DNA from: a virus | Reading direction: 5' to 3' (one strand) | UHGV virus genome: UHGV-0134521 | Length of the DNA: 37,102 nucleotides | Part shown: one piece after another, positions 1-37,102 of the stretch | How positions within the stretch are numbered: the first letter of the stretch is position 1 | Layout of the letters: every line of letters starts with the position of its first letter | Notes under the pieces: model-generated | Databases searched by the model: none | What the model was told of the DNA's origin: nothing | Seen by the model: only the letters and a program-made list of their open reading frames with translations | Made by a program: the position numbers and the translations under genes

Positions 1-9
1 TTAGCAAGA

Positions 10-29
10 TTGTGTACATTTGTACACAA
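10..29. promoter_or_regulatory. 20-bp palindrome TTGTGTACA-TT-TGTACACAA about 20 bp upstream of rcdA start; candidate TetR-type operator
   Basis: Perfect 9-bp inverted arms read directly from sequence; position immediately upstream of a TetR-family gene. Confidence 0.4.
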
Positions 30-49
30 TTGTAGAGAGAGGAAATGAC

Positions 50-586
50 ATGCGTCGCGCTAACGATCCGCAACGGCGAGAAAAAATTATCCAGGCCACG
101 CTGGAGGCGGTGAAACTTTATGGAATACATGCTGTTACACACCGCAAAATTGCTACCCTTGCCGGGGTACCGTTGGGATCGATGACCTACTACTTTTCAG
201 GAATAGATGAGTTGTTGCTGGAGGCGTTCAGCCGTTTTACTGAGATCATGTCCCGGCAATATCAGGCATTTTTTAGCGATGTTAGTGATGCTCCGGGCGC
301 ATGCCAGGCTATCACCGATATGATTTACAGCTCACAGGTTGCAACGCCGGATAACATGGAGCTGATGTACCAGCTCTACGCGCTGGCTAGCCGAAAACCG
401 CTATTAAAAACGGTAATGCAAAACTGGATGCAGCGCAGTCAGCAAACGCTCGAACAATGGTTTGAACCCGGAACCGCCCGCGCGCTTGATGCGTTTATTG
501 AGGGGATGACGCTGCATTTTGTCACCGACCGTAAGCCGCTATCGCGCGAGGAGATTTTGAGGATGGTTGAGAGGGTTGCAGGGTAG
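50..586 (+). CDS. rcdA: TetR-family transcriptional regulator RcdA (YbjK), 178 aa
   Basis: ORF track 20..586 uses a TTG; ATG at 50 gives [14 protein letters not shown]..., matching E. coli RcdA/YbjK as I remember it; N-terminal TetR HTH; GAGG before ATG. Confidence 0.85.
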
Positions 587-590
587 TAGA

Positions 591-616
591 TAAATTTTAG
601 GCAACAAAAAACCCAC
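591..616. repeat. attL: 26-bp direct repeat (TAAATTTTAGGCAACAAAAAACCCAC), one mismatch to copy at 34263..34288
   Basis: Same 26-mer seen at both prophage ends; lies directly after rcdA stop and next to the integrase gene. Confidence 0.65.
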
Positions 617-690
617 TTATCTAAATGGGTTAATACAAACAATAAGTTAGATAAAAAACAATAACTTAATGTGGTGGTCAGTGGTGGTTA

Positions 691-1743
691 TTACGGGGTA
701 ATGCCAACCGCTGCCGCCACTTTGTCGCCATTTGGTAACGTTGCCAGTGGATTGAAACGGAGCGCCGTTTCCAAATGATCCGGTGCCAGATGCGCATAAC
801 GCATAGTCATTTTTATATCGTGGTGTCCGAGAATTTTTTGTAAGGCCAAGATGTTTCCACCCGACATCATGAAGTGCGCCGCAAACGTATGGCGCAGAAC
901 GTGTGTCAGTTGACCGCGAGGGAGAACGATAGACGTTTTTTCCATCACGGATAAAAATTGAAAATAGCAGTCTGTGAAGAAATTGAACCCATCGAGCGCC
1001 ATGATCTCTTCATAAAGCTCTTTACTGATAGGGATGCTTCTGTTTTTCTTCCCCTTCGTTCTCACAAAGGTGATTCGGTACTTGGTGACCTGTGAGCGGG
1101 TAAGATTGATTGCTTCTCGCCAACGTGCGCCTGTACTTAGACATATTTTTACCACCAGTGCCAGAATTGGGTTCTGACGTTTGCAGTCAGACAGTAATTC
1201 GATGATCTGCTCATGTGTAAGCCATGCCATTTCCTTTTCTGCGATAGTGAATTTGCGCATCTTCTCTAATGGGTTTGGAAGTGTCCATTCACCCAGGCGG
1301 GAAAGTTCTCTGAAAACGCTGCTTAGATGGCTTTGCTCCAGGTTAACAGTAACTGGGCTTGCTCCTTTCTTCCATTTTTCACTGAAGTAGATTTCACCAG
1401 TAAGGCGTTTATCGCGATAGTGAGCAAACATTTTTGAGGTGAGATCGGTTGCAAGGGGATTTCCCAAGGCGTCAACCATCAACAGCAGCTTGCTGTAGAC
1501 ATGCTGTCCGGCAGTAAGAGATTTGCCATGTAATTTGAACCATAGCTCAACCATATCTTTCAGTGTCCGACGATCCACTGATTCGCCCAGCCAGGGCTTT
1601 GCTTCTATTTCACCCATGGTGTATCGCTCGAAGGCCAGTGCTTCGCCTTTGGTGGCGAATTGTTTACGCACACGACGCCCATTACGTCCGGCGGGGTAAC
1701 ATTCGCAAAGCCATTTCCCTGTGGTGAGTTTTCGTACTGCCAT
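691..1743 (-). CDS. int: Tyrosine recombinase / phage integrase (P2 Int-like), about 350 aa
   Basis: C-terminal catalytic motifs (HVLRHTFA..., GHHDIKMTMRYAHL) and N-terminal similarity to P2 Int; ATG at 1743 preceded by GGAGGG; the track ORF to 1899 is an upstream extension. Confidence 0.9.
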   Translation of the reverse strand: MAVRKLTTGKWLCECYPAGRNGRRVRKQFATKGEALAFERYTMGEIEAKPWLGESVDRRTLKDMVELWFKLHGKSLTAGQHVYSKLLLMVDALGNPLATDLTSKMFAHYRDKRLTGEIYFSEKWKKGASPVTVNLEQSHLSSVFRELSRLGEWTLPNPLEKMRKFTIAEKEMAWLTHEQIIELLSDCKRQNPILALVVKICLSTGARWREAINLTRSQVTKYRITFVRTKGKKNRSIPISKELYEEIMALDGFNFFTDCYFQFLSVMEKTSIVLPRGQLTHVLRHTFAAHFMMSGGNILALQKILGHHDIKMTMRYAHLAPDHLETALRFNPLATLPNGDKVAAAVGITP

Positions 1744-1931
1744 AAAAAATGCCCTCCAGTAGAGAGCATTTTCACTGTATGTATAACCAGTGTCAATGTA
1801 TGAAATCCTACGACCATACATCTCACTGAAGCCATAATTAAGTTGGCTATTCTTTTTGCTATGTGAGCATGTAACTTTTGCGGTTAACCTGCGGCTCATT
1901 TTTATTTTAGACGCAGATATAAAAGCAAAAG

Positions 1932-2123
1932 TTATCGTGAGTTTTTAGTACAGATTTTTTTGGATTTACTAATAGTTCCATCATTGCAAACGAATTTGCC
2001 ATCTGAGGTACAGTGAGAAACACCTCCCTTTTTCCCTGAGCAGGGATAATTTCTAGCATAGGTAGTTAGTGGGTTTAATAACAAAGAACATGACAAAACC
2101 ACAAAAAATACCTTACCAAGCAT
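1932..2123 (-). CDS. Small secreted protein, 63 aa, with N-terminal signal peptide and 4 Cys in the mature part (moron)
   Basis: Hydrophobic N-terminus ending ...TYA; strong SD (GGGAGG) 5 nt before ATG; AT-rich context between cI and int. Confidence 0.5.
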
Positions 2124-2138
2124 AGTTTCCTCCCGGTA

Positions 2139-2708
2139 CTATTTAACATATTTGACTGTTAAACTTATAATTTTACCAATTATTTCAATGTCTTCTATCT
2201 TGCATTCGAAGGCTCTGTTTCCACCCTCGACGAAGATTCTTCCGCCGGGTAAACGAGTAATGTCACGGATCGTTATTTCGCCATCAATACTTATTACCCA
2301 TTTACCATCACGTATATCATCAAATTCTTTATCACAAATAAATTCAGAATTGTTATCTGTGATGACAAAAGGTTTTTTAAACGTAGAGGGTAGAAATCCC
2401 TTATCAAAAATATAAAAACCGTCTTTCTGCAATGCTCCATCAGACAATAAATATTTTTCTACTTCTATAGTATTTGTATTTGCTGATGCTTGCTTTGAAC
2501 CATGCCCTGTTGTTAGCCAATTAAGCGAGGTGCCTGTTTCAAGGGCGCACTGGATTACCCAATCTGCTGGAAAAATATCACGCATATAGCGCGTTGCCAT
2601 GGTGCTCTTAGAAACACCTAAATGATCACAGAGAGCCTGACGGGTACCGAACCCATATGCTTCAACTAAACGTTCTATGGCTTTCTTACCGCCGCTATTG
2701 AAATCCAC
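2139..2708 (-). CDS. cI: Immunity repressor, CI-like (186-type); probable start GTG at 2708, alternative GTG at 2795
   Basis: HTH segment (TRQALCDHLGVSKSTMATRYMRD); no recognisable LexA-type autocleavage motifs; GGAGGA precedes internal GTG; divergent from the apl-like gene. Confidence 0.65.
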   Translation of the reverse strand: MDFNSGGKKAIERLVEAYGFGTRQALCDHLGVSKSTMATRYMRDIFPADWVIQCALETGTSLNWLTTGHGSKQASANTNTIEVEKYLLSDGALQKDGFYIFDKGFLPSTFKKPFVITDNNSEFICDKEFDDIRDGKWVISIDGEITIRDITRLPGGRIFVEGGNRAFECKIEDIEIIGKIISLTVKYVK

Positions 2709-2853
2709 AAGTCCTCCAAAGAAATCCAAAATTCGTTGACAGATTCCAAAAGCGATCTTAAAGTTGAACCAGAAGTGTTCTTTTGGAGCCTTCACTACTA
2801 ATCACGACAAACAACGGCTCGCCACAAGCCATATCTAGAAGGAATGTTGCCTT

Positions 2854-3057
2854 ATGACACCTAACATTTCAATTACTCTGAATACACCACATGTCACAAT
2901 CGAACGTTATAGCGAACTGACTGGCCTTTCTATTGATACGATTAACGACATGTTGGCTGATGGCCGACTACCTCGTCATCGTCTTCGTAAAGACAAAAAA
3001 CGTGAAAAGGTAATGATTAACCTGGCTGCTCTGACTGTTGATGCTTTGTCTGCTTAA
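2854..3057 (+). CDS. Apl/Cox-like small DNA-binding protein (excisionase / lytic-switch regulator), 67 aa
   Basis: First gene of the rightward early operon, divergent from repressor; small basic HTH-like protein; ATG with AAGGAA SD. Confidence 0.6.
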
Positions 3058-3121
3058 TAGACGTCTATTTTCGCAATAAGACGCTGAGTTCGATTTTGCG
3101 ATAAGTTCGGAGTTGAAAACC

Positions 3122-3631
3122 ATGTTTGATTACCAAGTTTCCAAACATCCACATTTTGATGAAGCCTGTCGTGCATTCGCACTGCGCCACAATCTGGTGC
3201 AACTGGCAGAACGTGCGGGCATGAATGTGCAGATTCTGCGGAACAAGCTGAACCCAGCTCAACCTCATTTATTAACCGCACCTGAAATCTGGCTGCTTAC
3301 CGATCTGACAGAAGATTCAACGTTGGTAGATGGTTTTCTGGCACAGATTCATTGTCTGCCATGTGTACCGATTAATGAGGTAGCAAAAGAGAAACTGCCG
3401 CATTACGTCATGAGCGCAACTGCAGAGATCGGGCGTGTTGCAGCAGGTGCGGTATCTGGTGATGTAAAAACTAGTGCCGGTCGTCGTGATGCTATCAGCA
3501 GCATTAACTCTGTAACACGACTGATGGCGCTGGCTGCTGTTTCATTGCAGGCCCGTTTACAGGCTAATCCTGCGATGGCGAGTGCAGTTGATACCGTGAC
3601 TGGCCTCGGCGCTTCATTCGGTTTGCTATGA
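3122..3631 (+). CDS. cII: CII-like lysogeny-establishment regulator (phage 186 CII family), 169 aa
   Basis: [24 protein letters not shown]... closely resembles 186 CII as I remember it; GGAG 9 nt before ATG 3122. Confidence 0.8.
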
Positions 3632-3638
3632 GGTGCTT

Positions 3639-3935
3639 ATGCTGACGAAAGAACCATCATTTGCATCGCTGCTGGTAAAACAAAGCCCGGCAATGCACTA
3701 CGGTCACGGCTGGATCATGGGAGAGGATGGTAAACGCTGGCATCCATGTCATTCACAAGATGAATTGCTGTCTGAATTGACCACGAGCAAACGGAGAAAG
3801 TCCAAATGTATGCGGCAGAAAATGAAGTGGTTTATCACTTTCGTTACAGAGGGGAGAATTATTCAGTACCTGAAGATGATTTGCTCTGTTGCTATCCGTC
3901 GTTGTCGGGCGATGGTAGCTACTTTTTCACGCTAA
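3639..3935 (+). CDS. Hypothetical early protein; 3' part overlaps the next ORF in another frame and looks non-protein-like
   Basis: GAGG SD 5 nt before ATG 3639; C-terminal ~40 aa is Cys/Arg-rich and low in plausibility. Confidence 0.3.
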   Translation: MLTKEPSFASLLVKQSPAMHYGHGWIMGEDGKRWHPCHSQDELLSELTTSKRRKSKCMRQKMKWFITFVTEGRIIQYLKMICSVAIRRCRAMVATFSR

Positions 3936-4030
3936 AGGATGGAACCTTTATACGTGGTGAAAAAGTACAAGAAGTGATGCGTATAAAGACATCACCTCTT
4001 GAACGTTATCGGCGAAATATTTATCGGTAA
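3806..4030 (+). CDS. Hypothetical early protein, 74 aa
   Basis: ATG with GGAG SD at 9-nt spacing; globular-looking composition. Confidence 0.5.
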   Translation: MYAAENEVVYHFRYRGENYSVPEDDLLCCYPSLSGDGSYFFTLKDGTFIRGEKVQEVMRIKTSPLERYRRNIYR

Positions 4031-4269
4031 CGATCTATCAGTGTCTGTATCAGATGAGTGAATTCTTGTTGTTTAACCGAACCTAAAGGAAGTTTGTTTA
4101 ATTCTTCGCGGAGGAGCTCAAAAAATGCTGATTGATTTGCTGAGTCAGTTCGAAATAAGGAGTGGATCAGACCTGAAACAAGAATTCGTTGAACAGCAAC
4201 CTCATCGCGAAGACTGGAGATCTCGTTTTCAAGTTGCTCTATACGCTCTCTTTCAACCGGGTTCAACAT
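4021..4269 (-). CDS. Hypothetical coiled-coil protein, 82 aa, antisense to the early operon
   Basis: ATG with AAGGAA SD; heptad-like charged sequence (ERERIEQLENEISSLRDEVA...). Confidence 0.5.
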   Translation of the reverse strand: MLNPVERERIEQLENEISSLRDEVAVQRILVSGLIHSLFRTDSANQSAFFELLREELNKLPLGSVKQQEFTHLIQTLIDRYR

Positions 4270-4351
4270 TGATGATTCCTTCTAGCTATCAATATGTTGG
4301 TAATGGATCATATCAAAAATTTTTTAGTAGATGTGTTGTGGGGATGCATAA

Positions 4352-4693
4352 ATGGCTATTGAAAGCGCTGCGGCGACTGTTCCATTAAGCCCCGGTGAAC
4401 GCCTGAATGGACTTAATCACATTGCGGAGTTAAGGGCGAAAGTATTTGGCCTGAATATTGAGTCAGAGCTTGAGCGGTTTATTAAAGATATGCGTGATCC
4501 ACGGGATATCAATAACGAACAAAATAAACGGGCACTGGCTGCTATATTCTTTATGGCAAAAATTCCAGCTGAACGTCATAGCATCAGCATTAATGAGCTG
4601 ACCACTGACGAAAAGCGGGAGTTGATTAAAGCAATGAATCATTTTCGTGCAGTGGTGAGCTTATTTCCCAGACGGCTAACCATGCCGAATTAA
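4352..4693 (+). CDS. Hypothetical early protein, 113 aa
   Basis: ATG start with GGGGA upstream; position in early operon. Confidence 0.55.
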   Translation: MAIESAAATVPLSPGERLNGLNHIAELRAKVFGLNIESELERFIKDMRDPRDINNEQNKRALAAIFFMAKIPAERHSISINELTTDEKRELIKAMNHFRAVVSLFPRRLTMPN

Positions 4694-4760
4694 CCAACTA
4701 ATGAAATTAATGGCGTAAACCCGCCGGGTATCCCTTTATCTAAATTCAGGAGAATTGATT

Positions 4761-4994
4761 ATGCGTAATATTGAAACCCTCACGACTAAAACCGGACCGG
4801 ATGATGCAGGGCTTAATATTTTACTGACAGAGGCTCGTCTGGAAGAACGCCGGGCAAGGGCTGAAGCAATGGCAGCTCGCCTTGATAGCCTGGCGTGTCA
4901 TATCACATCCCGCCAGCTAAACCACGTCGAAGCGGCAGAACTGCTGCGTGTGACTGCTGAAGCAATCCAGAACGAAGCGCAGGAGATCCACTAA
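4761..4994 (+). CDS. Hypothetical early protein, 78 aa
   Basis: GGAG SD 8 nt upstream of ATG 4761; stop overlaps next start (TAATG). Confidence 0.55.
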   Translation: MRNIETLTTKTGPDDAGLNILLTEARLEERRARAEAMAARLDSLACHITSRQLNHVEAAELLRVTAEAIQNEAQEIH

Positions 4995-5221
4995 TGGCAG
5001 ATGCAATGGATCTCGTACAGCAGCGCGTTGAAGAAGAACGCCAGCGCTATATCCGTGCTGCCCGTGCCAAAACACCGGGCGTGTCTCGTGTGCTTTGTAT
5101 TGAATGTGAAGCGCCAATTCCGCCAGCACGACGCCGCGCCATTCCTGGAGTGCAGCTTTGCATTACCTGTCAGGAAATCGCAGAGCTGAAAGGCAAACAT
5201 TACAACGGAGGTGTTGTATGA
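4994..5221 (+). CDS. TraR/DksA-family C4 zinc-finger protein, 75 aa
   Basis: CIECEAPIP...CITCQ four-Cys motif typical of phage TraR-like proteins; AGGAG SD. Confidence 0.7.
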   Translation: MADAMDLVQQRVEEERQRYIRAARAKTPGVSRVLCIECEAPIPPARRRAIPGVQLCITCQEIAELKGKHYNGGVV

Positions 5222-6075
5222 GCACCATCCTGAAATGGGCGGGAAATAAAACCGCCATTATGTCCGAACTGAAAAAACATCTTCCTGCTGGCCCGCGACT
5301 GGTTGAACCTTTCGCGGGTTCCTGTGCTGTGATGATGGAGACGGATTACCCCAGCTATCTTGTTGCGGATATTAATCCTGATTTAATCAACCTCTATAAA
5401 AAGATTGTCGCTGATTGCGAAGCGTTTATATCTCGTGCCAGAGCTTTATTTGAGGAAGCAAACAGGGATGTGGCTTATTACAACATAAGGCAGGAGTTTA
5501 ATTACTCCACTGAAATTACTGATTTCATGAAAGCGGTATATTTCCTGTATCTCAATCGTCATGGTTACCGTGGGTTATGTCGCTATAACAAGAGCGGGCA
5601 TTTCAACATTCCGTACGGTAATTATAAAAATCCGTATTTCCCTGAAAAAGAAATTCGCGCATTTGCAGAGAAAGCCCAGCGGGCAACGTTTATCTGCGCA
5701 AGCTTTGATGAAACGCTGGCGATGCTGCAGGTGGGGGATGTGGTGTATTGCGATCCGCCGTATGACGGTACGTTTTCCGGCTATCACACTGATGGTTTCA
5801 CTGAAGATGACCAGTATCACCTGGCATCCGTTCTTGAACATCGGTCATCAGAAGGACATCCGGTCATTGTTTCTAACAGTGACACATCCCTGATCCGTTC
5901 GCTGTATCGCAATTTTACTCACCACTACATCAAGGCAAAACGCAGCATCGGTGTGGCAGCTGGTGAGAGTAAATCTGCAACAGAAATCATCGCTGTTTCC
6001 GGGCCGCGCTGCTGGGTGGGATTTGATCCTTCGCGTGGCGTGGATAGTTCAGCCGTGTACGGAGTACGTGCATGA
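5218..6075 (+). CDS. dam: DNA adenine methyltransferase (Dam-like, N6-adenine MTase)
   Basis: N-terminal KWAGNK...EPFAGSCAV (AdoMet binding) and DPPY catalytic motif; ATG 5218 with ACGGAGG SD, overlapping upstream stop. Confidence 0.85.
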
Positions 6076-8486
6076 GTCATGCCGATATGAACAACTGCTG
6101 CGGCTTTAACGAGGCTGCCGCAGCGTTCTCATGGAACAGCCCGAAAAAGGCCATTAACCCTTATCTGGACCCGGCGGAAGTTGCGCCGGTTTCTGCGCTT
6201 TCAAACCTGATCACTCTGTACGCTGCCGATAACGAGCAGGAACAACTGCGCCGCGAGGCACTGAGTGATCAGGTCTGGGAGCGTTATTTTTTTAATGAAT
6301 CACGTGATCCTGTCCAGCGCGAAATGGAGCAGGATAAGCTCATTAGCCGGGCAAAGCTGGCGCATGAGCAGCAGCGTTTTAATCCGGATATGGTCATTCT
6401 GGCGGACGTCAACGCCCAACCTTCCCATATCAGCAAGCCGCTGATGCAACGTATTGAATACTTTAGCAGCCTGGGCAGGCCAAAGGCTTATTCCCGCTAT
6501 TTACGTGAGACGATTAAGCCATGTCTGGAACGACTGGAGCATGTACGCGACAGCCAGCTATCTGCATCTTTTCGTTTTATGGCAAGCCATGAAGGGCTGG
6601 ACGGCCTGCTTATCCTGCCTGAAATGAGTCAGGATCAGGTGAAGCGCCTGTCTACCCTTGTCGCTGCGCATATGAGCATGTGCCTTGATGCCGCTTGTGG
6701 TGATTTGTATGCCACCGATGACGTTAAGCCAGAAGAAATCCGCAAAACATGGGAAAAGGTGGCAGCGGAAACCCTGCGTCTGGATGTTATTCCGCCTGCG
6801 TTTGAGCAACTCCGTCGGAAAAGAAACCGCCGTAAACCCGTGCCCTATGAACTCATTCCGGGTTCGCTGGCGCGTATGTTGTGTGCCGACTGGTGGTATC
6901 GGAAATTATGGAAGATGCGTTGCGAATGGCGGGAAGAGCAGTTGCGTGCTGTCTGCCTGGTCAGCAAAAAAGCATCTCCCTATGTCAGCTATGAAGCCGT
7001 GATGCATAAACGTGAGCAGCGCCGCAAGTCACTGGAGTTTTTCCGTTCTCATGAACTGGTGAACGAAGAGGGCGACACGCTGGATATGGAAGACGTGGTA
7101 AACGCCAGCAGCAGCAACCCGGCGCACCGCCGCAATGAGATGATGGCCTGTGTTAAAGGTCTGGAGCTTATCGCGGAAATGCGTGGTGATTGCGCCGTTT
7201 TCTACACCATTACCTGTCCGTCACGTTTCCATTCCACGCTCAATAACGGCAGACCAAACCCAACCTGGACAAATGCGACGGTAAGACAAAGCAGCGATTA
7301 TCTGGTCGGCATGTTTGCTGCATTTCGTAAGGCGATGCACAAAGCCGGGTTGCGCTGGTATGGCGTGCGGGTGGCTGAGCCGCATCATGACGGTACGGTT
7401 CACTGGCACCTGTTGTGTTTCATGCGCAAAAAAGACCGCCGTGCCATTACTGCATTGTTGCGTAAGTTTGCCATCCGTGAAGACCGCGAGGAACTGGGTA
7501 ATAACACTGGTCCACGCTTTAAATCTGAGCTGATAAACCCGCGCAAAGGAACACCGACAAGCTACATCGCGAAATACATTAGCAAAAACATTGACGGGCG
7601 TGGTCTGGCTGGCGAGATCAGCAAGGAAACGGGTAAATCCCTGCGTGATAACGCTGAATACGTTAATGCCTGGGCGTCTCTGCATCGTGTTCAGCAATTC
7701 CGCTTCTTTGGTATTCCGGGGCGTCAGGCTTACCGTGAACTGCGATTGCTGGCTGGTCAGGCGGCAAGGCAACAGGGCGACAAAAAAGCAGGTGCGCCGG
7801 TACTGGATAACCCGCGCCTTGATGCCATCCTGGCTGCTGCTGATGCTGGTTGTTTTGCCACTTACATCATGAAGCAGGGTGGCGTACTGGTTCCCCGCAA
7901 ATATCACCTCATCAGAACTGCTTATGAAATTAACGAAGAGCCGACCGCCTATGGCGATCACGGCATTCGTATTTATGGCATCTGGTCACCCATTGCAGAG
8001 GGCAAGATCTGCACTCATGCAGTGAAGTGGAAAATAGTTCGTAAAGCCGTTGACGTTCAGGAGGCGGTAGCCGACCAGGGCGCTTGCGCCCCTTGGACTC
8101 GTGGCAATAACTGTCCCCTTGCTGAAAATTTGAACCAACAGGAGAAAGATAAATCAGCTGATGGGGACCCCAGAACGGACATTACCAGCATGGATGACAA
8201 GGAGTTGCACGATTACCTGCACAGTATGAACAAAAAAGAGCGCCGGGAACTGGCTGCAAGGTTACGCCTGGTGAAACCGAAACGGCGTAAAGACTACAAA
8301 CAGCGAATTACAGACCATCAGCGACTGCAGCTCGTGTATGAGCTGAAGTCCAGAGGATTTGATGGCAGCGAGAAAGAGGTCGATTTACTCCTTCGCGGAG
8401 GCAGTATTCCGTCAGGAGCAGGCCTGCGTATCTTCTATCGGAACCAGCGTTTGCAAGAAGATGATCAGTGGCGGAACCTGTATTAA
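6072..8486 (+). CDS. A: Replication initiation protein A (P2 gpA-like rolling-circle endonuclease), 804 aa
   Basis: Size, position after early genes, ATGA overlap with dam, P2 A-like sequence. Confidence 0.9.
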
Positions 8487-8578
8487 TTACGCGGGTTAAC
8501 AATTCGTGCTCTTAATAATACCAGGCATATCAGGCTGATGAACGTAAAAAAACGTTTTACATCAGTAAGATTATTATA

Positions 8579-8598
8579 TACTGTAAATATAAACAGTG
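8579..8598. promoter_or_regulatory. LexA box (TACTGTAAATATAAACAGTG; CTGT-N8-ACAG) upstream of the small-ORF + DinI-like operon
   Basis: Matches the LexA consensus CTGT-N8-ACAG within an AT-rich promoter-like region about 40 bp before ATG 8640. Confidence 0.6.
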
Positions 8599-8639
8599 GT
8601 TATACATACAGCATTGCGTGTGGTGTCATAGGAGGAAAG

Positions 8640-8828
8640 ATGCAGGACTATTTTTTGGAGTCTTTGAAGCTCCAGCGCATTGATTTTTTTCTTAAGCTTG
8701 TAGCGGCTAGTGAGTGTAGTGATGAAGAGAAGGGGCTGGCTCTGCAGTGGGTTTCTGAATTGACTGATGAACTCATGGCAAAAATCAGAACCCACGAATA
8801 CAACCGCTCAATGGATGTCATCAGCTGA
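8640..8828 (+). CDS. Small protein, 62 aa, first gene of the LexA-controlled operon (possible Tum-like antirepressor component)
   Basis: ATG at 8640 after GGAGGA; immediately downstream of the LexA box. Confidence 0.5.
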   Translation: MQDYFLESLKLQRIDFFLKLVAASECSDEEKGLALQWVSELTDELMAKIRTHEYNRSMDVIS

Positions 8829-8838
8829 GGTGACTTTT

Positions 8839-9072
8839 ATGCGCATTGAAATAATGATCGATAAAGAGCAGAAGATTAGCCAGTCTACCCTGGACGCCCT
8901 TGAATCCGAGCTTTACCGCAATCTGCGCCCCCTGTATCCCAAAACGGTAATTCGCATTCGCAAAGGTAGCTCTAACGGTGTGGAACTAACCGGACTGCAA
9001 CTGGACGAAGAAAGAAAACAAGTGATGAAAATTATGCAGAAGGTGTGGGAAGACGACAGCTGGCTGCATTAA
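8839..9072 (+). CDS. DinI-family protein, 77 aa
   Basis: MRIEIMIDKEQKI...WEDDSWLH resembles E. coli DinI (MRIEVTIAK...W...DDWF); GAGGTGA SD. Confidence 0.7.
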   Translation: MRIEIMIDKEQKISQSTLDALESELYRNLRPLYPKTVIRIRKGSSNGVELTGLQLDEERKQVMKIMQKVWEDDSWLH

Positions 9073-9207
9073 GAAACGTTGCTGGCGTCTGAACTTGCTT
9101 CTGGCGTCAGCAAGGTTGAACAACGAGCCCTTGCGAGGCGTTAACTCTGTAGTGCATGTCTATGCCGCATGAGATCGCATGATCGTTTGAGGATCGTTTT
9201 TGCTAAG

Positions 9208-9231
9208 GCCCGCCAGAACTGGCGGGCTTTT
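9208..9231 (+). terminator. Rho-independent terminator after the DinI-like operon
   Basis: GCCCGCCA / TGGCGGGC stem with short loop, followed by TTTTG. Confidence 0.55.
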
Positions 9232-9276
9232 GCGTAGATCATGCAGGTGCATGAAAACCACTACATAAAGCGGGCA

Positions 9277-9295
9277 GGCGTGGCGGGGATACGAG
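9277..9295. other. Putative cos site (GGCGTGGCGGGGATACGAG)
   Basis: Resembles the 19-nt P2/186 cohesive-end sequence from memory (first 13 nt match my recollection of 186 cos); placed between the right-end tum-like operon and the left-end portal gene as expected. Confidence 0.45.
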
Positions 9296-9309
9296 CGCGC
9301 GCTGAGTAA

Positions 9310-9343
9310 ATCCATTGCGCCAGCTAATCCAATGGATTACAAT
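9310..9343 (+). promoter_or_regulatory. Candidate sigma70 promoter (-35 TTGCGC 9315..9320, -10 TACAAT 9338..9343) with 7-bp inverted repeat TCCATTG/CAATGGA (9310..9316, 9331..9337)
   Basis: Hexamers with 17-bp spacing read from sequence; inverted repeat brackets the spacer; about 25 bp upstream of cassette gene 1. Confidence 0.35.
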
Positions 9344-9365
9344 GTTATATTTACTGAGGGCATGT

Positions 9366-10022
9366 ATGAAAGAAAAAATGATAAATGAAATGCCATCGGC
9401 CCATATTAAGCAGTTAAGGGCCAAAACTGGTTTAACTCAAGAGGAATTTTGCGAGACTTTCGGTCTTAATCTCAACACCTATCGTCATTGGGAGAGGGGG
9501 GATAGAAAACCAACTGGCTCATCATTAGTTTTGCTAAAACTTATTGAGGAGTCTTTTCACGAAGTGCTATCAATTATGAAAAAAATCAAGGGGGATGGTC
9601 CAATAATGTCAGATGGTAAAACACTTATACTTAAATCACTTGAACAAGATAGATTTTTCACTTTTGAACGTTTTGTAAAAGAAAGTTCTTTTTTTTCTGC
9701 GGATGCCATTTGTGCTCTTATTAAAGCTAATGGTTTTCCTTATGTTTATTTTTCAAATAACCAAGGGGAACTTGTATTTTCAGCAGGTTATGAAATTGAA
9801 GATATGAAAGAAGTGTTCTGGGTCAAGAATGATGATAGAACATATGGTGGATCTCTCAAAACTGTCGTTGAAAAAACTTATAGTTCAATCTATGCGATAG
9901 AAGTTGACCTGCAAGATGCTGTTTATTGGACTCCGGAAATGAGAAACTCAAGAATAGTCGATATTACCGAGAAAACAGGAATTGAACGTGACTTTTTTAA
10001 CAATATTTTAAGGAATTGGTAG
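9366..10022 (+). CDS. Cassette gene 1: XRE-family HTH domain (HigA/MqsA-antitoxin-like) fused to a ~160-aa C-terminal domain of unknown function
   Basis: N-terminal KQLRAKTGLTQEEFCETFGLNLNTYRHWERGDRKPTGSSLVLLKLIEE is a typical XRE HTH; ATG 9366 after GAGGG; AT-rich. Confidence 0.65.
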   Translation: MKEKMINEMPSAHIKQLRAKTGLTQEEFCETFGLNLNTYRHWERGDRKPTGSSLVLLKLIEESFHEVLSIMKKIKGDGPIMSDGKTLILKSLEQDRFFTFERFVKESSFFSADAICALIKANGFPYVYFSNNQGELVFSAGYEIEDMKEVFWVKNDDRTYGGSLKTVVEKTYSSIYAIEVDLQDAVYWTPEMRNSRIVDITEKTGIERDFFNNILRNW

Positions 10023-10023
10023 T

Positions 10024-10695
10024 ATGCGTGGTAAACTAATCAGCTTTGAAGGTATTGATGGTAGTGGGAAAGGAACTCAATCGAAGCTGCTTTTCGAAAA
10101 ACTAAATGCAATAGGGGAAACGGCAAAGCTATTTAGTTTTCCTTGTTACGAGAATACTTTTTTTGGAAAAGAAATAGGTGCATTTTTGAGAGGTGAATTT
10201 GGCGGGATTAATGATGTACATCCTAAACTCGCTTCAATTTTATACGCAATGGATCGTTTTGAGAAAAGGCAAGAAATTGTAAGTTCCTTAGATCAAGGAA
10301 TTGTAGTAATTTGTGACCGTTATGTCGATTCTAATATCGCGCATCAATCGTCTAAACTTGCAGTTTCTCAGCAGAAGGAATTTATTGATTGGGTTAGTGC
10401 ATTAGAATATGAATTTAATAAAATGCCTGTGCCTGATTTAACATTTTTCCTGAATGTTCCTTTGGATATTTCAAAGGAAATGGTACTGAAGAAGAAAAAA
10501 AGAAGCTACACTGACTCCGAAGAAGATATACATGAAAGAGCATATGATTATTTAGAAAGAGTATTGTTAGCATACAATAAAATTGATTTCGGCACGCGCT
10601 GGAACTTAATTGAGTGCTGTAATAATAATAATCTGATGGATCCTGAGTCAATAAGTGATTTAATATTTAAAATTGTCATGAAAGGGCTTAGATAA
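10024..10695 (+). CDS. Cassette gene 2: thymidylate-kinase-fold P-loop NMP kinase-like protein, 223 aa
   Basis: FEGIDGSGKGTQ P-loop-like segment, CDRYVDSNIAHQS (Tmk DRY motif) and PDLTFFLNVPLDIS (Tmk PDLT motif); start 1 nt after gene 1 stop. Confidence 0.7.
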   Translation: MRGKLISFEGIDGSGKGTQSKLLFEKLNAIGETAKLFSFPCYENTFFGKEIGAFLRGEFGGINDVHPKLASILYAMDRFEKRQEIVSSLDQGIVVICDRYVDSNIAHQSSKLAVSQQKEFIDWVSALEYEFNKMPVPDLTFFLNVPLDISKEMVLKKKKRSYTDSEEDIHERAYDYLERVLLAYNKIDFGTRWNLIECCNNNNLMDPESISDLIFKIVMKGLR

Positions 10696-11615
10696 TGCAC
10701 GAGTTGTTGAGAAAAAAACACTCTAGGAATAGTTTCATTACTCTATTTGTTATAGTTGTAACATTAATACTGCTTCTTCGGTATGCTGTACTTCCTTATT
10801 TTTACCCTCCACAATCAACTGATTTTGGGGGCTTTATTGCGACATTATTAAATGGGCTATTTTCATCCTTAACAGTAACCTTCTTGATCGGTTTATTTAT
10901 GTTTTGGATTCAGCCGAAACCTGAAAATTATGCTAAAATAGAAATTGCATATCCTAAAGAATTACCAGAACTTTTCAATGTTGCGTTCCTTAAAACGGAA
11001 ATTTGGTATTATAAAGGTGGATGTGGAAGATATTTTAGAACAGCTACGTTACCAAATATGGCGAAACAGGCTAGATCAAAGTCACAGTCAAAAGAAATTT
11101 TGGTTGTTATCCTTGATCCAACTAATATTGATTTATGTGAAAAACACGCTATTTACAGAAGTGGTACAGCATCACAAGAAATTGAAATTAGGCCTTGGAC
11201 AACAGAGGAAGTTCGCGCTGAGTTGTTTGCAACGATTATTACAACGCTAATTACTCAAGCCAAAGAACCTTCATTAAGAATAAAATTATCATTATGCCCT
11301 CACTATTCATCTTTTAGGATAGATTTATCAGATGATTACGCTATTATTACAAAGGAAGATCGCAATTCTCCGGCCATTATATGTCATAAGGGGACTCATT
11401 TTTATAAATCTTATAAAGATGAAGTAATTTTGTCTCTAAACCAATCACGTAGTGTTCGTATGATAGATCAAGTTGATTTTACTCTAAGAGATATTGATGG
11501 CACGAAAGTTAAATCTTTGTTATCTGATGCTGGTTTAGATGATAACAATCTCACGCCGACTTTCTATGACAAGGTCGCGTCGTTATGTAAAGAGGCGAAA
11601 AATCCATATGCATGA
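10695..11615 (+). CDS. Cassette gene 3: membrane protein with two N-terminal transmembrane helices and a ~230-aa soluble domain, 306 aa
   Basis: Two hydrophobic stretches near the N-terminus (FITLFVIVVTLILLL; LFSSLTVTFLIGLFMFWI); start overlaps gene 2 stop (TAATG). Confidence 0.6.
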   Translation: MHELLRKKHSRNSFITLFVIVVTLILLLRYAVLPYFYPPQSTDFGGFIATLLNGLFSSLTVTFLIGLFMFWIQPKPENYAKIEIAYPKELPELFNVAFLKTEIWYYKGGCGRYFRTATLPNMAKQARSKSQSKEILVVILDPTNIDLCEKHAIYRSGTASQEIEIRPWTTEEVRAELFATIITTLITQAKEPSLRIKLSLCPHYSSFRIDLSDDYAIITKEDRNSPAIICHKGTHFYKSYKDEVILSLNQSRSVRMIDQVDFTLRDIDGTKVKSLLSDAGLDDNNLTPTFYDKVASLCKEAKNPYA

Positions 11616-12246
11616 TTATATGAATGAAATCTATCAAAAAATAACTAATAAAGAATCGTTCGATGTTAAACGTTTCTTTACTTGCTTGGTTGATAATTTT
11701 GATAATTTTGATCCTACTTGGCATGCATTGGGATTTATTCATTGCCGTTTAGCTCAGAATGATCAAGGGACTTTACGCTTACATATTTGGTTCAAAAATG
11801 ATTCACATCCTGCTGAACAGTTAGAAAAAATTCATGATCATAAATTCTCGTTGAATAGCTATGTGTTGTACGGTGCAATATGTAACGAGGTTTTTGAACT
11901 TATAGAAACGTCATCTGGAAAATATGATTACCAGGCCTATGCAGTTAAATATCTTGATAAAGGTTCAGAGTTAATCCCTTTAGCCACTTATTATAATGTT
12001 AGTGATGTATCTTCAAGTATAATAAGGGCTGGTTGTTATTATACGGTTGACTCCAGAGAGTTTCACCGATCATCACTTGTAAATAGTGAGATGGCGATAT
12101 CACTAGTGGCGACTTTTGAGCATAAAAATAAAGACCCTTTGACTTTGGTATCTCATGGGGGGAGTGAGTTTAAAATAAGAGATAAGGTTCCATTTGATAA
12201 GAACAAATGGGTGGAGATATTAAAAGAATACATATCAAAATTATGA
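11608..12246 (+). CDS. Cassette gene 4: hypothetical soluble protein, ~212 aa
   Basis: In-frame ATG at 11608 overlapping gene 3 stop by 8 nt; His-rich segments; no family recognised. Confidence 0.55.
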   Translation: MHDYMNEIYQKITNKESFDVKRFFTCLVDNFDNFDPTWHALGFIHCRLAQNDQGTLRLHIWFKNDSHPAEQLEKIHDHKFSLNSYVLYGAICNEVFELIETSSGKYDYQAYAVKYLDKGSELIPLATYYNVSDVSSSIIRAGCYYTVDSREFHRSSLVNSEMAISLVATFEHKNKDPLTLVSHGGSEFKIRDKVPFDKNKWVEILKEYISKL

Positions 12247-12253
12247 TGTTAGC

Positions 12254-12277
12254 TGCCAGATAGGATTTATCTGGCAG
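12254..12277. terminator. Hairpin (CTGCCAGATA / TATCTGGCAG) between convergent cassette gene 4 and portal gene
   Basis: Perfect 10-bp stem, short loop, followed by TGGGTTT on the + strand. Confidence 0.5.
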
Positions 12278-12282
12278 TGGGT

Positions 12283-13311
12283 TTAATTTAACTCGTATTG
12301 CCTAAAGCGAATAATTTCATCCCCAGCCCATGGATTTAATGCGAGAAATTTCTTCTGTAACGGAAGTAGTTCATTTTTGACGAAAACATTCGCAGCCTTC
12401 TCCACGTCCCCAAACCCCCCAACATTATTCGGCATAATCCCCATCATCTGTGGCGGAACACGATGCGCGGCCATCATGTCATCACGACTCACGTTCTTGA
12501 TGTTCAGAAATTCATCTTTCGCTGCAACTTCTGACAACGGGATGATCTGAAGCCCGTCCTTTTTGCCGTTAGGCGAGTACATAAACAGGTTACGGAAGTT
12601 ACCCGGACCTTTGGCACTTTTCATCGCGTTGCGGAGGTTGTTTACGTCCTCCTGGTTCTGCGCGGCATCGGTCATGTACATGATGAAGCCAGCATGACTG
12701 CCGTTAATGTAATACTTCCGGCGGAACAGCGTGGCGGACTCGTTGAGCAGGGCTGACGGAATGGCAGAAAGATAACCGGGCAGGCCGTAGATCTCCTGGT
12801 TGATGTCCGGTTCCATCAGATGAAAGATGCTGCCTTTCGTGAACTGATATGGCTGGGTTGTCATACCGTATTGCACAAACCAGTAGGTATCCAGGTCTAA
12901 CCCGCGTCGTGTGTATTTCGCCAGGGCAGGTTCAAGGGCGATAACTTCACCGAAGCGGTTCGTGCGTTTCTCCAGGTAGGCGTTACCAAATACCAGATAG
13001 TCCTGCACAAAACGTGAAAAAGCCTGCTGGCTGAGCAGCGTGTGAGGGATGTAGGTACTGGTCAGAATGTTGCATTTCACCGCAATTGGTGAACTGTGAT
13101 GCACGGCAGCGCGGAAGGTGCGCGCCAGTCCGTCAAAGCTTACTGGCGGCTCATACCAGCGATCTGTCTGTACGCATTCCACATAGTCCAGCAGTTCGCG
13201 GCGGTCCAGAACAGGAACGGGATCACCGAAGCTGAATGCTTCGGCTGAAGTCTGGCTTTTATGCTGGATCTGGTTCGTCGATGCAGCGCGGTTCTTCTTA
13301 CTCTTGCCCAT
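12283..13311 (-). CDS. Q: Capsid portal protein (P2 gpQ-like)
   Basis: P2 Q-like sequence and position; ATG at 13311 overlaps P stop by 1 nt. Confidence 0.9.
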   Translation of the reverse strand: MGKSKKNRAASTNQIQHKSQTSAEAFSFGDPVPVLDRRELLDYVECVQTDRWYEPPVSFDGLARTFRAAVHHSSPIAVKCNILTSTYIPHTLLSQQAFSRFVQDYLVFGNAYLEKRTNRFGEVIALEPALAKYTRRGLDLDTYWFVQYGMTTQPYQFTKGSIFHLMEPDINQEIYGLPGYLSAIPSALLNESATLFRRKYYINGSHAGFIMYMTDAAQNQEDVNNLRNAMKSAKGPGNFRNLFMYSPNGKKDGLQIIPLSEVAAKDEFLNIKNVSRDDMMAAHRVPPQMMGIMPNNVGGFGDVEKAANVFVKNELLPLQKKFLALNPWAGDEIIRFRQYELN

Positions 13312-15077
13312 CAAAAAATCTCCACAATATTGCTGGTATTGGCGGACTCGCCCTGCAGCGGTTCGTTAAACAGTGCGTGCATTGTTGCCCAGGCCAGATC
13401 CGCATGGCTGGCTTCTTCGCTGCGGCTGGCTTCATAGGTCGGGCGGTTGCCGCTGGCGGTGGTGGCGCGACGGATTGCCATAAATGACTGCGCTATGTCG
13501 GTGTGTCCGGCGTCAAACTCCAGACGGCGGTGACTGATAATGTCGTAGGCCTTGAGTACCAGGGCGTTTTTAACGTTGGGGTTGTAGACAAACTCCCGGA
13601 CGGCAGGAAAGAACGCTTTCACGTTCTCGTAAACCCCGTGGCCGACACCTGTCGAGTCGATGCCGATATAGGTCACGTTGTACTGCTCGGTCAGTTTTTT
13701 GATGGCGTCTGCCTGGGCGCGGAAGTCCATCCCGCGCCACTGGTGACGCTCAAGAATGCGGAACTTACCACCAGGCACGGCTGGCGGCGCCACCACCACG
13801 CATCCGGCGCTGTCGCCGTTTTGCGTACCTTTTGCCGGGTCATAACCGATCCACACTTCGCGCCAGCCAAACGGGCGCAGAGCCAGTGCATGAAAGTCGG
13901 TCCAGACTTCCCAGCTGTCCACCATGCACGCCTGCAGCTCGCTGAGCGGGAACACGGACGCGAGATCGTCCACAAACTCGCACATCAGCAGGTTCTGGTA
14001 TTCGTCCGGGCTGTACTCCATGCGCAACTGGTCAAGGTCGAACAGGTTACAGCCGCCGCGCACCGCATCTTCCACGGTGACTATCTGGCGGTATTGCCCG
14101 TCAGCGCACAGCAGGCCGGGGGCCAGATTGCTGTGGGACAGGTCGATGTCCACCTTATCGGCTTTGTTGCGCCCACGGTTGAATAGCGCACCGGACCAGA
14201 ACGGATAAGCACTGTGTGTCAGGCTGGATGGCGTGGAAAAATAGGTTTGTCGCCATTTCTTGTGAATAGCCATACCGGAAGCCACTTTGCGCAGCTCCTG
14301 GAATTTCGGTATCCAGAAATATTCATCCAGATACAGGTTGCCGTGATAACTCTGGGCAGTGCGGGCATTGGTGCCGAGGAAGTAAAGCGTGGCCCCGTTA
14401 GGAAGCACCATCGGATCGCCTTTCAACTCCACCTCCACTTCTTTGGCGAAGTCGATGATGTACTGCTTAAAGACGTTGGCCTGTGCCTTGCTGGCGGAAA
14501 GGAAAATCTGGTTACGTCCGGCCAGCAGGGCGTCAATCAGGGCTTCACGGGCAAAGTAAAATGTCGCGCCGATCTGGCGTGACTTCAGCAGGTTGCGGAT
14601 GCGGTTGGTTTTTCCGGCTTCCCACCAGTGGCGCTGGTAGTTGAACATGGAGGAATGGAAGATTTCTTCCAGCTTCTCAATCTGCTCATCGGTGAAATCA
14701 TTCTTTTCCGGCTGACGGCGTGGGCCTTTGTTGCGGTTGGCGACGTTAGGGTTTAAGTCGGATTCGTTGCCGCCATTGTTAAACTTGCCGATCCGCGCGT
14801 GGCGCTCAGACTGGCGCGCCAGCAGGTCAATCTCTTTGAAATCTTTCCCTTCTTTGTGCTCCTTCATGATGAGCTGGCAGTAGCGTGCGGCGGTGGTGAG
14901 CTGCATCTGATCCAGCGGCCCATAGTCACCCCACTTGTCGCGTTTTTTCCAGCTGTGAACGGTTGCAACTTTCTCGCCCAGCATTTCAGCAATGCGGGCT
15001 ACGCGGTATCCCTGAAAGTACAGCAGCATGGCCTGCCGACGGGGATCGAGATCTGTGGGTGTCAGTGTGGTGTTCAT
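13311..15077 (-). CDS. P: Terminase large (ATPase) subunit (P2 gpP-like), 588 aa
   Basis: Size, position divergent from O, P2 P-like sequence. Confidence 0.9.
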   Translation of the reverse strand: MNTTLTPTDLDPRRQAMLLYFQGYRVARIAEMLGEKVATVHSWKKRDKWGDYGPLDQMQLTTAARYCQLIMKEHKEGKDFKEIDLLARQSERHARIGKFNNGGNESDLNPNVANRNKGPRRQPEKNDFTDEQIEKLEEIFHSSMFNYQRHWWEAGKTNRIRNLLKSRQIGATFYFAREALIDALLAGRNQIFLSASKAQANVFKQYIIDFAKEVEVELKGDPMVLPNGATLYFLGTNARTAQSYHGNLYLDEYFWIPKFQELRKVASGMAIHKKWRQTYFSTPSSLTHSAYPFWSGALFNRGRNKADKVDIDLSHSNLAPGLLCADGQYRQIVTVEDAVRGGCNLFDLDQLRMEYSPDEYQNLLMCEFVDDLASVFPLSELQACMVDSWEVWTDFHALALRPFGWREVWIGYDPAKGTQNGDSAGCVVVAPPAVPGGKFRILERHQWRGMDFRAQADAIKKLTEQYNVTYIGIDSTGVGHGVYENVKAFFPAVREFVYNPNVKNALVLKAYDIISHRRLEFDAGHTDIAQSFMAIRRATTASGNRPTYEASRSEEASHADLAWATMHALFNEPLQGESANTSNIVEIF

Positions 15078-15123
15078 GGCACAAACCTACAGCCTTGAAT
15101 GAAGGCTTTCCCCGCCTGCGGTT

Positions 15124-15141
15124 TGTGTGGTTGTCGGTACA
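15124..15141. promoter_or_regulatory. TGT-N12-ACA dyad between divergent P and O genes (candidate Ogr/B late-activator site)
   Basis: TGTGTGGTTGTCGGTACA read from sequence; P2 late promoters are known to carry TGT-N12-ACA. Confidence 0.5.
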
Positions 15142-15219
15142 AATACCGCGCATTGTTTCACTGCCCCCATCACCGCAACCATAAGGCTCCAGTAAGTTTT
15201 TTCTAACGGAGCACGGCTC

Positions 15220-16053
15220 ATGACAGTGAAAGCAAAGCGTTTTCGCATCGGGGTGGAAGGTGCCACCACCGACGGACGCGAAATCCAGCGTGAATGGTTG
15301 GAACAGATGGCAGCCAGCTACAACCCGGCGGTGTATACCGCGCTGATTAACCTTGAGCACATCAAGTCTTATCTGCCGGACAGCACCTTTAACCGCTACG
15401 GCAAGGTGACGGCGCTGTTTGCTGAAGAAATCACGGAAGGTCCGCTGGCAGGCAAGATGGCATTGTATGCCGACGTTGAGCCAACGGAGTCCCTGGTGGA
15501 ACTGGTGAAAAAAGGCCAGAAATTATTCACCTCTATGGAAGTCAGCCCTAAGTTCGCTGATACGGGCAAAGCCTACCTGGTTGGACTGGCCGCCACTGAT
15601 GATCCAGCCAGTCTGGGTACGGAAATGCTGACATTCAGCGCCAGTGCAGCCCATAACCCGCTGGCAAACCGCAAGCAGAATCCCGCCAATCTTTTTACCG
15701 CAGCAGAGGAAACGGTGATCGAACTGGAAGAAGTCCTGGACGAAAAACCATCCCTGTTTGCCCGTGTCACGGCGTTGTTTACCAAAAAAGAACAGTCCGA
15801 TGACGCCCGGTTCTCTGATGTGCATAAGGCCGTGGAGCTGGTCGCCACTGAGCAGCAGAACCTGAGCGCACGCACCGAAAAATCCCTGTCTGAGCAGGAA
15901 GAACGCCTGTCTGAACTGGAGACTGCTCTGCAGGAGCAGCAAACCGCCTTTAACGAACTGGTGAATAAGCTGAGTCATGAAGACAGCCGCCAGGACTACC
16001 GCCAGCGTGCAACAGGCGGTAACGCCCCCGCTGACACTCTGACCAATTGCTGA
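15220..16053 (+). CDS. O: Capsid scaffolding protein (gpO-like)
   Basis: Position, size, GGAG SD, P2 O-like. Confidence 0.85.
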   Translation: MTVKAKRFRIGVEGATTDGREIQREWLEQMAASYNPAVYTALINLEHIKSYLPDSTFNRYGKVTALFAEEITEGPLAGKMALYADVEPTESLVELVKKGQKLFTSMEVSPKFADTGKAYLVGLAATDDPASLGTEMLTFSASAAHNPLANRKQNPANLFTAAEETVIELEEVLDEKPSLFARVTALFTKKEQSDDARFSDVHKAVELVATEQQNLSARTEKSLSEQEERLSELETALQEQQTAFNELVNKLSHEDSRQDYRQRATGGNAPADTLTNC

Positions 16054-16069
16054 TGGAGCACAAAACCTG

Positions 16070-17128
16070 ATGAAGAAGAATACCCGCTTTGCTTTTAACG
16101 CTTACCTGCAGCAGCTGGCGCGTCTGAACGGTGTGGCAGTTGAAGAACTGTCCAGCAAGTTCACCGTGGAGCCGTCTGTACAGCAGACGCTGGAAGACCA
16201 GATCCAGCAGTCCGCCGCTTTCCTGACGCTGATTAACGTCACGCCAGTGACTGAGCAGTCCGGTCAGCTGCTGGGGTTGGGTGTTGGTAGCACCATTGCC
16301 GGAACCACTGACACCACCGCGAAAGAGCGTGAACCTGTCGATCCTACGCTGATGGTCGATGTGGAATACAAATGCGAGCAGACCAACTTTGACACGGTAC
16401 TGACCTACGCGAAGCTGGACCTGTGGGCGAAGTTTCAGGATTTCCAGGTGCGTATCCGTGACGCCATCGTGAAACGTCAGGCACTGGACCGCATCATGAT
16501 CGGCTTTAACGGCGTGAAGCGTGCGAAAACCTCCAACCGTAGCGAAAACCCGCTGCTGCAGGATGTGAACAAAGGCTGGCTGCAGAAAATCCGTGAGGAT
16601 GCACCGGATCACGTCATGGGCAGCACCACCACGGGCGGCGAAACCACACCGGGTGCGGTGAAAGTCGGGAAAGGTGGCGAATATGCCAACCTGGACGCCG
16701 TGGTGATGGATGCGGTCAATGAGCTTATCGACGTGGTCTACCAGGACGATGACGATCTGGTGGTGATTTGTGGTCGTGAACTGCTGTCTGACAAGTATTT
16801 CCCGCTGGTCAACAAAGAGCAGGAAAACAGTGAAAAACTGGCTGCCGATATGATCATCAGTCAGAAACGCATGGGTGGCCTGCAGGCCGTGCGTGCGCCG
16901 TTCTTCCCGCCGAATGCGCTGCTGATCACCCGTCTGGATAACCTGTCCATCTACTGGCAGGAAGACACCCGCCGTCGTTCAGTTATCGACAACCCGAAAC
17001 GTGACCGGATTGAAAACTTTGAATCCGTTAACGAAGCCTATGTGGTTGAGGACTACCGCTGCGCCGCACTGGTGGAAAACATCCAGATTGGTGATTTCAG
17101 CGCCGCCGCAGCCGAAACCGGAGCGTAA
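16070..17128 (+). CDS. N: Major capsid protein (gpN-like)
   Basis: Position after O, 352 aa, P2 N-like. Confidence 0.9.
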   Translation: MKKNTRFAFNAYLQQLARLNGVAVEELSSKFTVEPSVQQTLEDQIQQSAAFLTLINVTPVTEQSGQLLGLGVGSTIAGTTDTTAKEREPVDPTLMVDVEYKCEQTNFDTVLTYAKLDLWAKFQDFQVRIRDAIVKRQALDRIMIGFNGVKRAKTSNRSENPLLQDVNKGWLQKIREDAPDHVMGSTTTGGETTPGAVKVGKGGEYANLDAVVMDAVNELIDVVYQDDDDLVVICGRELLSDKYFPLVNKEQENSEKLAADMIISQKRMGGLQAVRAPFFPPNALLITRLDNLSIYWQEDTRRRSVIDNPKRDRIENFESVNEAYVVEDYRCAALVENIQIGDFSAAAAETGA

Positions 17129-17131
17129 TCC

Positions 17132-17782
17132 ATGAGCCTGAGTCCCGCACGGCAGCATCGCCTGCGCGTTCAGGCTGAACAGGCCGCCCGCGAGGGCGGC
17201 AGTGTTCGCCACGCATCGGGCTATGACCTGATGCTGCTGCAACTGGCGGAAGACCGCCGCCGTCTCAAGGGCGTTCAGTCCACGGTCAAAAAAGCGGAAA
17301 TCAAGGTGGAGCTGCTGCCGAAGTACGCCGCCTGGGCGGAGGGCGTCCTGGCTGCCGGAGGCGCTCAACAGGATGACGTGCTGATGTACGTGATGCTGTG
17401 GCGCATTGATGCCGGAGATTATGCCGGGGCGCTGGAGATTGGGCGTCATGCCCTGCGTCATGGCTGGGTGATGCCGCTGGGTAACCGCAACGTGCAGACC
17501 GTGCTGGCAGAGGAAATGGCAGATGCAGCGCAGAGCGCAATGCTTGCCGCCACCGGCTTTGATGCCGATCTGTTGCTGCAGACGCTGGAGCTGACAGACG
17601 GTCTGGATATGCCGGACCAGTCACGGGCGCGTCTGCATAAAGCGATTGGCGCTGTCCTGAGTGAAAGCAATCCGGCTTCCGCCCTTAATCATCTCAACCA
17701 TGCGTTACAGCTCGATCCCCGCTGTGGCGTGAAAAAAGACAAACAGCAGCTGGAGCGCAGACTGCGCAATGACAGCCGCTGA
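17132..17782 (+). CDS. M: Terminase small / endonuclease subunit (gpM-like)
   Basis: Position and size, P2 M-like. Confidence 0.85.
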   Translation: MSLSPARQHRLRVQAEQAAREGGSVRHASGYDLMLLQLAEDRRRLKGVQSTVKKAEIKVELLPKYAAWAEGVLAAGGAQQDDVLMYVMLWRIDAGDYAGALEIGRHALRHGWVMPLGNRNVQTVLAEEMADAAQSAMLAATGFDADLLLQTLELTDGLDMPDQSRARLHKAIGAVLSESNPASALNHLNHALQLDPRCGVKKDKQQLERRLRNDSR

Positions 17783-17877
17783 CAGAACGTGCCCCCGCGC
17801 ACGGGCGGCACGGGGTGGCGAAAGGCTCTGCCACATCAAAACCCCGTCCACCGCCCTTTATTTCAGGAGAAAGCAGC

Positions 17878-18342
17878 ATGAAGTTTGTTGCGCCAGACCA
17901 GGCACCGGAACAGGCGGAAATCATCAGAAATACGCCGTTCTGGCCTGATGTGGACCTGTCGGAGTTTCGCAGTGTGATGCGCACTGACGGCACGGTGACG
18001 CAGCCGCGTTTAAAGCAGGTTGCGCTGTCGGCAATTTCGGAGGTCAACGCAGAGCTGTATGAGTTTCGCAGACGTCAGCAGATGCTGGGGTATGCGTCGC
18101 TGGCTGAGGTTCCGGCGGAACAGTTGGACGGCAAAAGTGAGCGCATTCAGCACTATTTCAACGCGGTTTACTGCTGGGCACGCGCCATGCTCAACGAACG
18201 ATACCAGGACTATGACGCCACAGCATCCGGTGTGAAGCGGGGCGAAGAACTGGCAGAAGCCAGCGGTGATTTGTGGCGTGACGCCCGCTGGGCCATCAGC
18301 CGGGTACAGGATGCGCCGCACTGCACAGTGGAGCTTATCTGA
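17878..18342 (+). CDS. L: Head completion/stabilisation protein (gpL-like)
   Basis: ATG 17878 after AGGAGA; P2 L-like; the track ORF from 17815 is an upstream extension. Confidence 0.8.
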   Translation: MKFVAPDQAPEQAEIIRNTPFWPDVDLSEFRSVMRTDGTVTQPRLKQVALSAISEVNAELYEFRRRQQMLGYASLAEVPAEQLDGKSERIQHYFNAVYCWARAMLNERYQDYDATASGVKRGEELAEASGDLWRDARWAISRVQDAPHCTVELI

Positions 18343-18545
18343 TGAAAGTGCGTGCGCATCAGTATGACACGGTGGACGCGCTTTGCTGGCGTCATTACGG
18401 GCGCACGCAGGGTGTCACGGAGCAGGTACTGAAGGCAAATCCGGGGCTTGCCGAATACAGCCCCTTTTTACCTCACGGGCTGCAGGTGGAGCTGCCGGAC
18501 ATTCCGACCACCACCACCGTGCAGACCGTCCAGCTATGGGACTGA
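18342..18545 (+). CDS. X: Tail protein X (gpX-like), 67 aa
   Basis: ATGA overlap with L; P2 X-like size and position. Confidence 0.8.
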   Translation: MKVRAHQYDTVDALCWRHYGRTQGVTEQVLKANPGLAEYSPFLPHGLQVELPDIPTTTTVQTVQLWD

Positions 18546-18548
18546 ATT

Positions 18549-18764
18549 ATGACGCTTGAGCGAATCAGCGCCTTTATCACGTATTGCATCGCCGTCGTGC
18601 TGGCCTGGCTGGGCGATTTGTCCATCAAGGATGCCTCAACGCTGGGCGGCCTGATGATTGGTGTGCTGATGCTGGCTATCAACTGGTACTACAAACACAA
18701 AGCCTACCAGCTTCTGCGCGACGGGCAGATCTCGCGGGAGGACTATGAATCCATCAATCGTTAA
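18549..18764 (+). CDS. Y: Holin (gpY-like), 71 aa
   Basis: Small protein with hydrophobic segments directly upstream of the endolysin. Confidence 0.75.
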   Translation: MTLERISAFITYCIAVVLAWLGDLSIKDASTLGGLMIGVLMLAINWYYKHKAYQLLRDGQISREDYESINR

Positions 18765-19257
18765 ACGCTGCCTTGTCGGGACCGTGCTGGCTATTGCTGC
18801 CACGCTGCCGGGTTTTCAGCAGCTTCACACCTCCGTGGAGGGGCTGAAACTGATTGCCGATTACGAAGGCTGTCGTCTGCAGCCGTATCAGTGCAGCGCG
18901 GGTGTCTGGACCGACGGCATTGGTAATACATCGGGCGTCATTCCCGGCAAAACCATTACGGAGCGACAGGCAGCAGAAGGGCTGATCTCCAACGTGCTGC
19001 GTGTGGAGCGGGCGCTGGAAAGGTGTGTGAAGCAACAGCCGCCGCAGAAGGTGTATGACGCTGCGGTGTCGTTTGCCTTCAACGTGGGTACGGGCAATGC
19101 CTGCAGTTCCACGCTGGTGAAATTACTCAATCAGCGGCGCTGGGCGGATGCATGCCGACAGTTGCCGCGCTGGGTTTATGTGAAAGGTGTTTTTAATCAG
19201 GGGCTGGATAACCGCCGTGCGCGGGAGATGGCCTGGTGCTTACAGGGAGCAAACTGA
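18745..19257 (+). CDS. K: Endolysin, lysozyme-like with N-terminal signal-anchor (SAR-type)
   Basis: Hydrophobic N-terminus followed by a lysozyme-like domain; position after holin; GGGAGGA SD. Confidence 0.8.
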   Translation: MNPSIVKRCLVGTVLAIAATLPGFQQLHTSVEGLKLIADYEGCRLQPYQCSAGVWTDGIGNTSGVIPGKTITERQAAEGLISNVLRVERALERCVKQQPPQKVYDAAVSFAFNVGTGNACSSTLVKLLNQRRWADACRQLPRWVYVKGVFNQGLDNRRAREMAWCLQGAN

Positions 19258-19258
19258 A

Positions 19259-19393
19259 ATGAAAAAGAAATTAATCAGCTGGCTGTTTCTGATGTTATGG
19301 ATGGCGCTGTTAATCGCAGCAATGATGTATCCGCAGGGAATTTTTCCGGTACTGGCAGCATCCGGCGTTTGGGTAGCCTGTCTGCTGACATGA
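19259..19393 (+). CDS. Small membrane protein, 44 aa (lysis accessory, LysA-like region)
   Basis: MKKKLISWLFLMLWMALLIAAMMYP... hydrophobic; ATG 19259 directly after K stop. Confidence 0.4.
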   Translation: MKKKLISWLFLMLWMALLIAAMMYPQGIFPVLAASGVWVACLLT

Positions 19394-19450
19394 GCAGTAA
19401 TTCCGGTAGCACTGGCTGCGTTAATTAAGAACGGCCCGCTCTGGCAGGAG

Positions 19451-19636
19451 TTGAGGGCATCTTTGCTGAAGAGCATTACCCGAAAAGAAAACGTATTTAT
19501 CAGCTGGATGATGCGATTGCTGATTGTCGTAAGTCTCGCCTGGACGGGGTGGGCTATTACCCTGGTCTTTTATCTGCTGACCGTTATTGCCTTCTGGATC
19601 ACCCGTAATCAGATGGCGCAACAGTTAGCAGCATGA
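19451..19636 (+). CDS. Small membrane protein, 61 aa (lysis accessory)
   Basis: Hydrophobic segments; stop overlaps LysB start. Confidence 0.4.
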   Translation: MRASLLKSITRKENVFISWMMRLLIVVSLAWTGWAITLVFYLLTVIAFWITRNQMAQQLAA

Positions 19637-20061
19637 ACCGGTTACTGCTGGTTGTGCTGGCGTTATTACTGGCGGCGCTGGGCTGGCAGACGTGGCGGCT
19701 GGCTGATGCCAGCCAGACCATCAGCACGCAGGCAGACGAGCTGCAGAGCAAAAGCCAGGCGCTGGCAAAGAGCAACAACCAGCTTATCAGCCTGTCCATT
19801 CTGACTGAAACTAACAACCGGGAGCAGGCGCGGCTCTATGCCGAAGCAGAACAGACCAGTGCACTGCTGAGACAACGACAACGCCGGATTGAGGAACTGA
19901 AACGTGAGAACGAGGATTTACGCCGCTGGGCTGATACTCCTTTGCCTGCTGACATTATCCGGCTGCGGGAACGTCCGGCACTCACCGGAGGTGCAGCTTA
20001 CCGTCAGTGGTTGTCCGCGAGTGACGCCGTGTCAGCTGGATCAGGCAGCGCCACACAATAA
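19633..20061 (+). CDS. lysB: Inner-membrane spanin (LysB / Rz-like)
   Basis: N-terminal TM helix, coiled-coil periplasmic domain, position after lysozyme. Confidence 0.8.
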   Translation: MNRLLLVVLALLLAALGWQTWRLADASQTISTQADELQSKSQALAKSNNQLISLSILTETNNREQARLYAEAEQTSALLRQRQRRIEELKRENEDLRRWADTPLPADIIRLRERPALTGGAAYRQWLSASDAVSAGSGSATQ

Positions 20062-20194
20062 CGGTGATCTGAACGCATTGCTGGATGAAACGGAGGCCGC
20101 CTGGGCGGTCTGTGCAGACAAAGTGGACATGATTATTGCGTGTCAGGAGCGAAACAGTGAACAAACCACAATCCCTGCGCCACGCCCTCAATAA
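19904..20194 (+). CDS. lysC: Outer-membrane lipoprotein spanin (LysC / Rz1-like), overlapping lysB in another frame
   Basis: Signal peptide with lipobox LSGC, Pro-rich mature part, overlapped arrangement with the i-spanin. Confidence 0.75.
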   Translation: MRTRIYAAGLILLCLLTLSGCGNVRHSPEVQLTVSGCPRVTPCQLDQAAPHNNGDLNALLDETEAAWAVCADKVDMIIACQERNSEQTTIPAPRPQ

Positions 20195-20588
20195 AGCAGT
20201 GCCTTATGTCCGTAATAACCCGGACAAACTGCATCTGTTTGTGGATAACGGTTCGCTGGTTGCCACCGGGGCCAGCTCCATGTCATGGGAGTACCGCTAC
20301 ACCCTGAACGTGGTGATTGAAGATTTCAGCGGCGACCAGAATCTGCTGATGGCCCCGGTTTTGCTGTGGCTGCGGGATAACCAGTCTGATGCCATCAATA
20401 ACCCGGCGTTACGGGAAAAGCTATTCACCTTTGAGGTGGATATTCTGCGCAACGATGTCTGTGATATCAGCCTGAACCTGCAGCTGACGGAGCGTGTGCT
20501 GGTCAGCACTGACGGAAGTGTGTCGAGCGTTGAAGCGATAACGGAACCCGATGAACCTGAAGAAATGTGGACGGTGAAACGTGGCTGA
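20157..20588 (+). CDS. R: Tail completion protein (gpR-like)
   Basis: P2 R-like sequence from GTG 20157 after AGGAG; the track ORF begins at an upstream TTG. Confidence 0.75.
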   Translation: MNKPQSLRHALNKAVPYVRNNPDKLHLFVDNGSLVATGASSMSWEYRYTLNVVIEDFSGDQNLLMAPVLLWLRDNQSDAINNPALREKLFTFEVDILRNDVCDISLNLQLTERVLVSTDGSVSSVEAITEPDEPEEMWTVKRG

Positions 20589-21030
20589 ACTGCAGAAAGT
20601 AGACGACTGGCTGAGTGCCTTGCTGGCGAATCTGGAGCCAGTCGCAAGAAGCCGCATGATGCGTCAGCTGGCGCAGGAACTGCGCCGGACACAGCAACAG
20701 AACATCAGGATGCAGCGCAATCCAGATGGCAGCAGTTATGAGCCGCGCAGAGTAACAGCACGCAGCAAAAAGGGGCGCATCAAACGTCAGATGTTTACAA
20801 AGCTGCGCACCACAAAATACCTGAAAACTGCCGCCAGCGCCGACTCTGCCAGCGTGCAGTTTGAAGGCAAGGTACAGCGCATTGCCCGTGTTCACCATTA
20901 CGGCCTGCGCGATCGCTTTAGCCGTAACGGCCCAGAAGTGCGCTATGCGGTGAGGAAGTTGTTGGGTATCAACGAAGAAGTGGAAACTTTAACTCAAGAC
21001 ATATTATTAATGTGGATATCCAGGAAGTAA
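20581..21030 (+). CDS. S: Tail completion protein (gpS-like)
   Basis: P2 S-like sequence; GTG start overlapping R stop. Confidence 0.8.
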   Translation: MAELQKVDDWLSALLANLEPVARSRMMRQLAQELRRTQQQNIRMQRNPDGSSYEPRRVTARSKKGRIKRQMFTKLRTTKYLKTAASADSASVQFEGKVQRIARVHHYGLRDRFSRNGPEVRYAVRKLLGINEEVETLTQDILLMWISRK

Positions 21031-21142
21031 TATTAGGTGATAAGGGAATGCGTAGATTCTTGCTAATTCCATGATCTTTCTCTTATTTTTTAATGCCGTG
21101 ATCTGATACATTGCCCTCTAGAGTTTGAGTTAGGAGGGTGTT

Positions 21143-21943
21143 ATGTCTGAAAAGTTAATTTTTTTATCCCATATAACAGAAGAAAAAGAATTAGCGAAAA
21201 TAATCAAAGATGCAATTGAAGACGAGTTTTCTGGATTCGTTGAAGTGTTTGTATCGTCAGATGGGAATACAATTAAAGCCGGTCAAAATTTCTTAAATGT
21301 TATTGAAAATGGGTTAGTAAATTGTATTGCTGCTATTTATCTGATAAGCCCAGAATCTGTCCAGAGAAGCTGGATTAGTTTTGAGTTAGGGGCTGTATGG
21401 GTTAGAAATGCTATCAGCCGGCAAAACGGCGGGCCAGAAATCCCTGCTATTCCTTTTTGCCACTCGGATATGACGTTTAGAGACTTGCCCCAACCTATCT
21501 GTAATCTAAATGGTATTGAAGCAAACCGATCTCATTCCTTGGAGTTTGCATTTAAGTCGATTCAGACCGCTGTTGGAGGAAAAGGACGATTGAGAACTGA
21601 TTTTGATGTTCTTGCCGAGAAAGTTAACATTTTTGAGAGAGATTATACAGTCTTCAAAAGTATAGGCGAAATTCTCGGTTTAATTGGTGTAGATAGCCAG
21701 CGTCGCGCACAATTAGTTCAGCTTGTTAATAGTTCAGCAGAGAATGAAGTTATAATTAAAACTGATACTAGGCAGGATTCAGCAGATATAATATTTAAAT
21801 TAGTTGATACTAAGTTAAGTCATTTCGCTAAATATAAAGTAACATCTTCTGGTTTAGGTATGGGACTTCAAGGCGCTTCTCCTTTCTGTGAATTTGAATT
21901 GAGAATGGATCGGAAAATACTCAGTGATTACTTGGCTCGATAG
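21143..21943 (+). CDS. TIR-like domain protein (N-terminal ~130 aa) with C-terminal domain of unknown function, 266 aa; moron between S and V
   Basis: LIFLSH...VEVFVSSDG...IAAIYLISPESVQRSWISFELGAVW follows TIR strand-helix topology including the S-x-W-x-x-E-L element; GGAGG SD; AT-rich. Confidence 0.55.
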   Translation: MSEKLIFLSHITEEKELAKIIKDAIEDEFSGFVEVFVSSDGNTIKAGQNFLNVIENGLVNCIAAIYLISPESVQRSWISFELGAVWVRNAISRQNGGPEIPAIPFCHSDMTFRDLPQPICNLNGIEANRSHSLEFAFKSIQTAVGGKGRLRTDFDVLAEKVNIFERDYTVFKSIGEILGLIGVDSQRRAQLVQLVNSSAENEVIIKTDTRQDSADIIFKLVDTKLSHFAKYKVTSSGLGMGLQGASPFCEFELRMDRKILSDYLAR

Positions 21944-21955
21944 TTTCTATTACCT

Positions 21956-21973
21956 TGTGTGAGGTGCCACACA
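21956..21973. promoter_or_regulatory. TGT-N12-ACA dyad (TGTGTGAGGTGCCACACA, extended palindrome TTGTGTG-N6-CACACAA) upstream of V
   Basis: Read directly from sequence; matches the P2 late-promoter activator motif. Confidence 0.5.
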
Positions 21974-21990
21974 ATTCCCTATATTACTAA

Positions 21991-22017
21991 AGCCTGCCAA
22001 TTTCTGGCAGGCTTTTT
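21991..22017 (+). terminator. Hairpin AGCCTGCC-(7 nt)-GGCAGGCT followed by TTTTT, ending 2 nt before V start
   Basis: 8-bp perfect stem plus T-run read from sequence. Confidence 0.5.
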
Positions 22018-22019
22018 CT

Positions 22020-22598
22020 ATGAACGCACAATTAACCGAAATCATGCGCCTTATCACCAACCTGATCCGCACTGGGGTAGTCACCGAAGTGGACAGGGAA
22101 AACTGGCTTTGCCGGGTGAAAACGGGCGAGCTTGAAACCAACTGGATCAGCTGGCTGACGCTGCGTGCCGGGAATGCCCGCACATGGTGGCGACCATCGG
22201 AAGGTGAGCAGGTGGTGCTGCTGAGTCTGGGCGGAAATCTGGAAACCGCCTTTGCGTTGCCCGCTGTCTATTCGAATCAGTTCGCGCCACCGTCGACGTC
22301 GGCAGACGCCTGCGTGACAGAACATCCTGACGGCGGCTGGTTTGAATACGAGCCCACCACCGGGCGCTGGTATGTCAGAGGCATCAAATCCATGGTCATT
22401 GAGGCTGCCGACAACATCACCCTGAAAACCTGTGAGTTTGTGCTGGAGGCTGACCGCACGCGTATTAACAGCGAAGTGGTGATCAATGGTGGCGTTACCC
22501 AGGGCGGCGGTGCGATGAGTTCTAACGAGATTGTGGTTGATGCGCATCAGCATACTGGCGTCCTGAAAGGCGGCGATACAACCGGAGGCCCGGTATGA
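22020..22598 (+). CDS. V: Baseplate spike protein (gpV-like)
   Basis: P2 V-like sequence. Confidence 0.9.
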   Translation: MNAQLTEIMRLITNLIRTGVVTEVDRENWLCRVKTGELETNWISWLTLRAGNARTWWRPSEGEQVVLLSLGGNLETAFALPAVYSNQFAPPSTSADACVTEHPDGGWFEYEPTTGRWYVRGIKSMVIEAADNITLKTCEFVLEADRTRINSEVVINGGVTQGGGAMSSNEIVVDAHQHTGVLKGGDTTGGPV

Positions 22599-22954
22599 CG
22601 CTTTATAGCGGGATGAACAATACCAGCGGCAAAGTCATTACTGATATTGATCATCTGCGCCAGTCGGTGCGGGACATTCTGCTGACACCGCAGGGTAGCC
22701 GCATTGCCCGCCGGGAATATGGTTCCCTCCTGTCGGTTTTAATAGATCAGCCACAAAATCCGGCATTACGCCTGCAGGTCATGTCGGCAGTGTATGTGGC
22801 GCTGAGTCGCTGGGAGCCACGGCTGACGCTGGATTCCATCACCATCAACAGCAACTTTGACGGTTCTATGGTGGTGGAGCTGACCGGGCGGCGGAATAAC
22901 GGTGTGCCTGTGTCCCTTTCCGTATCAACAGGAGCAGAGAATGGCAGTGATTGA
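22595..22954 (+). CDS. W: Baseplate protein (gpW-like, gp25 family)
   Basis: ATGA overlap with V; P2 W-like. Confidence 0.85.
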   Translation: MTLYSGMNNTSGKVITDIDHLRQSVRDILLTPQGSRIARREYGSLLSVLIDQPQNPALRLQVMSAVYVALSRWEPRLTLDSITINSNFDGSMVVELTGRRNNGVPVSLSVSTGAENGSD

Positions 22955-23849
22955 CCTTTCGCAGTTGCCTGCACCGCAGATTGTGGATGTGCCGGACTTT
23001 GAGACGCTGCTTGCCGAACGCAAAGCAGAATTTGTGGCGCTTCATCCGAAAGATGAGCAGGAAGCCGTGATCCGCACGCTGGAACTGGAATCTGAACCCG
23101 TCACTAAATTGTTGCAGGAGAACGCTTACCGTGAGTTGCTTCTGCGCCAGCGCATTAACGAAGCCGCGCAGGCGGTGATGGTGGCTTACGCGATGGGCGG
23201 CGATCTTGACCAGCTCGCTGCTAACTACAACGTGATACGCCTGACGGTGACGCCTGCTGATAATGATGCTGTGCCGCCCGTTGCAGCTGTGATGGAAAGC
23301 GATGAAGCGTTACGCCTGCGTGTGCCTGCAGCCTTTGAAGGGCTTTCTGTTGCGGGGCCCACTGCTGCTTATGAATTTCATGCCCGAAGCGCCGACGGTC
23401 GGGTGGCGGATGCCAGTGCAACCAGTCCGGCTCCTGCAGAGGTGGTGCTTACGGTCCTAAGCCGTGAAGGCGACGGAACAGCAGAAAAAGACTTGCTGGA
23501 TGTGGTGGAGAAAGCTCTGAACAGTGAGAACGTCCGCCCGGTTGCTGACCGTCTTACGGTTCGCAGCGCAGAAATCATCCCGTATCGCGTGGAAGCCACC
23601 ATTTTTCTCTATCCGGGACCGGAAGCAGAGCCGGTAATGGCAGCGGCAAAAGCCAGTCTGCAGAAGTACATTGCCAGCCAGACGAGGCTTGGTCGGGATA
23701 TTCGCCGTAGCGCCATCTTTGCTGCTCTGCATGTTGAGGGTGTTCAACGTGTGGAACTGGCTTCTCCGCTGGCGGATGTGGTCCTGAACAAAACACAGGC
23801 GGCATCATGTACGCAGTGGAGCGTAACCAACGGAGGAACGGATGAATAG
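22941..23849 (+). CDS. J: Baseplate assembly protein (gpJ-like)
   Basis: ATG 22941 after GGAG; P2 J-like. Confidence 0.85.
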   Translation: MAVIDLSQLPAPQIVDVPDFETLLAERKAEFVALHPKDEQEAVIRTLELESEPVTKLLQENAYRELLLRQRINEAAQAVMVAYAMGGDLDQLAANYNVIRLTVTPADNDAVPPVAAVMESDEALRLRVPAAFEGLSVAGPTAAYEFHARSADGRVADASATSPAPAEVVLTVLSREGDGTAEKDLLDVVEKALNSENVRPVADRLTVRSAEIIPYRVEATIFLYPGPEAEPVMAAAKASLQKYIASQTRLGRDIRRSAIFAALHVEGVQRVELASPLADVVLNKTQAASCTQWSVTNGGTDE

Positions 23850-24447
23850 TCTGCTGCCACCGGGTTCAACTTCACTGGAGCGCCGACTGGCGCAAACCTG
23901 TAGCGGGATTTCTGATCTGCAGGTGCCGCTGCGTGACTTGTGGAATCCGGCTGCCTGTCCGGTCAGCTTCCTGCCTTATCTCGCCTGGGCGTTCTCTGTG
24001 GATCGCTGGGACGAGGGCTGGACAGAAAGCGTCAAACGCCAAGTAGTGAAGGATGCTTTTTATATTCATCAGCATAAAGGAACCACCAGTGCCGTGCGGC
24101 GGGTGGTGGAACCGTTCGGATTCCTGATCCGCATTATTGAGTGGTGGCAGACCGGAGAAACACCGGGCACGTTTCGCCTGGATATCGGCGTGCAGGACCA
24201 GGGCATCACTGAAGATACCTATCTGGAACTTGAGCGGCTGATAAGCGATGCCAAACCATGTAGCCGTCACATGATCGGCATGTCCATCAATCTGCAGACC
24301 AGCGGTCCGCATTGGGTGGGGGCCGCCAGCTATCTTGGCGAAGAAATCACGATCTATCCGTATATCAACGAAACAATTATTTCTGGCGGCACCGCGCATG
24401 AAGGCGGGGCGGTCCATGTTATTGACACAATGAGAGTGAATCCATGA
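23842..24447 (+). CDS. I: Baseplate / tail protein (gpI-like)
   Basis: Position and overlap pattern; P2 I-like. Confidence 0.85.
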   Translation: MNSLLPPGSTSLERRLAQTCSGISDLQVPLRDLWNPAACPVSFLPYLAWAFSVDRWDEGWTESVKRQVVKDAFYIHQHKGTTSAVRRVVEPFGFLIRIIEWWQTGETPGTFRLDIGVQDQGITEDTYLELERLISDAKPCSRHMIGMSINLQTSGPHWVGAASYLGEEITIYPYINETIISGGTAHEGGAVHVIDTMRVNP

Positions 24448-26531
24448 GCACAAAATTTTATACCCTGCTGACGGATATTGGCGCGGCGAAACTTGCCAGC
24501 GCCGCCGCACTCGGTGTGCCGTTAAAAATTACCCATATGGCGGTAGGCGATGGCGGCGGAACATTACCAACGCCGGATGCAAAGCAGACTGCACTGGTAA
24601 ATGAGAAACGCCGGGCTGCGCTGAATATGCTCTATATCGACCCGCAAAACAGCAGCCAGATTATTGCTGAACAGGTGATCCCTGAAAACGAGGGTGGTTG
24701 GTGGATACGTGAAGTGGGCCTGTTTGATGAATCCGGGGCATTAATTGCCGTGGGCAACTGCCCGGAAAGCTATAAGCCGCAACTGGCTGAAGGCAGCGGG
24801 CGCACCCAGACCGTGCGCATGGTGCTGATTACCAGCAGTACGGACAATATCACCCTGAAAATTGACCCTGCCGTAGTGCTGTCAACCCGCAAGTATGTGG
24901 ATGACAAAATATCAGAGCACGAACAGTCACGACGTCACCCGGACGCCTCGCTGACCGCAAAAGGTTTTACTCAGTTAAGCAGTGCGACCAACAGTGAATC
25001 CGAAATACTGGCCGCAACACCGAAGGCAGTGAAGGCTGCATATGATCTTGCAGCAGGTAAAGCATCCGCCAGTCACACACACCCGTGGAGCCAGATAACG
25101 GATGTGCCTGCAGCTTCACTGACGGTAAAAGGCACCGTGCAACTCAGCAGCGCCACTAACAGCACGTCAGAAACGCAGGCTGCCACACCAAAGGCAGTGA
25201 AGGCTGCATATGATCTTGCAGCAGGTAAAGCATCCGCCAGTCACACACACCCGTGGAGCCAGATAACGGATGTGCCTGCAGCTTCACTGACGGTAAAAGG
25301 CACCGTGCAACTCAGCAGCGCCACTAACAGCACGTCAGAAACGCAGGCTGCCACACCAAAGGCAGTGAAGGCGGCATATGACCTTGCAGCAGGTAAGGCA
25401 CCTGTCAGTCACACGCACCCGTGGAGCCAGATAACGGATGTGCCTGCAGCTTCACTGACGGTAAAAGGCACCGTGCAACTCAGCAGCGCCACTAACAGCA
25501 CGTCAGAAACGCAGGCTGCCACACCAAAGGCAGTGAAGGCGGCATATGACCTTGCAGCAGGTAAGGCACCTGTCAGTCACACGCACCCGTGGAGCCAGAT
25601 AACGGATGTGCCTGCAGCTTCACTGACGGTAAAAGGCACCGTGCAACTCAGCAGCGCCACTAACAGCACGTCAGAAACGCAGGCTGCCACACCAAAAGCT
25701 GTGAAGGCTGTATATGACCTTGCCAATGGGAAACAACCTGCCGACGCCACACTGACCGCACTGGCAGGCCTTGCCACTGCGGCAGACAAACTTCCGTATT
25801 TTACGGGGAATGATACAGCCAGCCTGACAACCCTGACTAACGTTGGACGGAATATTCTGGATAAAGCAAGCACACAGGCGGTTATTCAATATCTTGGTCT
25901 GAGCGATGCAAGTGGATACGTTGGACGCTGGCTGAATACCCGGGTTTTCACCTCATCAGGTACGTACACCCCGACGCCAGGAACAAAACGGATCAGGGTC
26001 ACAATAACGGGCGGCGGTGGCGGAGGGGGCGGCTGCAAGGCTACATCCAATAATGAAACGTTTTTCGGTGCTGGCGGTGGGGCCGGTGGAACAATAATTT
26101 CAATAATGACCCCGACACAGAATAGTTATCCAGTCACTATCGGCGCAGGTGGGGCCGGTGGTGTTAGTGCGACGAACGGCACCAGTGGCGGGAATAGCGT
26201 ATTCGCATCGTTAATTGCTCCTGGTGGCGCAGGTGGCGGGAAAGTGGGAGTTACAAACACAAACGGCGGTAACGGAGGTGTGCCGAGTACTGGCGATATC
26301 CGCATCACTGGTGGAAATGGAGGCGACGGTCAGTCCGGAAATATCGGCGTCAGCGGTGAAGGCGGAACATCGCACTGGGGCGGCGGTGGACGCGCAGGCG
26401 CTGGCGGTGGTGTTAGTGGTAAGGCATATGGTTCAGGTGGCGGTGGCGCATACGATGCCGGTTATAGCGGAACCAGTATGACAGGCGGGAAAGGTGCCGC
26501 TGGGATTTGTATTATCGAGGAGTTTGCATAA
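24444..26531 (+). CDS. H: Tail fibre protein (gpH-like) with internal tandem 56-aa repeats and Gly-rich C-terminal region
   Basis: Conserved P2 H N-terminus (MSTKFYTLLTDIGAAKLA...), repeats containing SHTHPWSQITDVPA, C-terminal Gly-rich tract. Confidence 0.9.
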   Translation: MSTKFYTLLTDIGAAKLASAAALGVPLKITHMAVGDGGGTLPTPDAKQTALVNEKRRAALNMLYIDPQNSSQIIAEQVIPENEGGWWIREVGLFDESGALIAVGNCPESYKPQLAEGSGRTQTVRMVLITSSTDNITLKIDPAVVLSTRKYVDDKISEHEQSRRHPDASLTAKGFTQLSSATNSESEILAATPKAVKAAYDLAAGKASASHTHPWSQITDVPAASLTVKGTVQLSSATNSTSETQAATPKAVKAAYDLAAGKASASHTHPWSQITDVPAASLTVKGTVQLSSATNSTSETQAATPKAVKAAYDLAAGKAPVSHTHPWSQITDVPAASLTVKGTVQLSSATNSTSETQAATPKAVKAAYDLAAGKAPVSHTHPWSQITDVPAASLTVKGTVQLSSATNSTSETQAATPKAVKAVYDLANGKQPADATLTALAGLATAADKLPYFTGNDTASLTTLTNVGRNILDKASTQAVIQYLGLSDASGYVGRWLNTRVFTSSGTYTPTPGTKRIRVTITGGGGGGGGCKATSNNETFFGAGGGAGGTIISIMTPTQNSYPVTIGAGGAGGVSATNGTSGGNSVFASLIAPGGAGGGKVGVTNTNGGNGGVPSTGDIRITGGNGGDGQSGNIGVSGEGGTSHWGGGGRAGAGGGVSGKAYGSGGGGAYDAGYSGTSMTGGKGAAGICIIEEFA
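24949..25740 (+). repeat. Tandem direct repeat, 168-bp period, about 4.7 copies inside tail-fibre gene H
   Basis: The same 10-mer (ACCCGTGGAG) recurs at 25081, 25249, 25417 and 25585; copies 1 and 2 near-identical to each other, likewise 3 and 4. Confidence 0.85.
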
Positions 26532-26944
26532 TGAATGCGTCATATGCAGTTATTGAAAATGGGATGGTTGTGAATGTCATTGTCTGGGATGGCGAGGCTG
26601 AATTCACAGTGCCGGATAATCAGCAGCTCATTAATATTTCTGATATCAGTGAGCAGCCCGGAATCGGCTGGGTTTATTCAGACGGGGGATTTACTGCACC
26701 ACCCACTCAGGAACGTTCTCATGATGAACTGGTAGCTGACGCTGAACAGAAAAAACAGTCGCTGTTAGACGCAGCAATGGCCAATATCAGCGTGATTCAG
26801 TTAAAGCTGCAGGCCGGGCGCAAACTGACGCAAGAGGAAACTACCCGACTTAACGTTGTGCTGGATTATATCGAGGCTGTGACGGCAACAGATACCAGCA
26901 CCGCACCTGATATTATTTGGCCTGTTTTCCCTGCAAGCAGATAA
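26531..26944 (+). CDS. G: Tail fibre assembly chaperone (gpG-like)
   Basis: ATG overlaps H stop (TAATG); position downstream of H. Confidence 0.8.
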   Translation: MNASYAVIENGMVVNVIVWDGEAEFTVPDNQQLINISDISEQPGIGWVYSDGGFTAPPTQERSHDELVADAEQKKQSLLDAAMANISVIQLKLQAGRKLTQEETTRLNVVLDYIEAVTATDTSTAPDIIWPVFPASR

Positions 26945-26956
26945 ATACCGTCATTT

Positions 26957-26974
26957 TGTGTGAATAACGGTACA
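26957..26974. promoter_or_regulatory. TGT-N12-ACA dyad (TGTGTGAATAACGGTACA) upstream of tail sheath gene FI
   Basis: Read from sequence; about 85 bp before FI ATG. Confidence 0.5.
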
Positions 26975-27050
26975 ACTGCGCTTAGCTGCTTGTCAGACAC
27001 AATCACTTCAACATAGGGCGAAGCCTAATCCAATCAGGAGGTTCGCCACT

Positions 27051-28223
27051 ATGGCTCAGGATTACCACCACGGAGTGCGCGTTGTTGAAGTCAACGAAGG
27101 CACTCGATCCATTACCACGGTGAGCACCGCCATCGTGGGCATGGTCTGCACGGGCGATGATGCCGATGCAAAAATGTTCCCTCTTAATAAACCCGTGCTA
27201 ATCACTGATGTGCTTACTGCCAGCGGTAAGGCGGGTGAATCCGGTACGCTGGCCCGCTCGCTGGATGCCATCGCTGACCAGGCAAAACCCGTGACCGTTG
27301 TTGTGCGTGTGCCGCAGGGTGAAACGGAAGAAGAAACCACGACCAATATCATCGGCGCAGTGACTGCTGAAGGTAAAAAAACTGGTATGAAAGCCCTGTT
27401 ATCTGCCCAGTCACAGCTCGGTGTTAAACCGCGCATCCTCGGCGTGCCGGGGCACGATAATAAAGCCGTTGCTACTGAGTTGCTGGGCGTGGCGCAAAGC
27501 CTGCGTGGGTTTGCTTACCTGTCAGCGTATGGCTGCAAGACGGTGCAGGAGGCGATCACTTACCGTGAAAACTTCAGTCAGCGTGAAGGGATGCTGATTT
27601 GGCCTGACTTTACTGGCTGGGACACGGTGCTGAATGCCGACGCAACGGCATATGCCACCGCCCGTGCGCTTGGTCTGCGTGCCAAAATTGATGAGCAGAC
27701 AGGGTGGCACAAAAGCCTATCCAACGTGGGCGTGAACGGTGTCACCGGAATTTCTGCTGATGTGTTCTGGGATCTGCAGGACCCGGCAACTGATGCAGGT
27801 CTGCTGAACCAGAACGACGTCACCACGCTTGTGCGTAAAGACGGTTTCCGCTTCTGGGGTTCCCGCTGCCTGAGTGATGACCCTCTCTTTGCCTTCGAAA
27901 ACTACACCCGCACGGCGCAGGTGCTGATGGACACGATGGCAGAAGCGCCAATGTGGGCGGTCGATAAACCGCTGAATCCGTCGCTGGCCCGCGACATTAT
28001 CGAAGGTATCCGCGCCAAAATGCGCAGCCTGATCAGTCAGGGCTATCTCATTGGTGGCGATTGCTGGCTGGATGAGTCGGTGAACGACAAAGACACTCTG
28101 AAAGCTGGAAAACTCACCATCGACTACGACTACACACCAGTGCCGCCACTTGAAAACCTGATGCTGCGTCAGCGCATCACCGATCAGTACCTGGTGAATT
28201 TCTCCAGCCAGGTCAGCGCGTAA
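27051..28223 (+). CDS. FI: Tail sheath protein (gpFI-like)
   Basis: P2 FI-like sequence and size; GGAGG SD. Confidence 0.9.
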
Positions 28224-28232
28224 GGGGACAAC

Positions 28233-28748
28233 ATGGCTTTACCACGTAAATTAAAACACCTGAACCTGTTTAACGACGGGAACAACTGGCAGGGGATCGT
28301 TGAGTCGCTGACGCTGCCGAAATTCACCCGCAAATATGAGAAGTATCGCGGTGGCGGAATGCCGGGTGCAGTGGATGTGGATCTGGGGCTGGATGATAGT
28401 GCGCTGGACACAGAATTTTCCATTGGTGGTACTGAACTGCTGCTGTTTAAGCAGATGGGCAAAGCCACGGTGGATGGTATCCAGTTGCGCTTTACCGGCT
28501 CTATTCAGCGTGACGATACCGGGGAAGTGCAGGCCGTGGAGCTTGTGGTGCGTGGACGTCACAAAGAAGTGGATTCCGGCGAGTGGAAGACGGGCGAAAG
28601 CAACACCACCAAAGTGACCAGTACCAACAGCTACGCGAAGCTGACTATCAATGGTGAGGTGCTCTATGAGGTGGACCTTATCAACATGGTGGAAATTGTG
28701 GACGGCGTGGACCTGATGGAAGCGCACCGCAACGCCCTCGGCCTCTGA
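28233..28748 (+). CDS. FII: Tail tube protein (gpFII-like)
   Basis: Position after sheath, size. Confidence 0.9.
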   Translation: MALPRKLKHLNLFNDGNNWQGIVESLTLPKFTRKYEKYRGGGMPGAVDVDLGLDDSALDTEFSIGGTELLLFKQMGKATVDGIQLRFTGSIQRDDTGEVQAVELVVRGRHKEVDSGEWKTGESNTTKVTSTNSYAKLTINGEVLYEVDLINMVEIVDGVDLMEAHRNALGL

Positions 28749-28802
28749 TGTATCTGAACGGCGCGGGATTCCGCGCCAGAACCCAATTTACAGGACAATA
28801 AA

Positions 28803-29105
28803 ATGAGCGATAAGCAGACTGAAAAGACCATTCAACTGGATACCCCTATCAAGCGCGGTAAAACAGAAATTACCGAAATTGTGCTGCGTAAACCGCAGTC
28901 CGGTGCGCTGCGCGGTACACGCCTGCAGGCCATTATGGATATGGATGTGAACGCGATGATGACCGTGATCCCCCGCATCTCCAGTCCGGTACTGACTGCA
29001 CAGGAAATTGCAGAGATGGACCCGGCAGATCTCACTGCCATGTCGGTTGAGGTTGTCACTTTTTTGTTGAAGAAGTCGGTGCTTGCCGGTTTACCGACAG
29101 CCTGA
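28803..29105 (+). CDS. E: Tail assembly chaperone gpE-like
   Basis: Position between tube and tape-measure genes. Confidence 0.8.
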   Translation: MSDKQTEKTIQLDTPIKRGKTEITEIVLRKPQSGALRGTRLQAIMDMDVNAMMTVIPRISSPVLTAQEIAEMDPADLTAMSVEVVTFLLKKSVLAGLPTA

Positions 29106-29239
29106 CGGTTGACGATCTGGTGGCTGATATCGCCACCATCTTTCACTGGCCGCCATCCGTTACTGACGTTATGCCGCTGACCGAAGTGCTGGAATGGCGG
29201 TATAAAGCGATTCAGAGAAGCGGGGCCAACGATGAGTGA
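28803..29239 (+). CDS. gpE+E' fusion produced by programmed -1 ribosomal frameshift at T TTT TTG (29060..29066)
   Basis: Slippery heptamer in zero frame; -1 frame stays open to TGA at 29237..29239 overlapping T start. Confidence 0.7.
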
Positions 29240-32200
29240 TAATAACCTGCGCCTGCAGGTCATTCTTAATGCGGTTGACAAACTCACCCGCCCATTCCGT
29301 GCTGCACAGGCCAGTTCGAAAGAGCTGGCTGGCGCAATCAGAAACTCCCGTGACGCATTAAAGCAACTCAATCAGGCGGGTAACAGCCTGGAAAAATTTC
29401 GCAAGCTGCAGGCCGATAACAAGAAGTTAGGCGACAGGCTGAACTATGCCAGACAGAAGGCTAATTTACTTAGGTCTGAGCTGGAGTCGATGGAACAACC
29501 ATCACAACGGCACCTTGTGGCTTTAGGTCGGCAAACGCTGGCAGTCCAACGCCTGGAAGAACAACAAAAATATTTGCAGAAGCAAACGGTGCTTGTGCGT
29601 GCAGAACTGTACCGGGCGGGAATTTCTGCGAAAGATGATGCGGGAGCAACTGCCCGTTTAGCCCGTGAAACATCACGTTATAACCAGGAATTGTCGCAAC
29701 AGGAGGCGAGGCTGAAGCGACTGGGGGAAGCTCAGCGCAGGATGAATGCAGCGCGTGCCAGTTATGCCCGTTCGCTGGAGGTGCGTGATCGTATTGCAGG
29801 TGCTGGAGCCACCACCACTGCTGCAGGGTTGGCAATGGGCGCACCAGTGATGGCGGCAGTAAAAAGCTATACCAGCATGGAAGATGCTATGAAAGGTGTG
29901 GCAAAGCAGGTCAATGGTCTGCGTGACGATAATGGCAACCGCACTGCACGTTTTTATGAAATGCAGGATGCCATCAAGGCTGCCAGCGAACAGTTGCCGA
30001 TGGAAAACGGTGCGGTGGACTTCGCTGCACTGGTTGAAGGTGGTGCGCGCATGAACGTCGCAAACCCTGACGACAGCTGGGAAGACCAGAAACGTGATCT
30101 GCTGGCCTTCGCCAGCACGGCAGCAAAGGCGGCAACAGCCTTTGAGCTGCCAGCGGATGAACTGTCAGAAAGTCTGGGTAAAATCGCCCAGCTCTACAAA
30201 ATCCCTACCCGCAATATTGAACAGCTCGGTGATGCGCTGAACTATCTGGATGATAACGCCATGTCGAAAGGGGCAGACATCATTGATGTCATGCAACGCC
30301 TGGGCGGTGTGGCTGATCGTCTGGATTATCGTAAAGCGGCGGCGCTGGGTTCCACCTTCCTGACACTGGGTGCTGCGCCGGAGGTTGCAGCCAGTGCAGC
30401 AAACGCGATGGTGCGTGAATTGTCCATTGCCACCATGCAAAGCAAGAGTTTCTTTGAAGGGATGAATCTGCTGAAACTCAATCCTGAAGTGATTGAAAAG
30501 CAGATGACGAAGGATGCGATGGGAACCATCCAGCGCGTGCTGGAGAAGGTGAACGCACTGCCACAGGACAAGCGTCTGTCTGCCATGACCATGTTGTTTG
30601 GTAAAGAGTTTGGTGATGACGCTGCGAAACTGGCAAACAACCTTCCGGAACTGCAGCGCCAGCTAAAACTGACAGCGGGCAATGATGCGCTCGGTTCCAT
30701 GCAGAAAGAATCCGACATCAACAAAGACTCACTTTCTGCTCAGTGGTTGCTGGTCAAAACCGGAACGCAGAACACCTTCAGCAGCCTGGGCGAAACGCTG
30801 CGCCAGCCGCTGATGGATATTCTGTACACGGTGAAAAGCATCACGGGGGCGTTGCGCCGCTGGGTGGAAGCTAACCCGGAACTGACAGGCACACTGGTGA
30901 AAGTAGCGACTGTTGTGGCTGCGGTTACCGTAGGCCTCGGCACCTTAGCGGTGGCGCTGGCTGCAGTGCTGGGGCCGCTGGCAGTCATCCGTCTGGGATT
31001 CTCTGTGCTGGGTATCAAAACGTTACCTTCCGTTACGGCAGCAGTAACACGAACCAGCAGCGCGTTGTCCTGGTTAGCTGACGCTCCACTGGCACTGCTG
31101 CGACGCGGGCTTGCTTCATCGGGCAACGCAGCGGGTTTACTTACTGCGCCGTTGTCGTCTTTGCGCCGCACGGCATCACTGACGGGGAATGTCCTGAAAA
31201 CTGTAGCAGGTGTGCCGGTTGCACTGTTGCGGTCTGGATTATCCGGTTTACGTGCTGTTGCTGTGATGTTTATGAATCCACTGGCAGCACTACGCGGTGG
31301 ACTGGCTGCCGCAGGCGCGGTGCTGCGAGTACTGGCATCCGGTCCGCTGGCGATGCTGCGCGTTGCCCTGTATGCCATATCTGGTCTGTTAGGTGCTCTG
31401 CTCAGTCCGATAGGTCTTGTGGTTACTGCACTGGCGGGCGTGGCGCTGGTTGTCTGGAAATACTGGCAACCCATCACCGCATTTCTCGCTGGTGTGGTGG
31501 AAGGATTCAAAGCGGCGGCAGGTCCCATCAGTGCAGCATTCGAACCACTTAAGCCTGTGTTTCAGTGGATTGGCGACAAAGTGCAGGCGTTGTGGGGCTG
31601 GTTTACTGATCTGCTGACGCCCGTTAAGTCGACCTCTGCCGAACTGCAGAGCGCAGCGGCAATGGGGCGACGATTCGGGGAGGCACTGGCGGAAGGGCTG
31701 AATATGGTCATGCATCCGCTGGACTCCCTGAAATCCGGCGTTTCCTGGTTGCTGGAGAAACTCGGCATTATCAGTAAAGAGGCTGCAAAGGCGAAATTGC
31801 CGGAAAGCGTGACGCGTCAGCAACCTGCGACGGTGAATGCAGACGGTAAAGTGATGATGCCATCAGGTGGTTTCCCATCATGGGGATATGGTTTTGCGGG
31901 GATGTATGACAGCGGCGGCTATATCCCGCACGGGCAGTTTGGCATCGTAGGTGAAAACGGGCCTGAAATTGTCAACGGCCCGGTAAATGTGACCAGCCGG
32001 AGAAATACAGCTGCACTGGCTGCCGTTGTTGCCGGAATGATGGGCGTTGCTGCCGCGCCTGCAGAGCTTCCACCGTTGCATCCTTCGGCACTTCCCGCGA
32101 AAGGCGGCGAAGCGATGGTGGGTCGTGCAGCCAATGTGCCGCTCGTTCAACGGATTGAGGCACCGACGCAGATCATCATTCAGACGCAGCCAGGACAAAG

Positions 32201-32309
32201 TGCGCAGGATATTGCGCGGGAGGTGGCCCGCCAGCTTGATGAACGTGAACGCAGGCTGAAGGCAAAAGCCAGGAGTAACTACAGCGATCAGGGGGGATAC
32301 GACGCATGA
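29232..32309 (+). CDS. T: Tail tape measure protein (gpT-like), 1025 aa
   Basis: Very long helical/Ala-rich protein after E/E'. Confidence 0.9.
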   Translation: MSDNNLRLQVILNAVDKLTRPFRAAQASSKELAGAIRNSRDALKQLNQAGNSLEKFRKLQADNKKLGDRLNYARQKANLLRSELESMEQPSQRHLVALGRQTLAVQRLEEQQKYLQKQTVLVRAELYRAGISAKDDAGATARLARETSRYNQELSQQEARLKRLGEAQRRMNAARASYARSLEVRDRIAGAGATTTAAGLAMGAPVMAAVKSYTSMEDAMKGVAKQVNGLRDDNGNRTARFYEMQDAIKAASEQLPMENGAVDFAALVEGGARMNVANPDDSWEDQKRDLLAFASTAAKAATAFELPADELSESLGKIAQLYKIPTRNIEQLGDALNYLDDNAMSKGADIIDVMQRLGGVADRLDYRKAAALGSTFLTLGAAPEVAASAANAMVRELSIATMQSKSFFEGMNLLKLNPEVIEKQMTKDAMGTIQRVLEKVNALPQDKRLSAMTMLFGKEFGDDAAKLANNLPELQRQLKLTAGNDALGSMQKESDINKDSLSAQWLLVKTGTQNTFSSLGETLRQPLMDILYTVKSITGALRRWVEANPELTGTLVKVATVVAAVTVGLGTLAVALAAVLGPLAVIRLGFSVLGIKTLPSVTAAVTRTSSALSWLADAPLALLRRGLASSGNAAGLLTAPLSSLRRTASLTGNVLKTVAGVPVALLRSGLSGLRAVAVMFMNPLAALRGGLAAAGAVLRVLASGPLAMLRVALYAISGLLGALLSPIGLVVTALAGVALVVWKYWQPITAFLAGVVEGFKAAAGPISAAFEPLKPVFQWIGDKVQALWGWFTDLLTPVKSTSAELQSAAAMGRRFGEALAEGLNMVMHPLDSLKSGVSWLLEKLGIISKEAAKAKLPESVTRQQPATVNADGKVMMPSGGFPSWGYGFAGMYDSGGYIPHGQFGIVGENGPEIVNGPVNVTSRRNTAALAAVVAGMMGVAAAPAELPPLHPSALPAKGGEAMVGRAANVPLVQRIEAPTQIIIQTQPGQSAQDIAREVARQLDERERRLKAKARSNYSDQGGYDA

Positions 32310-32791
32310 TGATGGTGCTGGGATTGTACGTGTTTATGCTGCGCACCGTGCCGTATCAGGAGCTGCAGTATCAACGCAGCTGGCGACATGCGGCAAACAG
32401 CCGGGTAAACCGACGTCCGTCCACGCAGTTTCTGGGACCGGACAACGACATGCTGACGCTTTCCGGTGTTCTTATGCCGGAGATAACGGGCGGTAGGCTG
32501 TCGTTGCTGGCTCTGGAGCAGATGGCAGAACAGGGAAAAGCATGGCCCCTGATTGAAGGCAGCGGCACGATTTACGGCATGTATGTGATTGAGGGACTGA
32601 ATCAGACTAAAACGGAGTTTTTCCGCGACGGTATGCCGCGCCGGATTGAGTTCACCCTGTCGCTCAAACGGGTGGATGAATCCCTGTCCGATATGTTCGG
32701 TGATCTCAGTACGCAACTGAATAATCTGCAGGACACGGCAACGTCTGCCTTAAGCGATATCAGTAAAACGGTGGGAGGGCTGCTGTCGTGA
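32306..32791 (+). CDS. U: Tail protein gpU-like
   Basis: Position, size, overlap with T stop. Confidence 0.85.
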   Translation: MMMVLGLYVFMLRTVPYQELQYQRSWRHAANSRVNRRPSTQFLGPDNDMLTLSGVLMPEITGGRLSLLALEQMAEQGKAWPLIEGSGTIYGMYVIEGLNQTKTEFFRDGMPRRIEFTLSLKRVDESLSDMFGDLSTQLNNLQDTATSALSDISKTVGGLLS

Positions 32792-33888
32792 ATTTCAGCT
32801 CTGAACTGCTTAACAAAGGCAACAAAACTCCGGCATTCAGCATCAGTATTGAAGGCAGGGATATCACTACTGTGCTGGACAACCGCCTGATGGGGCTTAC
32901 GCTGACGGATAACCGGGGCTTTGAAGCGGACCAGCTTGATCTGGAGCTGGACGACGCCGATGGAAAAATCGTGCTGCCGCGCCGTGGTGCGGTCATTACG
33001 CTGGCGCTGGGCTGGAAGGGGCAGCCGCTTTTCCCGAAAGGGGCATTCACGGTGGACGAGATTGAACACACTGGCGCACCGGACCGCCTGACTATCCGGG
33101 CGCGAAGTGCTGATTTTCGTGAAACACTGAATACCCGCCGTGAAAAGTCGTGGCACAAGACCACCGTTGGGGAAGTGGTGAAGGAAATAGCTGCGCGGCA
33201 CAAACTGAAGATGGCATTGGGTAAAGACCTGTCAGATAAACCCGTGGAACATATAGATCAGACCAATGAGAGTGACGGCAGTTTTCTGATGCGGCTGGCG
33301 CGCCAGTACGGTGCTATTGCGTCGGTGAAAAATGGCAATCTGTTATTCATCCGACAGGGGCAGGGTAAAAGCGCCAGTGGTAAACCACTACCGGTTATCA
33401 CTATCACACGTAAGGACGGCGACAGTCACCGCTTTACCCTGGCAGATCGCGGAGCTTACACGGGCGTAATTGCCAGCTGGTTGCATACCCGCGAACCCGC
33501 GAAGAAAGAAAGCACCGCGGTGAAGCGTAAGCGCAGGACTAAGAAGCAGAAGAAAGAGCCGGAAGCGAAGCAGGGCGATTACCTGGTGGGTACGGATGAA
33601 AACGTGCTGGTACTTAATCGCACCTATGCTAATCGGAGTAACGCCGAACGGGCAGCGAAAATGCAGTGGGAACGCCTGCAACGCGGCGTTGCGTCATTCT
33701 CGCTACAACTGGCGGAAGGGCGGGCAGATCTCTACACGGAAATGCCAGTGAAAGTCAGTGGCTTTAAACAGCCGATAGATGATGCGGAATGGACCATTAC
33801 GACTCTGACGCATACCGTCAGCCCGGATAACGGTTTTACGACCAGTCTGGAGCTTGAAGTGAGGATTGATGATTTCGAAATGGAATGA
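32788..33888 (+). CDS. D: Tail protein / late control gene D-like
   Basis: Position, size, P2 D-like. Confidence 0.85.
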   Translation: MNFSSELLNKGNKTPAFSISIEGRDITTVLDNRLMGLTLTDNRGFEADQLDLELDDADGKIVLPRRGAVITLALGWKGQPLFPKGAFTVDEIEHTGAPDRLTIRARSADFRETLNTRREKSWHKTTVGEVVKEIAARHKLKMALGKDLSDKPVEHIDQTNESDGSFLMRLARQYGAIASVKNGNLLFIRQGQGKSASGKPLPVITITRKDGDSHRFTLADRGAYTGVIASWLHTREPAKKESTAVKRKRRTKKQKKEPEAKQGDYLVGTDENVLVLNRTYANRSNAERAAKMQWERLQRGVASFSLQLAEGRADLYTEMPVKVSGFKQPIDDAEWTITTLTHTVSPDNGFTTSLELEVRIDDFEME

Positions 33889-33978
33889 TTCTTCGCAATG
33901 GAGAACTTTTAAGTTTGCAAAATGGAATAATGCGGTATCATTATTGTGAATTTAGCAAAAATGGGGAGAACTCGAAAA

Positions 33979-34197
33979 ATGATGATTTGCCCACTGTGTG
34001 GAAGTGCCGCCCATACTCGCAGCAGTTTTCAGGTATCTTCATTGACCAAAGAGCGTTACAACCAGTGCCAGAATATTAACTGCAGCCATACTTTTGTTAC
34101 CCATGAAACTTTTGTTCGTTCGATTGCAACGCCAAAAGAGTCAAATCCGGTTCAGCCGCATCCAATGAAATCAGGACAGGTGGCGCTCTCTCTTTGA
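33979..34197 (+). CDS. ogr: Late-gene transcription activator, Ogr/Delta/B family zinc finger
   Basis: CPLCGSAAH...YNQCQNINCSHTF matches Ogr C2C2 motif; last phage gene before attR; GGGGAG SD. Confidence 0.85.
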   Translation: MMICPLCGSAAHTRSSFQVSSLTKERYNQCQNINCSHTFVTHETFVRSIATPKESNPVQPHPMKSGQVALSL

Positions 34198-34262
34198 CGC
34201 TGCCGCCATTTTGTCGCCATCGATAAAAAACAGTGCTTCTAACATCATGATTTTAAAAGGCA

Positions 34263-34288
34263 TAAATTTCAGGCAACAAAAAACCCAC
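34263..34288. repeat. attR: 26-bp direct repeat (TAAATTTCAGGCAACAAAAAACCCAC)
   Basis: Pairs with 591..616, one mismatch. Confidence 0.65.
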
Positions 34289-34432
34289 CAACCTTGAACC
34301 GAAATGGCGGGGTTGATGGGCTCCACAAAATGGGGACATCAAAGAAAAGCAGTGGCACTAATTAAGACTGATGCCCTGCGGAAAAGTTCTGCGGTTGTGC
34401 AAAAAAATTTCATTTTCAGGGCAACTTCAGTT

Positions 34433-36118
34433 TTATCCTAATCCTGGCCATACCATGACGATGATTGTCCCTGCCAGCGTCAGCAGGACGTTGGCGATTG
34501 CGTAAGTGCCCGCATAGCCCAGCGCCGGGATATTACTGCGAGCTGTATCACTGATGATCTCCATTGCCGGCGCGCAGGTGCGTGCGCCCATCATTGCGCC
34601 GAACAACAGTGCGCGGTTCATTCGCAATACATAAGCACCGAACAAGAAGCAGATAACCACTGGCACCAGACTGACAATCAATCCGGCAATCAACATTTGA
34701 CCGCCAATCGCGCCCAGGCCGTTATTAATACCGCTACCGGCGCTCAGACCAACGCCTGCCATAAACACCATCAAGCCGAACTCTTTCACCATGCTTAATG
34801 CACCTTGCGGAATGTAACCGAAGGTCGGGTGGTTAGCACGCATAAAGCCCAGCATAATTCCGGCGAATAACAACCCGGCAGCGTTCCCCATGCCGAAACT
34901 GAATGTGCTGAACTGGAAGGTGATCATCCCGATCATCAGCCCAATAACAAAGAAGGCGCAGAATGCCAGCAAGTCAGTGACCTGGCTGTGAATCGAGATA
35001 AAGCCGATGCGATCGGCGATGGTTTTTACGCGACGGGCATCGCCGCTGACTTGTAAAACGTCACCTTTGTTAAGCACGACGTTGTCATCAATCGGCATCT
35101 CAATCTGGCTACGAATGACGCGGTTAAGGAAGCAACCGTGATCGGTCAACTTCAGTTGTGCGAGACGTTTGCCTACAGCGTTATGGTTTTTAACGACCAC
35201 TTCTTCAGTGACGATACGCATGTCGAGAAGGTCACGATCGAAAACTTCTTTGCCATTACGGAAACTGGGATCGAGTCGGGCGTGGGCGTCGGGATAGCCT
35301 ACCAACGCTATTTCATCGCCCATTTGTAGCACGGCATCACCGTCTGGATTTGCCAGAATCCCGTTACGTCGAATACGTTCAATGTAGCAGCCGGTTTGTC
35401 GATAAATACCCAGTTCACGCAGATTTTTGCCGTCGGTCCAGGCCACCAGCTCCGGGCCGACGCGGTAGGCGCGGATCACCGGCAAATAAACCTTACGGTT
35501 GGCATCTGTGTCCAGGCCACGTTCGCGGGCGATTTGCTGGGCGCTGGTCTGTAAGTCCTGATGCTGCAATTTCGGCAAGTAACGCGCACCAACAATCAAA
35601 CTCACCAGACCGATTAAATAGGTTAAGGCATACCCGAGGCTCAGATTATCCAGTGCCAGTGAGAGCTGCCTGCTTTCCATGCCGGAATGACGCAGTGTAT
35701 CGCCAGCACCGACCAAAACCGGTGTTGACGTCATAGAGCCTGCTAACATACCGGCCGTCAGGCCAATATCCCAGCCAAACAGCTTACCTAACCCTAAGGC
35801 GATGACCAGCGCACTGCCAACCATCACCAGTGCTAACATTAGGTAATTTTTCCCATCGCGAAAAAAAATGGAAAAAAAGTTCGGTCCGGCTTCGACCCCG
35901 ACGCAGAAAATAAACAGCATAAAGCCAAGATTAAGCGCGTCGGTGTTAATGCTGAAATGTTGTTGGCCTAATAACAGCGATACGACTAAAACGCCAATGG
36001 AATTACCCAGTTGGATCGAACCAAGTCGTAATTTCCCGAGACATAGCCCAAGCGCGAGGACCACAAATAATAACAGAATGTAATTCCCATTTAACAATTC
36101 GGCGACGTTTATATTCAC
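34433..36118 (-). CDS. ybjL: Putative transporter YbjL (two-TrkA_C-domain membrane protein), 561 aa
   Basis: Sequence recognised as E. coli YbjL; multi-TM termini with central soluble domains; GTG start. Confidence 0.85.
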
Positions 36119-36387
36119 GGAGGCTAACTTCTTGTTTACTAGTAAGCTGTTGAAAGAAATGGTAATTTACGATAATGTTTTTTACCAGAATTCAGGGCGC
36201 AGATTCATTCAGCGCACCTAAACGATAGTAAAGTAACAATATATTTTACTAGTGTAATCACATTAGGTATCAACGGCTATATGAATTGCGTTGGCCTATA
36301 TTAGCATGGAATGCGAAGCGGCTTTATCTTACTGAACGCCACACTGGCGAAAAATGTGTTCGATAGACGCAGTGTCAGGAGGAACGA

Positions 36388-36765
36388 GTGAAACATAAAC
36401 AACGTTGGGCGGGGGCAATCTGCTGTTTTGTCCTCTTCATTGTGGTGTGCCTTTTTCTGGCGACGCACATGAAAGGCGCTTTTCGGGCTGCCGGGCATCC
36501 TGAAATCGGCTTGCTGTTTTTCATTCTTCCTGGAGCAGTTGCCAGCTTCTTTTCACAGCGTAGAGAAGTCCTGAAACCTCTGTTTGGCGCAATGCTGGCG
36601 GCACCCTGTTCAATGCTTATTATGCGGCTGTTTTTTTCACCGACGCGCTCATTCTGGCAAGAGCTGGCATGGTTATTAAGTGCGGTGTTCTGGTGTGCGC
36701 TGGGGGCACTGTGTTTCTTATTTATCAGTAGTTTGTTTAAACCACAGCACAGAAAAAATCAATAA
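36388..36765 (+). CDS. ybjM: Inner membrane protein YbjM, 125 aa
   Basis: Hydrophobic small protein in the expected host position between ybjL and grxA. Confidence 0.75.
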   Translation: MKHKQRWAGAICCFVLFIVVCLFLATHMKGAFRAAGHPEIGLLFFILPGAVASFFSQRREVLKPLFGAMLAAPCSMLIMRLFFSPTRSFWQELAWLLSAVFWCALGALCFLFISSLFKPQHRKNQ

Positions 36766-36784
36766 AGCCCTCAACGCGAGGGCT
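36766..36784. terminator. Hairpin AGCCCTC-(5 nt)-GAGGGCT between convergent ybjM and grxA
   Basis: 7-bp perfect stem read from sequence; T-rich flank on the minus strand. Confidence 0.45.
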
Positions 36785-36794
36785 TGTCAGACGA

Positions 36795-37052
36795 TCAGGC
36801 GTCCAGATTCTCTTTCACCCATGCAGCAAAATCGGTATAGCCGCCGATATGTTGCTGATCGACAAAAATCTGCGGCACGGTTTCTACGGGTTTACCTGCC
36901 TTTTGTTGTAGATCTTCTTTAGTGATCCCTTCCGCACGAATATCTACATACTGATACTGAAAATCATCGCGTTCATTGCTCAATTTCTCAGCCAGATCTT
37001 TTGCACGCACACAGTAAGGGCAACCCGGACGACCAAAAATAACGGTTTGCAT
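36795..37052 (-). CDS. grxA: Glutaredoxin 1
   Basis: MQTVIFGRPGCPYCVRAKDLAEKL... with CPYC active site; ATG at 37052 after GAGGAG; the track ORF adds 5 upstream codons. Confidence 0.9.
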   Translation of the reverse strand: MQTVIFGRPGCPYCVRAKDLAEKLSNERDDFQYQYVDIRAEGITKEDLQQKAGKPVETVPQIFVDQQHIGGYTDFAAWVKENLDA

Positions 37053-37102
37053 TATTTCTCTCCTCAAAGATTTATGCCTGTAATGATCACGCTAAAATGT
37101 AT

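Follow-up and report, generated by a model that had tools for sequence, protein, structure and literature searches.

What is an open reading frame of 63 codons doing between the repressor and the integrase gene of a prophage related to phages 186 and P2, is it a gene at all and, if it is, what might its product offer to the phage or its lysogen? The ORF lies in a stretch of 37,102 nucleotides (UHGV virus genome UHGV-0134521), which is referred to here as the window and holds a 186/P2-like E. coli prophage of ~33.7 kb between rcdA and ybjL, with the att core AGGCAACAAAAAACCCAC present twice, at 599-616 and at 34271-34288. The ATG of the ORF, which is called the ydcA-like gene after its family (see below), lies 15 nt past the cI stop and its own stop codon 188 nt before int (Table 1). 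The early region of the prophage carries a gene for a Dam-type (D12 class) N6-adenine DNA methyltransferase (5158-6075).

Table 1. The ydcA-like gene and the features around it, with positions counted along the window
Feature	Position	Strand	Remark
rcdA, host gene	20-586		left flank
int, tyrosine integrase gene	691..1743	-	downstream neighbour of the cargo
int leader	1744..1807	-	belongs to the int module, outside the cargo
Exchangeable cargo cassette	1808..2138	-	approximate extent, from homology breaks among siblings
Structured 3' UTR hairpin	1872..1931	-	directly 3' of the ydcA-like stop
ydcA-like CDS	1932..2123	-	63 codons and stop
40-aa mature peptide	1935-2054	-
Signal peptide	2055-2123	-	codons 1-23
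Ribosome-binding site GGGAGGA	2128..2134	-	4 nt before the ydcA-like ATG
cI, 186-type CI repressor gene	2139..2708	-	Pfam Phage_CI_repr and Phage_CI_C
Apl/Cox-like gene	2854-3057	+	divergent from cI
CII gene	3113-3631	+	followed by Fil, also +
ybjL and ybjM, host genes			right flank

The first-pass annotation of this DNA had called the ORF extra cargo, on the argument that C and int are adjacent in P2, and both points hold up. There is no ORF between C and int of P2, which are 115 bp apart, and in phage 186 cI and int abut. Since the slot is empty in these two reference phages, the 395 bp that separate repressor from integrase here are an insertion relative to them. The slot is also filled differently in sibling E. 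coli prophages that share the same att site and int module, with the alternative cargo between cI and int being a KAP P-loop NTPase, two unrelated hypothetical genes, or a ydcA-like gene together with the NTPase; in the first of these cases the NTPase matches the PADLOC candidate PDC-S20 (E 1e-173). In siblings with other cargo homology ends on one side with the cI stop and on the other some 60-80 nt before the int ATG (window ~1803-1821), and it is because homology resumes at the latter point that the exchangeable cassette is given the extent listed in Table 1. The ORF is recognised as cargo by where it lies and by how variable the slot is, and it was found in 630 of 5426 complete E. coli genomes, with this type of int in 1135 (>=80% coverage). 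The ORF resembles a moron in being an insertion between genes that are adjacent in the reference phages and in being present in only some relatives, but a moron would also bring its own promoter and terminator, and there is neither a promoter-like site between cI and the ORF nor a canonical terminator after it.

Variable loci are a known property of P2-like prophages, and the ydcA-like gene is like the cargo of their hotspots in that it occupies such a locus in a P2/186-like prophage. It differs in two respects, as the main hotspots described are elsewhere (from gpA to the portal gene, and in the tail region) and as the cargo here is a single tiny exported protein with no recognisable defence system. 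A preprint on P2-like prophages does treat the interval from integrase to primase as a minor defence hotspot, holding ~8% of their defence systems. The known gpA-to-portal hotspot corresponds to ~8600-12250 of the window and carries genes for an HTH_3 protein and a thymidylate-kinase-like protein (PADLOC PDC-M51B, E 2e-10), along with two ORFs without a family match, which together may be a candidate defence cassette.

Cargo need not be of any use, and the insertion might be a neutral hitch-hiker, or have a role only in cis as a spacer or as an RNA element for the regulation of int. The 188-nt region after the ORF is indeed strongly structured as RNA (z -5.25), and in the E. coli allele of NCTC9966 one A has been lost from an A7 run (about window 1961-1967), which causes a frameshift and the loss of the fourth cysteine; this frameshift may mark a pseudogene or come from a sequencing error or from slippage. 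The amino-acid sequence is under purifying selection, however, which contradicts such a reading. Between E. coli prophage alleles the mature part of the protein has 8 synonymous differences and 1 non-synonymous difference (dN/dS ~0.02-0.03), and in comparison with Yersinia prophage alleles dS is saturated with dN at 0.06-0.10, whilst the dN of the signal peptide is ~1. The peptide moreover stays conserved in many unrelated contexts within the Gamma-, Beta- and Alphaproteobacteria, and the structured int leader is present also in siblings that lack the ORF. A neutral or purely cis-acting insertion is therefore barely credible. In the decayed prophage of BL21, cII and a replication gene are truncated and int, the ydcA-like ORF and cI are intact. 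The BL21 copy is 93.8% identical to that of the window, and the copy in E. coli MS 115-1 is 100% identical.

The other features of the ORF are those of a gene. The strong Shine-Dalgarno sequence reported earlier for a 63-aa frame is present (Table 1), it is conserved as GGGAGGA in 78 of the 80 IMG/VR copies that were examined and as GGGAGTA in the other two, and the frame is intact in all 80. The segment is AT-rich, as had been noted, with a GC content of 0.34 over 1800-2200 compared with 0.45-0.52 in int and the flanks, although the 3' half of cI is equally AT-rich. It had been proposed that a homology search might expose the ORF as a remnant or as non-coding, and the outcome is that of a real gene. 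With 115.8 bits the product exceeds the cut-off of 93 for NCBIfam NF007463, and it matches PHROG 6000 (E 2e-34), which is listed as of "unknown function"; proteins near-identical to it carry a precomputed assignment to Pfam PF27300 ("YdcA"), and in other E. coli the same ORF is named in RefSeq either YdcA family protein or hypothetical protein. The gene is thus already catalogued, as a genuine member of the YdcA family under purifying selection. A sub-threshold Pfam match of the ORF was dismissed as spurious, the Pfam set searched being one without the YdcA model, and no Rfam family was found within window 1500-3200.

When such a gene would be expressed is suggested by its neighbours. Between cI and the ORF no site resembling a promoter or a terminator was found, and the gap of 15 nt together with the conserved ribosome-binding site is the reason for which co-expression with cI in the lysogen is proposed. 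It is plausible from this layout that the ORF is expressed with the repressor transcript, and the gene is probably cargo co-expressed with cI. The hairpin directly after its stop codon (CUUUUGC...GCAAAAG; -16.6 kcal/mol, z -3.4) has no U-tract and is therefore not a canonical terminator. A terminator-like hairpin on the plus strand (1878-1894) was rejected, as its stem needs G-T pairing and the coding strand does not fold in this way.

The int leader, which is kept in siblings with other cargo or without the ORF, has an organisation of its own. It contains a sigma-70-like TTGACA (1791-1796), a spacer of 17 nt and GAAAAT (1768-1773; TAAAAT in relatives), with the spacer filled by a palindrome that resembles a LexA box, ACTG-N10-CAGT (1774-1791). 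There are 3 such palindromes in the window where 0.48 would be expected by chance, and at this site the match to the LexA consensus is closer in sibling prophages of E. coli and in those of Yersinia, an example from Yersinia being TACTGTTTTTATATACAGTA. A hairpin of 13 bp on the minus strand (1745-1773; -14.9 kcal/mol, z -5.3) buries the int ribosome-binding site and has a U run just before the int ATG; the Yersinia relatives have a hairpin before int with a different sequence and the same layout. This hairpin looks like a terminator or a translational block, and a transcript from the adjoining promoter-like site would miss its left arm. With this arrangement, transcripts reading through from cI and the ydcA-like gene would be halted or silenced before int, and int would have its own promoter, possibly under SOS control. 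A literature search on LexA control of int promoters in P2-like phages found nothing. Elsewhere in the window a good LexA box, TACTGTAAATATAAACAGTG (8579-8598), lies upstream of a DinI-like gene (8767-9072), and the pair resembles the SOS-inducible tum region of phage 186. The layout of the leader fits with cI and the cargo being a separate lysogenic unit.

The product of the gene has the features of a small exported protein. Its N-terminus consists of Lys4, a hydrophobic core of 12 residues (5-16) and T-Y-A before the predicted cleavage site, which is the n-h-c layout of a Sec-type signal peptide with cleavage predicted after Ala23. In an alignment of 27 homologues Ala is found at -1 in >=90%, the rest of the signal peptide varies freely and stays hydrophobic, and a stretch of 34 residues in the mature part is nearly invariant. 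The mature peptide of 40 aa (4.3 kDa, pI 9.7) has a net charge of +7, the mean of the family being +5.7. Its cysteines C28, C38, C46 and C58, in the spacing C-x9-C-x7-C-x11-C and with the motif GKKGG...KFVCNDG, are invariant in the homologue alignment and invariant or nearly so in one of 140 sequences. A fifth cysteine, within the signal peptide, is not conserved. A lipoprotein reading built on it ("VVLSC") was set aside, as Cys12 is too near the N-terminus, Lys4 breaks the pre-region of the lipobox and about half of the aligned homologues lack Cys12, among them the copies of HP2 and of the Moraxella and Acinetobacter phages. The AlphaFold model of the product has a mean pLDDT of 78, reaching 87-90 over residues 31-50.

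It is very likely that this is a real exported protein, and we infer export, cleavage after Ala23 and disulfide formation from its sequence. The claims made at first sight of a signal peptide, of four cysteines in a mature peptide of ~40 aa and of a secreted, Cys-rich product are all consistent with the n-h-c pattern, the conserved Ala at -1, the invariance of the four cysteines across the family and, for the predicted disulfides, with homology to a disulfide-bonded protein, Dis2. The earlier reading of the ORF as a whole is upheld in part, as cargo, by the empty slot in 186 and P2, and as a secreted protein, by the signal peptide and family conservation.

Dis2 of Legionella pneumophila is the only relative in the PDB by sequence (chain AN of 7MUC/7MUD; phmmer E 3e-5, profile E 4.6e-5), and the same chain is the top Foldseek match of the AlphaFold model (prob 0.90, 38% identity over 37 columns). 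Within the Dot/Icm T4SS it is a disulfide-bonded subunit of the outer-membrane cap, situated near that membrane, where it contacts DotK, DotC and DotD, is dispensable for assembly and is reported to be without contact to the T4SS central channel. The prophage protein therefore shares a module with an envelope-located, disulfide-bonded protein. The Legionella papers call Dis2 Legionella-specific and without structural relatives, yet it can be described as a tandem duplication of the YdcA module, which occurs across Proteobacteria; on a limited check of the literature, this link between Dis2 and the YdcA family may be unreported so far. Matches by phmmer to plant Pin-II protease inhibitors and lectins (E 0.2-3.5) were put down to chance Cys-rich similarity and were gone in the profile search, a Foldseek search of the BFVD viral structures gave nothing significant, and PADLOC had no match for the product to any model.

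A small, cationic, disulfide-rich protein with a secretion signal that is carried on mobile elements, including Acinetobacter plasmids of 3.9-4 kb, might also be thought of as a defensin-like antimicrobial peptide or bacteriocin that is released against competitors. The Sec signal would only deliver it to the periplasm, however, and no immunity, processing or export genes adjoin it in the window or in the homologue contexts that were examined. The gene stands beside the repressor and would be constitutive with no coupling to lysis, and the homologous module of Dis2 is a structural subunit inside the cell envelope, all of which make release as a weapon very improbable.

The distribution of the family bears on what the peptide may do within the envelope. 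The order cI, ydcA-like gene, int is also found in the Haemophilus phages HP2 and S2, in Yersinia prophages and in several IMG/VR contigs. HP2 has an intact YdcA-family ORF of 60 aa between cI and orf1/int (record 2486-2668, minus strand; our locus L001, 2920-3102), and in the reference records of both HP2 and S2 the ORF is unannotated, in the gap after cI. The mature peptide is ~70-75% identical between the E. coli and Haemophilus phage copies, and such high conservation between distant hosts points to a conserved host target, and not to a fast-evolving phage protein. The arrangement with cI and int accounts for only 6 of 80 homologue loci in a sample of one genome per species. Elsewhere, homologues occur close to Mu Gam and GemA genes or within the tail genes of siphophages; phages of Moraxella and Acinetobacter also carry copies, as do Acinetobacter plasmids, including a MOBQ plasmid of 3.9 kb. 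As no neighbouring gene is constant among the homologues, the protein appears to act alone. A UniRef label of "conjugal transfer protein" was not accepted, there being no tra genes nearby. The family is large, with 458 clusters at 50% identity in an exhaustive profile search, the best 150 of which are all 50-226 aa with one to three modules, and at least 1474 clusters at 90% identity tagged PF27300 in a word-indexed search. Literature searches by protein accessions and family identifiers found nothing, and no described function was found in the literature for any member of the YdcA family.

Longer members place the module in further settings. A YdcA-domain form of ~132 aa is common in Enterobacteriaceae, where it is encoded after tssF-tssG-tssJ-tssE in type VI secretion clusters, and a variant from such clusters (P0102) has the module fused to a VasL domain. 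On a Citrobacter plasmid (L255, 3926-4327) and at ~10 of the loci L088-L167 the gene for this form directly follows these four tss genes and precedes one for a GIY-YIG/T5orf172 nuclease. In secreted nucleases a signal peptide, the YdcA module and a linker are followed by SNase (P0133) or by Endonuclease_NS (P0194, P0279, P0313, P0331), one such fusion being encoded on a phage- or plasmid-like contig (L257, 5001-5930).

These fusions raise the possibility of a periplasmic nucleic-acid-binding module, with the lysine-rich peptide binding DNA in transit through the periplasm, be it in transformation, conjugation or phage entry, and, as a stand-alone protein, hindering the uptake of foreign DNA. 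The place of the module as an N-terminal appendage of nucleases of two unrelated folds speaks for this, as do its charge and pI, and phage and plasmid copies are frequent in Haemophilus, Moraxella, Acinetobacter and Neisseria, genera which are known as naturally competent. Phage DNA is normally shielded during its crossing of the periplasm, however, which counts against a role of this kind. The nuclease fusions could equally reflect anchoring in the envelope and only few of the listed family members are fusions, and if Dis2 is a guide, its reported lack of contact with the central channel does not speak for DNA binding. DNA in transit is thus a rather improbable target for the prophage protein.

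A different function is suggested by the chromosomal paralogue of the gene in E. coli K-12, YdcA (b1419), which is 57% identical to the prophage product (E 1e-19) and has the same length class, signal peptide and Cys pattern. The two differ in context, the K-12 gene being beside rydC and hokB and that of the prophage behind cI, and also in subfamily. The family is covered by Pfam PF27300 and by NCBIfam NF007462, NF007463 and NF007464, and the prophage protein belongs to NF007463 and not to NF007462, the K-12 subfamily, against which it scores 68.5 bits with a cut-off of 118. K-12 YdcA has been described as a predicted periplasmic protein of unknown function. Deletion of ydcA in E. coli W makes cells sensitive to 300 mM 3-hydroxypropionate, a phenotype that is suppressed by deletion of yieP, and the same paper cites the induction of ydcA at pH 5 under YdcI control. 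The prophage copy might therefore be a fitness factor in envelope or acid stress, adding an extra constitutive dose of the chromosomal function and so helping the lysogen to survive acid or organic-acid stress, in a way unrelated to other phages, and the wide occurrence of the family in chromosomes outside prophages is in keeping with this. Against it, the phenotype comes from a single study with no mechanism and can be suppressed, and the repeated capture of the gene by unrelated phages and plasmids, as well as its sharing of a slot with a defence candidate, would be left unexplained. A stress factor is an unlikely account on this balance.

The explanation that we favour, whilst holding it tentatively and at somewhat less than an even chance, is that the gene is cargo of the cI operon whose product is periplasmic, docks to the envelope and protects the lysogen. 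Placed last in the cI transcription unit, it would be expressed continuously in the lysogen alongside the repressor, with the hairpin and the separate promoter-like site uncoupling int from the unit of cI and cargo. The product would be exported by Sec, cleaved after Ala23 and folded in the periplasm as a cationic (+7) mini-domain of 4.3 kDa with two disulfides. The YdcA module would then be a small domain that docks to some conserved component on the inner side of the outer membrane, by analogy with Dis2, in which the tandem modules lie beneath that membrane and rest against the lipoproteins DotC, DotD and DotK. Envelope docking is proposed because of the relation to Dis2, the genes in type VI secretion clusters (after tssJ and tssE) and the VasL fusion, and the chance that it is the true role of the module falls just short of even.

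A stand-alone module made by a prophage would occupy or modify its envelope target, and the most likely benefit would be that the lysogen is shielded from invaders that cross the envelope, such as a superinfecting phage. The benefit could be the exclusion of incoming phage or DNA, or it could be the robustness of the envelope. That exclusion or defence is what has been selected is a guess, made because the slot is common to defence-type cargo and the gene has been captured by many mobile elements, and it is doubtful. The first-pass suggestion of superinfection exclusion or host interaction is likewise a guess. A wider view would have the YdcA module as a widespread but unrecognised periplasmic docking (or DNA-binding) mini-domain, common to Dis2, proteins of type VI secretion clusters, secreted nucleases and mobile cargo. 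The stand-alone copy that P2-like prophages, in hosts from E. coli to Haemophilus, have in their repressor operon would on this view be a new class of periplasmic barrier against incoming phage or DNA. This is unlikely to hold in full.

It is apparent that the question matters beyond one prophage, as ~1 in 9 complete E. coli genomes, including that of BL21, carry a prophage copy, with the product probably made continuously alongside the repressor. If the product does block the entry of phage or DNA from the periplasm, a very small single-gene exclusion factor would be added to the known repertoire and chromosomal ydcA would gain a function too; if it is only a minor stress factor, it is ordinary prophage cargo. 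As the family is already catalogued the novelty is modest; what is of interest is that the position within the lysogeny operon is conserved between genera and that the module has such unexpected relatives. The links to Dis2, to type VI secretion clusters and to secreted nucleases give testable starting points for a family that comprises at least 1474 protein clusters.

Two comparisons with known systems help to place the protein. Dis2 (Lpg0823) and the prophage product both have signal peptides and have in common the Cys-rich module GG[VI]xxC...G+xVCNDG. Two modules in tandem, with five disulfides, make up Dis2, whereas the mature prophage protein has one module and four cysteines, and Dis2 is part of the Dot/Icm T4SS, whereas no T4SS gene is among the genes of the window that were examined.

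The second comparison is with Sp of T4, Llp of T5 and Cor of phi80 and N15, which are superinfection-exclusion proteins of phages that act in the periplasm or envelope. No sequence or profile similarity of the ydcA-like product to these proteins was found; it has no lipobox, and it is far more conserved and taxonomically widespread than exclusion proteins typically are. It is like them, however, in being a small phage-encoded protein with a signal peptide that would act at the envelope, and its gene lies in the lysogeny module, in a slot that is common to defence-type cargo.

Follow-up and report, generated by a model that had tools for sequence, protein, structure and literature searches.

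Within the window, by which we refer to the whole 37,102-nt stretch of DNA that was analyzed, two small genes lie on the plus strand just downstream of the replication gene A and on the same strand as that gene. We refer to these genes as tumA and tumB, after their relatives in other phages, and to the two together as the tum operon. The operon is preceded by a putative promoter that coincides in part with a LexA (SOS) box and is followed by two hairpins. The features of the operon and its immediate surroundings are as follows:

8556..8561, plus strand: -35-like hexamer TTTACA of the tum promoter (sequence reading; counterpart of the annotated -35 TTCACA of the coliphage 186 promoter p95)
8579-8584, plus strand: putative -10 of the tum promoter, TACTGT, formed by the left arm of the LexA box (sequence reading and the layout of 186 p95)
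8579..8598, plus strand: LexA (SOS) box TACTGTAAATATAAACAGTG (consensus match and conservation across phages; a putative LexA site is annotated in 186)
8640..8828, plus strand: tumA homologue, encoding a 62-aa acidic two-helix protein, a predicted CI antirepressor (PHROG profiles, hhalign, identity to Fels-2, codon pattern and AlphaFold2)
8839..9072, plus strand: tumB homologue, encoding a 77-aa DinI-like protein (Pfam DinI and identity to Tum/TumB)
9079..9113, plus strand: hairpin without a U tract, just 3' of tumB (RNA fold; position as that of the 186 partial terminator t95a)
9205..9232, plus strand: intrinsic-terminator-like hairpin, a GC stem followed by TTTTG (RNA fold and sequence)

The operon is part of a ~33.7-kb prophage of the P2/186 family, Fels-2-like, which is found in an E. 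coli host at rybB. The prophage is bounded by an 18-bp direct repeat, AGGCAACAAAAAACCCAC, with one copy at 599-616 and the other at 34271-34288. As the right copy and the 3' end of the RybB sRNA gene (34275-34353, minus strand; Rfam, 104 bits) overlap, the prophage is integrated in rybB and regenerates the 3' end of this gene. In the window, the order is integrase, cI, an Apl/Cox-like gene, CII, early genes, A, the tum operon, a cargo island and the capsid, lysis and tail genes. The latter are of P2 type and collinear with those of Fels-2, with a DNA identity of 75-86%, and the prophage, flanked by its att repeats, looks complete. The position of the tum operon after A is the same in 186, PSP3, Fels-2 and 813R9. 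Rfam returned nothing in the tum region, and the search for tRNAs found none. The genes outside the operon that are considered below are:

691-1899, minus strand: integrase
2139..2708, minus strand: 186-family CI, the immunity repressor (189 aa), on which TumA presumably acts (Pfam Phage_CI_repr and Phage_CI_C, alignment to 186 CI, PDB 2FJR)
2854..3057, plus strand: Apl/Cox-like excisionase-repressor, 67 aa, divergent from cI (translation; position as in 186, Fels-2 and 813R9)
3113..3631, plus strand: 186-type CII (CP76; Pfam Phage_CP76, E 3.4e-42)
6072..8486, plus strand: replication gene A, gpA (Pfam Phage_GPA, E 9e-128)

The start of tumA was set at the ATG at 8640, which lies 41 nt downstream of the LexA box and is preceded by the ribosome-binding site AGGAGG (8630-8635). 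A longer, 96-aa reading of this ORF, starting at 8538, was rejected, as it would begin upstream of both the promoter and the LexA box and as annotated relatives are of the 62-aa form. The second gene, tumB, has the ribosome-binding site GAGGTG (8826-8831) and begins 10 nt past the tumA stop codon, in a different reading frame. When the window was compared with SopEPhi, 20 of the 32 differences in tumA and 23 of the 35 in tumB fell at third codon positions; the corresponding numbers for Yersinia phage MLG42 were 22 of 35 and 24 of 36, and in both comparisons the differences were mostly synonymous. This concentration at third codon positions indicates that tumA and tumB are both translated and under purifying selection. 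Two minus-strand ORFs that overlap the region (8574-8795 and 8648-8821) were rejected, as the differences from relatives follow the codon positions of the plus strand.

TumA is nearly the same protein as STM2728 of Fels-2, with 61 of 62 residues identical (98.4%). Its relationship to coliphage 186's Tum, on the other hand, is visible only with profiles, and BLASTP yielded no alignment between the small ORF and 186 Tum. Searched against profiles, TumA matched phrog_698 (E 3.6e-38), phrog_8554 (E 2e-8) and phrog_1993 (E 2e-3), while residues 1-70 of 186 Tum matched phrog_1993 (2e-23), phrog_8554 (3e-12) and phrog_698 (6e-6) at the same profile positions as the small ORF. We also used hhalign to compare a profile made from six small ORFs of Fels-2 and ESSI-2 type with a profile of the N-terminal half of 186 Tum together with PSP3 TumA. 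Residues 4-46 of the former aligned with residues 4-47 of the latter at an E-value of 3e-5, although with a probability of only 73.5%. By these comparisons, and at the profile level only, TumA and the N-terminal half of 186 Tum are remote homologues.

TumA carries 12 acidic and 7 basic residues, and its AlphaFold2 model predicts a helical hairpin (helices 2-23 and 28-61) with a mean pLDDT of 90. A Foldseek search with this model returned only generic helical hairpins, all at E-values of at least 1.3, and a sequence search of the PDB with TumA gave no related solved structure. Neither Pfam nor NCBIfam holds a family that matches TumA, and PADLOC gave no match for TumA or TumB. The 482 TumA-homologous clusters that were found are all unnamed or 'hypothetical', and a literature search for 'TumA/TumB' returned only unrelated uses of the word.

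For the second gene, the assignment is more direct. Its product had been described as DinI-like in the initial annotation, and it indeed matches Pfam DinI with 81 bits (cut-off 24) and an E-value of 6.6e-23. It scores only 42.7 bits with the NCBIfam equivalog model for the chromosomal DinI of E. coli, for which the cut-off is 111. TumB, being above the first cut-off and below the second, should thus be considered a phage TumB-type DinI-like paralogue and not an orthologue of the host DinI. TumB is 100% identical to STM2726.1 of Fels-2 and 78% identical to TumB of PSP3. The initial annotation had also proposed that both ORFs be aligned to 186 Tum, and this comparison proved informative: TumB aligns with Tum residues 71-145 (41% identity, E 3e-24) and TumA, as described above, matches the N-terminal half by profiles only. 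Taken together, the alignment of TumB and the profiles shared by TumA and Tum indicate that each of the two ORFs corresponds to one half of 186 Tum and that the halves are here carried by distinct genes.

The window contains a single CTGT-N8-ACAG motif, at 8581-8596. It should be noted that this minimal motif is weak when considered alone, as 0.4 occurrences are expected by chance per window. The complete 20-mer, TACTGTAAATATAAACAGTG, is more telling, as it has 3 mismatches to the E. coli SOS-box consensus, TACTGTATATATATACAGTA, and as none of 100 dinucleotide-preserving shuffles of the window contained a match as good. The hexamer TTTACA precedes TACTGT with a spacing of 17 bp, and this geometry matches that of p95 in 186, a promoter that was characterized experimentally and is annotated with the -35 TTCACA, the -10 TACTGT and a LexA site that starts from the -10. 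According to the 186 record, p95 drives SOS-dependent transcription of the SOS operon, the LexA site itself being annotated as putative. A generic sigma-70 promoter scan called no promoter at the tum operon, because the -10 is here the LexA half-site TACTGT, which agrees with TATAAT at 3 of 6 positions. As the box overlies the -10, LexA bound to the box would occlude this element.

We considered the sequence upstream of tumA or tum in nine phages, namely the window, 813R9, Fels-2, SopEPhi, Yersinia MLG42, ESSI2_ev015, ESSI-2, PSP3 and 186. The LexA box is found at the same promoter position in all nine, with 1-4 mismatches to the consensus, and a TT(T/C)ACA-like hexamer lies at promoter distance before the box in 9/9, whereas the flanking bases have diverged. 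The TumA identity to the window across these nine box-bearing phages ranges from ~21% to 100%. The consensus-like LexA box that the initial annotation placed in the promoter region of a two-gene operon is upheld by the match to the 20-mer, the shuffles, the p95 geometry and this conservation. A second, degenerate LexA-like site, CAGTGGTTATACATACAGCA (8594-8613, plus strand), has 6 mismatches and shares 5 bp with the main box; its counterpart in SopEPhi is perfect in the right half and has 4 mismatches in all. This site may be a weak tandem box or merely a conserved 5' leader.

The repressor that TumA is presumed to target is encoded by cI, the probable start of which is the GTG at 2708, picked from the ribosome-binding site GGAGGA and from the starts of aligned relatives. 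The window CI is 33% identical to 186 CI over the whole length, covering both domains, and matches the solved structure of 186 CI (PDB 2FJR) with an E-value of 2e-31. There is no Ala-Gly or Cys-Gly dipeptide in the window CI, and its match to Peptidase_S24 is below threshold (16.1 bits with a cut-off of 23.3, E 0.009). The missing dipeptides and the sub-threshold match suggest that this CI is not a self-cleaving repressor of the LexA or lambda-CI type. On both counts relating to this region, the initial annotation was correct, as it had described a CI-like repressor with no recognizable cleavage signature and a 186-type CII, which is the CP76-family gene listed above. In the phage collection, no CI comes closer to the window CI than 57% identity. 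Immunity regions 99.5% identical to that of the window are present in E. coli chromosomes. Two observations on other repressors of the family can be added. The CI of PSP3 (286 aa; 23218-24078 of PSP3) contains two tandem CI-type HTH domains, and in the Klebsiella phages 4LV2017 and ST340-VIM1phi10.2, the CI frames run upstream into a second '...EWLAFG' HTH-like segment.

That 186-family prophages undergo SOS induction by way of a LexA-repressed antirepressor is knowledge that dates from the 1980s and 1990s. The p95-tum-orf97 region of 186 itself resembles the window in having a LexA box over the -10 downstream of A, a non-cleavable CI of the same family, Apl and CII. The main difference is that in 186, both halves are fused in a 146-aa Tum, while in the window they are separate genes in different frames. 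Shorter products also arise from in-frame internal starts in the 186 tum gene, and the smallest of them, which comprises the 76 C-terminal, DinI-like residues, is annotated as 'modulates SOS induction'; in the 186 record, only full-length Tum is annotated as inhibiting DNA binding by CI. Directly after tum, 186 has a partial terminator, at the position that the hairpin at 9079-9113 takes in the window. Further downstream, 186 carries orf97, whereas the cargo of the window is apparently different, with no orf97 equivalent seen. Recent work on 186 describes induction as a sequence in which SOS derepresses p95 and Tum then sequesters CI (PMC7708051).

The arrangement with two genes is likewise already known, and is the 'split tum' seen in PSP3 and Fels-2; in both phages, tum is described as split in two by a stop codon (Lemire et al. 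2011, PMC3121763). PSP3 carries the two genes tumA and tumB downstream of gene A and behind a LexA box with 1 mismatch to the consensus. In the PSP3 record, the 60-aa tumA product is described as 'similar to 5' end 186 tum; UV induction of prophage' and tumB as 'similar to dinI and 3' end of 186 tum'. PSP3 nonetheless differs from the window in several respects: its TumA is only ~22% identical to that of the window, its LexA box lies 20 nt from the start codon as compared to 41 nt in the window, and its CI is a 286-aa protein with a duplicated HTH domain, unlike the 189-aa CI of the window.

Fels-2 of Salmonella LT2 is the closest of the described systems, with STM2728 and STM2726.1 at the same place after gene A and behind an identical 20-bp LexA box. 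From A to tum, the Fels-2 DNA is ~83% identical to the window. The two prophages differ in CI, the HTH domain being 71% and the C-terminal domain only ~28% identical, and in the downstream cargo. Fels-2 carries the 243-aa STM2726, which is equal in length to 186 orf97, and another gene, whereas the window, in an E. coli host and at the site rybB, carries an HTH/dTMP-kinase-like island instead. In 2002, Bunny et al. reportedly traced the lethality that lexA null mutations have in Salmonella to the tum homologue of Fels-2. As the module of the window is near-identical to the Fels-2 system (98% for TumA, 100% for TumB), it should be regarded as already known and ordinary. As a discovery, it thus carries little weight, the split tumA/tumB form having been described for both Fels-2 and PSP3.

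A more distant likeness is offered by the dinI-gfoA/gftA genes of Gifsy-1/2/3 and by AntC of N15, in which a LexA-repressed small antirepressor, linked to a dinI homologue, acts against a non-cleavable repressor (PMC3121763). As that paper describes them, these systems differ in that the gene order is reversed, with dinI first, and in that both the antirepressors and the repressors are lambdoid.

From the sequence features, homologies and box conservation observed here, we consider it very probable that the region is a LexA-controlled tumA-tumB SOS operon of a Fels-2/186-type prophage of the P2 family, with TumA serving as the antirepressor and TumB as an accessory protein. The mechanism would be as follows, where LexA binding, the binding of CI by TumA and the role of TumB are taken by analogy from 186, PSP3 and Fels-2. 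In the lysogen, host LexA bound at 8579-8598 would cover the -10 and keep the operon off. Upon DNA damage, RecA-stimulated self-cleavage of LexA would allow tumA and tumB to be transcribed. TumA would then bind the non-cleavable 186-type CI and keep it from its operators, and the removal of CI would derepress the early lytic promoter, such that the prophage is induced. TumB, as a DinI-like accessory, would probably modulate RecA and the SOS response rather than CI. The 186-type SOS induction through a LexA-controlled antirepressor that the initial annotation had predicted agrees, in silico, with the CI family, the homologies to Tum and the conserved box.

The division of roles between the two proteins should be considered with some care. 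The active antirepressor might instead be a complex of TumA and TumB, in which the fused Tum is re-created, or TumB itself could act by way of RecA; we regard these options as unlikely. A complex would be in line with the situation in 186, where the halves form one polypeptide, where only the full-length form is annotated as acting against CI and where the shorter forms are said to modulate SOS induction. It would also be in line with the finding that tumA and tumB are adjacent, and 10 nt apart, in all Fels-2-type phages examined. Yet in PSP3, it is the upstream gene that is reported to carry the antirepressor activity, as stated in a personal communication that is cited second-hand (Lemire et al. 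2011, PMC3121763). Moreover, in ESSI-2 and ESSI2_ev015, which possess the LexA box and a TumA-like ORF, that ORF is followed by a gene in the opposite orientation, and no DinI-like gene lies downstream. As these phages keep the box and TumA without a DinI gene, they argue for TumA being the essential part and TumB an accessory. In the Gifsy phages, non-polar deletions of dinI had no significant effect on induction (PMC3121763). The TumA-like ORF of ESSI-2 and ESSI2_ev015 is 70-74 aa long, has a Gly/Ser-rich tail and is unannotated in the ESSI-2 record.

With TumA as the preferred antirepressor, its match to the particular CI of this prophage has to be considered. As the C-terminal domain of the window CI is only ~28% identical to that of Fels-2 CI, and as the best relative of the whole protein is 57% identical, it is a presumption that this TumA acts on this CI. 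The comparison of the two proteins across phages revealed a clear difference between the CI domains. TumA is 98-100% identical in phages in which CI is only 38-57% identical overall. In every phage with a TumA at least 84% identical to that of the window, the HTH domain of CI (residues 6-70 of the window CI) is 71-83% identical, as compared to only 24-43% for the linker and C-terminal domain. In 186, PSP3 and the ESSI-2 types, where TumA is 20-49% identical, the identity of the CI HTH domain drops to 42-58%. Across 13 phages, a sample that is small and phylogenetically non-independent, TumA identity correlated with HTH-domain identity with a Spearman coefficient of 0.89, but not with C-terminal-domain identity (coefficient 0.38). 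The length of the CI linker, as a separate observation, varies by ~18 residues among phages with the same TumA.

This pattern fits the hypothesis that TumA acts on the DNA-binding domain of CI, a site of action that agrees with the influence Tum is known to have on operator binding. One can go further and tentatively propose that Fels-2-type TumA is a generalist antirepressor that recognizes the conserved HTH domain of 186-family CIs whose C-terminal domains have diverged, a proposal that we consider possible but would not favor. The same pattern would also result from a common descent of the phage backbone together with recombination events within cI. If the proposal is true, one SOS-induced TumA could cross-induce co-resident Fels-2-like prophages of different CI types, the 'antirepressor crosstalk' of the Gifsy type would be extended to the P2 family and the surface at which Tum binds CI would be located. 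Phages with identical TumA and with CIs that share only the HTH domain thus offer a hypothesis that is cheap to test, both for the Tum-type binding site and for cross-induction between prophages.

The same comparison bears on another reading, according to which the operon is SOS-controlled but mismatched with this CI following modular recombination, so that it would be a DinI-type moron or would act on co-resident prophages only. Such a mismatch is suggested by the immunity region of the window, which has no nucleotide match to Fels-2 while the A-tum region matches at ~83%, and by the window CI, whose identity to the CIs of phages with an identical TumA does not exceed 57%. However, the conservation of the HTH domain wherever TumA is conserved, at the side of a diverged C-terminal domain, fits a conserved target of TumA. 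In addition, this CI region and the tum module form a frequent combination in E. coli (562 genomes with the immunity region at a coverage of at least 80%, and 1125 with the tum module), and the prophage looks complete, with att repeats on both sides. We therefore hold a mismatch to be improbable, slightly more so than a joint action of TumA and TumB. Finally, the reading in which the LexA-like palindrome matches by coincidence and both ORFs are constitutive or otherwise regulated can practically be dismissed, since, despite the chance expectation of the minimal motif and the promoter scan that called nothing here, the 20-mer was not equaled in the shuffles, is conserved in nine phages with diverged flanks and has the annotated LexA site of 186 p95 as its counterpart.

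The LexA-controlled tumA-tumB operon is widely distributed. Of 5426 complete E. coli genomes, 1125 (~21%) carry the tum module, which was also found in 66-67 phage records, from phages of Klebsiella, Salmonella, Escherichia, Yersinia and Cronobacter. Although the module is thus present in about one fifth of complete E. coli genomes, Fels-2-type TumA is named 'hypothetical protein' in every source examined. Naming TumA would let annotation pipelines predict the SOS-inducibility of P2-family prophages. In Klebsiella phage 4LV2017 and its relatives, where TumA is unannotated, the region corresponding to 8480-9260 matches in two pieces that are spread across ~1.5 kb, which points to an insertion of ~760 bp within or beside the tum operon.

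Downstream of tumB, the hairpin at 9079-9113 would be the counterpart of t95a, its role being suggested by the position of the partial terminator in 186, and the SOS operon likely ends at the terminator-like hairpin at 9205-9232. The non-coding stretch 9073-9260 (plus strand) folds more stably than its shuffles (z = -3.3) and is kept at 95-99% identity in phages with different downstream cargo. This stretch may be the boundary of a recombination hotspot. Between the tum terminator and the portal gene lies a variable cargo island (9366-12246, plus strand), which is absent from Fels-2 and 813R9, where other genes are found in its place. The island encodes an HTH/MqsA-like protein of 218 aa, 306-aa and ~235-aa proteins with no family match or only an unnamed one, and a dTMP-kinase-like protein of 223 aa that scores above the TIGR00041 cut-off and for which PADLOC gave the candidates PDC-M51B (2e-10) and VakA (2e-5). 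The island may thus represent anti-phage cargo in a hotspot of the P2 family.

Follow-up and report, generated by a model that had tools for sequence, protein, structure and literature searches.

The question raised by this locus is whether a 19-mer in a P2-like prophage is the cos site at which the phage genome would be cut for packaging and, if it is, on which side of that site a low-GC cassette of four genes is carried. The window, by which we mean the whole stretch of 37,102 nt that was analyzed (UHGV virus genome UHGV-0134521), had been given an initial annotation from its letters alone. It proposed that the 19-mer at 9277–9295 resembles the cohesive ends of phages P2 and 186, that it lies between a Tum-like operon at the right end of the phage genome and gene Q at the left end, that the cassette would then occupy the interval between cos and Q and not the old/tin side, and that such a placement bears on how cargo is gained at genome termini. 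Our comparisons of the sequence with reference phages and with related prophages indicate that 9277–9295 is very probably the cos of an intact 186/Fels-2-like E. coli prophage.

Results

The Prophage and the Genes Around the Site

The window represents a P2-like prophage of E. coli, and its flank at 34300–37102 comprises ybjL-ybjM-grxA with 99.8–100% identity to the best-matching E. coli genomes. The features identified are listed in Table 1. The att repeats are 33,672 bp apart, which gives the length of the prophage unit; genomes of the family are 30.6–35.6 kb. The genes examined, int, A, Q, P, O, N, M, L, D and ogr, which include those for terminase, portal and capsid, are all full-length, and judged on these features the prophage is apparently intact. 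The 790-bp interval between A and cos holds the LexA box, the 62-aa gene and the DinI-like operon and nothing else, a layout like that of the p95-tum SOS operon at the right end of 186. By analogy, the LexA box and DinI-like operon suggest that the prophage would be SOS-inducible through an antirepressor. On the other side, the left end, Q comes first among the core genes, and its stop codon is 2,987 bp to the right of cos. With the DinI-like gene ending at 9072 and Q on the minus strand at 12283–13314, the 19-mer does lie between the Tum-like operon and Q, as had been proposed. The gpP-like protein is expected to cut cos and the gpM-like protein to recognize it.

Table 1. Features of the window, with positions counted from its first letter.
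Feature	Position	Strand	Evidence
attL core AGGCAACAAAAAACCCAC	599–616	+	18-bp direct repeat with 34271–34288
Integrase gene	691–1899	-	Full-length
Replication gene A	6072–8486		
Right-end SOS operon	8579–9072	+	LexA box, 62-aa gene, DinI/Tum-like gene
LexA box TACTGTAAATATAAACAGTG	8579–8598	+	Perfect CTGT-N8-ACAG at 8581–8596
62-aa gene	8640–8828	+	PHROG 698; gene calls in identical contigs
DinI/Tum-like gene	8839–9072, or from 8767	+	PF06183 DinI, 1.3e-22
Predicted complete cos module, ~-125 to +26 from first base of 19-mer	9152–9303	+	Profile match, conservation limits
Three GCATG repeats	9154–9158, 9167–9171, 9177–9181	+	(T)GCAT(G) at equal ungapped positions in P2/186/P4
GC-rich hairpin GCCCGCCAG-AA-CTGGCGGGC (9208–9227), then TTTT	9208–9231	+	Inverted repeat
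Predicted 55-bp cos core, TGCATGAAAACCACTACATAAAGCGGGCA / 19-mer / CGCGCGC	9248–9302	+	Invariant-position pattern
Predicted 19-nt 5' cohesive end	9277–9295	+	Alignment to P2/186; same as SEN8 predicted cos
Low-GC cargo cassette, four co-oriented genes, Q side of cos	9366–12246	+	GC, family matches
HTH_3/MqsA-like regulator, extra C-terminal domain	9366–10022	+	Pfam/PADLOC/NCBIfam/PHROGs searches
dTMP-kinase-like protein	10024–10695	+	PF02223 2.4e-24; TIGR00041 86.5 bits, cut-off 83.25; PADLOC PDC-M51B 2.3e-10
Predicted membrane protein, hydrophobic N-terminal segments, without family match	10695–11615	+	
Fourth cassette protein	11608–12246	+	PHROG 4784, function unknown
Terminator-like hairpin, 12-pair stem	12252–12278	+	Between cassette and Q; 4 bp from Q stop
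Portal gene Q	12283–13314	-	PF04860; 66–67% nt identity to P2 Q and 186 W
Large terminase subunit, gpP-like	13311–15077	-	PF03237, PF17289, PF06056
Small terminase subunit, gpM-like	17132–17782	+	PF05944, 2.2e-40
attR core	34271–34288	+	18-bp repeat; E. coli ybjL-ybjM-grxA beyond

Two other stretches of low GC were observed elsewhere in the prophage. A second island, at 21143–21943 in the late-gene region, has a GC of 0.37 as compared with ~0.55 around it, and encodes a 266-aa TIR-domain protein (PF13676, 1.5e-07; PHROG 29177); this island probably marks a further cargo slot. The stretch of lowest GC in the left arm (2001–2500, 0.35) lies in the interval from the integrase gene to the early region, and overlaps an ORF of 218 aa at 2139–2795 on the minus strand.

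The 19-mer and the Cohesive Ends of P2 and 186

The letters of the window at 9277–9295 are GGCGTGGCGGGGATACGAG, and the cohesive ends in the reference records are GGCGAGGCGGGGAAAGCAC for P2 (NC_001895, 1–19) and GGCGTGGCGGGGAAAGCAT for 186 (NC_001317, 1–19). In an alignment anchored on the cut, the window 19-mer has 15/19 identity to 186 and 14/19 to P2. Positions 1–13 are the same as in 186, and every mismatch to 186 falls within positions 14–19, which read TACGAG in the window, AAGCAT in 186 and AAGCAC in P2. By itself this match is within chance and constitutes weak evidence: an identity of at least 15/19 to the 186 end was reached in 134 of 1000 Markov shuffles of the window (~13%), and a second match, of 14/19, is present at window position 20405. 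Since the 19-mer alone is within chance, its flanks had to be tested, and it is the flanks that give the match its significance.

The Predicted cos Module

The ends of the P2, 186 and P4 records were joined, and the sequences were anchored on the cut and then aligned with the window. Around the cut, the alignment of all four is free of gaps between about -125 and +26, and the similarity to the P2 and 186 cos sequences for which the initial annotation had suggested looking is present. The 37 positions invariant across the cores of P2, 186, P4 and the window have, as a pattern, one match in the window (9248–9302) and none in 100 shuffles; this pattern was derived with the window among its sources, and the unbiased test is a profile of P2, 186 and P4 only. 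That profile has a single match in the window, at 9152–9304, with an E value of 1.7e-18 and no gap over 153 positions. The resemblance to the P2/186 cohesive end that was noted initially is real (15/19 to 186), and it is the profile over the flanks that places it beyond chance.

The anatomy of the module is shared among these phages. Blocks common to the window, P2, 186 and P4 are CATGCAnnTGCATKAAAACC at window 9240–9259, AAAGYGGGCR at 9267–9276 and YGCGCGC at 9296–9302, and the cos sites of 186, P2 and P4 are like that of the window in having TGCATNAAAACC, AAAGYGGGCR and YGCGCGC at equal distances from the cut. According to papers that cite Ziermann and Calendar (1990), a 55-bp core is common to P2 and P4 (PMC5694545, PMC3931495). 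Further upstream, three GCATG repeats and a GC-rich hairpin are spaced from the cut in 186, P2 and P4 as they are in the window. The counterpart of the hairpin in 186, CGCCAGAGCTGGCG, is at an equal distance from the cut, and that in P4 is looser and imperfect. The GCATG repeats may be binding sites of the small terminase subunit, candidates to which their conservation and their likeness to lambda cosB both point, and the hairpin is likely the terminator of the DinI/Tum-like operon, located inside the cos module.

These elements were assessed in a conservation set of 60 distinct cos regions, namely the window, P2, 186, P4 and 56 loci found via Q homologs in species-representative genomes. Column conservation was 0.75–0.96 from -125 to +26 and 0.41–0.47 directly past +26, and the consensus of the 60 sequences retains both the positions of the GCATG repeats and the GC hairpin at 9208–9231. 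In addition, the bases at both predicted nicks (marked here by a slash) are conserved, GGGCA/GGCG on the left and /CGCGCGC on the right. A 19-mer of the window type, varying at position 13 alone, was found at the equivalent place in 50 of 80 Q-homolog loci, which were from different species, almost all of them Enterobacterales. Together, the alignments support homology of 9277–9295 to the experimentally defined cos of P2, 186 and P4 over ~150 bp and in register with the cut. The position on the map is also that of the 186 and P2 cos, flanked by the replication/SOS genes on one side and by the portal gene on the other. The spacing from cos to the portal gene differs, being 167–176 bp in 186 and P2 and 2,987 bp in the window.

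Earlier Annotations of the Same cos Variant

The variant of cos in the window had been annotated before. Salmonella phage SEN8 (Felsduovirus), which was isolated from a lysogen and lyses Salmonella isolates, has a published cos, 'ggcgtggcggggatacgag', that was predicted by annotation (PMC5427200). It is the same as the window 19-mer, and the SEN8 record (KT630647.2) begins with that 19-mer. The core in Escherichia phage Cartapus has one difference from that of the window and is annotated as 'putative cos site, homologous to the cos of P2 phage'. Identity to the window over the 149-bp cos module is 100% in vB_EcoM-813R9, 96% in Fels-2 and 95% in RE-2010. No experimentally mapped virion ends for phages with the TACGAG variant were found in the literature, the sites in SEN8 and Cartapus being annotation-derived.

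The IMG/VR contigs with the exact 19-mer are mostly prophages from isolate genomes, and in the 80 stretches listed, of at least 120 matched, the 19-mer was always internal, so that none of those contigs ended at it. Among the 80 IMG/VR loci with the TACGAG-variant 19-mer that were examined there were no homologs of P4 sid, psu, delta or alpha; P4-like elements were seen with the P2-type 19-mer only, and thus no satellite among these loci can act as an independent functional witness for the variant. One contig, IMGVR_UViG_3300011853_000021, has the exact 19-mer twice, at 3447–3465 and 6704–6722, in opposite orientations and ~3.2 kb apart, which could reflect a rearrangement, adjacent elements or misassembly.

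The Four-Gene Cassette

The GC of the cassette is 0.33–0.35 over 9501–12000, as opposed to 0.52–0.60 in most structural and flanking phage genes. Its PADLOC matches are weak, consisting of PDC-M51B for the kinase-like protein (Table 1) and a generic HTH for the regulator. PADLOC had no match for the third and fourth proteins, and neither did a PDB sequence search with those two at E values up to 1. All four genes, with 78–87% aa identity, are present in the cos-to-Q slot of a Raoultella planticola prophage (7081–9958 of that locus). An identical dTMP-kinase-like protein is encoded by contigs in 364 index blocks of an assembly collection, and the prophage context was unchanged wherever it was read. 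The predicted P-loop of this kinase-like protein is GIDGSGKGT, at residues 10–18. The 5,426 complete E. coli genomes, the 50,697 phage records (blastn) and the IMG/VR loci with the exact 19-mer that were searched all lacked the cassette. It could be considered a candidate for an uncharacterized defense system.

A consensus scan of the stretch from cos to the first cassette gene identified no sigma-70 promoter. By eye, TTGCGC-17-TACAAT can be seen at 9315–9343, its -35 hexamer matching at 3/6 positions only. A perfect 9-bp inverted repeat, AATCCATTG-N12-CAATGGATT, is present at 9309–9338, just past the cos core and ahead of the HTH gene, and could be the operator of the cassette regulator. At the other end of the cassette, the position of the hairpin at 12252–12278 matches that of the terminators tQ in P2 and tW in 186.

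Borders of the Slot and Diversity of its Cargo

Relatives with 99% identity to the window as far as 9302 diverge from it at 9302–9306 and carry other cargo, such as the TIR gene that phage 500465-1, and the Hypoth_Ymh gene that 813R9, have in place of the cassette past 9302. The left border is apparent from a contig (L093) that shares the cassette and the cos module from 9153 at 99.7% identity and has other genes (DUF6694) to the left of 9153. The left break in this contig and the right break in the relatives together make cos a conserved island of ~151 bp between two variable intervals. At the right border of the slot, homology to relatives is back at 12283–12395, mostly within the last 25–37 codons of Q. 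The 3' end of Q has a mosaic character, with homology to dozens of relatives resuming at two recurrent positions, 12353 and 12395; those last 25–37 codons seem either to travel with the cargo or to form discrete variants. In complete E. coli genomes, the equivalent flanks enclose genes for HIRAN, HipA, DUF262/HEPN, TIR, P-loop NTPase and GTP pyrophosphokinase proteins, among others.

The extent to which each side of cos is loaded varies with lineage (Table 2). For this comparison, P2-type loci from IMG/VR (L218–L297) were set against TACGAG-type loci (L096–L175). Cargo is present between cos and Q in ~84% of the TACGAG-type loci, and the A side is often loaded too. The placement of the window cassette between cos and Q is the majority state of its clade and is not unusual.

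Table 2. Lengths of the intervals on either side of cos, by type of locus.
Loci	Q-side interval	A-side interval
58 species-level loci, strong profile match, mostly TACGAG-type	cos-to-Q 148–3,499 bp, median 1,599; at least 600 bp in 49/58	A-to-cos 460–4,390 bp
54 IMG/VR loci, exact 19-mer, independent sample	cos-to-Q 145–3,528 bp; at least 600 bp in 45/54	A-to-cos 461–3,800 bp
59 loci with P2-type 19-mer	cos-to-Q 157–173 bp in 54/59 (~169 bp)	A-to-cos 906–5,672 bp
P4-like satellites, P2-type 19-mer	cos-to-int 947–3,216 bp	psu-to-cos fixed, 167–176 bp

Clustering of the intervals gave 94 Q-side clusters in 123 loci and 45 A-side clusters in 109 loci. The A-side type of the window was paired with 18 Q-side types, and the Q-side type represented by its cassette with three A-side types. 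Such mixed pairings indicate that the two sides assort independently.

Discussion

Position of the Cassette and a Model of Packaging

Our preferred reading, to which we assign a probability of roughly 0.9, is that 9152–9303 serves as the packaging site, cos, of a P2-like E. coli prophage that is related to 186 and Fels-2 and appears intact, and that the cassette is carried in its cos-to-portal slot. A cos at 9277–9295 would put the cassette, which at 9366–12246 lies to the right of it, between cos and Q, where the virion chromosome has its left end, and in this respect the initial annotation was correct. In P2, tin and old are between A and cosR; the cassette of the window is on the opposite side of cos and hence is not in the TO region.

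On this reading, SOS induction, excision and replication would be followed by binding of the terminase, composed of gpM (17132–17782) and gpP (13311–15077), to the cos module. Binding would probably be via the GCATG repeats and the TGCATGAAAACC box, and would be on the future right end of the virion chromosome. By comparison with the annotation of 186 and P2, the terminase would cut the top strand immediately 5' of G9277 and, 19 nt away, the bottom strand following G9295. The packaged molecule, linear and ~33.7 kb long, would thus begin with the 5' overhang GGCGTGGCGGGGATACGAG. From there it would read through the cassette, Q and P into the genes for structural proteins, then ogr, attP and int, and last the genes of regulation and replication and the DinI/Tum-like operon, with the other end at 9276–9295. 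The foreign DNA would start just past the last conserved cos position (+26) and stop at the terminator hairpin beside Q. In this scheme we infer the inducibility of the prophage, the exact positions of the nicks and the motifs bound by terminase, and because positions 14–19 of the overhang differ from those of P2 and 186, nicks at identical positions are an assumption.

Nothing specific appears from these comparisons to be required beyond +26. This is because SEN8, a phage that has been recovered, has unrelated DNA directly after CGCGCGC, as does the Cartapus record, and because P4, which is packaged by the P2 terminase, diverges from P2 past +26.

Alternative Explanations for the Site

It is possible, but in our view unlikely, that the cos homolog is real and the prophage defective, so that its cos is a relic that is no longer cut. 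Many enterobacterial P2-like prophages are cryptic, and with the cassette-bearing prophage missing from all of the complete E. coli genomes and phage records searched, there is no virion of it on record. Against this are the full length of every gene examined and the presence of the att repeats, the 100% identity of the cos module to that of a phage record (vB_EcoM-813R9), and a unit of 33.7 kb that fits the capsid range of the family. In addition, the presence of an identical kinase-like protein in 364 assembly index blocks suggests that the element has spread.

Less likely still is a cos that functions with nicks or an overhang length unlike those of P2 and 186, for instance shifted cuts or ends of 21 nt. 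The differences at positions 14–19 of the 19-mer would be compatible with such a shift, and phiCTX, a member of the family, does have 21-nt ends. Every conserved flanking element, however, is ungapped in its spacing to the 19-mer relative to P2, 186 and P4, and the bases beside both predicted nicks are conserved, which argues for cuts at the equivalent places. The idea that the 19-mer resembles cos by chance, through its high GC, and that packaging starts from some other site, which the frequency of such matches in shuffled windows (13%) might have suggested, is effectively refuted by the P2, 186 and P4 profile, which has no other match in the window, by the absence of the core pattern from all shuffles, and by the conservation of the position in scores of related prophages.

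Gain of Cargo Beside cos

If the 19-mer is cos, as we consider very probable, the cassette does occupy the left end of the genome; the proposal that this placement bears on cargo gain at termini finds weak support. The breakpoints of the cargo coincide with the limits of the cos module (-125 and +27) and not with the cut, a pattern that would fit selection keeping cos intact, combined with exchange through flanking homology. Capture of cargo at free DNA ends was considered and is unlikely, as the junctions are at the borders of the conserved module and not at the nicks. Instead, junctions at the module borders, together with the reassortment of the two sides, would fit recombination through the cos module and through gene Q or A.

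Relationship to Known Slots

The sequence of cos, the cos-to-portal slot, which has been recognized since the 1990s, and the cos-adjacent hotspot are all already known, and our findings represent no new principle. As cited in PMC5694545, PMC7826664 and PMC6868368, Dodd and Egan (1996, Virology 219:115) described retrons Ec67 and Ec86 as replacing the DNA from cos to the terminator in a 186-related prophage. As far as the title of that study and the citing papers allow a comparison, the retron slot, from cos to the terminator before the packaging/portal gene, is the same as that of the window cassette, and the prophage appears to be of the same lineage as that in the window, with Dam methylase, TraR/DksA and DUF2732 genes. 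The cargo differs, being a retron in the one case and the HTH, dTMP-kinase-like, membrane and unknown proteins in the other.

The order of cosL, a rightward ctx, terminators and a leftward Q in Pseudomonas phage phiCTX is also that seen in the window, although phiCTX differs in its 21-nt ends, its host and its single toxin gene. Closer to the window, SEN8, Cartapus and Fels-2 likewise have cargo in the interval from cos to the portal gene, but of different kinds, namely a hypothetical protein and an HNH endonuclease in SEN8, DUF4145 in Cartapus and an ORF of 565 aa in Fels-2.

In E. coli, the cos-proximal region between gpA and gpQ is a defense hotspot with 1,650 gene arrangements, and P4-like satellites have a cos-adjacent hotspot of their own (Rousset et al. 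2022, PMC9122126); the former was confirmed on 8,165 prophages (PMC13586616). The window cassette is inside this hotspot and, like its known occupants, is AT-rich and swapped for unrelated systems in close relatives. Both studies treat the hotspot as one locus, whereas in the window cos divides the A-to-Q region and the cassette is on the Q side of it.

A wider reading, which we put forward tentatively and would not favor strongly, is that the ~150-bp cos module is a fixed anchor that makes the gpA-gpQ hotspot two independently assorting slots with lineage-specific use, and that the four-gene system on the Q side, which E. coli and Raoultella share as a conserved unit, may act against phages in a way not yet described. 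The lineage-specific use would show in P2-type prophages varying on the A side, in the TACGAG-type clade loading the Q side and often the A side, and in P4-like satellites varying on the Q-side-equivalent side only.

Conclusions

Locating cos would fix the ends of the virion chromosome, and would make the cassette packaged cargo at its extreme left end. Recognition of a slot in which relatives swap defense-type genes helps the annotation of this prophage and frames the cassette as a candidate defense system. The finding offers one small quantitative refinement, in that cos parts two independently assorting slots which P2-type phages, phages related to Fels-2 and 186, and P4-like satellites use differently.

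What the first reader, a model, noticed from the sequence alone, without database searches (positions are those of the whole stretch)
9300..12282. AT-rich four-gene cassette between cos and the portal gene: candidate undescribed anti-phage system
Four ORFs (9366..10022, 10024..10695, 10695..11615, 11608..12246) are translationally coupled (1-nt gap, TAATG overlap, 8-nt overlap) and sit in a visibly AT-rich block inside an otherwise GC-richer prophage. The block lies at the cos-proximal variable region of P2-family phages, where old/tin and many anti-phage systems are known to reside. The encoded combination is XRE-HTH protein with unknown C-terminal domain, thymidylate-kinase-fold protein, 2-TM membrane protein and unknown soluble protein. 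I do not recognise this set as any named defence system, so it may be a sensor/regulator + nucleotide-kinase-like + membrane-effector module.
Basis: partly seen in the sequence, partly recalled or inferred. Interest (0 to 1): 0.9.

Follow-up and report, generated by a model that had tools for sequence, protein, structure and literature searches.

The report
Undescribed four-gene prophage cargo operon
A 186/P2-like prophage carries a self-regulated four-gene operon (repressor, thymidylate-kinase-type enzyme, membrane protein with a catalytically dead phospholipase-D fold, metal-binding cupin) in its known cargo slot beside cos; it matches no named system, and its last two genes are the core of a large unannotated family often found beside phage-defence genes, which makes it a credible but untested new anti-phage system.

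Summary
Four co-directional, translationally coupled ORFs (9366-12246) form a 33% GC island in a 51-59% GC 186-like prophage, between a cos-like site and the portal gene, in the slot where sister phages carry other cargo.

A is an XRE/MqsA-like HTH plus a conserved C-terminal domain. B is an intact dTMP-kinase-family enzyme. C is a 2-TM protein with a cytoplasmic PLD fold that lacks the HKD motif. D is a cupin closest in structure to cysteine dioxygenase, with invariant histidines.

No PADLOC, Pfam or NCBIfam model, and no paper found, names this set.

New points:
- C and D are the core. They stay adjacent and overlapping from Bacteroidia to Alphaproteobacteria, are fused in two metagenomic proteins, and D's family has about 2,700 clusters with no Pfam model.
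- A and B are an add-on seen so far only in Gammaproteobacteria and metagenomic contigs.
- A 15-bp palindrome upstream of A is conserved across genera, so A probably autoregulates the operon.
- C-D pairs lie beside Lamassu, PD-T4-7 and PDC-M64 genes.
- The cassette survives intact in a decayed prophage.

Most likely this is a new anti-phage or exclusion system. Its function and mechanism are inferred, not shown.

The parts
9202..9233 (+). GC-rich hairpin followed by a T run. It probably terminates the upstream early operon (replication gene A, DinI/Tum-like gene) and so isolates the cassette transcriptionally.
   Evidence: Inverted repeat of 15 nt, 87% complementary, with a 2-nt loop; the sequence is followed by ttttgc. 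The DinI family gene at 8839-9072 lies just upstream.
9277..9295 (+). cos-like site (GGCGTGGCGGGGATACGAG). It marks the left boundary of the cargo slot.
   Evidence: Single match in the window to a P2/186-type cos pattern written from my own knowledge; 0.02 expected by chance. Homology to sister phages ends at about 9303.
9315..9343 (+). Putative sigma-70 promoter of the cassette: TTGCGC, 17-nt spacer, TACAAT. Read by eye; it scores 8/12, below the scanner's threshold.
   Evidence: Sequence. Not listed by the scan, so this is inference. GAGGG at 9357-9361 is a plausible ribosome-binding site for the ATG at 9366.
9325..9339 (.). Operator candidate: the perfect palindrome TAATCCA-A-TGGATTA. It fills the promoter spacer and overlaps the -10 hexamer, 27 nt upstream of A.
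   Evidence: Unique in the window, 0.01 expected by chance. The identical palindrome lies upstream of the A gene in Raoultella, Vibrio and Stutzerimonas, with a one-mismatch copy in a metagenomic cassette, while the surrounding DNA is not conserved.
9366..10022 (+). Gene A (218 aa). Residues about 10-62 are an XRE/MqsA-HigA2-like HTH; residues about 80-218 are a family-specific C-terminal domain of unknown fold. Probable autorepressor; the C-terminal domain belongs to the system.
   Evidence: HTH_3 E 2e-8; PDB MqsA 3fmy E 3e-8. The C-terminal domain is the conserved part and is present alone (140 aa, no HTH) in Stenotrophomonas. Its homologues were found only in cassette-type proteins.
10024..10695 (+). 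Gene B (223 aa), a dTMP-kinase-family enzyme with intact P-loop (GIDGSGKGT), DRY motif and LID (KKKKRSYT...EDIHE). The most conserved protein of the cassette.
   Evidence: PF02223 E 2.4e-24. TIGR00041 scores 86.5 bits against a cut-off of 83.25. 51-55% identity across genera with the motifs invariant. Closest solved relatives are the Plasmodium and M. tuberculosis TMPKs (E 1e-20 to 1e-23); E. coli Tmk scores only 1e-9.
10695..11615 (+). Gene C (306 aa). N-terminal hairpin of two long hydrophobic helices (residues 8-36 and 44-72; nt 10716-10910), then a cytoplasmic PLD-fold domain without the HKD motif (residues about 82-306). Conserved W104-x-Y-K-G-G-x-G-R-x-x-R, F-R-I-D, I-T-K-E-D, and a C-terminal N-P-Y.
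11608..12246 (+). Gene D (212 aa), a cupin (double-stranded beta-helix) with probable metal ligands H76, H78 and H153, plus invariant H59 and Y145.
12252..12278 (.). 12-bp-stem hairpin between the stop of D (12246) and the stop of the convergent portal gene (12283). Probable bidirectional terminator.
   Evidence: Terminator-like site found in the scan; sequence.

Best explanation
The block is an autonomous, horizontally mobile four-gene operon (a 'moron') that a 186-like prophage carries in its cos-proximal cargo slot. It most likely acts as an anti-phage or superinfection-exclusion system.

Shown or strongly supported:
1. It has its own putative promoter and a terminator-like hairpin, and the upstream early operon ends in its own terminator-like hairpin.
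2. A is a sequence-specific regulator. A 15-bp palindrome that overlaps the -10 region is conserved upstream of A across distant genera.
3. C and D work as one unit. Their genes overlap everywhere they were seen, and in two metagenomic proteins they are a single polypeptide. The unit is a membrane-anchored complex of a 2-TM pseudo-PLD domain and a His-rich cupin.
4. C-D is the ancestral core of a large unannotated family. A and B are an accessory pair seen so far only in Gammaproteobacteria and metagenomic contigs.
5. B keeps every catalytic motif of a dTMP kinase.

Inferred:
- In the lysogen, A keeps the operon at a low set level.
- On infection, the C-D complex is the effector. D's metal centre carries out, or senses through, an oxygenase-type reaction.
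- C's arginine-rich pseudo-PLD pocket binds a phosphorylated ligand. C's TM hairpin either holds the enzyme at the membrane or compromises the membrane, giving abortive infection.
- B supplies or regenerates a pyrimidine nucleotide diphosphate used as substrate or ligand, as nucleotide kinases do next to some viperins.
- A's C-terminal domain gates B or C-D.
For: [quoted passage not shown] Sister phages with 95-97% identical flanks hold other cargo in the same slot.

Mobility: the same ABCD operon occurs in a Raoultella prophage at the same slot, next to integrases in Vibrio and in a metagenome, and as a bare chromosomal insertion in Kushneria, Stenotrophomonas, Stutzerimonas and Aeromonas.

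Retention: the cassette is intact in an Enterobacter 186-like remnant that has lost its structural genes.

Defence neighbourhood: LmuB (E 5.8e-25) lies 4 kb from the Vibrio cassette. PDC-M64 genes sit directly upstream of a Bacteroidia C-D pair. PD-T4-7 (E 1.6e-32) and a PDC-S68/RecD-like helicase flank another C-D pair. A plasmid C-D pair lies among a Dam methyltransferase, an HNH protein and BrnTA.

Core unit: C-D fusions. C-D pairs occur without A and B.

Regulator: conserved palindrome.

Folds. B motifs. Accessory-kinase precedent: 12% of bacterial viperins have a neighbouring NMP kinase (bioRxiv 10.1101/2023.09.13.557418), and B hits the PADLOC model VakA weakly (E 2e-5).
Against: No experiment or paper links any of the four proteins to phage resistance. 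Several ABCD insertions have no recognisable defence neighbours. The broad D family was not found on viral contigs, apart from one lone distant homologue and the Raoultella prophage. Neither a cupin nor a dTMP kinase is a known immune effector. C has no catalytic HKD motif, and nothing shows that its TM hairpin forms a pore. The promoter is a by-eye call. A's C-terminal domain has no fold assignment. Neighbourhood sampling was small (about a dozen contexts) and was not compared with a background rate.
Confidence: 0.45

Rival explanations
1. Non-immune lysogenic-conversion or housekeeping module. C-D is a membrane-associated metallo-oxygenase that detoxifies or modifies a small molecule (for example a thiol, quinone or lipid-linked compound). 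In Gammaproteobacteria it travels with a regulator and a spare dTMP kinase, giving the host a metabolic or stress benefit unrelated to phages.
For: D's best structural matches are small-molecule dioxygenases (cysteine, mercaptosuccinate, 3-mercaptopropionate). Several insertions sit among ordinary metabolic genes with no defence genes nearby. One variant is preceded by a glyoxalase/VOC enzyme. The D family is large and mostly not phage-borne.
Against: Patchy, island-like distribution: only 2 of 100,044 species representatives carry the close family. Low GC, integrase and prophage association, repeated proximity to Lamassu, PD-T4-7 and PDC-M64, and placement in a dedicated defence hotspot are all typical of immune cargo rather than metabolism. 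A metabolic role does not explain why a dTMP kinase is added.
Confidence: 0.2
2. Chemical defence of the viperin type. D oxidises a pyrimidine (deoxy)nucleotide into an antiviral analogue or a signal, B makes the phosphorylated substrate, and C only anchors or channels the enzyme. Protection comes from poisoning phage polymerases, not from membrane damage.
For: An accessory NMP kinase beside an immune nucleotide-modifying enzyme has a precedent. B weakly matches the PADLOC models VakA and PDC-M51B. B is the most conserved protein of the cassette. C's invariant Arg/Gly residues fit a phosphate-binding pocket.
Confidence: 0.12
3. Two juxtaposed modules. A-B is an epsilon/zeta- or PezAT-like toxin-antitoxin pair: an HTH antitoxin whose C-terminal domain blocks a P-loop kinase toxin. 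C-D is an independent neighbour.
For: A has the PezA layout (N-terminal XRE HTH plus a C-terminal domain), sits 1 nt upstream of a P-loop kinase, and hits PezA weakly (NCBIfam E 0.032; PDB 2p5t E 0.041). The HTH-less A in Stenotrophomonas parallels epsilon versus PezA. A's HTH is closest to the antitoxins MqsA and HigA2.
Against: B is a true dTMP-kinase-family member, above the TIGR00041 cut-off, with no zeta-toxin match. Its nearest outside relatives are housekeeping Tmks. No A-B pair was found without C-D: the 80 closest metagenomic Tmk loci lack A, C and D. All four genes are coupled and co-inherited in every ABCD locus.
Confidence: 0.12
4. A phage-benefit function: an auxiliary nucleotide-metabolism or counter-defence module that helps the 186-like phage itself replicate or overcome host immunity.
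For: Thymidylate kinases are common phage auxiliary genes (phrog_761 E 1e-24). D has distant phage homologues of unknown function (phrog_4784 E 6.6e-8; L009; BFVD hits).
Against: The cassette is absent from 95-97% identical sister phages, which replicate without it. It is found mostly outside phages. It is kept in a prophage that can no longer make particles. It is under its own repressor-type control rather than in a phage operon.
Confidence: 0.06

Closest known systems
Cargo of the P2-family cos-proximal hotspot (old, tin, PARIS-era systems; Rousset et al. 2022, PMC9122126)
   Same: Same slot between replication gene A and portal gene Q next to cos. AT-rich. Own regulation. Swapped between otherwise near-identical phages.
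   Different: No sequence relation to old, tin or any system tested there. 'Thymidylate' appears in that paper's supplements only as weak P-loop matches of other proteins.
Viperin with an associated nucleotide kinase (pVip + CMPK2-like kinase; PADLOC VakA)
   Same: An immune enzyme core that carries an NMP-kinase-superfamily gene in only a subset of lineages. B hits VakA at E 2e-5.
   Different: There is no radical-SAM viperin. The core enzyme is a cupin bound to a membrane protein. The kinase is of the dTMP-kinase type rather than the CMPK2 type.
Membrane effectors of signalling or abortive-infection systems (2-TM effectors of CBASS, Pycsar and type II Thoeris; RexB in RexAB)
   Same: C has the same layout, an N-terminal TM hairpin plus a C-terminal cytoplasmic ligand-binding-type domain, and it is paired with a soluble partner.
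   Different: No cyclase, TIR, SAVED, Macro or cNMP-binding domain, and no PADLOC hit for C or D. Pore formation is not shown.
Thiol dioxygenases (cysteine dioxygenase, PDB 4qm8 / 2b5h)
   Different: Sequence relation is not significant: hhalign E 0.1, no Pfam CDO_I hit, no PDB profile hit. D has extra invariant residues (H39, H59, W61, Y145) and an obligatory membrane partner.
Catalytically inactive PLD-fold domains (FAM83 DUF1669; TrmB sugar-binding domain)
   Different: C is fused to a TM hairpin, has its own invariant Gly/Arg/Asp/Thr set, and is bacterial and operon-linked to a cupin.
PezAT / epsilon-zeta toxin-antitoxin systems
   Same: An HTH-plus-C-terminal-domain protein lies directly upstream of a P-loop phosphotransferase. 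An HTH-less version of A exists.
   Different: B belongs to the dTMP kinase family, not the zeta-toxin family. The pair is never seen without C-D.

Membership tests
P2/186 cos-proximal hotspot cargo | Lies between replication gene A and portal gene Q, adjacent to cos | tested here: met
   RepA 6072-8486, cos-like site 9277-9295, portal 12283-13314. Definition of the hotspot from PMC9122126.
P2/186 cos-proximal hotspot cargo | Content differs between otherwise near-identical phages | tested here: met
   Flanks are 95-97% identical, but the slot holds a Hypoth_Ymh protein in vB_EcoM-813R9 and a single 558-aa ORF in CP019275. The cassette DNA is absent from 50,697 phage records.
Any named or candidate defence system in PADLOC-DB v2.0.0 | Component proteins match the system's HMMs | tested here: not met
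   C and D give no meaningful hit. B gives only PDC-M51B (E 2e-10) and VakA (E 2e-5). A gives only generic HTH models at E>=1e-4. Systems named after 2023 could be checked only through literature searches, which found none.
dTMP kinase (Thymidylate_kin, PF02223 / TIGR00041), protein B | Family HMM above the curated cut-off; P-loop, DRY/DRH motif and LID present | tested here: met
   PF02223 scores 86.5 bits (cut-off 27) and TIGR00041 scores 86.5 (cut-off 83.25). GIDGSGKGT, DRY and KKKxRSYT..EDIHE are invariant across four genera. 41 solved Tmks match.
dTMP kinase, protein B | Phosphorylates dTMP with ATP | not testable with these tools
   Needs an enzyme assay. Substrate range (dTMP, dUMP, hm-dUMP, hm-dCMP, dGMP) is unknown.
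Phospholipase D superfamily, protein C | PLD fold | tested here: met
Phospholipase D superfamily, protein C | Catalytic HxK(x)4D(x)6GSxN (HKD) motif | tested here: not met
   No invariant His or Lys in 12 diverse members. By my own secondary-structure reading, the equivalent strand region is S-F-R-I-D-L-S...I-T-K-E-D. No PLDc Pfam hit at E<0.1.
Cupin / thiol dioxygenase (CDO), protein D | Double-stranded beta-helix cupin fold | tested here: met
Cupin / thiol dioxygenase (CDO), protein D | Three-His metal site (HxH ... H) | tested here: inconclusive
   H76, H78 and H153 are invariant in 87 diverse members. hhalign places H76/H78 on CDO H86/H88, but at a non-significant E of 0.1. The geometry could not be inspected and metal binding is untested.
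Cupin / thiol dioxygenase (CDO), protein D | Sequence membership in CDO_I or another curated cupin family | tested here: not met
   No Pfam or NCBIfam hit. No hit of the family profile to any PDB sequence.
MqsA / MqsRAC or other XRE antitoxin, protein A | Family HMM above the cut-off, a zinc-binding N-domain, and a partner toxin (MqsR) | tested here: not met
   MqsA_antitoxin scores 28.3 bits (cut-off 30) and TIGR03830 scores 38 (cut-off 61.8), both covering the HTH part only. No MqsR-like gene is present in the cassette.
Epsilon-zeta / PezAT | Toxin belongs to the zeta-toxin kinase family | tested here: not met
   B matches Thymidylate_kin and no zeta-toxin model. A matches PezA only at E 0.03-0.04, over the HTH.
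Viperin-type chemical defence | Radical-SAM viperin core | tested here: not met
   No radical-SAM domain in A-D. Only the accessory-kinase logic is shared.
Autoregulated XRE operon | Conserved palindromic operator overlapping the promoter of the regulator's own operon | tested here: met
   TAATCCANTGGATTA at 9325-9339. The identical site lies upstream of A in three other genera, and a one-mismatch copy in a metagenomic cassette. Binding itself is not testable here.

The most novel reading that the evidence does not exclude
C-D defines a previously unrecognised, cross-phylum class of immune effector. It is a membrane-anchored complex of a pseudo-phospholipase-D ligand-binding domain and a cysteine-dioxygenase-like metal cupin. 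It stops phage by oxygen-dependent chemistry, for example by destroying an essential thiol or nucleotide metabolite, or by making an oxidised signal that opens the TM hairpin. In Gammaproteobacteria it is coupled to a dedicated dTMP-kinase-type enzyme and to a regulator that reads the state of the system. That would add metal-oxygenase chemistry to the known immune repertoire of NADases, nucleases, cyclases and deaminases.
Probability: 0.3. Interest if true: 0.85.

Novelty: new variant of a known kind. Interest (0 to 1): 0.68.

Why it matters
If it protects against phage, the cassette would give a name and a first handle to a family of about 2,700 protein clusters that currently has no Pfam model, no PADLOC model and no literature. 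It would bring two folds not used by any defence system I could find (a CDO-like cupin and an HKD-less PLD domain) into bacterial immunity. The optional dTMP kinase suggests a link between immunity and pyrimidine nucleotide pools, parallel to the viperin-kinase partnership. The compact operon (2.9 kb, own promoter, conserved operator, E. coli origin) makes the question directly testable. The natural C-D fusions and the HTH-less A variant already indicate which parts interact. If it shows no phage phenotype, it is still a well-defined mobile operon with a conserved regulator-operator pair and an orphan metalloenzyme.

Tried and rejected
**Searches that found nothing**
- Near-identity DNA searches of the cassette against 5,426 complete E. 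coli genomes and 50,697 phage records gave no match. Context therefore had to come from protein look-ups.
- Sequence profiles of C, D and A against all PDB sequences found nothing beyond A's HTH.
- Rousset 2022 main text and supplements hold no Tmk-containing hotspot system. Six further literature searches for Tmk-, cupin- or TM-based defence found nothing relevant.

**Hypotheses tested and set aside**
- C as an active PLD nuclease or lipase: rejected, because there is no HKD motif.
- D as a sequence-level member of the CDO family: not supported.
- The 233-aa gene upstream of the L013 C-D pair as a diverged A or B: rejected.

**Scans that gave little**
- A broad D-family alignment was too diverse for locus scanning. 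A sub-alignment found no viral contigs.
- The metagenome scan with the B alignment picked up generic Tmk motifs and returned only housekeeping-type Tmks. This was useful only as a negative control.

**Limits of the tools**
- The afdb50 fold library was unavailable.
- BFVD hits for D were all uncharacterised proteins.
- The first inverted repeat reported upstream of A (9309-9317 / 9330-9338) turned out to be a half-site plus part of the true conserved palindrome.

Full report
**1. The observation**

The junctions are a 1-nt gap (TAG-t-ATG), a TAATG overlap and an 8-nt overlap.

GC is 0.33-0.35 from 9501 to 12000, against 0.51-0.59 on either side.

The rest of the window is a 186-like prophage. 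It has an integrase (691-1899), a CI repressor, CII, a Dam-type methyltransferase, replication protein A, a DinI/Tum-like gene, and then portal, terminase and tail genes.

Sister Klebsiella and E. coli phages are 95-97% identical up to about 9303 and again from about 12356-12395, but not in between. The AT-rich block is therefore exactly the variable cargo.

A P2/186-type cos-like sequence lies at 9277-9295 (the pattern came from my own knowledge). The cassette thus sits between cos and the portal gene. This is the gpA-gpQ hotspot described by Rousset et al. (PMC9122126). In two sister phages the slot holds a single Hypoth_Ymh-domain gene or a single frameshifted 558-aa ORF.

**2. The proteins**

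- **A (218 aa).** It has an N-terminal XRE-type HTH (HTH_3 E 2e-8). The closest solved relatives are the antitoxins MqsA and HigA2. It also has a C-terminal domain of about 140 residues with no match anywhere except in cassette homologues.
- **B (223 aa).** It is a genuine dTMP-kinase-family protein: PF02223 E 2.4e-24, and TIGR00041 just above its cut-off. The P-loop, DRY motif and LID are invariant across genera. It is closer to the Plasmodium and M. tuberculosis enzymes than to E. coli Tmk.

**3. Known systems**

- PADLOC-DB v2 gives nothing for C or D. For B it gives only weak generic kinase hits (PDC-M51B, VakA), and for A only generic HTH hits.
- PHROGs adds a thymidylate-kinase family for B and an unknown-function family (phrog_4784) for D.
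- The exact proteins are annotated in NCBI only as 'helix-turn-helix domain-containing', 'dTMP kinase' and 'hypothetical'.
- Neither Rousset 2022 (text and supplements) nor six other full-text searches turned up a defence system built on a thymidylate kinase or a cupin.

**4. Distribution of the four-gene form**

ABCD occurs in the same order and with the same coupling in these settings:

| Host or source | Setting |
|---|---|
| Raoultella planticola | P2-like prophage, same repA-portal slot; proteins 78-87% identical |
| Enterobacter cloacae | 186-like prophage remnant; keeps CI, CII and Fil, terminase only as fragments; same host site as the window (Asp-Al_Ex permease / YbjM) |
| Vibrio lentus | Next to integrases |
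| Metagenomic contig | Next to an integrase |
| Kushneria, Stenotrophomonas, Stutzerimonas, Aeromonas | Bare chromosomal insertions |

- Only 2 of 100,044 species-representative genomes carry the close D family, so it is rare and patchy.
- In Stenotrophomonas, A is only the C-terminal domain, with no HTH. That domain is therefore a working part of the system, not just a regulator's tail.
- B is the most conserved of the four (50-59% identity), followed by C, D and A.

**5. C-D is the core**

- An exhaustive profile search with D found 2,749 clusters at E<=1e-3 and 847 at E<=1e-10. None of those tested has a Pfam domain or a name.
- Two hits of about 510 aa are full-length C fused to D (hhalign E 7e-76 and 3e-49). 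One of them sits alone, with no kinase or HTH gene nearby.
- D-family genes are preceded by an overlapping gene that was confirmed as C-like in a soil metagenome, a second metagenome, a Bacteroidia MAG and a Methylobacterium plasmid. In one further contig with no DNA held, an overlapping 301-aa gene precedes D but could not be tested.
- Exceptions are one D-like gene following a Prim-Pol protein and one lone, distant D-like gene in a prophage.
- A and B are therefore an accessory pair added to an older two-gene unit. The 80 closest metagenomic relatives of B (45% identity or less) have no A, C or D nearby. The two of these that I inspected lie among housekeeping genes.

**6. Regulation**

- A hairpin with a T run (9202-9233) ends the upstream early operon.
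- A perfect palindrome, TAATCCA-A-TGGATTA, lies at 9325-9339. It is unique in the window. It sits inside a plausible promoter, TTGCGC-17-TACAAT (a by-eye call below the scanner's threshold), 27 nt upstream of A.
- The identical palindrome lies upstream of A in Raoultella, Vibrio and Stutzerimonas, and a one-mismatch copy in a metagenomic cassette. The A proteins are only 35-46% identical there and the flanking DNA is unrelated. This is strong comparative evidence that A binds this site and controls its own operon.
- A 12-bp-stem hairpin follows D.

**7. Function**

Direct evidence is lacking. The case for immunity is circumstantial but has several strands:
- The slot is a documented defence hotspot.
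- The cassette is mobile, AT-rich and rare.
- It is kept intact in a prophage that has lost its virion genes.
- Known or candidate defence genes lie next to it in four unrelated settings:
  - LmuB of Lamassu in Vibrio.
  - PDC-M64 in Bacteroidia.
  - PD-T4-7 and a PDC-S68/RecD-like helicase in a metagenome.
  - A methyltransferase, an HNH protein and BrnTA on a plasmid.

Several other insertions have no such neighbours, and I could not compute a background rate.

**8. Proposed mechanism (inferred)**

- A holds the operon at a set level.
- C-D is a 1:1 membrane complex. D's metal centre performs, or senses through, an oxygenase-type reaction.
- C's pocket binds a phosphorylated ligand. C's TM hairpin anchors the complex or, on activation, damages the membrane.
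- B provides a pyrimidine nucleoside diphosphate as substrate or ligand. This is the role nucleotide kinases play beside 12% of bacterial viperins.
- A's C-terminal domain gates B or C-D.

I give about 0.45 to the overall reading (an autonomous anti-phage or exclusion operon with a C-D core) and much less to any particular chemistry.

Rivals:
- A non-immune membrane oxygenase module (0.2).
- A viperin-like chemical defence in which membrane damage plays no part (0.12).
- A PezAT-like A-B toxin-antitoxin pair next to an unrelated C-D (0.12).
- A phage-benefit auxiliary module (0.06).

**9. Novelty and verdict**

As a kind of thing (regulated, hotspot-borne accessory cassette with a membrane component) this is familiar. 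At the level of protein families and likely chemistry it has no described relative. It failed every membership test against named systems that I could run. I rate it a new variant of a known kind, with a 0.3 chance that it represents a truly new class of immune effector. Interest is 0.68: the locus is not ordinary, the core family is large and unannotated, and the experiment that would settle it is simple.

Noticed in passing
window 21143-21943 (+): A second AT-rich island (GC 0.37 over 21001-22000) lies between the tail-completion and baseplate genes. It encodes a 266-aa protein with an N-terminal TIR domain (TIR_2 E 1.5e-7; PADLOC SpbK E 1e-4, PDC-S66 E 9e-7). It is probably a second, independent defence-type moron in the same prophage.
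   Followed up: partly
L100 and L101 (Enterobacter cloacae), cassette at 3672-6552: The intact ABCD cassette sits in a decayed 186-like prophage. CI, CII and Fil are kept, terminase survives only as fragments, and the virion genes are gone. The host site (Asp-Al_Ex/TrkA_C permease and YbjM) is the same as in the window. This looks like domestication of the cargo.
   Followed up: partly
L016 2780-4155 (Bacteroidia MAG): Three small genes directly upstream of a C-D pair match the PADLOC candidate system PDC-M64 (B E 2.5e-57, C E 1.4e-24) and include an HTH_3 protein. It is unclear whether they work with C-D or are just neighbours.
   Followed up: no
Contig of P0175 (GCA_041442895.1; no DNA held): A D-family cupin (219 aa) directly follows, and abuts, a 479-aa Prim-Pol-domain protein instead of a C-like gene. 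This may be a different partner for the cupin.
   Followed up: no
L009 7995-8579 (IMG/VR contig): A lone, distant D-like cupin (24% identity, same HxLGF / RLHxW / IHxH / FH motifs) lies between tail genes and two integrases of a prophage, with no C-like partner. It matches the unknown-function PHROG 4784 family seen for D.
   Followed up: partly
P0143 (326 aa), L015 7001-7981: A D-family protein with an internal tandem duplication of about 110 residues of the cupin barrel. It sits next to a C-like gene, PD-T4-7, a RecD-like helicase and Tn5-type transposases.
   Followed up: no
window 9300-12282 versus public collections: The exact proteins are on about 230 draft E. coli contigs and in Klebsiella variicola. 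The DNA has no megablast match in 5,426 complete RefSeq E. coli genomes or in 50,697 phage records. The cassette is real but confined to lineages not yet finished or deposited as phages.
   Followed up: partly
window 5158-6075 (+): A D12-class Dam-like N6-adenine methyltransferase (Pfam E 2e-77; PADLOC orphan methyltransferase E 1.7e-111) lies in the early region upstream of replication gene A. It is shared with sister phages.
   Followed up: no
window 2001-2500: A third low-GC stretch (0.35) covers the CI repressor gene (2139-2795, minus strand) and the switch region of the prophage.
   Followed up: no
L013/L014 (metagenome), genes at L013 4481-6042: A C-D pair is preceded by a glyoxalase/VOC-family gene and a 233-aa protein unrelated to A or B. 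This may be an alternative accessory pair for the same core.
   Followed up: partly

Follow-up and report, generated by a model that had tools for sequence, protein, structure and literature searches.

A candidate autorepressor operator in the promoter of a four-gene cargo cassette beside cos in a P2/186-like prophage

The closest described systems to the locus reported here are two operons repressed by the HTH proteins that they encode. HigA2, from the higBA2 operon of Vibrio cholerae (PDB 5J9I, 8A0W/8A0X), binds as a dimer, with helices 4-5 of its HTH domain, to a single inverted repeat, TGTACGC-N5-GCGTACA, and its footprint runs from after the -35 over the -10 hexamer (PMC11006873). MqsA (PDB 3GN5, 3O9X) binds ACCT-N3-AGGT inside TAACCT-N3-AGGTTA and represses its own operon, the central bases being irrelevant for binding and both Asn97 and Arg101 being required (PMC5422877). 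Negative autoregulation by an XRE repressor encoded in the operon itself is a well-known and conceptually ordinary design. Here we describe a candidate operator of this kind in the promoter of a four-gene cassette carried by a virus sequence (UHGV-0134521). The whole stretch of 37,102 nucleotides is called the window below, and all coordinates refer to it unless a locus number is given.

Regarding the genomic context, gene content, Pfam matches and a cos alignment identify the content of the window as a P2/186-like prophage. The gene order is gpA, encoding the replication protein (6072-8486; Pfam Phage_GPA, 9e-128), a DinI-like gene (8767-9072), a terminator hairpin, cos, a block of four genes, another hairpin, and the converging portal and terminase genes. 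The hairpin located 3' of the DinI-like gene (9205..9232, plus strand) is an inverted repeat followed by a T-run. Its RNA fold has -24.6 kcal/mol (z = -5.35), a stability that was equalled in none of 200 shuffles (0/200), and it probably ends upstream transcription. The hairpin at the other end (12252..12278, without strand assignment) has an 11-bp stem, detected as the inverted repeat 12253/12269, between gene 4 and the converging portal gene; it folds at -17.2 kcal/mol (z = -4.1) and is probably the operon terminator. The cohesive-end sequence of this P2-like prophage, GGCGTGGCGGGGATACGAG (9277..9295, plus strand), was located by alignment with annotated P2 cosR/cosL.

The conserved backbone stops at about 9306 and the cargo begins at about 9307. 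Among 1282 E. coli records and 79 phage records, the backbone homology ends at window positions 9306-9311 (query positions 67-72), and the other cargos present at the same junction are unrelated sequence from 9306-9311 onward. The cassette itself was not found by BLAST in complete E. coli genomes and GenBank phages, the match there being limited to the 67-72 bp of the cos flank. Because the backbone homology stops at this point, the repeat and the promoter analysed below, an element placed 3-20 bp to the right of the junction, belong to the cargo, 3 bp inside it. The locus is the gpA-gpQ cargo hotspot next to cos that was described by Rousset et al. 2022 (PMC9122126).

The cos core (9240-9306 region, with the cohesive end at 9277-9295) lies directly to the left of the cargo. 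The same cos flank was observed 5' of the cassette in a P4-like satellite (L015, 3885-3945) and in a rearranged 186-like element without gpA at that spot (L019/L020). This sharing would fit an exchange of cargo through the common cos sequence. Other inverted repeats were seen elsewhere in the window. Two interleaved perfect ones, TACTTTTTCAC/GTGAAAAAGTA and CTTTATACG/CGTATAAAG, lie at 3920-3988 in the early region, inside an ORF (3806-4030). Outside the prophage, the perfect palindrome ATTGTGTACACAAT (9-30) is upstream of, and overlaps, the start of a 188-aa ORF (20-586) that looks TetR-like by eye; this palindrome is possibly the own operator of that ORF.

The cassette (9366-12246) is AT-rich, with 32-36% GC, and its genes are tightly packed, with one gap of 1 nt and two overlaps. 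Gene 1 (9366..10022, plus strand) encodes a protein of 218 aa with an N-terminal XRE HTH of five helices (approximately residues 10-75), followed by a conserved C-terminal domain of about 140 aa with no assigned fold. Gene 2 (10024..10695, plus strand) starts 1 nt past the stop of gene 1 and is dTMP-kinase-like (Pfam Thymidylate_kin, 2.4e-24; TIGR00041, 86.5 bits for a cut-off of 83.25), with only weak PADLOC matches (PDC-M51B, 2e-10; VakA, 2e-5). Gene 3 (10695..11615, plus strand), which encodes 306 aa with a hydrophobic N-terminus, overlaps the stop of gene 2 and is kept in every cassette locus. Gene 4 (11608..12246, plus strand) overlaps the end of gene 3 and encodes approximately 208-212 aa, according to the gene calls in identical loci. 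No family match was obtained for gene 3 in Pfam, PADLOC and NCBIfam, nor for gene 4 in Pfam and PADLOC (11611-12246 in both) and NCBIfam (11608-12246). A description of the cassette was not found in the literature that we searched, papers on the hotspots included.

We recovered 24 homologues of gene 1, at 38-93% protein identity, and all the recovered loci carry the same four-gene cassette (L010-L029). They range over Enterobacterales, Vibrio and Acinetobacter, and the settings are P2-like hotspots, P4-like satellites (L015, L021), a lambda-P-type element (L022) and islands of Vibrio (L025) and Acinetobacter (L026, L028). The scan of the genome collection gave only two true relatives of the cassette. 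As a conserved four-gene unit in known defence hotspots it was noticed in its own right, and it looks like an uncharacterised anti-phage candidate.

The start of gene 1 is preceded by the Shine-Dalgarno sequence GAGGG (9356..9360, plus strand), 5 nt 5' of the ATG. In several relatives there are in-frame stops between the palindrome described below and the ATG, and a GGAGG or GAGGG is conserved; therefore the ATG is fixed at 9366, there is no N-terminal extension and the palindrome is non-coding. Since the hairpin at 9205-9232 would terminate transcription coming from upstream, the cassette needs its own promoter. Moreover, with a strong terminator and cos immediately 5' of the cassette, and with tight coupling of its four genes, the promoter is needed exactly here.

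The sequence between 9300 and 9365 is gcgctgagtaAATCCATTGcgccagcTAATCCAATGGATTAcaatgttatatttactgagggcatgt, and the ATG follows at 9366. A first-pass annotation of this stretch had proposed a promoter TTGCGC-17-TACAAT, whose spacer would be flanked by a perfect inverted repeat with 7-bp arms at 9310-9316 and 9331-9337, serving as an autoregulatory operator. The hexamers are as stated there, TTGCGC (9315..9320) and TACAAT (9338..9343), both on the plus strand and separated by a spacer of 17 nt, and TTG(C) and TACAAT keep a fixed spacing in 17 sequences. The -35 matches the consensus at 3/6 positions and the -10 at 5/6; it is because of the 3/6 match of the -35 that the promoter was absent from the list produced by the sigma-70 scan of the tool. 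The inverted repeat is real and perfectly complementary, but it is longer than described, with 9-bp arms AATCCATTG and CAATGGATT (9309-9317 and 9330-9338, with 12 nt between them), and each arm had been placed one base off, the 7-mers being actually at 9311-9317 and 9330-9336.

A more compact element is found in the same place. This is a 7-1-7 palindrome, TAATCCA-A-TGGATTA (TAATCCAATGGATTA; 9325..9339, without strand), whose half-sites TAATC and GATTA are 5 bp apart. It re-uses the right arm of the 9-bp repeat, sits 4 nt past the -35 and extends through the 3' part of the spacer as far as the second base of the -10, so that the TA opening the -10 hexamer is also the end of the palindrome. The conserved element does not flank the spacer, as had been suggested, but lies within its 3' part and overlaps the -10. 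The left arm AATCCATTG (9309..9317, plus strand) is then a lone extra half-site that overlaps the TTG of the -35.

There are 11 loci with perfect inverted repeats of at least 9 bp and a spacer of at most 30 in the window, and dinucleotide shuffles of the window gave 4.0 +/- 2.1, which is about 0.0065 per region of 60 bp. Thus, the 9-bp repeat is unusual for a promoter specified beforehand, which is suggestive, but it is not decisive for a scan of 37 kb. By chance, about 2.8 perfect 7-1-7 palindromes are expected per window according to the shuffles. These expectations, approximately four perfect 9-bp repeats and 2.8 palindromes, speak for the view that the element has no regulatory function, whether it arose by chance, its conservation is that of a promoter only, or it is an RNA hairpin. 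The region also folds marginally better than its shuffles (z -2.0). Nevertheless, we consider this view very unlikely. The palindrome recurs before unrelated downstream genes, and 13 bases of the spacer are invariant across saturating divergence. The spacer DNA of sigma-70 promoters is normally not conserved. As regards the hairpin, a 7-bp stem with a loop of 1 nt cannot form, the site is 5' of the predicted transcription start and there was no match in Rfam for the promoter region.

The reading of the promoter region as an RNA structure was rejected on the basis of this missing Rfam match, of the z of only -2.0 against shuffles and of a fold that is not conserved. We also observed an outer inverted repeat, AGTAAAT / ATTTACT (9305-9311 and 9349-9355; 13-nt arms at 85%), which brackets the whole promoter and which is restricted, like the left arm 9309-9317, to the closest lineage (the window, L015 and L017).

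Conservation among the homologues was used to separate these elements. The loci with an identical gene 1 protein (L001-L006) were uninformative, with a mean column identity of 99% upstream and positions 9300-9380 wholly invariant. The information content was calculated from 17 distinct sequences upstream of cassette homologues, anchored on the palindrome. All the cassette homologues have the upstream arrangement TTGCnn, 4-5 nt, TAATCCA(A/T/C)TGGATTA and CAAT, and TTGC, the palindrome and CAAT are the only three conserved blocks. The TTGC block (9315-9318) reaches 2.0, 2.0, 2.0 and 1.7 bits, the 14 specified positions of the palindrome (9325-9339) a mean of 1.98 bits, and CAAT (9340-9343) from 1.4 to 2.0 bits, compared with a mean of 0.66 bits in the flanks of 45 nt on each side. 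The palindrome is perfect in 16 of the 17 sequences and has one mismatch in the remaining one, its central base being free. This pattern shows that the -35, the palindrome and the -10 are under purifying selection. However, the loci share a common ancestor, and therefore the palindrome of the cassette loci counts as one inherited feature and not as 17 independent events. Because of this shared descent, it is the toxin-antitoxin and other operons considered below, together with the decayed flanks, that provide independent support.

The same alignment bears on the earlier idea that the operator consists of the two distant arms, with 9309-9317 and 9330-9338 both bound and bracketing the -35 and the spacer. 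The perfect 9-mers, expected only about 0.0065 times per 60 bp, fit this idea, as does the distance of 21 bp between the arm centres, which corresponds to two helical turns, and one locus (L029) has a GGATT at the same -16 position, although in the opposite orientation. However, the left-arm positions 9309-9314 hold 0.3-0.7 bits, which is the background level, so what is conserved is the compact palindrome instead of the pair of arms. Only the closest lineage (the window, L015 and L017) has an intact left arm. In relatives at 83-84% protein identity (L010, L019, L175) it has decayed to CATTCATTG, two substitutions in 9309-9314 that correspond to the rate of the flanks, whereas the palindrome there is unchanged, and it is absent from all the distant cassettes and from all the toxin-antitoxin relatives. 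The TTG of the -35 accounts for three of the nine bases of the arm. In 21 sequences, 7 extra AATCC/GGATT half-sites were seen less than or equal to 60 nt away from the palindrome and 4.6 were expected, which is the chance level. Finally, HigA2-type dimers span 15-17 bp and not 30 (PMC11006873). We therefore hold a two-arm operator to be improbable, and the left arm would be, at most, an auxiliary half-site specific to one lineage. Sporadic half-sites TAATCC/GGATT were seen 16-40 nt 5' of the palindrome in L011 (4918-4923), L190 (1993-1998) and L029 (3918-3922), and they are degraded in close relatives.

Going back to the compact palindrome, its conservation in the relatives supports both a 15-bp operator, as a candidate site, and a predicted sigma-70-type promoter carried by the cassette itself. 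The proposal of a palindromic operator overlapping the promoter is supported by this comparison, with the site moved.

The first-pass annotation had also named the XRE HTH of gene 1 as a natural candidate binder. The recognition-helix region of gene 1, NLNTYRHWERGDRKP, is nearly invariant in the family. We selected loci by protein similarity alone, without any DNA criterion, from viral, genome and metagenome collections, and searched 1.2 kb upstream for the palindrome with at most one mismatch. It was present at 22 of the 22 loci with the helix RHWE[RK]G[DNE]R and at none of the 27 loci with other helices (0/27). Actually, five of the 22 positive loci are not cassettes, and in total three operon types are represented. 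L189-L192 are two-gene operons with a RelE-family toxin gene (PF06296) followed by a gene for an HTH antitoxin of 94-113 aa, and L196 is the third operon type with the palindrome. In L190, L191, L192 and L196 the palindrome follows TTGACA, TTGACG or TTGATG and its last TA opens the -10; L189 has the palindrome, and its promoter hexamers are not clear. This pairing of HTH and site, which holds whatever genes are regulated, is the main argument that the HTH of gene 1 would bind the palindrome, and the suggested binder is supported by the way in which the palindrome tracks the helix.

The RelE (PF06296) and HTH operons have an identical palindrome, TAATCCAWTGGATTA, at the same place in the promoter, and their HTH, again with the RHWERGDR helix, shares 48-53% identity with the HTH of gene 1. 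Our literature searches turned up no experimental work on L189-L192. The analogy with antitoxins that had been drawn at first sight is therefore sound, the operator-promoter layout being identical. The cassette differs in other respects, since in L189-L192 the toxin comes first, there are two genes and the antitoxin lacks the 140-aa domain. No toxin family match was found for genes 2-4 in Pfam, NCBIfam and PADLOC. Without a recognisable toxin, the cassette is not classed as a type II toxin-antitoxin module.

In relatives with an altered helix (L180, L185 and L197/L198), the candidate operators are changed in both arms, remain symmetric and keep the same layout. The helix RHWEQGRRYP goes with the operator TACTCCATTGGAGTA, with TACTCC arms, and with the promoter TTGACG-17-TAGTTA (L180, 2391-2405); QNWEQGRRRP goes with TACGCCATTGGCGTA, with TACGCC arms, and with TTGACA-17-TATACT (L185, 2891-2905); and RHWEQG(V/M)HK goes with TAACCGTTGCGGTTA, with TAACCG arms (L197/L198; L197, 2422-2436). 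These cases hint at a readable code from helix to operator in the HigA2/MqsA clade. An actinophage-like group with the helix RTVRHWEQGKY (L203-L208) has the palindrome TTCCTA-N3-TAGGAA upstream. In L196 (2018-2042), which is on the same contig as L161, the site is extended to a perfect palindrome of 25 bp, CATTATAATCCAATGGATTATAATG, with TATAAT on each strand, and this may be a pair of divergent promoters sharing one operator.

The bare 15-mer TAATCCANTGGATTA is not specific, and its scan in IMG/VR was rejected as a test of specificity; adding NAAT, and then selecting the loci by protein, worked instead. Among the IMG/VR matches listed, TAATCCA(A/T)TGGATTA is mostly a coding motif (DNPMDYEFPE) in unrelated phages. 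In many unrelated and probably marine phage contigs (L030-L149) the 15-mer is coding sequence for a conserved peptide that includes DNPMDYEFPEIEEYF, and these occurrences have nothing to do with the operator. No paper with the operator sequence turned up in the literature that could be searched.

It might also be argued that the palindrome is the site of some factor other than gene 1, for example a regulator of the host or of a helper phage, or a protein of recombination or packaging. Its distance of only about 30 bp to the cohesive end of cos and about 20 bp to the junction with the cargo would fit such a site, and so would the mobility of the cassette among P2, P4-like and other elements. 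But its register with the -35, the -10 and the start codon is also fixed where cos, P2 and P4 are missing, namely in the islands of Acinetobacter and Vibrio and in the GC-rich toxin-antitoxin operons. The HTH is the sole protein consistently linked to the palindrome, and the prophage has no second copy, be it at the far end of the cassette or in another place; the only other match in the window has three mismatches, which is the chance level. For these reasons we regard another factor as extremely unlikely.

If gene 1 is the binder, its closest solved sequence relative is MqsA (E 4.5e-5, residues 13-62), and gene 1 matches the HTH region of the Pfam model MqsA_antitoxin. The outline of the operator is the same, 15 bp with a free centre, with TAACCT-N3-AGGTTA in MqsA and TAATCC-N3-GGATTA here. 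Asn97 of MqsA aligns with the invariant Asn37 of gene 1, whereas Arg101 aligns with His41 and Ser100 with Arg40. These substitutions would be compatible with a different inner half-site, and because His41 replaces Arg101 the base contacts of MqsA are not simply transferable. There are further differences. Gene 1 lacks the N-terminal zinc-binding domain of MqsA, the partner genes are unrelated, and the mqsRA promoter of E. coli has two palindromes whereas the cassette promoter has one. The match to TIGR03830 (CxxCG_CxxCG_HTH) reaches 38 bits for a cut-off of 61.8 and covers profile positions 59-121, which is the HTH part. Thus, being below the cut-off and without the zinc domain, gene 1 is not a member of the MqsA family.

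The similarity in sequence between HigA2 and gene 1 is marginal (E about 0.003-0.02). The operator format is the same, and in both there are two 5-bp cores 5 bp apart, TACGC-N5-GCGTA in HigA2 and TAATC-N5-GATTA here, placed after the -35 and over the -10, which in HigA2 is an autorepressing arrangement. The half-sites differ at positions 3-4. HigA2 has a disordered N-terminal tail that neutralises the toxin, and its gene comes after the toxin gene, whereas gene 1 is the first of its operon and has the HTH at the N-terminus. Unlike HigA2, gene 1 carries a folded C-terminal domain of 140 aa, and the cassette has no RelE/HigB-like toxin. The register TA-NN-C N5 G-NN-TA is common to the three operators (TACGC in HigA2, TAACC in MqsA and TAATC for gene 1), and the candidate operator of L185 has the core of HigA2. 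The structural kinship of the gene 1 HTH to HigA2 and MqsA is shown by these comparisons, and the HTH, the half-site spacing and the placement between -35 and -10 all agree with what an autorepressor of the HigA2/MqsA type would be predicted to have.

Two other kinds of regulator were compared. The controller (C) proteins of restriction-modification systems use tandem C-boxes, whereas the cassette has a single palindrome in the spacer and -10; gene 1 matches their models weakly (E 3e-4), and no restriction or methylase genes were found in the cassette with Pfam. The capH model is matched with an E of only 9.6e-4, and no CapP-like peptidase is present in or beside the cassette. CapH of CBASS has the protease CapP as partner, while the cassette has none and its regulator is fused to a domain specific to the system. 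Therefore, the proposed regulation by gene 1 is neither of the CapH/CapP type nor of the controller type. A related possibility is that gene 1 binds the palindrome and activates the promoter, or acts in both ways, as the C proteins do. In C-protein switches there are tandem sites upstream of the -35 and overlapping it. Here there is one palindrome only, placed on the spacer and on the start of the -10 with an optimal spacing of 17 nt, a position known for occlusion. In addition, HigA2 and MqsA, which among characterised proteins are the nearest relatives, repress from sites of the same geometry, and the toxin-antitoxin relatives with a consensus TTGACA -35 share the layout. An activating or dual role is accordingly improbable as well.

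We consider it probable, from the comparison of sequences, that the palindrome at 9325-9339 is the operator of the cassette promoter and that a dimer of gene 1 binds it to repress its own transcription. The dimer would bind through the HigA2/MqsA-type HTH, with one recognition helix for each TAATC/GATTA half-site, and would cover the spacer in its 3' half together with the first two bases of the -10. By filling this stretch, the bound dimer would exclude RNA polymerase, and the result would be negative autoregulation of a translationally coupled operon of four genes. The transcription start is predicted at about 9349-9351, which would give a leader of approximately 16 nt with the Shine-Dalgarno GAGGG. 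Repression may be relieved through the C-terminal domain of gene 1, possibly as a sensor or as a module that binds a partner. More tentatively, gene 1 could be an antitoxin-type autorepressor module fused to a 140-aa domain without a solved structural analogue, and this domain might sense infection or neutralise the effectors encoded downstream. In that case the operator would act as the switch of an uncharacterised anti-phage system made of dTMP-kinase-like, membrane and unknown proteins, a scheme that we find possible but doubtful.

These results give a precise 15-bp candidate operator and a promoter for a widespread and unstudied cassette in the P2/P4 defence hotspot, which would be useful for cloning the system with its native promoter or for derepressing the cassette. 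They also point to a recognition rule in which the helix RHWERGDR corresponds to TAATC-N5-GATTA and symmetric variants of the operator accompany variants of the helix. One candidate regulatory module is common to toxin-antitoxin operons and to a cassette of a defence hotspot.

Follow-up and report, generated by a model that had tools for sequence, protein, structure and literature searches.

A thymidylate kinase-family enzyme in a mobile, self-regulated prophage operon with a candidate anti-phage role

The second gene of a four-gene cassette in the virus genome UHGV-0134521 probably encodes a competent thymidylate kinase (Tmk)-family enzyme of the subfamily with a GSGK(G/N)TQ P-loop. The cassette itself appears to be a mobile, self-regulated operon and a candidate anti-phage system, in which a 2TM-PLD-like membrane protein and a cupin would form the core, with the kinase and a rare domain, called X here, as an accessory module. 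All positions refer to the window, which is the whole stretch of DNA that was analysed (37,102 nucleotides). The Walker A "anomaly" of the kinase is ordinary when taken alone, and the interest of the gene lies in its context. The kinase and the X domain were encountered as a modular accessory in at least two mobile operon families that lack a description in the searched databases and literature, one with 2TM-PLD-like and cupin proteins and one with radical-SAM-like and PRTase-like proteins, and the cassette occupies the hotspot of enterobacterial prophages that is best validated for defence genes.

The cassette comprises four co-directional genes over about 2.9 kb, joined by 1-nt gaps or overlaps, with a GC content of 0.31-0.37 compared to about 0.52 in the flanks. 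The kinase gene (gene 2) is the second of this tight, low-GC operon, in agreement with the preliminary description, which had placed it inside a cassette. Gene 1 (9366-10022, plus strand) encodes a protein of 218 aa with an N-terminal Xre/MqsA-type HTH (HTH_3, E = 2e-8, plus a match to an MqsA-type HTH) and a C-terminal X domain (DNA 9609-10019, plus strand; residues ~82-218). Its ATG start at 9366 is preceded by GAGGG, and the resulting 218 aa equal the length called in homologues. The X domain is uncharacterised and had no relative in Pfam or in a profile search of PDB sequences; in a set of 1.84 billion proteins only 28 representative clusters carried it, 7 as an HTH fusion and 21 as a stand-alone protein. 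Upstream of gene 1, a 15-bp palindrome, TAATCCAATGGATTA (9325-9339), overlaps a -10-like TACAAT at 9338-9343. The same TAATCCAnTGGATTA was found 25-45 nt upstream of gene 1 in the cassettes of Klebsiella, Raoultella, Pectobacterium, Pantoea, Acinetobacter and Stutzerimonas, the flanks of which are otherwise unrelated, and the palindrome is likely the operator of the HTH-X protein. At the other end of the cassette, a terminator-like hairpin with a 12-bp stem (12252-12278) lies between gene 4 and the portal gene, which is convergent and has its stop at 12283.

The order of genes in the window is gpA (6072-8486), a DinI-like gene (8767-9072), the cassette and the portal gene (12283-13314). This corresponds to the variable locus of P2-like prophages between gpA/DinI and portal Q, a hotspot, so that the earlier reading of a defence-type locus was borne out. 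The cassette resembles the cargo of the P2 'old/tin' hotspot (Rousset et al. 2022, PMC9122126) in its position between the replication gene A region and the portal gene Q, in its low GC and in being swapped between otherwise similar prophages; that study describes no system with such a kinase, and the word 'thymidylate' is absent from it. Since the P2 and P4 hotspots serve as reservoirs of antiviral systems, with a strong enrichment (PMC9122126), an operon carried as 'old/tin' cargo is a candidate anti-phage system.

We examined 16 genome, 80 metagenome and 16 viral loci. The identical four-gene order was found in P2-like prophages of Klebsiella and Raoultella (at the same P2-like position), in a Pectobacterium P4-like element (after the integrase, AlpA and primase genes), in a prophage-sized contig of Pantoea, and, among other Gammaproteobacteria, in the chromosomes of Acinetobacter, Stutzerimonas and Stenotrophomonas. 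Across the range from Klebsiella to Acinetobacter, in which Tmk identity falls to about 50%, both the gene order and the translational coupling of the kinase with genes 3 and 4 were kept. The distribution of the cassette was sporadic. In E. coli genomes, similarity to the P2 backbone ended at about 9306-9310, and at megablast sensitivity the cassette DNA was absent from 5,426 complete E. coli genomes and 50,697 phage records, which matched the P2 backbone only, to about 9310.

Gene 2 (10024-10695, plus strand) encodes 223 aa and belongs to the Tmk family of nucleoside-monophosphate kinases. PF02223 matched residues 8-196 in the Pfam search (E = 2.4e-24; 86.5 bits, cutoff 27), the TIGR00041 dTMP kinase model was matched above its cutoff in the NCBIfam search (86.5 bits, cutoff 83.25), and solved Tmk structures were matched at E ~1e-16 in a search of PDB sequences. 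The top-scoring NCBIfam model was PRK07933, an actinobacterial-type dTMP kinase equivalog; with 130.2 bits, under the equivalog cutoff of 193, gene 2 scores as a relative and not as a member. The M. tuberculosis enzyme (TMPKmt, PDB 1g3u/1gsi) was found to share 28% identity with gene 2 over 200 aa (E = 4e-22), and no Adk model ranked above Tmk in the Pfam and NCBIfam searches. It was noted that the three Tmk hallmarks previously described at 10024-10695, EGIDGSGKGTQ, DRY and PDLT, are all present, and the alignment to Tmk family profiles, proposed earlier as a check, gave a similarity far above chance. As sequence evidence, these matches are decisive for the Tmk fold and for family membership. 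The E. coli-type host Tmk was absent among the 33 PDB matches to gene 2 at E ≤ 1e-5, and by this comparison the two enzymes are only distantly related. The dN/dS of gene 2 was 0.12, within a range of 0.10-0.16 across all four cassette genes.

The P-loop of gene 2, EGIDGSGKGTQ (10048-10080, plus strand; residues 9-19), includes the GxxGxGK motif and its preceding Asp (E-G-x-D) in the form EGIDGSGK, and E9, G10, D12, G13, G15 and K16 are invariant across the gene 2 clade. Lys16 is directly followed by Gly17, as had been reported, and not by the Ser or Thr of the common GK[S/T]T loop. The label of an atypical Walker A holds against the human, Plasmodium and S. aureus Tmks that carry the common loop, but not within the subfamily of gene 2, where Gly is the norm: GSGKGT was found in 96 of the 120 closest homologues, with N, H, K or R at that position in the remainder and S or T in none. 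The suggestion that the Gly marks an odd or inactive enzyme could not be upheld either. The GK(G/N)TQ loop was encountered in chromosomal Tmks at housekeeping positions (next to gyrA and, on a 1.47-Mb contig, immediately ahead of holB) and in large-phage Tmks beside ThyX, Dcd and PolA. The active M. tuberculosis TMPK likewise has no Ser/Thr after the P-loop Lys (GKRT, compared to GKGT here), its loop being GAGKRT with Arg14 where the human enzyme has Ser20. The P-loop of E. coli Adk (1ake), GAGKGTQ, ends in the same G-x-G-K-G-T-Q as that of gene 2, which indicates that a Gly at this place is a standard feature of active NMP kinases, although the rest of the gene 2 product is Tmk-type (DRY motif, Tmk LID) and not Adk-type. 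Judged from these alignments, GSGK(G/N)TQ is the normal P-loop of the M. tuberculosis-like Tmk subfamily that includes gene 2, and a Ser/Thr after the P-loop Lys is not truly defining for the Tmk family.

Conservation was also assessed at the substrate and catalytic positions. The segment DRYVDSNIAHQ (10315-10347, plus strand; residues 98-108), part of CDRYVDSNIAHQS (residues 97-109), was aligned to M. tuberculosis TMPK, with D98/R99 corresponding to D94/R95, N104 to N100 and H107 to Y103; PDLT occupies residues 137-140. The DR(Y/F/H) motif is thus present as D98-R99-Y100, together with basic residues in the LID region VLKKKKRSYTDSEEDIHER (10480-10539, plus strand; about residues 153-172), in which K157, R160, Y162, D168 and E171 are invariant. 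Invariant positions of the clade include E9, D12, K16, T18, F39, P40, Y42, D77-R78, D98-R99, S103-N104, K157, R160, D168 and E171, and these map onto Asp9, Lys13, Phe36, Tyr39, Arg74, Arg95, Asn100, Asp163 and Glu166 of the M. tuberculosis enzyme, in which Asp9, Tyr39, Phe70, Arg74, Arg95 and Asn100 have dTMP-binding roles (PMC3619541). The thymine and deoxyribose contacts Phe70, Arg74, Asn100, Asp9 and Tyr39 aligned with Y74, R78, N104, D12 and Y42 of gene 2, the exception being Tyr103, which is replaced by His107. We take Asp163 and Glu166 to be the Mg site of M. tuberculosis TMPK, and the Tyr103 position (Tyr/Phe) presumably acts as a discriminator at the sugar 2'-position, so that the sugar specificity of gene 2 could differ with His107 in its place. 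The possibility that His107 is a defence-specific specificity switch was considered and rejected, as the same His was found in several phage Tmks in metabolic contexts.

The gene 2 and M. tuberculosis enzymes have in common FPxY with the M. tuberculosis-specific Tyr39, Phe/Tyr70, Arg74, Arg95, Asn100, Asp163 and Glu166. They differ in the Gly for Arg14 and the His for Tyr103, in the LID, which is Lys-rich in gene 2 (KKKKRSY) and Arg-rich in M. tuberculosis, and in their setting, with a housekeeping gene in M. tuberculosis and a second paralogue on a mobile cassette here. Because the dTMP- and Mg-binding positions are invariant, gene 2 is much more likely to encode an active pyrimidine (d)NMP kinase than a decoy or a dead sensor, and we consider such activity probable. 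From the conserved residues only, its substrate is most probably dTMP or a related or modified pyrimidine (d)NMP. Of the functions proposed earlier, action on dTMP or modified dNMPs thus survives as the best guess, in the narrower form of dTMP or another pyrimidine dNMP, related or modified, whereas the 'inactive sensor' and 'decoy' readings are disfavoured by the invariant catalytic and substrate positions and by the dN/dS of 0.12.

The products of the two remaining genes were analysed by structure prediction. Gene 3 (10695-11615, plus strand), the start of which overlaps the Tmk stop by one base (TAATG), encodes 306 aa with two N-terminal TM helices and a cytoplasmic domain of the PLD/Nuc fold. 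The HxK(x)4D motif is absent from this domain; among 27 sequences, 18 carry His at position 203 and 26 carry Ser at position 205, and no His/Lys pair is conserved, so that it resembles the non-catalytic PLD members FAM83 and TrmB. A role as a PLD nuclease or phospholipase effector was rejected, since the HKD motif is not conserved. Gene 4 (11608-12246, plus strand; 8-nt overlap with gene 3) encodes a cupin of 212 aa with the beta-barrel of that fold, nearest to cysteine/thiol dioxygenases. Its invariant histidines (IHDH...FHxS), H76-x-H78 and H153, follow the spacing of cupin motifs 1 and 2, the fourth ligand position lacks a Glu, and a 3-His metal site is proposed. Profiles of genes 3 and 4 matched nothing significant among PDB sequences, so that gene 4 has no characterised enzyme as a sequence relative there, and PADLOC, Pfam, NCBIfam and PHROGs gave no informative match for either, the sole match being that of gene 4 to phrog_4784 (function unknown). 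Neither the cupin nor the membrane-anchored, HKD-less PLD domain thus matches any PADLOC defence model.

We found the 2TM-PLD and cupin pair without Tmk or X at ten complete loci of Beta- and Gammaproteobacteria, and one truncated contig of the same set carried only gene 3; the Tmk was present in only one clade of the pair. From these neighbourhoods, the 2TM-PLD-like protein and the cupin are the conserved core and Tmk and X an accessory module, and since the pair stands without the kinase in most loci, the kinase appears dispensable for the basic function. Neighbours of the Tmk-less pair included AbiV, a KAP NTPase, a SIR2 protein and a PD-(D/E)XK nuclease. A PF06189 5'-nucleotidase ((d)NMP-acting) abuts the pair in 2 of 11 loci, which could be coincidence. 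Tmk and X were also found with radical-SAM-like and orotate-PRTase-like genes, and stand-alone X proteins adjoin the same Tmk clade in unrelated operons. Further members of the Tmk clade occur without X in L043-type operons, or as solo genes, e.g. in Planctobacterium next to recA; among the solo relatives, most serve housekeeping or phage metabolism. A large HsdR-like ORF, recognised by eye only, was also seen near a Tmk-less pair.

We infer a function for the cassette in which the kinase would control the supply of a pyrimidine nucleotide, by feeding or draining it. The nucleotide would be modified by the cupin enzyme, or sensed by the membrane protein through its cytoplasmic PLD-like domain; the 2TM protein would serve as the effector, and HTH-X would repress the operon via the conserved palindrome. 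A more specific version, which we put forward as doubtful although possible, is a new nucleotide-based immunity. Here the Tmk would phosphorylate a pyrimidine (d)NMP, the cupin, as a metal-dependent 3-His oxygenase, would modify it, and the non-canonical pyrimidine nucleotide would poison the replication of the phage or signal to the PLD-like domain for abortive infection at the membrane, with X coupling kinase or nucleotide status to transcription. The PA0069-type radical-SAM and orotate-PRTase-like enzymes would do the job equivalent to that of the cupin in the sister operons. If antiviral, the cassette would add to bacterial immunity a system that centres on nucleotides, is assisted by a kinase and brings in new protein folds.

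The logic would be akin to that of the kinases accompanying prokaryotic viperins, which are often linked to NMP kinases, the kinase being present with only 12% of bacterial viperins (bioRxiv 10.1101/2023.09.13.557418). In both cases an NMP kinase of the Tmk/CMPK2 superfamily is genetically linked, without being obligatory, to an enzyme-based module with an antiviral or candidate antiviral role. However, the match of gene 2 to the viperin-associated kinases (CMPK2-like, PADLOC VakA) is weak (E = 2e-5) and far below that to the generic Tmk model, and neither a viperin nor a radical-SAM gene is present in the cassette, whose partner enzyme is a cupin, alongside a 2TM protein; the radical-SAM-like partner in the sister operons is of the PA0069/Rv2578c type and not viperin. 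The logic of the proposed immune pathway is also that of Kongming (KomABC) dITP immunity, in which a nucleotide kinase and a base-modifying enzyme make a non-canonical nucleotide that activates an effector (bioRxiv 10.1101/2024.12.20.629578). Kongming differs in its phage-derived kinase, where that of the cassette is cassette-encoded, and in its adenosine deaminase and SIR2 complex effector, and no cassette protein is homologous to its components. The best PADLOC match of gene 2 was M51B of PDC-M51 (E = 2.3e-10; 38.5 bits), which is weaker than the generic Tmk Pfam score and indicates fold-level similarity only; genes 1, 3 and 4 matched no PADLOC model, and nothing relevant to PDC-M51 was found in the literature that was searched. 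As a gene set, the cassette matched none of the PADLOC models, and the literature searched gave no defence system containing a thymidylate kinase, none combining a cupin with a Tmk, and no experimental report of phage protection by the cassette.

The same genes could instead form a sensor module, in which Tmk and X read infection (a dNMP surge from phage-driven breakdown of host DNA, or a phage-specific dNMP such as hm-dUMP) and the active kinase is a detector and not a supplier; X would then pass this state on, either to the HTH, so that the operon is de-repressed, or, in operons with stand-alone X, to the partner enzymes. This would fit the fusion of X to the operon HTH immediately upstream of Tmk, the stand-alone X proteins beside the same Tmk clade, the rarity of a family with both architectures, the conserved operator, and the role of nucleotide-kinase activity as the trigger in Kongming immunity (bioRxiv 10.1101/2024.12.20.629578). 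We consider it unlikely, as X, the binding of which to Tmk or to a nucleotide would be hypothetical, has no fold relative recognisable by sequence, and Tmk stands without X in L043-type operons.

Manipulation of the pyrimidine pools by the kinase alone, independent of genes 3 and 4, would distort these pools or turn a phage-made or modified dNMP into a toxic dNDP or dNTP. Nucleotide-pool manipulation is an established defence category (dCTP deaminase and dGTPase systems), and both the intact catalytic residues and the existence of solo clade members are consistent with this explanation. It is nonetheless quite improbable, given that gene order and coupling with genes 3 and 4 are conserved, that the host already has an essential Tmk for the same reaction, and that the solo relatives are mostly housekeeping or phage metabolic. 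A role of the cassette as a prophage moron or auxiliary metabolic module (e.g. for pyrimidine salvage or modification), serving phage or host at a site that merely tolerates cargo, is very improbable. Its presence in P2 as well as P4-like hotspots, with their strong enrichment of antiviral systems (PMC9122126), argues against such a role, as do the AbiV, KAP NTPase, SIR2 and nuclease neighbours of the core pair, a 2TM protein typical of abortive-infection effectors, and the low GC, sporadic distribution and own repressor of the cassette. In its favour, the large-phage relatives are ordinary nucleotide-metabolism genes, no component matches a validated defence protein, and the L043/L044 operon adjoins flagellin and an FkbM-type methyltransferase, with no obvious defence genes. 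A dead decoy or guard that imitates the host Tmk and so traps a phage inhibitor, or senses without turnover, is highly unlikely. In favour of this reading, gene 2 is a second Tmk paralogue in a lineage, the Enterobacteriaceae, that already has an essential E. coli-type tmk, lies in a defence hotspot and has Gly in place of Ser/Thr after the P-loop Lys, but this Gly is the subfamily norm, the catalytic and substrate-contact positions are all invariant, and its distance from the E. coli-type enzyme would make it a poor mimic of the host Tmk surface.

The ORF at 10024-10695 (plus strand) encodes a real protein of 223 aa in which EGIDGSGKGTQ, CDRYVDSNIAHQS and PDLT are all present, in agreement with the preliminary description, and sequence profiles place it firmly in the thymidylate kinase (Tmk) family. 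It matched Pfam PF02223 over residues 8-196 (E 2.4e-24; 86.5 bits, gathering score 27), the TIGR00041 dTMP kinase model (86.5 bits; cutoff 83.25) and PHROG 761 "thymidylate kinase" (E 1e-24), which rules out spurious motif matches. At E 1e-16 to 1e-8 the search also recovered experimentally determined Tmk structures, those of Plasmodium, human, M. tuberculosis and S. aureus among them. The top NCBIfam model was the actinobacterial-type PRK07933, whose score of 130 bits falls short of the equivalog cutoff of 193. It was noted that PF02223 also takes in CMP/UMP kinases such as CMPK2 (bioRxiv 10.1101/2023.09.13.557418).

The Gly after the P-loop Lys had been regarded as an atypical Walker A feature, and this view did not hold up. 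GSGKGT is normal for the subfamily, being found in 96 of the 120 closest homologues; the remaining 24 carry N, H, K or R at this position and none of the 120 carries Ser or Thr. The P-loop reads GAGKRT in M. tuberculosis TMPK (PDB 1g3u chain) and GAGKGTQ in E. coli adenylate kinase (PDB 1ake chain). Because Arg14 of the M. tuberculosis enzyme stands where the human enzyme has Ser20 (PMC3619541), a Ser or Thr after the Lys is dispensable for an active dTMP kinase. Among NMP kinases, a Gly here is in fact the canonical residue. In a metagenome scan, more than 556 relatives were found to carry DGSGK[GN]TQ, and some are clearly housekeeping genes: one GSGKNT relative, on a contig of 1.47 Mb, lies directly 5' of a DNA polymerase III delta' gene (PF13177, E 1e-37), a second adjoins gyrA, and a further one has a MiaB-like gene on one side and an inorganic pyrophosphatase on the other. 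Large phage genomes (75-270 kb) carry a Tmk of the same kind beside ThyX plus dCTP deaminase, adenosine deaminase, or family A DNA polymerase.

We assessed the active site among 34 diverse clade members, in which the invariant residues comprise E9, G10, D12, G13, S14, G15, K16, T18, Q19, F39, P40, Y42, D77, R78, D98, R99, S103, N104, H107, Q108, K157, R160, Y162, D168 and E171. Pairwise alignment with M. tuberculosis TMPK (28% identity, E 4e-22) provided the table of equivalent sites. D168 and E171 align with Asp163 and Glu166, which we take to be the Mg site of that enzyme. Two substitutions were noted, Arg14 to Gly17 and Tyr103 to His107, the tyrosine presumably being the residue close to the sugar 2' position. 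An equivalent of His107 is also found in several phage Tmks within metabolic clusters, so it is not defence-specific. D12 corresponds to Asp9, which binds the sugar hydroxyl, Y42 and R99 to the phosphate-contacting Tyr39 and Arg95, Y/F74 to Phe70, which stacks on thymine, and R78 and N104 to Arg74 and Asn100, which hydrogen-bond to thymine (PMC3619541). Based on these conserved sites and on a dN/dS of 0.12 between the window Tmk and a Klebsiella copy, we infer an active kinase whose predicted substrate is dTMP or another, closely related pyrimidine (d)NMP.

The window was found to hold a complete P2/186-like prophage with host genes on both flanks, starting with an integrase (691-1899) that is followed by the CI repressor. 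An orphan D12-class (Dam-like) N6-adenine DNA methyltransferase (5158-6075; PF02086, E 2e-77) was noted just 5' of gpA (6072-8486). Between gpA and the cassette lie the overlapping ORFs of a phrog_698 protein (8538-8828) and a DinI-like RecA-filament-binding protein (8767-9072), the annotated start of the latter probably being too far upstream because its profile match starts at residue 18-25. The cassette comprises four co-directional genes with 1-nt gaps or overlaps between neighbours: gene 1 (9366-10022), encoding HTH-X, the Tmk as gene 2, gene 3 (10695-11615), encoding a 2TM-PLD-like protein, and gene 4 (11608-12246), encoding a cupin. The portal (12283-13314, minus strand) and then the large terminase follow, and the prophage continues to gpD (32788-33888). 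Cassette GC is 0.31-0.37 versus approximately 0.52 in the flanks, P2-backbone similarity to E. coli genomes ends at about 9306-9310, and at megablast sensitivity the cassette DNA had no match in 5,426 complete E. coli genomes or the phage collection. A hairpin with a 12-bp stem (12252-12278) stands at the cassette end. By eye, a GC-rich hairpin absent from the consensus-scan list, GCCCGCCA-GAAC-TGGCGGGC followed by TTTT, was seen 3' of the DinI-like gene (9208-9231), and looks like a terminator between the P2 backbone and the cassette promoter. The cassette occupies the hotspot that lies between genes A and Q of P2 and was shown to be a reservoir for antiviral systems (Rousset et al., PMC9122126), which bears out the earlier proposal of a defence-type locus.

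The partner proteins were then characterized. Gene 1 encodes an Xre/MqsA-type HTH joined to a C-terminal domain, X, for which the search found no known relative; among 1.84 billion proteins, X forms 28 representative clusters, with 7 HTH-fused (~217 aa) and 21 stand-alone (~140 aa). Overlapping a -10-like TACAAT is a palindrome of 15 bp, TAATCCAnTGGATTA (together 9325-9343), which is kept 5' of gene 1 in six genera with unrelated flanks (comparison loci L001, L005, L007, L009, L010, L011 and L026); this element is likely the HTH-X operator. The 306-aa product of gene 3 begins with two TM helices, and the domain that follows is predicted to be cytoplasmic because of the basic N-terminus and even helix number. 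Its AF2 model (pLDDT 84) has a phospholipase-D/Nuc fold in which the HKD motif is unconserved, with His at position 203 in only 18 of 27 sequences and Ser at position 205, so that the domain resembles those members of the fold that are non-catalytic and bind a ligand or partner. A Gly/Arg-rich loop, W-x-Y-K-G-G-C-G-R-Y-F-R, and a C-terminal NPY are both invariant. No sequence relatives of genes 3 and 4 were found in Pfam, NCBIfam, PADLOC or PDB.

The identical four-gene order recurs in the same hotspot of P2-like prophages from Klebsiella and Raoultella, in a Pectobacterium P4-like element 3' of integrase, AlpA and primase, on a Pantoea contig of prophage size, and chromosomally in Acinetobacter baumannii, Stutzerimonas and Stenotrophomonas. 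The cassette is rare, with 3 examples in 2.9 million IMG/VR contigs. In one Klebsiella P2-like prophage (L002:3567-6810), RVT_1 reverse-transcriptase genes lie directly 5' of the cassette, placing two cargo systems in tandem in the hotspot; these genes are retron- or DRT-like and partly fragmented. A 558-aa SNIPE/T5orf172/MUG113-domain protein was noted beside the CI repressor of the L001 Klebsiella prophage (L001:172-1848), where the element has its other variable end; the corresponding end of the window has no equivalent and holds the integrase. A metagenomic full cassette (L045:5675-6595) has its 2TM-PLD gene broken into two ORFs, which may reflect a frameshift, a pseudogene or an error in sequencing.

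A search of 185,579 species genomes recovered gene 3 relatives at 16 loci, and the gene 3 and gene 4 pair was present in every sufficiently long one. HTH-X and Tmk were confined to the clade with gene 3 at least 45% identical to that of the window, being absent from ten remoter complete loci and from one truncated contig holding gene 3 only. It follows that the 2TM-PLD-like protein and the cupin form the core, to which Tmk/X is an accessory. Genes found near the core pair encode AbiV, a KAP NTPase, a SIR2 protein of 1072 aa, a PD-(D/E)XK nuclease and a 1060-aa ORF product that resembles, by eye only, the restriction subunit HsdR. A cN-IA-type 5'-nucleotidase (PF06189, E ~1e-125) abuts a Tmk-less core pair in two distant loci (L017:1065-2006 and L022:9644-10591), a hint that the accessory role can be filled by more than one kind of (d)NMP-acting enzyme.

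The Tmk operon is conserved and mobile, with its own likely operator, in a defence hotspot and with a core-plus-accessory build. The kinase is a defence-linked accessory NMP kinase whose P-loop is ordinary for its subfamily, and the cassette together with the modular Tmk-X pairing is of greater significance than the Walker A detail, which matters little by itself. No PADLOC model set fits the whole cassette and literature searches returned no matching paper; the cassette is a candidate new defence system. We propose that the kinase would act on a thymine/uracil-type (d)NMP and tune the supply of a nucleotide, which may be modified by the cupin or sensed by the PLD-like domain, with the 2TM protein as putative effector, HTH-X repressing the operon, and the cassette as a whole being antiviral. 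In function, the nearest parallel is the NMP kinase that optionally accompanies viperins (bioRxiv 10.1101/2023.09.13.557418), and Kongming illustrates that a kinase and a base-modifying enzyme can make an immune signal (bioRxiv 10.1101/2024.12.20.629578). That Tmk/X instead acts as a sensor appears unlikely, and manipulation of nucleotide pools by the Tmk standing alone is rather improbable. For an operon at this hotspot, a role as non-defence cargo seems very doubtful. The decoy or inactive-sensor idea of the preliminary description is the least supported reading, and a dead decoy is hardly credible for a Tmk-family kinase whose active-site signature is intact in the alignments and whose Gly loop is ordinary.

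A second operon type, distinct from this four-gene cassette, houses the closest Tmks (45-58% identity) of Venatorbacter, of Marinobacter and of several metagenomic contigs, with its partners partly or all present (L041:2876-5678, L042:3000-5672, L043:3463-6783; also L046, L048, L049, L054 and L073). One partner is a CxxxCxxC protein, a distant relative of radical-SAM enzymes of the PA0069/Rv2578c type (NF033668, E 2e-11 to 9e-5, below cutoff), and another is TM-anchored and shows an orotate-PRTase-like motif (E 1e-5 to 3e-7, below cutoff). A stand-alone X domain is often present (E 4e-29 and 5e-15 with the cassette HTH-X profile), and L041 has a different 2TM protein. PADLOC gave no matches for these partners, and the operon has the look of a mobile, so far undescribed pathway for pyrimidine nucleotides. 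Among the 80 best metagenomic loci, Tmk was found alone in 73, with rSAM-like and PRT-like genes in 4, and in one each with rSAM-like and X genes, with X on a short contig, and in the full four-gene cassette. From these varied operon contexts, Tmk, often with X, behaves as a portable module, and the enzymes that it partners plausibly act on pyrimidine nucleotides. In Planctobacterium marinum (L006:7001-7666), a solo 56%-identical Tmk, with none of the cassette partners beside it, lies directly 3' of recA and is followed by small opposite-strand genes of unknown function.

Follow-up and report, generated by a model that had tools for sequence, protein, structure and literature searches.

The closest described counterparts of the gene considered here are single-gene systems that respond to a phage protein. 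SpbK (YddK), which is carried by the Bacillus subtilis element ICEBs1, is a TIR NADase that is switched on by the phage portal YonE and causes abortive infection via NAD+ depletion (PMC11984713). Swarozyc (KpSwz) is likewise encoded by a single gene and becomes active when it assembles on a phage portal; it needs both its catalytic Glu and an auxiliary domain (bioRxiv 10.64898/2026.05.01.722283). The residues involved in catalysis have been mapped in AbTir, where mutating any one of S140, D167, W204, or E208 abolishes NADase activity, and where W204 is also needed for making 2'cADPR (PMC11374754). In P2-like phages, the position between tail genes S and V is one of three regions known for nonessential "moron" genes (PMC6823313), and P2 itself has orf30 there. 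This slot is a different locus from the P2 hotspot that Rousset et al. described in 2022, and neaT in CFT073 sits at the G-FI slot rather than at S-V.

Such an S-V slot is present in the virus genome UHGV-0134521, whose whole 37,102-nucleotide stretch constitutes the window analyzed here. Positions 21031-22019 are the exact gap between P2 gene S (tail completion/virion morphogenesis; 20581-21030, + strand) and P2 gene V (baseplate spike; 22020-22598, + strand). The left anchor was assigned from the ORF list, the way PGAP annotates this gene in E. coli D3, a Phage_tail_S Pfam match in related loci, and alignment, while at the right anchor, homology to the relatives restarts exactly at the V ATG. 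The sole long ORF of the gap, 21143-21943 on the + strand, starts with ATG and encodes a 266-aa TIR-domain protein identical to WP_001504072.1. Its GC content is 37.0%, compared with 53% for S, 57% for V, and about 55% for the flanks, in keeping with the first-pass annotation, which had described the interval as holding a single AT-rich gene with a strong Shine-Dalgarno sequence of its own (AGGAGG at 21132-21137, + strand, 5 nt upstream of the ATG by direct reading). GC begins to fall while still within S, roughly 70 nt short of its stop codon (from ~20960); since this last portion of S is both AT-rich and diverged, the left boundary of the cassette lies inside the 3' end of S. A hidden-ORF search of the S-V interval gave no further ORF of note, and no Rfam family was found in it (a GlmZ-like match reached 22.7 bits against a gathering score of 60). 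Given its 378 homologues and an N-domain dN/dS of 0.04-0.05, the ORF is a real gene rather than a chance reading frame.

Comparison across genomes indicates how this slot is used. Matching S/V flanks occur in 1040 of 5426 complete E. coli genomes, and in a spread sample of 60 of these records, the slot is mostly empty; when filled, it carries SIR2, FRG, DUF2971, DUF6216, or hypothetical genes. In phage 500465-1, the slot is empty and measures 68 bp, and other cargo is seen in Cartapus, P2, and various E. coli genomes. The junction is thus variable, with empty, TIR-filled, and other-cargo states, just as the first-pass annotation had stated. The TIR gene itself is rare, being present in 22 of the 5426 genomes, and its reading frame is intact in all but one of these copies, the exception being split by IS1. 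Four diverged alleles of the TIR cargo were found at S-V in P2-like prophages, and the similarity of the cargo does not follow that of the backbone: at one locus (L008), V has 96% nucleotide identity and the TIR gene 63%, whereas at another (L026), the values are 80% and 82%. Cassettes are therefore exchanged at this slot. Because closely related phages lack the TIR gene, it is dispensable for the phage, and it is a P2-like moron: a nonessential insert of foreign composition that lies between S and the late promoter PV and is missing from close relatives. Homology of its product to P2 Orf30 was considered and rejected (BLASTP E 1.8).

The N-terminal two-thirds of the protein is a true TIR domain. 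Residues 6-90 match Pfam TIR_2 (PF13676; STIR clan) at 32.4 bits, above the gathering cut-off of 28 (E 1.5e-7), and TIR_2 is matched by all 30 family members tested. Furthermore, the family profile retrieves the solved bacterial TIR NADases 7uxr and AbTir, and when the AlphaFold2 model of the protein (pLDDT 92.2) is compared with the PDB by Foldseek, the best 50 matches are all TIR domains, with a probability of 1.00; these include SPARTA, AbTir, RPP1, SARM1, TLR2, ThsB, and BtpA. Profile and structure comparisons consequently agree on a TIR fold, and not on some other fold, for the region to which a TIR topology had been attributed. Of the two kinds of profile that had been suggested at that stage, TIR matches the 266-aa protein, but the ThsB-type Pfam DUF1863 does not. 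Similarly, the conserved Glu had been placed correctly, but within an S-x-W-x-x-E-L element whose spacing is off by one; the residues are in fact S76-W77-I78-S79-F80-E81-L82, giving W-x-x-x-E. S9, D40, W77, and E81 (codon 21383-21385, + strand), the last being the predicted catalytic Glu of W77-x-x-x-E81, do not vary among 119 sequences drawn from several phyla, over which 34 positions in all are invariant, and they align with AbTir S140, D167, W204, and E208, respectively. On these sequence grounds, we infer that the protein has NADase activity. In addition, since W77 is the counterpart of AbTir W204, a signaling product might also be made.

The two parts of the protein have evolved very unevenly. 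The conserved N-terminal module (aa 1-170; 21143-21652, + strand) consists of the TIR fold and the first half, also conserved, of the long helix that connects it to the rest of the protein. It is followed by a hypervariable C-terminal domain (aa 171-266; 21653-21940, + strand), the proposed sensor/specificity module, which is confidently predicted to be a small alpha/beta domain of two helices and then beta-alpha-beta-beta-alpha. Among 118 homologues, the median identity is 67% in the TIR part versus 16% in the C-terminal domain, even though the length and predicted fold of the latter are constant across the family. Purifying selection on the gene is strong; dN/dS in the C-terminal domain is 0.20-0.23 versus the much lower values of the N-domain, and because this is still below 1, positive selection is not demonstrated. 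The C-terminal domain had been described at first as being of a type not recognized, and neither fold nor profile searches with aa 171-266 gave an informative match. The best Foldseek hit in BFVD, an unnamed 105-aa viral protein at E 1e-3, is uninformative, and a C-terminal profile run against 1.84 billion representative proteins returned 17 matches, each of which was a member of this family, a gene call truncated at its N terminus, or noise from repeats. Consequently, there is no sign that the domain has been shuffled onto other effectors.

Homologues were inspected in 14 genomic contexts from Enterobacterales, Vibrio, Aeromonas, Pseudomonas, Halomonadaceae, Bacteroidota, and Streptococcus. 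The TIR gene is AT-rich against most of the hosts examined, and carriers of the family include marine Vibrio, Halomonadaceae, Flavobacteria, other environmental Bacteroidota, and soil E. coli, while clinical isolates occur among the carrier strains. About half of the contexts are chromosomal and have no phage genes nearby. In Yersinia, the gene is found at another tail junction, and in a Streptococcus prophage, it lies just downstream of the late activator and upstream of terS. The neighbors of the distant homologues, compared with one another and with PADLOC and Pfam, have no gene in common; no neighbor is shared across the 14 contexts, and none of the contexts has a ThsA-type effector gene adjoining the TIR gene. 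In Klebsiella aerogenes, a decayed prophage has kept the TIR gene beside a fragment of gene S, next to Mrr and GmrSD genes, and this retention was counted as selection for a benefit to the host. In the search for partners, the K. aerogenes neighbor of 266 aa proved to be an unrelated nucleotidyltransferase. The Vibrio homologue adjoins a PD-T4-3-like gene and the Aeromonas homologue a DUF4365/Aga_REase-like gene; these defense-type neighbors, along with the SIR2 family genes in the same E. coli slot, were counted in favor of a defensive role.

How the cassette is expressed is less straightforward. Six upstream regions, of which five belong to S-V-slot alleles, were aligned; they reveal a block conserved among the slot alleles, CATGATCTTTCTCTTATTT, at 21070-21088 and a candidate extended -10 promoter (TG at 21104-21105, TACATT at 21107-21112; the whole feature spans 21070-21112, + strand). 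The element TGnTA(A/C/G)ATT survives in four of the five S-V-slot alleles, including those whose proteins are no more than 54-63% identical, and it is from this conservation that the candidate is put forward. A scan for consensus promoters gave no sigma-70 promoter upstream of the TIR gene, and a fold scan of the stretch from the S stop codon to the gene gave no terminator. Thus, transcription may occur mainly with the late operon. Downstream of the gene, a TGT-N12-ACA dyad (21956-21973, + strand) marks the Ogr-type activator site of PV. Its center is 55.5 nt upstream of the V ATG, a spacing identical to that in the P2 record (activator site 10239-10266, transcription start at the V ATG, 10308), and it is kept in both empty and filled slots. 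A Rho-independent terminator with an 11-bp stem, a 5-nt loop, and a T run is located at 21989-22017 (+ strand), about -31 to -3 of PV. The hairpin has a free energy of -18.4 kcal/mol (z -6.7; none of 200 shuffles folds as well); a comparable one is seen in the Salmonella allele, and none is seen in the empty slot. This terminator would end the TIR transcript together with any late-operon read-through from O to S.

Taken together, these results have led to a model that we consider somewhat more probable than its competitors combined, namely that the gene encodes a self-contained, prophage-borne anti-phage protein in which a TIR NAD+-cleaving domain is joined by a long helix to a diversifying sensor domain. 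In this model, the lysogen would produce small amounts of the protein, which would stay inactive. Upon infection by a rival phage, an abundant and probably oligomeric structural protein would bind the C-terminal domain and so cluster the TIR domains, as TIR catalysis usually requires. The ensuing cleavage of NAD+ would arrest or kill the cell, thereby blocking spread of the invader, and the various C-terminal alleles would each recognize different phages. We infer trigger binding by the C-terminal domain, oligomerization, abortive infection, and lysogen expression in this scheme. A bolder extension, which is rather unlikely, is that such proteins form an unrecognized class of one-chain pattern-recognition receptors, whose hypervariable domain of about 95 aa directly reads a phage or satellite structural protein and turns on a nearly invariant TIR enzyme, and whose alleles, differing in specificity, are traded as cassettes by P2-like phages at S-V. 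Co-expression with the late genes and action against competitors, for instance P4-like satellites, in the prophage's own lytic cycle belong to this idea; without an upstream terminator and with a terminator embedded in PV, the cassette would also be expressed along with the late genes.

Other explanations have to be weighed against the self-contained anti-phage protein. The TIR protein might instead be an orphan Thoeris-like signal generator whose TIR domain detects infection and whose product, a cyclic ADPR isomer or a related nucleotide, acts on an effector encoded elsewhere in the host genome. There are in fact weak matches to ThsB models (E 1.6e-3 for the 266-aa protein; the ThsB model PDLC00423 is matched by 21 of 30 family members, with a best E of 2e-5), W77 aligns with the AbTir residue required for 2'cADPR, and ThsB proteins likewise pair a TIR domain with variable sensing surfaces. 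However, the ThsB matches are partial and limited to the core TIR region, no ThsA-type or other common neighbor accompanies the gene in the 14 contexts, and, the cassette having only one gene, a signal generator would be useless after transfer without a linked effector. The absence of a common partner favors a standalone effector, which is better supported than an orphan Thoeris component, and the latter is unlikely. Another proposal, less likely still, is that the gene benefits the phage during the prophage lytic cycle: after late read-through from O to S, its product would be aimed at co-infecting competitors or at P4-like satellites, or would alter NAD+ metabolism or immune signaling in the host. 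This would suit the orientation of the gene, which is that of the late genes, the presence of a strong terminator only on its 3' side with none between it and the S stop, its location among the tail genes, both in the four S-V alleles and at another tail junction in Yersinia, and its position between late activator and terS in Streptococcus. It fits poorly, however, with the chromosomal contexts, about half of those examined, that lack nearby phage genes, with survival of the gene beyond prophage decay in K. aerogenes, with its dispensability to closely related phages, and with a conserved extended -10-like element that suggests a promoter of its own.

The two remaining explanations are both very improbable. 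Morons of P2-like phages sometimes encode virulence factors (PMC9122126; PMC3573123), and the product could be a host-directed TIR protein, like TcpC or BtpA, that disturbs Toll-like receptor signaling in animals. The TIR domains of BtpA and TLR2 are among the fold matches, and clinical isolates are among the carriers, but the family is widespread in marine and environmental bacteria and in soil E. coli, a hypervariable C-terminal domain is better suited to an arms race with phages, and no secretion-related domain appeared in the family or fold searches. Finally, rarity in E. coli, the copy broken by IS1, and the emptiness of most slots in the 60-record sample could be taken to mean that the gene is inert, hitchhiking cargo or is decaying and currently without function. 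Nevertheless, the low dN/dS in the N-domain (about 0.2 in the C-terminal domain), the 34 invariant positions shared across phyla, and the intact frame in 21 of the 22 E. coli copies are at odds with this, and the inert-cargo reading is already disfavored by these signs of selection.

If the self-contained anti-phage protein is confirmed, then a compact, one-gene TIR immune sensor of 266 aa would join the known prophage-borne defenses, and the P2 S-V junction would become a third slot for defense cargo, beside the hotspot of Rousset et al. The combination of a near-invariant catalytic domain with a small hypervariable one would amount to a natural experiment on how TIR activity is coupled to pathogen recognition; if so, swaps of C-terminal alleles should re-target specificity. 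P2-like prophages occur frequently in E. coli, Salmonella, and Klebsiella, and prophage cargo of this kind can restrict therapeutic phages.

With regard to systems already described, the defense-system models recognize nothing in the protein beyond its TIR domain (the best PADLOC match, 8.9e-7, is partial), NCBIfam has no equivalog for it, and our literature search found neither a mention of WP_001504072 nor a tested system with this architecture. P2 orf30 occupies the same slot, between the S stop and the PV activator site, and is also nonessential and AT-rich, but it runs on the other strand, bears no sequence relationship to the TIR gene, and has no Pfam match. In addition, P2 has its O-operon terminator directly after S, and this is absent at the TIR locus. 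As for CBASS and Pycsar, CAP12-PCTIR_TIR scores only 15.9 bits, under the cut-off of 24.7, no cyclase gene is present in any examined context, and the C-terminal domain matches no SAVED, STING, or cNMP-binding domain. Thoeris ThsB is a TIR protein that responds to phage infection, as is proposed for the protein here, and the two show weak HMM similarity in the TIR core only. SPARTA is a system in which NADase activity is activated by oligomerization, and among the Foldseek matches to the full model, its TIR-APAZ proteins rank first (E 2e-6 to 1e-4), in alignments of about 168 columns that cover the TIR domain and the next helix. Unlike SPARTA, however, the 266-aa protein lacks an APAZ domain (the C-terminal domain has no APAZ match), and no short Argonaute (pAgo) gene adjoins it, its neighbors being tail genes S and V. 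Among solved proteins, those nearest in sequence to the family profile are NADases of the AbTir/BtTir type (PDB 7uwg, 8g83, 7uxr), which share with the protein the residues FxSH, D, and WxxxE, on which NADase and cyclase activity depends, but have an N-terminal coiled-coil and no C-terminal variable domain, and are not known as prophage cargo.

The type of defense proposed is thus already known, although the TIR family itself seems not to have been tried experimentally. Like SpbK, the protein would be the product of one gene on a mobile element, combining a TIR NADase with a small, noncatalytic, phage-binding domain. The PADLOC spbK model matches the TIR region at E 1e-4, over profile positions 148-235 of 308 only. 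However, the order is reversed in SpbK, which has an N-terminal sensor and a C-terminal TIR domain, its sensor is unrelated to the C-terminal domain here, and its carrier is a conjugative element of a Gram-positive host rather than a P2-like prophage. In Swarozyc, the catalytic domain is DUF4062, whereas here it is a canonical TIR_2; DUF4062 gave no match to the 266-aa protein at E up to 10, nor to the 30 members at E ≤0.01, and the C-terminal domain of about 95 aa, with its lack of an informative fold match, differs from the Swarozyc auxiliary domain. Nevertheless, a single Swarozyc polypeptide begins with a TIR-like NADase and ends with an auxiliary domain, an order paralleled in the product of the gene at S-V, and by analogy, Swarozyc and SpbK may serve as precedents for a single-gene mechanism that is activated by a phage trigger.

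The interval 21031-22019 precisely fills the space between P2 gene S (20581-21030), the left anchor of the slot, and gene V (22020-22598), the right anchor, running from just after the S stop codon to just before the V ATG. Its sole substantial ORF (21143-21943, + strand) encodes 266 aa, is preceded by an AGGAGG Shine-Dalgarno sequence (21132-21137), and has a GC content of 37.0% versus 53-57% in S and V; the single AT-rich cargo gene described here by the first-pass annotation is real. A prophage of E. coli D3 that is integrated beside ssrA and shows the usual P2 gene order carries this insert with 99.9% identity over 21031-22019. The fall in GC content begins within S, ~70 nt ahead of its stop codon (20960-21030), in a stretch that is AT-rich and diverged from relatives, and similarity to empty-slot relatives is lost in the final ~25 codons of S and returns exactly at the V ATG. 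Consequently, the cassette replaces the 3' tip of S together with the entire intergenic region, carries its own form of the S C-terminus, and has a recombination boundary inside an essential tail gene. It also supplies its own copy of the upstream elements of P_V, the late promoter of V.

In the P2 reference record, the O-operon terminator lies directly 3' of S, orf30 is on the minus strand, and the P_V activator site is followed by a transcription start at the V ATG itself, so that the V mRNA is leaderless. In the window, a TGT-N12-ACA dyad for the activator Ogr (21956-21973) is centered 55.5 nt from the V ATG, a spacing identical to that in P2. Between the dyad and the ATG, a terminator with an 11-bp stem (21989-22017; -18.4 kcal/mol, z -6.7) ends the TIR cassette inside the P_V core region; no such hairpin is present in the empty slot. 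Since no terminator-like fold was found between S and the TIR gene, read-through from the late operon into the gene is likely. A consensus scan upstream of the gene revealed no sigma-70 promoter; the alleles in the S-V slot share an upstream block and, at 21104-21112, a TGnTA(A/C/G)ATT element, which could be an extended -10 promoter.

The protein already bears a generic TIR label in RefSeq (WP_001504072.1, named by PGAP 'toll/interleukin-1 receptor domain-containing protein'), and both profile and structure comparisons bear out the proposal of an N-terminal TIR domain. Pfam TIR_2 matches aa 6-90 with 32.4 bits (curated cut-off, 28) and is matched in 30 of 30 family members tested; furthermore, a profile built from 119 homologues retrieves the solved bacterial TIR NADases 7uxr and AbTir. 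In a Foldseek search of the PDB with the AlphaFold2 model (pLDDT 92.2, pTM 0.84), all of the top 50 matches are TIR domains, among them SPARTA TIR-APAZ, AbTir, plant RPP1/RPS4/RUN1, SARM1, TLR2, and ThsB. The family-invariant residues S9, D40, W77, and E81 align with AbTir S140, D167, W204, and E208, each of which abolishes NADase activity when mutated, E208 being the Glu of the WxxxE motif (PMC11374754). Thus, the conserved Glu had been placed correctly at the outset, but the spacing had not: the motif is W-x-x-x-E rather than S-x-W-x-x-E-L. In addition, P101-x-x-P104-x-C106-H107-S108 (nt 21443-21466), after strand beta-D, is invariant in 119 of 119 homologues and lies outside the positions matched to AbTir or other solved TIR sequences.

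In the model, the TIR fold is predicted to extend to ~aa 145, followed by a long helix (154-180) and a compact helix-beta-alpha-beta-beta-alpha unit. The C-terminal region, modeled by itself, has a pLDDT of 93.8 and no informative structural neighbor (best Foldseek match to viral models, E 1e-3, to an unnamed protein), and a profile of the C-domain (aa 171-266) searched against 1.84 billion representative proteins found only its own family, truncated gene calls of that family, and repeat noise. This domain is therefore, as first supposed, of an unrecognized type. The homologue search yielded 378 proteins; the best 120 of these are mostly 263-283 aa (three exceptions, 230 and 294 aa), 45-91% identical, and come from Enterobacterales, Vibrio, Aeromonas, Pseudomonas, Halomonadaceae, and Bacteroidota. 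Conservation is sharply bipartite, with a median identity to the window protein of 67% over residues 1-170 versus 16% over residues 171-266. Comparison with the two closest alleles gives dN/dS values of 0.04-0.05 in the N-domain and 0.20-0.23 in the C-domain; thus, the C-domain evolves four to five times faster, yet both domains are under purifying selection. In E. coli strain 4012, a blood isolate, IS1 splits the gene after ~codon 178 (locus L030, 713-2289), where the conserved TIR module meets the variable C-domain; this copy is a natural knockout or truncation.

Four diverged alleles of the gene occupy the S-V slot of P2-like prophages: that of the window, which recurs in 20 complete E. coli genomes, and those encoding P0003 (metagenome, 86% identity to the window protein), P0005 (Salmonella, 63%), and P0013 (E. 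coli, 271 aa, 54%). Relative to the window, the P0013 prophage has 96% nucleotide identity in V versus 63% in the TIR gene, and the P0003 prophage 80% versus 82%, a mismatch between backbone and cargo that argues for cassette exchange at this slot. Elsewhere, a 51% allele in a Yersinia kristensenii P2-like prophage (L017, 5458-12803) lies at another tail junction, 3' of U; there the tail module is rearranged and a Fic-YhfG pair occupies the S-V slot. In Klebsiella aerogenes, a 91% allele adjoins a 117-aa S remnant within a decayed element that has Mrr and GmrSD genes close by; the arrangement looks like cargo domesticated after decay of a P2-like prophage. At these loci (L023-L025, 2426-3801), an integrase remnant, a transposase, and Mrr or GmrSD genes border the allele. 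In prophages of Streptococcus agalactiae, a homologue of 32% identity lies between the gene for the late activator and terS; in phage phiGBSVK-C_GBSInt4 (L028, 5001-5753) it is single-gene cargo of 250 aa, with the identity extending over aa 1-180, and probably belongs to PHROG 29177 (no assigned function), which the window protein matches with an E value of 2.7e-22. Chromosomal copies were found in Pseudomonas, Vreelandella, Aeromonas, Vibrio, Bacteroidota, and one other genome; these share no neighbor and have no phage genes close by. Two of them have defense-type neighbors, one a PD-T4-3-like gene, the other a DUF4365/Aga_REase-like gene.

The S/V flanks were matched in 1040 of 5426 complete E. 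coli genomes, of which a spread sample of 60 records was inspected. Most slots in this sample are empty, and the rest hold SIR2, FRG, DUF2971, DUF6216, or hypothetical genes, so that the junction is indeed variable, as had been claimed; the DUF6216 cargo is that of the E. coli B/BL21 lineage. This content suggests that S-V is a third defense-cargo slot of P2-like phages, one not covered in the hotspot literature found. A member of the present TIR family occurs in only 22 of the 5426 genomes, and no close copy of the gene was found among 50,697 phage records. A second AT-rich block (9315-12246, + strand, ~33% GC) lies just before portal gene Q, at the P2 defense hotspot of Rousset et al., where E. 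coli D3 carries other cargo. Its four ORFs encode an HTH/Xre protein (235 aa), a thymidylate-kinase-like protein (Pfam PF02223, 2.4e-24; PADLOC candidate PDC-M51B, 2.3e-10), and two family-less proteins (306 and 235 aa). The tail-fiber gene H (24444-26531) contains 4.2 copies of a 168-bp (56-aa) tandem repeat (25010-25723, 97% identity), followed by a Gly-rich C-terminal region.

Given all of this, the initial reading of foreign TIR cargo with an extra C-terminal domain is supported, and the most likely model, proposed by analogy and with somewhat better than even confidence, is one in which the protein is a self-contained, trigger-activated TIR NADase: the variable C-domain would sense the trigger, activation would proceed through induced oligomerization, and the active enzyme would cause abortive infection. 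It is unlikely that the protein instead generates a signal acting in trans, and less likely still that it functions in the prophage's own late cycle, e.g., against satellites. A host-directed virulence TIR is very improbable, as is inert cargo, which is contradicted by the selection on both domains. What makes the protein noteworthy is the combination of a hypervariable C-domain lacking an informative fold match with allele exchange at a tail-gene slot.

No defense-system model (PADLOC 2023; NCBIfam 2026) names the protein, nor was a paper naming it found in the literature search. Partner genes or domains required of a Thoeris, SPARTA, CBASS, or Pycsar effector are missing; the match to SpbK is limited to its TIR part, the domain order being reversed, and neither the window protein nor the 30 family members tested match the DUF4062 of Swarozyc. 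The best placement would be with the single-gene TIR sensor-effectors. The proposed mechanism mirrors those of SpbK and Swarozyc, both characterized systems of a single gene: SpbK is switched on by a phage portal protein (PMC11984713), and Swarozyc, with a DUF4062 domain and a C-terminal auxiliary domain, is likewise portal-activated.

Follow-up and report, generated by a model that had tools for sequence, protein, structure and literature searches.

How can the activator site of a late promoter, a strong hairpin and the start codon of a tail gene be accommodated within 67 bp, and to which transcript does the hairpin belong? This question is raised by positions 21956 to 22022 of a viral genome of 37,102 nucleotides (UHGV-0134521), the whole of which is referred to as the window. 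An earlier note on this DNA offered two alternatives: either the late promoters give near-leaderless transcripts, or the hairpin terminates the transcript of an upstream moron while forming the 5' end of the message of gene V.

The window represents an E. coli prophage of the P2-like type (Peduoviridae), and the arrangement in question is the late promoter (PV) of its baseplate (V) operon, a compact version of largely known biology. The genes of interest are the following.

20581-21030: tail gene S (Pfam Phage_tail_S)
21143..21943, plus strand: TIR-domain moron of 266 aa, located between S and V (Pfam TIR_2, 1.5e-7)
22020..22598, plus strand: gene V, baseplate spike (Pfam Phage_base_V and Apex), with transcription predicted to start at its first base (22020)
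13311-15077, minus strand: ORF of P, the terminase large subunit
15220 onwards: ORF of the scaffold protein O
27051 onwards: ORF of the sheath protein FI
33946..34197, plus strand: gene of a zinc-finger late activator of the Ogr/Delta family (Pfam Ogr_Delta, 6.7e-22)

A cognate activator is encoded by the phage itself, namely the Ogr_Delta protein at 33946-34197; the true start of this ORF is probably an ATG internal to the frame as listed. PGAP calls the same start for V (22020) in an identical E. coli prophage and the same start for P (15077). Among 5426 complete E. coli genomes, 20 carry the 181 bp around the site in identical or 99.4% identical form, always beside the same TIR gene; D3 and GN02461 are examples of E. 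coli strains that harbour this prophage.

Four elements follow one another, or overlap, between the moron and the first codon of V.

21956..21973, no strand assigned: PV activator (Ogr-family) dyad TGTGTGAGGTGCCACACA, TGTGTG-N6-CACACA, with its centre 55.5 nt before +1
21989..22015, plus strand: hairpin AAAGCCTGCCA/ATTTC/TGGCAGGCTTT, with an 11-bp stem and a 5-nt loop, a predicted intrinsic terminator
22005..22013, plus strand: PV -10 region, TGg followed by CAGGCT, at -15 to -7, on the 3' arm of the hairpin
22013..22019, plus strand: T-tract TTTTTCT, serving as the terminator U-tract and the PV discriminator (T-run 22013-22017, then CT, then the V ATG at 22020)

The dyad TGTGTGAGGTGCCACACA, which the earlier note had described as a perfect TGT-N12-ACA palindrome, is indeed perfect with respect to that pattern and is a late-promoter activator site of the P2 type. 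It consists of 6-bp perfect inverted arms (TGTGTG/CACACA) around six central nucleotides that are not palindromic, and it is the predicted Ogr-type activator site of the V-operon late promoter. The pattern itself is no more frequent in the window than expected by chance (nine matches versus 9.8 expected); thus, the significance of the PV dyad derives from its position and conservation rather than from the motif count. Three of the nine copies are intergenic and precede late operons, at 15124 (P/O), 21956 (V) and 26957 (F). Another copy (15066-15083), which shares bases with the P start codon and is missing from one relative (L246), was taken as a chance match.

The centre of the PV dyad (21964.5) precedes the A of the V start codon (22020) by 55.5 nt. 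Counted from that A as +1, the -10 hexamer CAGGCT occupies -12 to -7 and is preceded by TG at -15 and -14, while the sequence at -35 to -30, TACTAA, matches TTGACA at only two of six positions. The promoter core therefore combines a weak -10 with no recognisable -35, and a sigma-70 promoter scan of the window did not flag PV. There is no usable Shine-Dalgarno (SD) sequence before V, as the earlier note had remarked: the sole AGG (22009-22011) lies inside the hairpin stem, and relatives have AAC at this place.

The closest known counterpart is the V promoter of phage P2. The four Ogr-dependent late promoters of P2 share the consensus TGT-N12-ACA (PMC3931495). In the P2 record (NC_001895), the PV activator site is annotated at 10239-10266 (centre 10252.5) and the transcription start site of the V operon at 10308, where the V coding sequence itself begins; P2 gene V is thus annotated as a leaderless message. 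The comparison with P2 late-promoter architecture that the earlier note had recommended hence gives the same spacing of 55.5 nt, from site centre to transcription start in P2 and from dyad centre to V ATG in the window. The two promoters are also alike in their genomic place (from S, or a moron, to V), in lacking both an SD and a -35, and in their dependence, predicted for the window, on a phage-encoded activator of the Ogr family; promoters of this class require both the activator and the alpha subunit of RNA polymerase. They differ in three respects. The dyad is perfect in the window and imperfect in P2 PV (TGT-N11-ACA or TGT-N12-CTA); the neighbouring moron is co-directional with V in the window, whereas that of P2 (orf30) is on the reverse strand; and the terminator of the P2 O operon directly follows S, outside the promoter, while the one predicted for the window lies inside PV at -31 to -3.

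Judging from the homology with P2 and from the spacing, the V transcript of the window most likely lacks a leader and starts with the A of the start codon (22020). As the V-W-J-I-H-G message would then carry no leader, V would not need an SD. Such an arrangement is not new, since it is already documented for P2. Genes of lambda and P2 are among the few leaderless genes in E. coli, for which Christie and Calendar (1985) has been cited (PMC4633059). Like lambda cI (transcribed from PRM) and Tn1721 tetR, V of the window is predicted to begin with a 5'-terminal AUG without an SD and has an ATG start. However, cI and tetR are regulatory genes, whereas V is the first gene of a structural late operon whose promoter is predicted to be activator-dependent.

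The spacing was followed through 160 IMG/VR loci, 80 with a window-like V and 80 with a P2-like V, whose upstream sequences fall into 17 families. Many of these families cannot be aligned with one another from the dyad to the ATG. A dyad upstream of V was found in all related families surveyed, and across the 17 families it lies 54.5-56.5 nt from the V ATG. Families with a V of the window type have a perfect TGT-N12-ACA at 55.5 nt before the ATG, apart from two families at 54.5 and two at 56.5; those with a V of the P2 type mostly have a dyad with one mismatch at 56.5. Every sequence surveyed starts V with ATG, and none has an SD before V or a conserved purine-rich motif at -5 to -12. The hexamers of the window-type families vary (CAACCT, CAGGCT, CATCAT, AACTAT, CATCCT, AATATT, AAGAAT and CAGTCT), with an A at -11 and a T at -7 kept in all of them, and the P2-type hexamers (CATCCT, CAATCT) are shifted one base further upstream together with the dyad. 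Since the dyad and the -10 are pinned to the start codon over spacers that are otherwise unrelated, the simplest constraint would be that the start codon is also the transcription start. The suggestion of near-leaderless transcripts is thereby supported as a prediction: the spacing equals that of P2 PV and is conserved across unrelated upstream sequences.

Between the dyad and the V start codon lies the hairpin. As had been described in the earlier note, an 8-bp stem followed by a T-run ends 2 nt before the V ATG; this GC core (21992-21999 with 22005-22012) is extended by A-U pairs to a stem of 11 bp (21989-21999 with 22005-22015). The predicted fold has an energy of -18.4 kcal/mol (z = -6.7), and none of 200 shuffled sequences was as stable. 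With six G-C pairs among its 11 and the tail UUUUUCU, the structure has the shape of an intrinsic terminator, and it begins 46 nt past the stop codon of the co-directional TIR gene (21943). No terminator-like structure was found between S and the TIR moron, so that the hairpin would be the first strong stop after S and the O operon. Its stem and U-tract are near-identical to the terminator consensus of glmZ in Rfam. A simple promoter/terminator scanner did not flag the hairpin, which we attribute to the rule that it applies: greedy extension of the stem consumes the first three T's and leaves four T's in the 8-nt tail, where five are required.

The only Rfam matches, both sub-threshold, were rejected as RNA genes, since the terminator stem accounts for them. 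One is to GlmZ_SraJ (21803-22020; 22.7 bits versus a gathering score of 60), which does not indicate an sRNA, and the other is to Phe_leader.

Relative to the predicted +1 at 22020, the hairpin occupies -31 to -5 and the T-tract -7 to -3. The hairpin is thus upstream of the predicted start and would not be part of the V message; the proposal that it forms the 5' end of this message is not supported. The same DNA constitutes the 3' arm of the hairpin and the -10 hexamer CAGGCT. A comparison is offered by moron-less relatives, in which S directly adjoins V. Homology to these relatives (S stop, dyad, V) resumes at 22005, within the 3' arm, where the window reads TGGCAGGCTTTTTCT and the relatives read TGGCAACCTTTCCCT. 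There are four differences, of which AC to GG adds pairs with the 5' arm and CC to TT lengthens the T-tract, and -11A and -7T are spared. The -10 hexamer of the relatives, CAACCT, differs from CAGGCT at two positions, and PV of the window could consequently be weakened.

The occurrence of a strong hairpin between the dyad and the ATG is associated with the orientation of the gene upstream. When hairpins of -15 kcal/mol or stronger are counted per family, they are present in five of the six families in which the upstream gene is co-directional and in none of the 11 with a reverse-strand moron, P2 included (Fisher p = 0.001). The co-directional families with a strong hairpin are those in which S itself precedes V (most P2-type loci), three with different plus-strand morons, and the TIR family. 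The exception is formed by the commonest moron-less relatives with a V of the window type, in which S is co-directional and adjacent and the hairpin is weak (-5.7 kcal/mol); the hairpin is therefore not obligatory.

Most P2-type prophages that lack orf30 (loci L089-L158) have a conserved hairpin of their own, with a 9-bp GC stem (TGCCGCCGG/CCGGCGGCA) and an energy of -19.5 kcal/mol. It lies at about -36 to -12 before V, past the PV dyad and short of the -10, and is followed by a poor U-tract (TCCTTCCCGTT); a few compensatory variants of it exist (L158, L130). Covariation is modest, with two pairs changed on both sides, a result equalled by 20 of 500 shuffles, and it was not among the main lines of evidence. 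This hairpin may be a weak terminator or a stabiliser of the 3' end.

The TIR moron between S and V has a GC content of 36-43%, compared with about 55-58% in its flanks. PGAP names its product a TIR domain-containing protein, PADLOC gives weak matches to PDC-S66, SpbK and ThsB, and the moron may be an anti-phage gene, judging from these matches. In E. coli it occurs in the 20 of 5426 genomes mentioned above, only in the S-V context. In strain 4012 the match to it falls into two pieces, with an IS1 family transposase annotated under it. Homologues with 86, 63 and 62% protein identity are found at the same site in other P2-like phages from IMG/VR (L328, L330 and L331). In these diverged relatives the dyad again lies 55.5 nt from the ATG, the stem (GCCTGCC...GTCAGGC) is preserved and seven T's abut the ATG, while the loop and the spacer have diverged; this gives a partial answer to whether the terminator travels with the moron. 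A weak candidate for a promoter of the moron itself, TTGCTA-N18-TATTTT, was recognised by eye, and the scan found nothing; the moron would presumably be expressed in the lysogen.

Taken together, the fold, the likeness to glmZ, the link with gene orientation and the retention in relatives indicate that the hairpin is most likely an intrinsic terminator, for the TIR moron and for read-through from the O operon, which is the part of the second alternative of the earlier note that stands. Termination itself is deduced from these features. With its GC-rich stem, 5-nt loop and U-tract behind a co-directional, AT-rich and dispensable gene, the hairpin is like the rho-independent terminators and moron cassettes of temperate phages, for example the terminator of glmZ and that of the P2 O operon. 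It differs from them in that its 3' arm and U-tract also serve as -10 and discriminator for the promoter that follows, whose activator dyad is situated between the moron stop codon and the terminator.

Gene V is not the only late gene for which such a spacing can be recognised. The elements of the other late promoters are as follows.

15124..15141, no strand assigned: activator dyad shared by PP and PO, TGTGTGGTTGTCGGTACA, centre 15132.5
15077..15089, minus strand: PP -10 TAGGTT (15089-15084) and the predicted start at the P ATG (15077), based on spacing and the -10
26957..27021, plus strand: PF late promoter, with dyad 26957-26974, -10 CAACAT at 27009-27014 and predicted start at about 27021

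On the minus strand, 55.5 nt separate the centre of the P/O dyad (15132.5) and the P ATG (15077), so that the distances of about 55 bp that had been noted for V and P are both exactly 55.5 nt. For O, whose start is predicted at about 15188-15191, the distance from the same dyad is about 56-58 nt. At +43.5 to +48.5 from the dyad centres, the hexamers are CAACAT (PF), CAACCA or AACCAT (PO), CAGGCT (PV) and TAGGTT (PP). A leader of about 30 nt, carrying GGAG or AGGAGG, would precede O and F, and none would precede V and P; the predicted leader of FI (27051) is 30 nt long and contains AGGAGG. In P2, the distance from site to start at PF is about 57-59 nt, and PF of the window is comparable.

The shared dyad of the window resembles the P2 arrangement, in which PP and PO have one site (centre 3071.5) at an equal distance of 55.5 nt from their mapped starts at 3016 and 3127. 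TAGGTT at -12 to -7 is in a position homologous to that of the P2 PP -10, TAGCCT. The start codons differ: P of P2 has a 23-nt leader with a GAGG SD (transcription start 3016, ATG 2993), flanked by a TATTCAT direct repeat, while the P ATG of the window is at the predicted start. Because this ATG is found exactly at the dyad centre + 55.5, P is predicted to be leaderless in the lineage of the window. Close IMG/VR relatives differed too little in the P/O region to be of use, and 79 species-level genome loci from many genera of Enterobacterales (L247-L326) were surveyed in their place. An in-frame P ATG lies at 55.5 nt from the centre of a perfect dyad in 66 of these 79 loci, and each of these 66 shows TAnnnT at -12 to -7, including those in which P has an N-terminus of a different length. 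In a limited literature search, no paper was found that states that P is leaderless in this lineage, and leaderless P is the least documented part of the case.

A palindrome, AGCCTT-GAATG-AAGGCT, is present in the PP spacer (15091-15107, -14 to -30). It resembles the hairpin within the promoter at PV and is poorly conserved in relatives.

A likely reading of the whole is that the site is a complete PV promoter with a nested terminator and a leaderless V. The Ogr-type activator would bind to the dyad at -55.5 and recruit the host RNA polymerase to a promoter that has no -35 and a weak -10 (CAGGCT), and transcription would begin on the A of the V ATG (22020), giving a leaderless V-W-J-I-H-G message. 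Polymerase that has transcribed the TIR gene in the lysogen, or that comes from PO late in infection, would stop in the U-tract, 1-7 nt before the V ATG. In any RNA that reads through, V would be an internal AUG without an SD behind a stable hairpin, and its translation would be poor. Thus, of the two alternatives posed at the outset, leaderless V and the terminator are both retained, and what falls is their mutual exclusivity, as the best reading combines them.

Other explanations of the same elements have to be weighed against a promoter with a nested terminator. The hairpin could belong to the V mRNA, as first proposed. It would then be a stabilising or regulatory 5' structure, and transcription would begin further upstream, for example near 21992 from TATATT (21980-21985), which makes a fair -10 hexamer 7 nt ahead of the stem. 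Such a transcript would at once meet its own canonical terminator and would have V, with no usable SD, behind a hairpin. Furthermore, TATATT has no -35 and no TG extension, the sigma-70 scan finds nothing there, and the hexamer is not conserved in the relatives with a TIR moron, while most relatives have V without a hairpin at the same spacing from dyad to ATG; we consider this explanation very unlikely. Chance resemblance of the dyad to an activator site, with V expressed by read-through from PO or the moron, would agree with the number of TGT-N12-ACA matches in the window, which does not exceed expectation. It is hardly compatible with a position fixed within 1 nt in 17 families and with the activator site annotated at the equivalent place in P2. 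Moreover, read-through would have to pass the strong terminator between the upstream genes and V, and translation from an internal AUG would lack an SD, which makes this explanation extremely unlikely.

The inverted repeat could also act as DNA. An 11-bp perfect repeat with a 5-bp spacer that overlaps a -10 has the classic geometry of an operator, and its stem sequence is conserved in diverged relatives; a dimeric repressor of the phage or the moron, bound over -31 to -5, might keep the tail operon shut. Against an operator stand the T-tract behind the repeat and its match to a known terminator, and the hairpins of other families are unrelated in sequence and track the orientation of the upstream gene, not a candidate regulator. 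The paired changes in the P2-type hairpin (for example CCGG to CTAG) likewise keep the pairing and alter the sequence. P2 late-gene control is not known to need such a repressor, which also counts against an operator, an explanation that we regard as quite improbable. Somewhat less so, though still improbable, is a hairpin without function, left over from an ancestral PV palindrome or as a recombination scar of moron exchange. Such a by-product would be in line with the resumption of homology inside the 3' arm at 22005, with the invariance of GGCA...CTT (-15 to -7) in both V groups, and with the commonest relatives, which carry a weak remnant and are presumably viable. It does not account for the fact that all four differences from TGGCAACCTTTCCCT improve pairing or the T-tract, for a stem that persists in TIR morons of as little as 62% protein identity despite a changed loop and spacer, or for the association with orientation (p = 0.001).

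The promoter with a nested terminator suggests a wider role for the missing leaders. If V and P have no SD and are translated solely from a 5'-terminal AUG, only transcripts initiated at the Ogr-dependent promoters would yield V and P protein. It is conceivable, at a little under an even chance in our estimation, that in a broad P2-like clade of Enterobacterales two of the four late operons (P and V) are leaderless, and that this acts as an insulator which lets a moron and its terminator sit within a promoter without leaky tail-gene expression. If so, a constitutively expressed defence moron could be tolerated a few bases from a start codon without leaky expression of tail genes in the lysogen.

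In this arrangement, one stretch of 67 bp would hold an activator site, a terminator, a -10 and a start codon, with the terminator and the promoter core sharing bases. The comparative result extends beyond the P2 paradigm, in that a fixed 55.5 nt separates the dyad and the start codon over unrelated sequences, for V and, in most relatives among Enterobacterales, for P as well. This would provide an annotation rule by which the start codons of V and P and the late promoters can be placed in P2-like prophages. The S-V junction would be a moron site at which incoming genes carry or retain a terminator embedded in the promoter.

Elsewhere in the window, an AT-rich island (9300-12300, GC 31-37%) with four plus-strand ORFs occupies the position of tin/old in P2. 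The ORF at 10024-10695 has PADLOC matches to PDC-M51B (2e-10) and VakA, and the N-terminus of the ORF at 9315-10022 is HTH or control-protein-like. A further match to TGT-N12-ACA, far from the late region, is formed by the perfect 8+8 palindrome TGTGTACA-TT-TGTACACA (11-28) at the left edge of the window.
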